Shown piece after piece: positions 1-17,036 of a stretch of DNA of 17,036 bases (positions within the stretch are counted from its first letter, which is position 1; every line of letters starts with the position of its first letter). Source of the DNA: Deinococcaceae bacterium (lineage in GTDB: Bacteria; Deinococcota; Deinococci; Deinococcales; Trueperaceae). The notes below the pieces were generated by a model that ran no database searches, was not told the DNA's origin, and saw nothing but the letters and a program-made list of their open reading frames with translations. The translations under genes were made by a program, and so were the position numbers. The stretch lies in the NCBI GenBank assembly GCA_040256005.1, contig JBDZWC010000003.1:1-17036 (forward strand). The letters are read 5' to 3'.

Positions 1-1284
1 GCTGCGGCCGACACTGGCGTGAACGGAGCGGTGGCCGGCCTCGCTATCGGACTCGGAGCGCTGGTACTGCTCGTCTCGATCGCCCTGCCACTGGTGCTAC
101 CCGAGTACCGGTTCCCGCCGCCCAGCGGTCCCCACGCCATCGGCACGGTCACGTACCACTGGGTAGACGACGGGCGAACCGAGCTGTTCACTACCGATCC
201 CGAGGACAGGCGGGAGCTGATGGTCCAGGTCTGGTACCCGGCCATCCCACGCGAAGACGCCCCGCGCGCTCCTTACATGCGGGACGCGGGGGCGTTGACC
301 ACCTGGGTCGCCTGGCTCCTGCATGTCAACCTGCCGGACTGGCTCTCGGGTCGCCTCACCTCGGTGACCACCAACGCGGTCGCCGGTGCCCCAGTGGCGA
401 CCGTCGAGCCGCGCTACCCGGTCGTCGTCTTCCTCGAGGGGCTCTCCGGCTTCAGGCAGATGAACACCTACCAGGTCGAGGAGCTCGTCTCGCACGGCTA
501 CGTCGTCGTGGCCCTGGACCAGCCCTACACCGCGGCCTCGCTGACCTTCCCGGACGGGCGGCGCGTCACGGGCATCAGTAAGGAAGAGATCTGGCCGGCC
601 ATCCTGCAGAGCATCCGTCGCAGCGACCCTGCACCGGTGCTGAGGGGCCGAACGCTCGAGGACGGGATCATCCCGTACCTAGCGCGCGACGCGTCGTTCG
701 CTCTGGACAGACTTGAGAACGTCAACCGCGCGGACCCTGAGGGCGTCCTCACCGGCGCGCTCGATCTTGGTCGGGTAGGTCTGATCGGCGTGTCCCTGGG
801 TGCGATCGTGGGCCCGGAAGCGTGCCACCTAGACGAGAGGCTGGGCGCGTGCATGTTCATGGAGGCGCCGGTGACCGCGGACGTCATCGCAGCAGGGTTG
901 GAGCAACCCACCTTCCTGCAGCTGGCTGACGACGAGTCACTGCGCCTGGCCGGTTGGTCGGAGGCGGACATCGACCTGCACCGCGAGACGATGCGCTCCC
1001 TGTACACGAACCTGGCCGGCGACGGCTACTTCCTATCCACGCACGGCACCTTCCACCTGAACCTCACCGACGCCCCGCTCCTCCTCCGTATCCCGTTGCG
1101 GGTGCTGGGCCTGCTGGGTCCCATCGACGTCGCTCGGGCGCACGGGATCATCAAGGCCTACACCGTGGCCTTCTTCGATAGGTACCTGAGGGGTTCTCCC
1201 GCGCCGCTCCTCGACGAGAGGCAGGCGTTCGCGGAGGCGGTCCTGGAGTCGCGCGCGGGGTCCCCTCAAGCTGCCCGGCGCTGA
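1..1284 (+). CDS. PAF-acetylhydrolase-like alpha/beta hydrolase with N-terminal membrane anchor (probably 5'-partial)
   Basis: Frame open from base 1 (first GTG at 19). Motifs PSGPHAIG, RELMVQVWYPA, EELVSHGYVVVALD, nucleophile GVSLG (Ser codon 793-795), His in GTFHLNLTD, C-terminal AFFDRYL. Confidence 0.85.
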   Translation, partial: AAADTGVNGAVAGLAIGLGALVLLVSIALPLVLPEYRFPPPSGPHAIGTVTYHWVDDGRTELFTTDPEDRRELMVQVWYPAIPREDAPRAPYMRDAGALTTWVAWLLHVNLPDWLSGRLTSVTTNAVAGAPVATVEPRYPVVVFLEGLSGFRQMNTYQVEELVSHGYVVVALDQPYTAASLTFPDGRRVTGISKEEIWPAILQSIRRSDPAPVLRGRTLEDGIIPYLARDASFALDRLENVNRADPEGVLTGALDLGRVGLIGVSLGAIVGPEACHLDERLGACMFMEAPVTADVIAAGLEQPTFLQLADDESLRLAGWSEADIDLHRETMRSLYTNLAGDGYFLSTHGTFHLNLTDAPLLLRIPLRVLGLLGPIDVARAHGIIKAYTVAFFDRYLRGSPAPLLDERQAFAEAVLESRAGSPQAARR

Positions 1285-2183
1285 GCCTCTCGACGCCGCG
1301 CCCTGGCTCCAGTGAGCTGAACCACGAGGGTGCCCGCCGTGGCCAGCAGCAGCCCGATGATCTGCCGTACACCTAGCCCTTCGCCGAGGAAGACCCACGC
1401 CAGGACGGCGATCTGGACCAGCATCGTGTTGTTGATGACGCTCGACTCCAGCGCGGACAACTTCCTCAGCGTGAGGTTCCAGAACGTGAAGGCGAAGGCC
1501 GTGTTCACGACGGCGAGCCATGCCACGATCGCCCACCCGCGCAGCGAGAGGACGGGCAACCCTTGCGTGCCCATGCCCACCCCCAGCAGGACGACGGAGC
1601 CCACCCCCATGCTGATCAGCGTCACGGTCGCGGCGGGAAGGGATGTCGACCTGTTGACGTGCCTGCCCAGCACCGCCGCTCCTGCGTTCGCCAGGAGACC
1701 GGCGACCGCGATGACCAGGCCCACGACCTGACCTGGCGGGAAGGAGGCGGGGTACAGGAAGGTGACCGCTCCGATCAGGAACAGGATCACCCCCAGGAAC
1801 TGGAGTGGCGCGGGGCGCTCACGCAGCGCCGCCATGCCGAGGAAGGCGACGGCGACGGGGGAGAAGCTGAGGACGAGGCTGGTCGTCTGGGCGGGCAGGC
1901 GGTCGAGGGCCAGGAACTGCGCTCCCTGCGTGAGCGTGTACATGACCAGGCCCAGCGTTACAAGCAGCAGCCATTCACCGCGGGAGAGCGTCCTCACCGC
2001 GCGTCTGACGTCTATGCGCAGCAGTAGCGGCAGCAGGACCAGGAACGCCAGGCCGTAGCGCAGCCCAGCGAAGGTAAGCGCCGGGATCTCCTCGAGGCCG
2101 ATCTTGATGAAGACCCAAGACGTCGACCACAGGAAGGTGACGAACAGGGCCTGCAGCATGGCACGGACATGGGACGAAGGCAT
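1266..2183 (-). CDS. EamA/DMT family transporter (two EamA repeats, about 10 TM)
   Basis: Hydrophobic protein with LWSTSWVFIKIGL, P-x2-FAGLRY and WVFLGE motifs. Start set at ATG 2183, just after AGGAGG. Overlaps the convergent hydrolase by 19 bp. Confidence 0.9.
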   Translation of the reverse strand: MPSSHVRAMLQALFVTFLWSTSWVFIKIGLEEIPALTFAGLRYGLAFLVLLPLLLRIDVRRAVRTLSRGEWLLLVTLGLVMYTLTQGAQFLALDRLPAQTTSLVLSFSPVAVAFLGMAALRERPAPLQFLGVILFLIGAVTFLYPASFPPGQVVGLVIAVAGLLANAGAAVLGRHVNRSTSLPAATVTLISMGVGSVVLLGVGMGTQGLPVLSLRGWAIVAWLAVVNTAFAFTFWNLTLRKLSALESSVINNTMLVQIAVLAWVFLGEGLGVRQIIGLLLATAGTLVVQLTGARARRREAQRRAA

Positions 2184-2201
2184 GCTCCTCCTAAGACGTG
2201 A

Positions 2202-2224
2202 CGGCACACCGCTGCGGCGTGCCG
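2202..2224 (-). promoter_or_regulatory. Hairpin in the riboswitch expression platform
   Basis: CGGCACGCCG-CAG-CGGUGUGCCG, 10 bp including one G-U, between aptamer and RBS. No U-tract follows. Confidence 0.55.
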
Positions 2225-2346
2225 ACCTGTCTCCTCGAGGCTTCTATCCCGTCAGATGCTGCCCGTTTCCGGGGTCACGCGGCGCTCGGTCCAGGCCCGC
2301 GTTCGTGCGGTAGTCGCGGCGGAACCCTAGCCACCATCATCGGTCG
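2223..2346 (-). ncRNA. ykkC-family riboswitch aptamer (guanidine-I-like fold, variant/subtype-2-like; ligand uncertain)
   Basis: Minus strand reads GGCUAGGGUUCCG-CCGCG..CGCGG-GCCUGGACCGAGCGCCGC, P2 CCCG-GAAA-CGGG, then CGGGAUAGAAGCCUCGAGGAG. All ykkC blocks are in order, in the 5' UTR of a transporter. Confidence 0.88.
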
Positions 2347-2353
2347 CGCCGCG

Positions 2354-2362
2354 AGTGTACCA
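2354..2362 (-). promoter_or_regulatory. Extended -10 promoter (TGgTACACT) for the riboswitch-EamA transcript
   Basis: TGnTAnnnT match; predicted TSS near 2347, at the 5' end of the aptamer. Confidence 0.65.
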
Positions 2363-2384
2363 GAGCGGCTGGCCAAACCGTTCG

Positions 2385-2993
2385 TCAGTCGGCGAGCCAC
2401 TCGATGACCTTGCCGCGGGACCAGCAGCGACCCACCGCCTCGATGCGCAGCTTCGAGCGGCTGAGTAAGGCGACGCCGATGATGCTATGGCCAGAGGCGC
2501 GCCGGTCCCCGAGCGTCGGCACGCCTGGAGCGACACCGACGCCCTCGATGGAGACCCATGCGACGGTCCTGCGCGCGGCTGCGTCCTGGAGCGAGTCGAG
2601 GAACCGCAGCCGGTCCTCGCGCTCGAGACGCGACAACGCCCAAGCGGTGATGACGACAGGGAGAGCCGCTTCGGGTACCTCTGCGAGGCTGCTGGGAAGG
2701 CGATCCACGGAGGCGGCGGTGAGCTTGGCGCCGATCGTCGGCAGGTCTCGGTCGGGCACCGTGCGGTCCCCGACCACCCGGCACGTCAGCTGGATCGCTG
2801 CTTCCATGTCCCCGCGTCGGGCGCCGTCGCTGTAGGTGACGCCCACGGAGCCGAGCTCCAGGTTCATGCCCGGCGTCTGCGTGAGGTCCACGAGGCCGAC
2901 GGACTTGGCGCCTGCCCTGAACGCGGCCTCCGCAACGGCCGCATGGAGGACCGCCAGATGGCTGGTCTGCTCGGGGTCTAGGGCTCTGCTCAT
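2385..2993 (-). CDS. DUF2332-like protein, shortened/degenerate
   Basis: VGLVDLTQTPGMNL resembles the LLEIGASAGLNL motif; PVVITAWALSRL and WVSIEG resemble the C-terminal part. GAGG RBS upstream. Only 202 aa. Confidence 0.55.
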   Translation of the reverse strand: MSRALDPEQTSHLAVLHAAVAEAAFRAGAKSVGLVDLTQTPGMNLELGSVGVTYSDGARRGDMEAAIQLTCRVVGDRTVPDRDLPTIGAKLTAASVDRLPSSLAEVPEAALPVVITAWALSRLEREDRLRFLDSLQDAAARRTVAWVSIEGVGVAPGVPTLGDRRASGHSIIGVALLSRSKLRIEAVGRCWSRGKVIEWLAD

Positions 2994-3016
2994 CGGCCTC
3001 GCTACTCGCGGCTACG

Positions 3017-3955
3017 TCAGCTGCGATCGTTGCCGGCCAGCCCACCGAACCTAGTCAGTAGGGCACCGATCGCTGCGCCGTGATCGACCGTCGGTCGCCA
3101 GCCAGTCGCTCGCAGAGCCGACCCGTCCACCTCGAAACTGAGGTGCGTCTGGGCGTCTTGGTCTGTGAAGCGCAGCTCGGCGCCGGGGTGTGACTTAACG
3201 ATGGACTCGGCGAGCTCCAGGATCGTGGGGTTGGCGCTCACGGCGTTGAAAGTAGCCTTGCCCAGCGGCTCGAGACCCGCCACGTGGACCAGCGCGCGGG
3301 CAGCGTCCTCGACGTGGATCAAGGGGCGCCTCTGCACTCCGCTTCCGTAGACCGTGACCGGCCTGCCGGTAGCGGCCTGGAACACCAAACGGTTCGTGAC
3401 GCCGTCGAGGCGCAACGCAGGCGCGTATCCGTAAGCCATGCCAAGACGCACGACCCGCACGTCGAGGCCACGCGCTGCCAAGCTGGCCAGTGCGTGCTCG
3501 GCGCCTGCCTTGCTCTCGGCGTATGGCCCCACCGGGCGCGGCGTGACGCTCTCGTCATGAGGGCCACCTGGTCCGTATACGACGGTCGAGCTGGCGAACA
3601 CGAACCGCTTCACCCCCTCGGCCAGCGCGGCCTCACCTACCCCTTGAGTGCCCCATTGGTTCACTTGCCGCATCCATGCAGGGTTCTCGAACGTCATGGG
3701 TGTGCGAACGATGCCGGCGAGATGGAAGACGGTGTCTACGCCAATCAACGCGCGGCCTAACATGGCGCGGTCCAGGACGTCTCCGTGCAGGAACCTGTAG
3801 GTCGCGCCTTCCGGCAGGTCCATGAGCGCCCGGTACGTGTCCCGGTGCAGGTTGTCGAGGATGCGGACCTCGCGCCCTGGGGCCAGCTCAGCCAGCGTGC
3901 GGATGAGCTGAGAGCCTACGTAGCCGCAGCCTCCGGTCACCAGGATCGCGCTCAT
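3017..3955 (-). CDS. NAD-dependent epimerase/dehydratase (extended SDR)
   Basis: TGGCGYVG Rossmann motif, VFHLAG, FASSTVVYG, catalytic YAESK, RPLIHVEDAA. Confidence 0.92.
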   Translation of the reverse strand: MSAILVTGGCGYVGSQLIRTLAELAPGREVRILDNLHRDTYRALMDLPEGATYRFLHGDVLDRAMLGRALIGVDTVFHLAGIVRTPMTFENPAWMRQVNQWGTQGVGEAALAEGVKRFVFASSTVVYGPGGPHDESVTPRPVGPYAESKAGAEHALASLAARGLDVRVVRLGMAYGYAPALRLDGVTNRLVFQAATGRPVTVYGSGVQRRPLIHVEDAARALVHVAGLEPLGKATFNAVSANPTILELAESIVKSHPGAELRFTDQDAQTHLSFEVDGSALRATGWRPTVDHGAAIGALLTRFGGLAGNDRS

Positions 3956-3968
3956 GGGCCGTCGTCCG

Positions 3969-4664
3969 TCAGGAAGGGTCCACGGTGGGCAGGTGCAGGC
4001 CGCACTCGGTCTTGTTCGAATCCGACCAGCGACCGGAGCGGGCGTCTTCGCCGGTCGTCACCGGCCGCGTGCACGGCGCGCATCCTATGGACAGGTAGCC
4101 GCGCTGCAACAGAGGATGGTCTGGAAGCGAGTGCCTGTGCATGTAGGCGGCCACGTCGCTGTCCGTCCAGTTGACGAGGGGGCAGACCTTGTAGCGGCCG
4201 TCCTCGAGGGAGACCGCCTGTACGCCGGCACGCTGCGCCGTCTGGTCCCTGCGGATGCCGGTGATCCAGGCGTTAGCGCCCGCGAGCGCCTTCTTGAGCG
4301 GCGCCACCTTGTTCAGGTAGCAGCAAGCGTCGGGGTCCGTGCGGTGCAGTTCGCCGTGCCGGGTCAGGAACCCGTCGTGACCCAACTCGTTGCGCAGGTC
4401 GCGGACCGTGAGCCCGAACCTGGTCGCCAGTTCGTGCCGGAACTCCAGCGTCTCGGGGAAGTGGAAGCCGGTGTCGAGGAAGAGGACCGGCACTTCGGGG
4501 GCGACGCGGGCGAGGACGTGCAGCAGCGGCACGCTCTGCGTCTGGAACGACGACGTCATCACCAACCCGGCGCCGAACGTCTGGTGCGCCCAGGCGACGA
4601 TCTCGGCAGGGCCGGCCTGCGAGAAACGCCGGTTCACCGCTTCCAGGTCGACTCCTATGCTCAC
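3969..4664 (-). CDS. cysH: Adenylylsulfate (APS)/PAPS reductase, 4Fe-4S type
   Basis: LDTGFHFPET, DACCYLNKV, WITGIRRDQ, GYLSIGCAPCT, RSGRW and ECGLH. The CC plus CxxC pair indicates the Fe-S APS reductase subtype. Confidence 0.93.
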   Translation of the reverse strand: MSIGVDLEAVNRRFSQAGPAEIVAWAHQTFGAGLVMTSSFQTQSVPLLHVLARVAPEVPVLFLDTGFHFPETLEFRHELATRFGLTVRDLRNELGHDGFLTRHGELHRTDPDACCYLNKVAPLKKALAGANAWITGIRRDQTAQRAGVQAVSLEDGRYKVCPLVNWTDSDVAAYMHRHSLPDHPLLQRGYLSIGCAPCTRPVTTGEDARSGRWSDSNKTECGLHLPTVDPS

Positions 4665-4843
4665 CCTCCAGCACCTCGGCCACGCCGCTCGGGCCGGAGC
4701 GGTACGGGACCGCTGTCGGCGGCGAGCCTCTGTGCGAGTGTGCGGACCATCGGGTCACCGTACCGTTTGCCGCCAGCGACTTCGCGAGAAGAAGGGCGCA
4801 TGGGTGCAACGCCGCGCTGGATCGTCATGCCCGTCTGTGGCAT
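4661..4843 (-). CDS. Possible 60-aa small ORF/leader peptide upstream of cysH
   Basis: Stop overlaps the cysH start (GTGA). TATATT -10-like box at 4854-4859. No recognisable domain. Confidence 0.3.
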   Translation of the reverse strand: MPQTGMTIQRGVAPMRPSSREVAGGKRYGDPMVRTLAQRLAADSGPVPLRPERRGRGAGG

Positions 4844-4933
4844 CGGAGCGAGTAATATACCTCGCCGGCCGGGCGCGACCATGTCAGCTATCCGGAGTTC
4901 ACGTAGCATCGCCCCTAGCGAGAGGAGTGCTTC

Positions 4934-5314
4934 GTGAAGATCACACGCTCGGCGCTGTCCCTGAACGTTCCCGACGTCGCGGCATCTGCTCGGTTCGCGA
5001 GGGATCACCTCGGCTTCGACGAAGAGATGGCGGACGACGGCTTCGTCTCCCTGACCAGGGACGATGCCGGATTCAACCTGATCTTCCTCCGGACCGGGCT
5101 GGGATCCTTCAAGCCCGCCAGCATCGCTGGCAGCGCGGGCACAGGACTTCTCGTGGTCTTCGTCGTCGATGACATCGACCAGCACTACGAGCGACTACGC
5201 GGCGAGGGCGTTCACATCGTCACGCCCATCGAGACGGAGCCTTGGGGCGAGCGGTACTTCCAGATGCAGGACCCCAACGGCCTCGTCTACCAGCTGGTGC
5301 AATGGGTGAGCTAG
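4934..5314 (+). CDS. VOC/glyoxalase/bleomycin-resistance family protein
   Basis: LNVPDVAAS..F...LGF, VFVVDDID, EPWGERYFQMQDPNG. GAGGAG RBS and TAGCAT -10-like box at 4904-4909. Confidence 0.92.
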   Translation: MKITRSALSLNVPDVAASARFARDHLGFDEEMADDGFVSLTRDDAGFNLIFLRTGLGSFKPASIAGSAGTGLLVVFVVDDIDQHYERLRGEGVHIVTPIETEPWGERYFQMQDPNGLVYQLVQWVS

Positions 5315-5847
5315 CCGGCGATGGCCAACCGACCATCCACACCATAGGTCACTCGACGCGGTCCCTCGACGAGTTCATCGGCATGTTGAAGGCCCATGGC
5401 GTGACGTCCTTGGTGGACGTACGTACGGTGCCCAAGTCGCGGCGCTACCCGCACTTCGCCGGCGCGGCCCTCGCGGAGTCCCTACCCGCTGCCGGGATCG
5501 CGTACGACTGGGTCAAGGAGCTGGGCGGCTTGAGGAAGCCCAGGGCCGACAGCCCCAACGGGGCATGGCGCAACGCGTCCTTTCGGGGCTATGCCGACCA
5601 CATGCAGACGGACGAGTTCGAAGCCGCCGTCCGGGGCCTGGTCGAGCGCGCCGAGTCGGACGCCGTCGCCATCATGTGCTCCGAGGCCGTGCCATGGCGC
5701 TGCCACCGGTCGCTGATCGGTGACGCCTTGCTCGCCAGGGGCGTGACGGTCCTCGACATCATGTCCGAGATGAAGGCCACCCCGCACAGGCTCACGCCGT
5801 TCGCGCGCGTCGAGGGCACCAAGGTCACCTACCCGCCGGAATCCTGA
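5302..5847 (+). CDS. DUF488 family protein
   Basis: TIGHSTRS, LVDVRTVPKSRR, LGGLRK, FRGYADHM, IMCSEAVPWRCHRSLI. Start set at ATG 5302, overlapping the end of the VOC gene. Confidence 0.9.
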   Translation: MGELAGDGQPTIHTIGHSTRSLDEFIGMLKAHGVTSLVDVRTVPKSRRYPHFAGAALAESLPAAGIAYDWVKELGGLRKPRADSPNGAWRNASFRGYADHMQTDEFEAAVRGLVERAESDAVAIMCSEAVPWRCHRSLIGDALLARGVTVLDIMSEMKATPHRLTPFARVEGTKVTYPPES

Positions 5848-5892
5848 CCTACTTACTTGTTGCCGGATCCGCGCCCTGCCCCCACCGCCCGC

Positions 5893-8775
5893 TCAGCTTC
5901 GCTCGCCTGCCGGGGCCGGCAGGGCCACTCGTGAGGCGAAGCTCAACGCCTCATCCGGCGAGAACCGAGCCCCTGCCTCCCAGGCGCGCCTGAACGACTC
6001 GGGTCTCATGGCGGCACGGGCGGAGGAGACGGCCTCTTGGTGCTCGCGCGACTGTGCGCCCGTCAGTGTCGAGCCGGCCGAGTCCAGCAGCGACTCCATG
6101 GCTCCCCAGGCTGTGGCCGCAGGCTCGTGGCGGTTGGCGGCCGACAAGATCAAACCGAGCTCGTTGAGGCACTCGCCCATGGCCTCAAGGTCGTGCAGGT
6201 CGTACAACCCTTCGAGCGCCTCCAGGCACAGGGTGCCTGCCCTCGCGAGGTCGCCCCGTCTCCTGGCGGCCGCCGCCAGCCGCGCCAGGCAGGTCGCGAC
6301 GCCTGCCTTGCTATTTATCTCTTCATGTATCTCGAGGCTCTCCTCGTACAACCCCTCGGCCTTCGCGAAGTCGCCCATGTACTCCGCCACGTCGCCCAGG
6401 TTGCTGAGCAGCAGCGCGATCGCCCGCCGGTGGCCCAGCTCTCGGAAGATGGCGAGGCTCGCGGCGTAGTAGCGCTCCGCTGCCTCGATGTCCTCCGCTC
6501 GGCCGGCCATGGCACCCAGGTTGTTGAGAGTGGCGGCGACGCCCTCCCGGTCGTCCAGTTCTCGCCTGATCGCCAGGGCTTCGGTGAACAGGGTCTTGGC
6601 GGTGCCGTAGTCCCCTCGGTGCAACGCGATGACGCCCAGGTGGTTGGTCATCGCTCCCACGCGCTCCCGGTCGCCGAGGCGCTCGCTCAGCTCGAGGCTT
6701 GCCCTCGTCTGCGCTTCGGCGAGAGACAGGTCTCCCTGGTTGGCAGCCATGACGGCGAGCCCTCGGTGGGCCTCCGCCAACGCTCGCTCCAGACGAGGAT
6801 CTCCGTCTACGCCTGGAGCGCGCTCATCGGGCTGGTGCGACGTCTCGTAGCCGTGCACGGCTCGCTCGAGCCATGCGCGCGCCTCGCGCCAATCTCCTCT
6901 GTCGTGCCAGACAGGCCAGACGGCGGCGATCAGCCGCACGGCCGTGTCCCAGTCTCCTTCTCGCGCTGAGCGGGCGAGCGCGGCGCGGAAGTTCTCGCGT
7001 TCGGCATATACCTTCTCCGTGTCCAGCGTGCGGCTGCTGGGCTCGGCCGCTAGCTGGATCAGGTGCTCGGCATGCGCCTTCTTCACCCGTGCTGCCCGTT
7101 CCGGGGATAGCTCGAGCTTCTCGAGCGCGAAGCCTCTGACCAGGGGGTGCAAGCCGTACCTTCCCGATCCGAGGGCGCGCACGAGGGACTTGTCGATCAA
7201 CGCGGAGAGCATCGGGATGGTGAGGTCAGCGACGTGGGACGCCGCTTCTCGGCTGAACCCACCCGCGAAGATGGCCAGCGCCGCCAGCGCCGCATGCTCC
7301 GACGGCGAGAGCAGGCTCCAGGAATGCTCGAACGTGGCGCGCAGGCTCCTGTGACGGTCAGGGACCGCGAGGCTCGGCGCGTTCAGCACGTCGTGATCTT
7401 CGGTCAACTCAGCGGCGATCTCTTCGGGAGTCAGGACCCCGACGAGCGCAGCTGCTAGCTCTATAGCGAGCGGCGACCCCTCGACGGCTGCGCAGATCTT
7501 GGCGACGTACGAGAGGTTCTGCTCGTCCAGGACGAACCCGAGGTCTACGCGCTTGGCCCGCTTCTCGAAGAGCCGGACCGAGTCGAGGTACCTGGCGTCA
7601 GGCGCGATCTGCTCTTCAGGGTCAGGGAAGGGCAGGCCGTCAACAGGGAACAGCTGCTCGCCCGGCAGGTGAAGGCGCTCGCGCGAGGCGGCCAACACCG
7701 TGAGGCCGGCGCAGTGGGAGAGAAGGTCAGTGACCAGGCCGAGCTGTCCGACGAGGTGTTCGCAGTTGTCTAGCACGAGCAGGATGTCCGGGTCCGCGAT
7801 GAGCTCCGCCAGCGCGGTGGTTCCGTCGCCGTCGAACTCGAGGCCCAGGGCACCGGCGATCGCCGACGGCAGCTCCGGTCGCCCGGACACATCTTCCAGG
7901 GACACCAGGTAGACACCGCCTGAGAAGGTGCCAGCCTCCAGCTCCTGCTGAGCCGCCGCCAGGGCCAGAGACGTCTTGCCGGTTCCGCCCGGTCCCAGCA
8001 GCGTCACCAGGCGTACCGCCTGGTCGCCGAGAAGCCTGGCGAGCTCCAGGAGCTCGAGGTCACGCCCCTCGAAGGACGTGGTGCGATGGCGCAGGTTGTG
8101 AGGTGCGCGCCCGCCGAGCTTGGCAGCGGGAAGCGTAGGGACATCCCTCACCGGTTCCGTGAGAGCGATGCCGTACTCGAGAGCCTCTGCCCTCAGCTTG
8201 GCTGCGTAGGCGTTGCCACCTGCGACCATCAGGGCGTAGGCGCGATCCAGCGTCTCCGGCGTGGGCTCGGGGGCGCCCGGGAGCCGATACGCCTGCTCGG
8301 CTCTCCTAGCTGCGAGCTGCGCCTGCCCCCGCCGTGCCAGCTCCTCGGCGTGATCGAGTACCTGCGACCGAACGGTCTCCGCCACTAGCTCGCGGGTGGA
8401 GAAGACCCACTCCTCCAGCTCGGCGCCCCAGTCGGGGAGGTGCACACCCTCGAGGAAAGGGCCAGGGTAGACGTCCTCCAACTCGCCCTCGAGCCGAAAC
8501 GAGGCGCCGTCCAGCACGGCCTTGGCGTCCACCTCCAGGGCCGTGCTCAGCCTCGCGGCGTCACTCCGTACGGCCCCTGGAGCCCCCTTGTTGAGCTGCG
8601 AGAGCGCAGTGCGCAGGTTGGTCATCGGTGCCGGAGCAGCCGGCCAGAACAGCCTGCTCAGGAAGCGCCGGTCCCTGGGGCCCTCCATGGCGAGGTACGC
8701 CAGCAACAGTAGCGGCTTCGGCCTGCCGAAGGCCGCGCCCTCGAGCCGCAGCCCCCCGAGCGTCCTCAACAGCAT
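5893..8775 (-). CDS. SARP/BTAD-like + P-loop (STAND-type) ATPase + TPR transcriptional regulator
   Basis: N-terminal LLLAYLA..LFWP..NLRTALSQL (wHTH-like), Walker A GPGGTGKT, Walker B LLVLDNCEH, GSPLAIELAA, C-terminal TPRs. Confidence 0.88.
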   Translation of the reverse strand: MLLRTLGGLRLEGAAFGRPKPLLLLAYLAMEGPRDRRFLSRLFWPAAPAPMTNLRTALSQLNKGAPGAVRSDAARLSTALEVDAKAVLDGASFRLEGELEDVYPGPFLEGVHLPDWGAELEEWVFSTRELVAETVRSQVLDHAEELARRGQAQLAARRAEQAYRLPGAPEPTPETLDRAYALMVAGGNAYAAKLRAEALEYGIALTEPVRDVPTLPAAKLGGRAPHNLRHRTTSFEGRDLELLELARLLGDQAVRLVTLLGPGGTGKTSLALAAAQQELEAGTFSGGVYLVSLEDVSGRPELPSAIAGALGLEFDGDGTTALAELIADPDILLVLDNCEHLVGQLGLVTDLLSHCAGLTVLAASRERLHLPGEQLFPVDGLPFPDPEEQIAPDARYLDSVRLFEKRAKRVDLGFVLDEQNLSYVAKICAAVEGSPLAIELAAALVGVLTPEEIAAELTEDHDVLNAPSLAVPDRHRSLRATFEHSWSLLSPSEHAALAALAIFAGGFSREAASHVADLTIPMLSALIDKSLVRALGSGRYGLHPLVRGFALEKLELSPERAARVKKAHAEHLIQLAAEPSSRTLDTEKVYAERENFRAALARSAREGDWDTAVRLIAAVWPVWHDRGDWREARAWLERAVHGYETSHQPDERAPGVDGDPRLERALAEAHRGLAVMAANQGDLSLAEAQTRASLELSERLGDRERVGAMTNHLGVIALHRGDYGTAKTLFTEALAIRRELDDREGVAATLNNLGAMAGRAEDIEAAERYYAASLAIFRELGHRRAIALLLSNLGDVAEYMGDFAKAEGLYEESLEIHEEINSKAGVATCLARLAAAARRRGDLARAGTLCLEALEGLYDLHDLEAMGECLNELGLILSAANRHEPAATAWGAMESLLDSAGSTLTGAQSREHQEAVSSARAAMRPESFRRAWEAGARFSPDEALSFASRVALPAPAGERS

Positions 8776-8782
8776 GACTTTG

Positions 8783-8788
8783 ACTATA
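8783..8788 (-). promoter_or_regulatory. -10 box TATAGT, leaderless promoter of the ATPase/TPR regulator
   Basis: TATAGT 7 nt before ATG 8775; no SD sequence. Confidence 0.6.
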
Positions 8789-8854
8789 GGAAGCTTCGCT
8801 GCCTCAGGGTCGGGCGGCTTTCACGCCGGGAGCCCGAGTCGGTGAGTCGCCAGC

Positions 8855-8895
8855 GAGAAGACGAGGCCCCGGTCCTGGAAGGGCCGGAGCCTCGT
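8855..8895 (-). terminator. Putative terminator of the cbb3-like operon
   Basis: ACGAGGCUCCGGCCC-UUCCA-GGACCGGGGCCUCGU hairpin followed by CUUCUC, just after the cytochrome c stop. Confidence 0.6.
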
Positions 8896-8913
8896 TGAGC
8901 GCGCGGCTCGCTG

Positions 8914-9801
8914 TCAGCGCTGGGCCGCGACGTCCTCCGGCGTCACCAAGGGCGCGTCGTTGCCGAAGCTGGTGCGCTCGTGGTTGACCACGGCGGCGAT
9001 CTGCTCGTCGGTCAACAGGTCAGCGAAGGCTGGCATGGGGGAGACGTACGCCACGCCGCCGATCTCCTTGCCCTGAAGGCCGTGCAGAACGATGTCTATG
9101 TGCTCCGTCGGGTCGTCGGCTGTCACGACAGGATCACCTGCCAGGGGCGGGAACACGCCCGGCAAGCCCTTGCCGTCGCCTTGGTGGCAGCGCGCGCAGT
9201 TGGTGCCGTACACCGCAGCTCCCAGCTCCCTGTCGAAGTCGATGGCGCCCGCCTGTGCCGTGTCGGCGGAGCCGTCCGCTGCGCCCGTCGCGGACACGTC
9301 GCCGGACGTGGCGGCGCCAGCGGCCGGTGGGGCAGCCGCGACCGCCCCCGCCTCGGCCCGACCCGTCGCCGCGAGGACCTCGGGCGGCGGGTTCCAGTGC
9401 TGGACGCCGTAGTACAGGCCGTACGCCACCAGGAGGATCACGAGGACCCAGGCCCACGTGGGAGCGGGCGAAGGGGTCTCGGCTCGGGAGGGTTCCCACT
9501 TGCTCTCGACGGCGCCGCCGAACGAGTTGACGAGCACCGGCACCGTGCCCTCGAGCACGTCGTCTTCCCTCAGCCCGCTGACGGCGATGCCTGGTCCGTT
9601 GCGCACGGTGAAGGTCATCGTCTTCACGCCCTTGGTGCCGTTGGAGTCGTAGGCCTCGATGCGTAGCGTGTGGCGGCCGTCCGCCAACTGGGTGGTGTCC
9701 AGCTCGAACCGTAGGGGAGGGCTGTAGCTGGCCAGCGGCGTCGGGTCGTCGTCCAGGAAGACGTCTATGCGGTTGCTATGAGGGTTCGCTACTGCCTCCA
9801 T
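8914..9801 (-). CDS. Monoheme cytochrome c with N-terminal Ig-like domain and central TM helix
   Basis: CARCH heme motif, PGVFPPLAG, Met ligand in SPMPAF. N-terminal LDTTQLADGRHTLRIEAYD is Big/Ig-like. ATG 9801 with GAGG RBS. Confidence 0.85.
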   Translation of the reverse strand: MEAVANPHSNRIDVFLDDDPTPLASYSPPLRFELDTTQLADGRHTLRIEAYDSNGTKGVKTMTFTVRNGPGIAVSGLREDDVLEGTVPVLVNSFGGAVESKWEPSRAETPSPAPTWAWVLVILLVAYGLYYGVQHWNPPPEVLAATGRAEAGAVAAAPPAAGAATSGDVSATGAADGSADTAQAGAIDFDRELGAAVYGTNCARCHQGDGKGLPGVFPPLAGDPVVTADDPTEHIDIVLHGLQGKEIGGVAYVSPMPAFADLLTDEQIAAVVNHERTSFGNDAPLVTPEDVAAQR

Positions 9802-9802
9802 G

Positions 9803-10033
9803 TCAGCCTCGCTCCTCGAGGATGCGTCGCTTGATGTGGTCGGGGGAGGCCTCACGCGGGCGCAGCACGTGGTCGATGGCGAAGTAGATGACGTACGCGA
9901 CTATCACCGCACCCACGCCCGCGATCGCGTAGTCGAGCCAGCCCGACGGTGACGCGTGATGTCCCTCGGTGGCGGTGGCGAAGTCCGCCGCCTTGGTCGC
10001 CAGGGTCTGTGCGAAGGCCACGACGTACGTCAA
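9803..10033 (-). CDS. Small single-TM protein in oxidase operon (CcoQ-position)
   Basis: TTG start overlaps the ccoO-like stop (TTGA); stop lies 1 nt before the cytochrome c start. One hydrophobic helix followed by PREASPDHIKRRIL. Confidence 0.65.
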   Translation of the reverse strand: MTYVVAFAQTLATKAADFATATEGHHASPSGWLDYAIAGVGAVIVAYVIYFAIDHVLRPREASPDHIKRRILEERG

Positions 10034-10668
10034 TGCCCTGCTCCCCCCTCGCCATGGTCGGCCGTGGTGGAGACGACCAGGGGCGCCTGCTTCAAAGAGA
10101 GGAGGTACGCCACCAGTGCCTCGCCATCTGGGGTGGGCACGACCTGGCCGGCCGCCGGGGCGAATGCGCCCGTCACGGGAACCACCACGTCGTCGGCGCC
10201 TGCCTGTTCCACCACCTCGAAGAGCCAGGGGTAGGCGGGCATCACGGAGTCGGGCACGACCATGCGAGGGTTGTAGAGGTGCATGTACTGCCAGGTCTCG
10301 CTGGCCTGGCGCGCGCCCACGTTCGTCAGGTCGGGTCCCGTGCGAGAGGAGCCCAGTAGCGCCGGCGCGTAGGGGCTGAGGGGCCCGAGGGGCTCTACAT
10401 GAGCGTAGTCGCCCGGCACGGCGGCCCGTCCCCAGACCTCGTCCATCTCGAGGGGGCGTACCTGCTGCGTGTGGCAGGCGACGCAGCCCTCCGCGATGTA
10501 GACGCCCAGGCCCCGCTTCTCGATCTCGGTCATGGGCGTCGTGTTCGGCAGCGGGCGCATGCTGTTCTCGACGCCGATGGCGGGAGCCACCGCGATGATC
10601 ATCGAGAGCGCTATGAAGCCGAAGAAGATGACGGAGAACAGGAGCCGGTGGTTGCTGTGCATGTTCAT
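10030..10668 (-). CDS. ccoO: cbb3-type cytochrome c oxidase subunit II-like (monoheme c)
   Basis: N-terminal TM, YIAEGCVACHTQQVRP, GSSRTGPDL, SVMPAYPWL. ATGA overlap with the ccoN-like stop. Confidence 0.88.
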   Translation of the reverse strand: MNMHSNHRLLFSVIFFGFIALSMIIAVAPAIGVENSMRPLPNTTPMTEIEKRGLGVYIAEGCVACHTQQVRPLEMDEVWGRAAVPGDYAHVEPLGPLSPYAPALLGSSRTGPDLTNVGARQASETWQYMHLYNPRMVVPDSVMPAYPWLFEVVEQAGADDVVVPVTGAFAPAAGQVVPTPDGEALVAYLLSLKQAPLVVSTTADHGEGGAGH

Positions 10669-12140
10669 GACAGCGCCTGCGCCGCCGCGACCGGCGCCTG
10701 CGCCGGGGCAGGGGCCGTCGCCGGGCGCATGGTCCAGAGGTTGTAGGCGAACACGAGATGCGACAGGAACATCAGGCTGCCGCCCACGGCGCGCCACAGC
10801 CAGAACGGCACCATCGTGTTGACGCTCTCGATGAACGGGGCGCCGGACAGCCAGCTCATGCCCTGCATGGTCCCGCCGATCATCAGTGCCGTGCCGTAGA
10901 AGGCCAGGCCGACGAGCGCGAACCAGAAGTGGACACCGACCAGCAGGGCCCTGGGCTCGCGTCCGGTGATCATCGGCACCAGGCCGTAGACGCCGCCCCA
11001 GATCAGGAACGCGACGAAGCCGTACATGGTCAGGTGGCTGTGCGCCACGGTGAAGTTGGTGAAGTGCCAGACGAGGTTCAAGGTCCTCAGCGCCTCTAGG
11101 GACCCCTGAGCCGACCAGAAGAAGTAGGCCAGCACCCCAGCCAGGATGAACGGCAGCGAGTAGCTGCGGGCGACCGTGCGGAAGCTGCCGCGCATCGTCA
11201 GCAGGAAGTTGCCGGTACCGGCTGCCAGCGTCACGAGCATGCCTACGCTGAAGATGATGGCCACCGTCTGGATCCACCACGGCGTGGGCGCGAACACGAA
11301 ATGGTGCGCGCCGATCATCGTGTAGAAGACCATCTGGGTCCAGAAGGCCAGCACCCCGAGCGAGTACGAGTAGATGGGCTTGTTGAGCAGCTTGGGGAGG
11401 AAGTAGTACGTCAGCCCCAGTGCCAGCGGCGTGAACCACATGCCCACGCCCATGTGCATGTAGTAGCCCTGGATCACCGACTCGCTGATCGGGTTGGTCT
11501 GGTAGAAGGGCAGGTAGGCGATAACCAGCACGACCGCCGTCCACAGGAAGGCGGCGACGATGTACCAGTTCGAGATGTAGATCTCCTCGACGTCGCGCTT
11601 GGCGATCGTCTGGATGAGGTTGTAAGCGACGAGGATCGCCCCGAGCGCGAACACCGCCTGCACCGGCCACACGTACTCGCGGTACTCCTGACCGCCGTTG
11701 TTGATGCCGGACATGAGCAAGATGTCGCCGACCACGACGGCGACGTTTATGAGCACCAGGCTGGTCCACGCCAGCGGGATCGAGAACAGACGCCGGTTGC
11801 TGGTCTTGGGGACCACGTAGAGCGCGAGCGCGATGAGCGCAAGCGACGACCAGCCCCAGAACACGGTGTTGGTGTGGACAGGCCGCAGCCGACCGTACGA
11901 GAGCCAGGGCAGGTGGTCCATATCGGGCGAGGAGAACTTGATCCCCAGGTACTCGCCGATGAACGTGCCGATCACCAACCAGGCCGCGGCGCAGGCCAGG
12001 TACGCGAAGATCAGCCTCGTCGCCCCGGTGTCCCGGTCGGCAACCGGGTTGAGCCGCGCCTTGGTCACGGCGAGGGGTCGGCTATGGTCGCCCGTACGCG
12101 CCTTGCCGTTCCCCGCGACGCTCGCGCTATCGCCTGTCAT
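10665..12140 (-). CDS. ccoN: cbb3-type (C-family) heme-copper oxidase subunit I-like, divergent
   Basis: RLRPVHTN, EYREY..WP, YYMHMGVG, PIYSY, FYTMIGAHH (Tyr-x5-HH), VAHSH: six His ligands plus the helix VII Tyr. GGAGA RBS. Confidence 0.88.
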   Translation of the reverse strand: MTGDSASVAGNGKARTGDHSRPLAVTKARLNPVADRDTGATRLIFAYLACAAAWLVIGTFIGEYLGIKFSSPDMDHLPWLSYGRLRPVHTNTVFWGWSSLALIALALYVVPKTSNRRLFSIPLAWTSLVLINVAVVVGDILLMSGINNGGQEYREYVWPVQAVFALGAILVAYNLIQTIAKRDVEEIYISNWYIVAAFLWTAVVLVIAYLPFYQTNPISESVIQGYYMHMGVGMWFTPLALGLTYYFLPKLLNKPIYSYSLGVLAFWTQMVFYTMIGAHHFVFAPTPWWIQTVAIIFSVGMLVTLAAGTGNFLLTMRGSFRTVARSYSLPFILAGVLAYFFWSAQGSLEALRTLNLVWHFTNFTVAHSHLTMYGFVAFLIWGGVYGLVPMITGREPRALLVGVHFWFALVGLAFYGTALMIGGTMQGMSWLSGAPFIESVNTMVPFWLWRAVGGSLMFLSHLVFAYNLWTMRPATAPAPAQAPVAAAQALS

Positions 12141-12183
12141 GTCTCTCCAGCGCTCGACCCGTGGTGAGTGCCGGCGAACCTAT

Positions 12184-12214
12184 GTGCATGAGAACCTCCA
12201 ACTCAGACATGCAC
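12184..12214. promoter_or_regulatory. Inverted repeat GTGCATG-N17-CATGCAC upstream of the oxidase operon
   Basis: Perfect 7-bp arms next to a TAGGTT -10-like box (minus, 12177-12182) in the divergent intergenic region. Confidence 0.4.
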
Positions 12215-12370
12215 GTCCAGATATATGACTGACGGTGCCCGAACGGCGGGACAAATGACCCGGCGAGTACAGCGGCCGCCGGCCCGCCGGCACTTGGGAT
12301 CGGCGACAGGGCCGGCGGCTGCATCGCGGGCACGCCCGGGGGGCGCTGAGCCGTGTTAGCAAGGGGCCAG

Positions 12371-12973
12371 ATGATCACCATGCCCCAGACCGTTCAAGTG
12401 CTGCGCTCCCGGCGCAGCGTCAGCCAGCCGCGACTCGCCGGCAGCGTCATCGAGGACCACGAGGTGGTGAGGGAAGCGCTCGAGTCGGCCAGGTGGGCGC
12501 CGAACCACAGGCACACGGAACCGTGGCGGTTCTACCTGCTCGACGACCAGCGCATCCGGGAATTGGCGCGCCTGAACGCCGAGCTGCTGGAGCGCGGCGG
12601 TTCCGGCCCGGAGAAGGTGGCGCTCAAGCGCGCGCAGTGGGAGGGGGTGCCTGGCGTCGTCGTCTTCACGGTGCGCTCGGCCCCTGATGCCGACGCCGTG
12701 ACCAGGCGCGAGGACTTCGCCGCCGTCGCCTGCGCCGCACAGAACTTCATGCTTCACCTCTGGTCGGAGGGCGTGGCCAGCAAGTGGTCGACGGCTTCCG
12801 TTTGGCGCCACGAGGGCTTCTGGCCGCTCCTGGGCCACGATCGCGACCCGGGTGAGGAGGTCGTCGGGATCTTCTTCTACGGCCAGGCGAGCGAAGTGCC
12901 TGCCGGCCGCCGGCGACTGCCGCTGGACGCGGTGCTCACCGACTTCCGGGCCGCTCGCCCTCCGGCCGGTTAG
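12371..12973 (+). CDS. Nitroreductase family protein (YdjA-like)
   Basis: RRSV, ARWAPNHRHTEPWRF, ACAAQNFMLHL..EG..SKWST. Start uncertain (12371 or 12380). Confidence 0.88.
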   Translation: MITMPQTVQVLRSRRSVSQPRLAGSVIEDHEVVREALESARWAPNHRHTEPWRFYLLDDQRIRELARLNAELLERGGSGPEKVALKRAQWEGVPGVVVFTVRSAPDADAVTRREDFAAVACAAQNFMLHLWSEGVASKWSTASVWRHEGFWPLLGHDRDPGEEVVGIFFYGQASEVPAGRRRLPLDAVLTDFRAARPPAG

Positions 12974-13054
12974 CCTCTCGGTCGCCCACCGGCCCTAGAC
13001 TTCGGGCGATGACCGTACTGCCGATGGCACCGCGAGCGACGGCATGATGTCGGC

Positions 13055-14119
13055 GTGGGCGTGAGGCGTTTCCTGCGCAGCCTCCTCGGCACCGTATTCG
13101 TCCTCGCTGGGCTGGGCCTGGTGCTCGGCAAGCTGTGGCTCGACGCCGGCGGACCGTACATAGAGGCCCTGCCGCTCTACCCATACTGCGCCGAGGCCGA
13201 GGCTGCCCTGGCCGCCGGTCGTCACCTCGACGCCATCGAGCTCGCCGAGGCCGGCGGATGCGAGGCGGTGCTGGCGCAAGCGAACGCGGCATGGAACAGC
13301 GTCGGCGCGGTGTTCTCGCGGTGTGTAGGCGGCGTCTGGACGGGTCGAGCGGACGACGGCGTGGGCCTCGGCTGCGCGGTAGCGAGCGACCTCGTGGTCT
13401 TCGGCGACGTTCGCGACCTGACCCGCCAGGGGATCGCCTGGTTCCGGGGCGAGGACACCGACGAGGTGATCGTCGCGTTGTCGGCCGCCGGGATCGCCCT
13501 CACGCTGACGCCGCAGCTCGGCGCCGGGACCTCGCTGCTCAAGGCGGCGCGCCGAGCCGGGACGTTGGCGGACGGTCTCGCGCGGACCGTCGTCAGGCTC
13601 GCGCGCGAGCGTGCGTGGAGGCCCCTCGCGGGGTTCTTTACCGACGCCGGCCGCATCAGCCTCAAGGTCGGCCCGGCCAAGGCGACACGAGCTCTGCAGT
13701 ACATCGACGACCCGGCGGACCTCTCCGCGGTGGCCCGTTTCGTTGAGGCCGCCCCCAACCCGCTGCTCGGCCTCAGGTGGGGCGGCAAGACGGTGGCGCG
13801 GCTGGGAGACGAGGCGCTGTACGTCGAGGCGCTGCGCCACGGTCCGCCAGGCTTGCGGCTGGCGCTGCAACGTGGTGGAAGGGCTCTGCTGACTAGGCAG
13901 CCGCTGATCATCACCGCCGCCAAGACCGTCTACAAGAGCCCCGAGGCCGTCGCTGCTGCGATCACCGCCATCGTCGCGTTCGTCGTGCGCTGGATGCGTT
14001 GGCCACTGACGCTCGGCGTCGCGCTCGTCCTGCTGCTCCTCGGGTTCTGGAACATCCTCCTGGGCCGGAGGCGACCACGACCTCGATGGGACGGGCGCGC
14101 TGCCGCGCTGAGGCGCTAG
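13055..14119 (+). CDS. Hypothetical membrane protein
   Basis: 354-aa ORF with N- and C-terminal TM segments and a central SDLVVFGDVRDL..LSAAGIALT segment. CATGAT 6 nt before the GTG. Confidence 0.7.
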   Translation: MGVRRFLRSLLGTVFVLAGLGLVLGKLWLDAGGPYIEALPLYPYCAEAEAALAAGRHLDAIELAEAGGCEAVLAQANAAWNSVGAVFSRCVGGVWTGRADDGVGLGCAVASDLVVFGDVRDLTRQGIAWFRGEDTDEVIVALSAAGIALTLTPQLGAGTSLLKAARRAGTLADGLARTVVRLARERAWRPLAGFFTDAGRISLKVGPAKATRALQYIDDPADLSAVARFVEAAPNPLLGLRWGGKTVARLGDEALYVEALRHGPPGLRLALQRGGRALLTRQPLIITAAKTVYKSPEAVAAAITAIVAFVVRWMRWPLTLGVALVLLLLGFWNILLGRRRPRPRWDGRAAALRR

Positions 14120-14124
14120 CGCGT

Positions 14125-14157
14125 CACGATCACGGCACGATCGCGGCGGGATCGCCC
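14125..14157 (+). repeat. Three degenerate 11-bp tandem repeats, each containing GATC
   Basis: CACGATCACGG / CACGATCGCGG / CGGGATCGCCC. Confidence 0.5.
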
Positions 14158-14216
14158 ACTTTCTGGCGCGCTCGAGGGCATAAGAAGCCCATTCAGTACG
14201 GGATCTCTGCATCCTC

Positions 14217-14245
14217 TTGACGAATGCCGCATACGGGGGTATCTT
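14217..14245 (+). promoter_or_regulatory. Near-consensus sigma70 promoter TTGACG-17-TATCTT
   Basis: -35 at 14217-14222, -10 at 14240-14245, exact 17-bp spacer. Confidence 0.65.
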
Positions 14246-14255
14246 GAAGATATCA

Positions 14256-14280
14256 GCCGCGCTAGACAGCGCGGTTTTTT
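14256..14280 (+). terminator. Intrinsic terminator
   Basis: CCGCGCT-AGAC-AGCGCGG followed by TTTTTT. Confidence 0.85.
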
Positions 14281-14346
14281 CGTGCCTCGATCCCCGCCGC
14301 TTCGCGCCGTGGGAGAGGTCGAACGCCTGCTCGCGACGAACTGGCC

Positions 14347-14850
14347 TCAGCTCCAGACGTCAAGCCCAGGAAGCCCAGCCATGCCCAAGGTCAGCGCTAC
14401 CTGGCCGGCGTGCCAGGCGTCGTGCGTGTGAACGCGCTGGATCACCGAGCCACGGGTGTGGACCCAATCCTCGCCCCACGTCGGGCGCCTCAGCTCCTCG
14501 TGCAGGCCTTCGACCGTCCAGGTGTCCAGACAACGATCGATGATCCGGAACGTCGAGTCCAGCGCCTCGGCGAGCTCCGCCGGCCCCAGCACGTTGACGA
14601 GATCGTCATCGCCCGGGCAGTCGTACGCCGCGTTGGTGAAACGGGTCGTCTCCTTGCCGGGCTCGCCCGCGAAGTCGCAGAGCCAGAAGACGCGCTGGCA
14701 GGCCAGGTGTCCGATCGTAGCCCAGAGTGGCCAGCGCTCTGGGGAAGGTCGCGTGAGCAGTTGCTCGGGCGAGAGCCTCGAGACCAGTTCTATCAACGCG
14801 TCGTTGAGTCGCGGCCAGTCGCTGAAGGCCGGTCGGATCGTCTGAGCCAT
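14347..14850 (-). CDS. DinB/YfiT-like family protein
   Basis: TIGHL and RVHTHDAWHAGQV metal-binding His pattern. Start set at ATG 14850, with TACCCT 7 nt upstream. Confidence 0.85.
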   Translation of the reverse strand: MAQTIRPAFSDWPRLNDALIELVSRLSPEQLLTRPSPERWPLWATIGHLACQRVFWLCDFAGEPGKETTRFTNAAYDCPGDDDLVNVLGPAELAEALDSTFRIIDRCLDTWTVEGLHEELRRPTWGEDWVHTRGSVIQRVHTHDAWHAGQVALTLGMAGLPGLDVWS

Positions 14851-14935
14851 GTGCCTCAGGGTAGCGGTACGGCGCGACCCAAGGTTCGTGGCCGCGGCCA
14901 GGCTCGCCTCCTCGATCGCCACCCCTGGGCAGGTG

Positions 14936-16033
14936 CTAGCCGTCCCGGGGCCGTGACCCTACGGTGCTCTCCCGCACCACGAGGTGGGTGGGCAGCAGCA
15001 CGGACGTGGGCGCCTCGTCACCTCGCAGCTGAGCGATGAGCAGCCGCGCGGCTTCCTTCCCCTTCAGGACGGTTGGCTGATGGACCGTCGTGAGGGGCGG
15101 CGTGGTGCGCGCTGCGTGCGGTAGGTCGTCGAAACCTGCCACAGCCACGTCCTCGGGAACGCGGAGCCCCGCGTCGCGCGCGTGGCCGAGCACCCCGAAG
15201 GCCAGCTGGTCGCTCATGGCGAGGACGGCAGTAGGGCGCGGCTCGGTCGCCAAGATCGCTGCCGCCCCCTCGGCGCCGTCTACGGGGCGGTTGTCGGTCG
15301 TTTCGTAGACGATCACGTCGCGATCCCAGGCGAGCCCCGCTGCTTCGACCGCTGCCCGGTACCCGGCCAAGCGGGCCCGTACCGAGGCGTAGCCGACCGC
15401 TGCCTGCCGCTCGGGACCCACGACCCCGCCCACGACGTCCACGTCCATCTCCATCGATACGACCCCGAGCCGCCTGTGGCCGAGGGCCAGCAGGTGCTCC
15501 GCGGCTTGCCGCGCGCCGCCTTCGTCGTCGATGGCGACGTGCGAGTACCCGGGCACTCCCGAGTTGTCCACCATGACGGCGGGAAGCTTGCGTGACAGGG
15601 CCAGGTCGAAGAGAGGGTCCTCGTCGGCGAAGCAGTGGACGATGAGCCCGTCGACGTTGGCCGAGGCGTACGGCGCGGTCTCTACGTCACCGTGCATCCC
15701 GATGAGCACGAGCGCGAAGCCCTCCTCTTCGGCCTGCTGCGCGATGCCCTGGATGAAGAGGGCTGCCGCCGGGTCGGTGAAGGCGTAAGAGAGCTGGCTG
15801 GGGTACACGACGCCGAGAGCGTTACTAACGCCACGGCGCAGGCTCCTGGCCGCCGGGTCGGGCCCGGTGTAACCCAGCCTGTGGGCCGTGTCGAGGATCT
15901 TCTCGCGCAGCTCCTTGGACAGCTGGTCCGGCCGGTTGTAGGCGTTCGACACCGTGGATGTCGCGATGCCCAGCTCGTCGGCGATGCGTTTGAGCGTCAC
16001 CTTCTTGTCGCTGGCCAGGTCCTTGACACCCAC
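14936..16033 (-). CDS. LacI family transcriptional regulator
   Basis: VTLKRIADELGIATSTVSNAYN HTH, ARSLRRG hinge, VAGFDD, PPLTTVHQP, LVVREST. Start may be leaderless GTG 16033 (TATGCT 6 nt upstream) or ATG 16048. Confidence 0.93.
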   Translation of the reverse strand: MGVKDLASDKKVTLKRIADELGIATSTVSNAYNRPDQLSKELREKILDTAHRLGYTGPDPAARSLRRGVSNALGVVYPSQLSYAFTDPAAALFIQGIAQQAEEEGFALVLIGMHGDVETAPYASANVDGLIVHCFADEDPLFDLALSRKLPAVMVDNSGVPGYSHVAIDDEGGARQAAEHLLALGHRRLGVVSMEMDVDVVGGVVGPERQAAVGYASVRARLAGYRAAVEAAGLAWDRDVIVYETTDNRPVDGAEGAAAILATEPRPTAVLAMSDQLAFGVLGHARDAGLRVPEDVAVAGFDDLPHAARTTPPLTTVHQPTVLKGKEAARLLIAQLRGDEAPTSVLLPTHLVVRESTVGSRPRDG

Positions 16034-16051
16034 GCAGTCAGCATACATACT
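16023..16051 (+). promoter_or_regulatory. sigma70 promoter TTGACA-17-CATACT for the ParB/Srx-fold gene
   Basis: Perfect -35 at 16023-16028, -10 at 16046-16051; predicted TSS lies inside operator 1. Confidence 0.7.
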
Positions 16052-16079
16052 GAATCGATTCAGAGAAGAATCGATTCAG
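16050..16079. promoter_or_regulatory. Tandem LacI-type operators
   Basis: Perfect palindrome CTGAATCGATTCAG (16050-16063) and second copy AGAATCGATTCAG (16067-16079); the AAnCGnTT core is typical of LacI operators. Confidence 0.8.
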
Positions 16080-16117
16080 AAGAGCCGGTTCTGCTGTTGT
16101 CGCTCGAAAGGACCGCG

Positions 16118-16591
16118 ATGCTCCCACACTCACTACAGGGCACGCAGGGGCTTGTAGCGGCCCGTTCTGCGTTCCGAAGGGCCCATGCGCGGGCGCGTTG
16201 GCGCGCGTTCAGCGCCAGGTTGCTCCGGCGCTGCGCCCAGCTGTGCTCGCTGACGGACGCCTTGGAGTACGGCGGGAGCGGTGCTCCGACCGCTAATACG
16301 AGGGGCGTGCCGAGGTTGATGGACGTCGAGGTGGACAAGATCGTGGGCAGCCTAGGTAGGGCGAACGACTACACGGCGGAGTTCCTGCCACGTGTCGACG
16401 GGGACGAGGAACGCTGGGCCCGCGTGATGGTCGCCGTGGACAGCCCCGAAGGCGTGCCGCCGGTCGACCTGTACGAGCTGGACGGCGAGTACTACGTGGC
16501 GGATGGCCACCACCGCGTCTCGGTGCTCAAGCGCCTCGGCGTCCGCACCGTCGAGGCCTACGTCACGAGCCTGTCCAGGGTCTCGGCTTAG
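16118..16591 (+). CDS. Stand-alone ParB/sulfiredoxin N-terminal-fold protein
   Basis: VDKIVGS.GR..DY...FLP and PPVDLYELDGEYYVADGHHRVSV. AAAGGA RBS before ATG 16118. 157 aa, no HTH. Confidence 0.8.
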   Translation: MLPHSLQGTQGLVAARSAFRRAHARARWRAFSARLLRRCAQLCSLTDALEYGGSGAPTANTRGVPRLMDVEVDKIVGSLGRANDYTAEFLPRVDGDEERWARVMVAVDSPEGVPPVDLYELDGEYYVADGHHRVSVLKRLGVRTVEAYVTSLSRVSA

Positions 16592-16601
16592 TTGAGCTGC
16601 C

Positions 16602-16919
16602 TCAGCGTCGTCTGCGTCTGGCGCCCGCCCCGCCGCTTCCGAACAGGATGCCGGCCCCCAGCACGAACCCGAAGTCGTACCAGTTGCCGTTGTTGCGGAC
16701 CTCATAGACGTTGACGCTGTCGGTGAACAGCGAGATCACGAAGGAGAACGGGGCGACGATGCCGTGCCACACCCCGCGGAAGAACCCAGCCGGCCTGGCG
16801 TCCGGCGGAGCCGTGTGCACAGCAGGGTTCTCGCCCGGGAGGCAGGCCGCGAGAACCAGTACCAGCAGTGCGAAGCAGAGCACGAGGACGGCGGTCCGGC
16901 GGGTGACTAGTCGATTCAT
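16602..16919 (-). CDS. Small hypothetical lipoprotein/membrane protein
   Basis: Signal peptide with LAAC lipobox, AGFFRGVWHG and YEVRNNGNWYDFGFVLG segments. TAATGT 7 nt before ATG. Confidence 0.75.
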   Translation of the reverse strand: MNRLVTRRTAVLVLCFALLVLVLAACLPGENPAVHTAPPDARPAGFFRGVWHGIVAPFSFVISLFTDSVNVYEVRNNGNWYDFGFVLGAGILFGSGGAGARRRRR

Positions 16920-17036
16920 GCCGTAGACATTAGCGGCTCGATGAGCCGTGCGTGCCTGGTAGGGCGTGCCAGTCAGCGTCTACCGCGCAGCTGCGGGTCC
17001 AGCGCGTCTCTGAGACCGTCGCCCAGTAGGTTGAAG

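What the first reader, a model, noticed from the sequence alone, without database searches (positions are those of the whole stretch)
2183..2362. Variant ykkC riboswitch controlling an EamA/DMT transporter: candidate altered-ligand sensor and transporter pair
Seen: extended -10, then CUAGGGUUCCG, stem CCGCG/CGCGG, CUGGACCGAGCG, P1 GUGGC/GCCGC, a GAAA-capped P2, CGGG-AUAGAAG-CCUCG and AGGAG, then a hairpin, RBS and the EamA gene. Known: ykkC RNAs include guanidine-I, ppGpp (2a), PRPP (2b), nucleoside diphosphate (2c) and transporter-associated 2d subtypes. From recalled consensus sequences, this copy is a mosaic: GACCGAGCG has C where guanidine-I has GUCCGAGAG, the AUAGAAG loop is PRPP-like, the GGAG tail is guanidine-like, and P3 is lengthened with a UCU/AGA pairing. 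Inference: the ligand may not be guanidine, and it would point to the substrate of this transporter. The downstream gene is not an SMR/Gdx, purine-synthesis or BCAA gene.
Basis: partly seen in the sequence, partly recalled or inferred. Interest (0 to 1): 0.85.

Follow-up and report, generated by a model that had tools for sequence, protein, structure and literature searches.

The report
Orphan ykkC riboswitch before EamA exporter
This is a real, conserved RNA switch that probably turns on a membrane exporter when it binds a still-unknown small molecule other than guanidine; it fits an already described orphan riboswitch class but carries an extra helix not described for that class in the papers read.

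Summary
The element is real and lies on the minus strand (about 2347 to 2223), upstream of an EamA gene (2183-1266). It scores 40.8 bits on Rfam Guanidine-I (E 2e-4, below the 63-bit cut-off) and precedes 42 of 80 homologues of this transporter, with compensatory pairing throughout. It is not guanidine-I: two pocket purines are pyrimidines (C49, C78), and the genome has a separate guanidine-III/sugE unit. It is also not a one-off mosaic: the 'PRPP-like loop', 'guanidine-like tail' and UCU/AGA pairing fail against the alignment. Its core is closest to aptamers before phn_DUF6-like EamA and TauE genes, the published hallmark of orphan subtype 2d. The aptamer's 3' strand alternatively pairs with the ribosome-binding site (terminators in many relatives), so it is probably an ON switch. 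Best guess for the ligand: a small Mg-bridged phosphate-bearing or other oxyanion metabolite (about 0.45). The published 2d alignment could not be seen. This scan reported a similar 2d-type RNA before on other DNA (e1-6706065).

The parts
2354..2362 (-). Extended -10 promoter element (TGnTAnnnT); predicted start site near 2347
   Evidence: Sequence. TAnnnT at about the same distance in 14 of 14 Trueperaceae-type leaders, TG in 10 of 14 (read). The consensus scanner, which needs a -35, found none. Start site inferred.
2342..2346 (-). P0 5' strand
   Evidence: RNAalifold on 36 homologues; 92.8% of cells paired, 3 of 5 pairs with compensatory change
2335..2341 (-). J0/1 linker; lacks the A5-G6 of PRPP/ppGpp aptamers
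   Evidence: AG at these positions in only 42 of 90 family members; the window has AU
2279..2334 (-). P1, P1a core and P1b; G48 at 2285, subtype marker C49 at 2284 (T. mathranii numbering)
   Evidence: Rfam alignment; P1 98.9% paired with 4 compensatory pairs; coordinates
2262..2273 (-). P2 hairpin with GAAA loop (variable in the family)
2232..2258 (-). P3: C75 2258, U77 2256, C78 2255, U79 2254, A-rich loop, G96 2236, A97 2235, G98 2234, G99 2233, A100 2232; pairs 77-100, 78-99, U79.G98, long-range C75-G96
   Evidence: Pair 77-100 is C-G in 19 and U-A in 17 of 36 rows; U-A 25, C-G 64, U-G 1 among 90. C75-G96 never varies in the alignment, so it rests on analogy with solved structures.
2223..2231 (-). 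J3/0 (4 nt) and P0 3' strand; tail in register with subtype 2c
   Evidence: 2c rows of the PMC9881157 supplement
2187..2223 (-). Expression platform: hairpin 2223-2203, anti-P3 strand 2197-2193, RBS 2192-2187, which pairs with 2240-2237 of P3 in the OFF fold
   Evidence: Folds; same RBS pairing in close relatives, terminators in many others
1266..2183 (-). EamA/DMT transporter, 305 aa, two EamA domains, ten-helix fold; not of the phn_DUF6 subfamily
   Evidence: PF00892 E 2e-40; TIGR00950 86 bits, below cut-off, no TIGR03340 hit at E<=0.01; model pLDDT 96; best fold matches LicB (7paf) and 5i20

Best explanation
The leader is a ykkC subtype-2 riboswitch of the orphan 2d class, in a long form that adds a 2c-like P0 helix. 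Transcription starts at the P0 strand (inferred). Without ligand, the 3' strand of P3/P0 pairs with the ribosome-binding site and the region before it, so translation is off (predicted folds; conserved in relatives). Ligand binding at the P1a/P3 interface holds P3 and P0, frees the site and turns on the EamA exporter (inferred from the ON logic of other ykkC classes). Because a short form without P0 controls the same phn_DUF6-like transporters, the specificity should lie in the shared core (G48, C49, C78, U79.G98, A97, C75-G96). In the PRPP structure G48, C49 and C78 hold a phosphate through a metal ion. The most likely ligand is therefore a small Mg-bridged phosphate-bearing or other oxyanion metabolite with no pyrophosphate, for example a nucleoside monophosphate, sugar phosphate, phosphonate or sulfonate. 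The exporter, which has no conserved charged residue in its helices, would remove it or its neutral product.
For: Shown: CM hit; 42 of 80 transporter homologues carry it (41 by seed, L085 dropped as spurious, plus L094); structure 96.2% paired, 14 compensatory pairs, 0 of 500 shuffles, slid controls 31-49%. Among the 41 loci found from the protein side: C49 41, G96 41, C75 39, A97 38 (read). An aptamer-side scan returned mostly EamA (two subfamilies) and TauE genes, plus a few NUDIX, HAD, thiC and purC. Window core identity 0.83 to the 49 short-form aptamers before phn_DUF6-like/TauE genes, 0.74 to five 2c aptamers; size-matched PSSM 68.5 vs 45.1; 69 of 90 family cores closer to the short form. 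A held-out long-form aptamer before a phn_DUF6-like gene scores 109.8 bits on the family model, the window 108.2. In L088 one aptamer precedes a window-type EamA coupled to a phn_DUF6-like EamA. RBS pairing or terminator in 58 of 92 long-form leaders. Literature.
Against: The published 2d consensus and alignment were not seen, and none of rows H1-H84 of the PMC9881157 table fitted 2d best, so membership rests on gene association and core similarity. The eLife text names extra 5'/3' conserved stretches for 2a-2c only, which this RNA has. The window's EamA is not phn_DUF6. On the whole-aptamer model 2c scores higher (66-78 bits) than the short form (mostly 55-61). With the aptamer forced, the RBS still pairs with the start of the coding region, and the ON fold costs 17.6 kcal/mol without tertiary or ligand energy. 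34 of 92 long-form leaders showed neither RBS pairing nor terminator by my crude criteria, median z -1.4. A charge-free transporter cavity does not suit an anion. No conserved neighbour gene points to a ligand.
Confidence: 0.7

Rival explanations
1. The long form is a separate, undescribed class between 2c and 2d: it uses P0 and the 2c-like tail to bind a nucleotide (NDP or NMP) and turns on an exporter where 2c turns on a hydrolase.
For: P3 and tail are in exact register with 2c; P0 of 5 bp or more in 79 of 89 and 12 of 13 long-form leaders and 5 of 5 2c leaders, but at shuffled level in the short form. C49 occurs in 2 of 5 2c-type aptamers, before NUDIX and HAD genes. Nine of 38 riboswitch-less homologues sit behind recJ (5), carB (2), purB (1) or a nucleoside hydrolase (1) (no control, few independent lineages).
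Against: Core closer to the short form. The 2c bulge (A80, U81a in 5 of 5) is not kept: A80 in 0 of 90. Both forms precede phn_DUF6-like genes. Position 77, a ligand contact in PRPP/ppGpp aptamers, is U in 26 of 90.
Confidence: 0.22
2. [quoted passage not shown]
For: Proposal in PMC5912903. The invariant U79.G98 wobble could keep a Hoogsteen edge free at the old guanidine site (inference). In L084 a guanidine-III/SMR unit lies back to back with this unit, and the close relative L019 has the SMR gene there too.
Against: The cation-pi floor G is C78 and the bulged A is C49. No conserved acidic residue in the transporter's helices. The SMR neighbour occurs in 3 of 246 loci, two of them the same place. 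TauE is annotated as a sulfite exporter.
Confidence: 0.2
3. A divergent guanidine-I riboswitch that still binds guanidine.
For: Only Rfam match is RF00442; G48 and the C75-G96 equivalent are kept.
Against: A38 and G67 equivalents are pyrimidines, the published subtype-2 signature; G67A cuts binding about 200-fold and A38G about 10-fold. The genome has a guanidine-III riboswitch above cut-off before a sugE gene. A true guanidine-I scores only 38.4 bits on the family model.
Confidence: 0.04
4. A ppGpp (2a) or PRPP (2b) riboswitch with an unusual gene.
For: C49 and a P0 are shared; C75-G96 is kept as in PRPP aptamers.
Against: G96 is kept, against ppGpp. A5/G6 are not conserved, G104/G105 equivalents are paired inside P0, 97 is A, 79-98 is a wobble. 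PRPP-type loci score 51-62 bits against 108.
Confidence: 0.04

Closest known systems
ykkC subtype 2d orphan riboswitch candidate (PMC7266159 passages; PMC5912903 introduction and passages)
   Same: ykkC fold, pyrimidine at the marker position, precedes EamA-type transporters; core nearly identical to aptamers found here before phn_DUF6-like and TauE genes.
   Different: Has a covarying P0, a conserved purine-rich tail and a start site about 12 nt before P1, features the eLife text lists for 2a-2c only; its transporter is a different EamA subfamily (no TIGR03340 hit). The published consensus figure was not seen.
ykkC subtype 2c, (d)ADP/(d)CDP riboswitch
   Same: Same P3 length, A97, U79.G98, four-base J3/0 and P0 register.
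   Different: 2c has an A-U/C-U bulge at 80-81a, mostly G49 (5 of 5 published rows seen, 3 of 5 here), a longer 5' leader, and NUDIX/HAD genes.
PRPP (2b) and ppGpp (2a) riboswitches (PMC6031431, parts 1-5 of 9 read)
   Same: C49, C78-G99, a P0 helix, ON logic; C75-G96 as in 2b.
   Different: No conserved A5/G6, G104/G105 equivalents paired in P0, A97, wobble at 79-98, extra tail base, no purine or BCAA genes.
Guanidine-I riboswitch (RF00442; PMC5340920 passages)
   Same: P1a core, A-rich P3 loop, long-range C-G pair, 3' strand competing with the expression platform.
   Different: Bulged A and cation-pi floor G replaced by C; P0 added; score below gathering cut-off; no SMR or carboxylase gene.
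EamA/DMT transporters (LicB, YddG-like 5i20)
   Same: Ten-helix DMT fold, TM-score 0.75-0.78.
   Different: 15-21% identity; no NCBIfam model reaches its cut-off; substrate unknown.

Membership tests
ykkC RNA fold | Significant covariance-model match with P1, P2, P3 | tested here: met
   RF00442 40.8 bits, E 2e-4, positions 1-107; covariation
Guanidine-I (subtype 1) | Rfam gathering score 63 | tested here: not met
   40.8 bits
Guanidine-I (subtype 1) | A at the bulge marker (A46/A38) | tested here: not met
   C at 2284; C in 89 of 90 family members, a position not fixed by my patterns
Guanidine-I (subtype 1) | G forming the cation-pi floor (G67/G72) | tested here: not met
   C78 at 2255
Guanidine-I (subtype 1) | G whose Hoogsteen edge binds guanidine (G85) | tested here: inconclusive
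   A97 by adjacency to the flipped G, but G98 by pairing register
ppGpp (2a) | Position 96 not G, leaving C75 for the ligand | tested here: not met
   G96 in the window and in 41 of 41 protein-anchored loci (read; criterion)
PRPP (2b) | C75-G96 pair | tested here: met
   (invariant, so no covariation support)
PRPP (2b) | A5/G6 and free G104/G105 for the pyrophosphate; purine-synthesis gene | tested here: not met
   AU in the window, AG in 42 of 90; GG paired in P0; EamA gene
(d)NDP (2c) | P0 and tail architecture, A97, U79.G98 | tested here: met
(d)NDP (2c) | A-U-U type bulge and G49; NUDIX/HAD gene | tested here: not met
   Window G80 A81 C81a and C49; features taken from five supplement rows and five loci, not from the published consensus
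Orphan subtype 2d | Pyrimidine at the marker position (subtype 2) | tested here: met
Orphan subtype 2d | Upstream of an EamA or TauE transporter | tested here: met
   PF00892; definition
Orphan subtype 2d | Transporter of the phn_DUF6 type | tested here: not met
   No TIGR03340 hit for the window gene; 13 long-form aptamers do precede phn_DUF6-like genes
Orphan subtype 2d | No conserved 5'/3' extension (as implied by the eLife text) | tested here: not met
   P0 with covariation; the short form shows none above control, at most a weak 4-bp pairing
Orphan subtype 2d | Match to the published 2d consensus or alignment | not testable with these tools
   PMC6713212 and PMC5360189 not held; figures not held
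Any riboswitch class | Ligand binding and gene control shown | not testable with these tools
   Needs in-line probing and reporters

The most novel reading that the evidence does not exclude
The P0-bearing aptamers before this EamA subfamily are a sixth ykkC class, distinct in ligand from both 2c and the short 2d form: a nucleotide-level sensor that turns on an uncharacterised nucleoside or nucleotide exporter in Trueperaceae, Chloroflexota, Acidobacteriota and Acidimicrobiia, and an evolutionary link between 2c and 2d.
Probability: 0.22. Interest if true: 0.72.

Novelty: new variant of a known kind. Interest (0 to 1): 0.42.

Why it matters
The ligand of subtype 2d was still open in every paper read (latest statements 2021-2023). 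This family narrows the search. One core pocket is used with and without P0 and controls at least three transporter types (two EamA subfamilies and TauE; a further variant precedes a YdcZ-type gene), so the ligand probably sits in the P1a/P3 site and is something cells want to export. The long form gives new constructs for probing: constructs that stop at P3 would lack its P0. Finding the ligand would name a substrate for an uncharacterised EamA subfamily. The basic pairing of a non-guanidine ykkC RNA with an EamA gene is already known.

Tried and rejected
UCU/AGA register of P3: rejected. PRPP-like register 77-99: 98.1% paired but no compensatory change, so less supported than 77-100. First metagenome pattern was miscounted and found 0. 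Viral scan: 101 matches, 60 distinct, nearly all chance; three looked real (L243, L247, L276). RF00442 over 150 Bacillota genomes gave only 2 reference aptamers; a family-level search gave 2; so subtype 1, 2a and 2b comparisons rest mainly on published positions and supplement rows read by eye. nhmmer scores were biased by set size and were replaced by size-matched scores. Neighbour genes: no conserved operon (147 proteins; 43 second ORFs inspected by eye only). An operon-versus-own-leader count misclassified several loci and is not used. RNA runs: only contigs; the two runs on record as RNA cover part of the coding region and not the leader: no evidence either way. P0 in the short form: first count was off by one column, corrected. 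A recalled report that 2d binds XMP and GMP was not found in searches or in passages; it remains an unverified lead, and subscription papers are not searched.

Full report
Observation. The only Rfam match in the window at E<=1 is Guanidine-I, 2341-2229, 40.8 bits, E 2e-4, below the cut-off of 63, and it is the only match in the genome. The closest homologues of the transporter come from Trueperaceae, then Chloroflexota, Acidobacteriota and others.

Conservation. Of the best 80 loci encoding a homologue (174 were confirmed), 42 had the 5' seed upstream. One, L085, was spurious; a covariance model built from 36 leaders added L094, so 42 of 80 carry the RNA. On the 36-row alignment the structure P0-P1-P1a-P1b-P3 is 96.2% paired with 14 compensatory pairs; 0 of 500 shuffles reached this and slid controls gave 31-49%. 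Relatedness inflates such counts, but the rows span several phyla. Rows were chosen by a pattern that fixed C75, A76, G96, G98 and G99, and the same holds, so for those positions I use the 41 protein-anchored loci read: C49 41, G96 41, C75 39, A97 38.

Numbering follows the T. mathranii PRPP aptamer (PMC6031431, parts 1-5 of 9 read). The lower P3 pairs are 77-100 (C-G in 19 rows, U-A in 17), C78-G99 and an invariant U79.G98. The proposed UCU/AGA register breaks its outer pair in 14 of 34 scored rows. The loop G called PRPP-like occurs in 4 of 36 rows. The copy is a typical member of a family, not a mosaic.

Not guanidine. The A38 and G67 positions of the D. dadantii structure, where subtype 2 has pyrimidines and where mutation cuts binding about 10- and 200-fold (PMC5340920, passages), are C49 and C78 here. 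The G85 equivalent is ambiguous (A97 or G98). The same genome has a guanidine-III riboswitch above cut-off before a sugE gene. G96 argues against ppGpp. The pyrophosphate contacts of PRPP aptamers are not kept: A5-G6 in 42 of 90, and the G104/G105 equivalents pair in P0.

Which subtype. Subtype 2d is published as an orphan class before EamA (phn_DUF6) and TauE transporters (PMC7266159, passages; PMC5912903, introduction and passages). Groups were assigned partly by hand from the tail, and loci without a classified gene were left out. The short form matches the published gene set and has no P0 above a shuffled control (a weak 4-bp pairing, 80% of cells, is not excluded). Its extended -10 ends 10-11 nt before P1 in 19 of 47 leaders, against 18-20 nt in 27 of 87 window-type leaders (most leaders had no such element). 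The window's core is closer to the short form than to 2c (identity 0.83 vs 0.74; size-matched score 68.5 vs 45.1), its tail closer to 2c (0.60 vs 0.31). Five 2c rows in the PMC9881157 supplement (rows H1-H84 of table S2 and part of S1 read) show the same tail register but G49 and an AUU bulge; no row seen fitted 2d best. The window's own transporter has no TIGR03340 hit, yet in L088 one long-form aptamer precedes a window-type gene coupled to a phn_DUF6-like gene. I read this as one ligand class, 2d, in two architectures. The paper with the 2d consensus was not held, so whether the long form is already in the published alignment is open; unseen figures and Stockholm supplements bear directly on this. 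L002 comes from a genome marked unpublished (G043); it is one of the 41 short-form rows and one of three phn_DUF6-like examples, and no conclusion depends on it.

Mechanism. In the free fold the P3 3' strand pairs with the ribosome-binding site (unpaired probability 0.01-0.03 for four of its six bases). Among 92 long-form leaders, 32 show this pairing, 28 a terminator whose 5' arm is the aptamer's 3' strand, 58 either; among 42 short-form leaders 30 show RBS pairing (part of that output was cut, totals were shown). This is ON logic, as published for other ykkC classes. Against: with the aptamer forced, the window's RBS still pairs with the first codons, and the ON fold is 17.6 kcal/mol less stable in a model without tertiary or ligand energy. 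The transporter is a ten-helix DMT whose conserved membrane residues are Trp, Tyr, Asn, Gln, Ser and Thr, with conserved charges only near helix ends (placement inferred from the helix list).

Ligand (inference). What both forms share is G48, C49, C78, U79.G98, A97 and C75-G96. In the PRPP structure G48, C49 and C78 bind the 5-phosphate and its metal. With the pyrophosphate site gone and TauE and phn_DUF6 annotated for sulfite and phosphonate contexts, a small Mg-bridged oxyanion or monophosphate is my best guess (0.45). A nucleotide sensed with P0 by a separate class (0.22) and a small guanidine-like cation as proposed in PMC5912903 (0.2) remain. Neighbour genes give no firm clue. A recalled assignment of XMP and GMP to 2d was not found in the searches made; papers read call 2d unsolved up to 2021-2023 (passages).

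Distribution. With the family model, 6 of 12 other Trueperaceae and 0 of 138 other Deinococcota genomes matched, and 6 of 151 genomes of the class of G102; only 22 candidates per genome were scored, so these are floors.

Verdict. Real riboswitch candidate, non-guanidine, most likely orphan subtype 2d in a P0-bearing form before a further EamA subfamily. Novelty: new variant of a known kind; interest 0.42.

Noticed in passing
L105:1484-1618 and L217 (minus strand): 2c-type aptamers (G49, AUU bulge) precede thiC (NCBIfam above cut-off), a gene not among the NUDIX/HAD associations in the papers read.
   Followed up: partly
L140:1484-1620 and L189:277-408: 2c-type aptamers with C49 instead of G49 before a NUDIX and a HAD-IIA hydrolase gene; position 49 alone does not separate 2c from 2d.
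   Followed up: partly
L010 and L007 (Trueperaceae genomes G045, G014): Further ykkC variants with altered P3 before small DMT genes; L010's is YdcZ-type (PF04657), L007's looks similar by eye.
   Followed up: partly
L088:1333-3338: One aptamer precedes a window-type EamA directly coupled to a phn_DUF6-like EamA.
   Followed up: yes
L084:13-669 and L019: A guanidine-III/SMR unit lies divergently next to the aptamer-EamA unit (Rfam hit in L084; SMR gene in both).
   Followed up: partly
L349:987-1378 (own genome, contig C134): Guanidine-III riboswitch before a sugE/gdx gene.
   Followed up: yes
L348 (own genome, contig C124 near 5305): A phn_DUF6-like EamA without a ykkC leader, directly behind a gene that looks like an aminotransferase by eye.
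   Followed up: no
window 2385-2993 (-): ORF matching only the C-terminal third of DUF2332; in L015, whose EamA is 95% identical, the epimerase gene lies directly before the leader, so this piece is absent there.
   Followed up: no
L247 and L276 (viral collection): Related aptamers with changed P3 before phn_DUF6-like EamA genes on viral-collection contigs; may be host DNA.
   Followed up: partly
L094:1326-1450 and L332: Degenerate copies before window-type EamA genes; L332 has A at position 49, L094 a changed 5' core.
   Followed up: no
L083, L033, L064, L068, L045, L067, L076, L087, L092: Riboswitch-less homologues lie behind a nucleoside hydrolase, purB, carB or recJ; no control was run.
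   Followed up: partly
window 8914-12140 (-): Cytochrome oxidase subunit I (PF00115) and cytochrome c genes, apparently a cbb3-like cluster.
   Followed up: no
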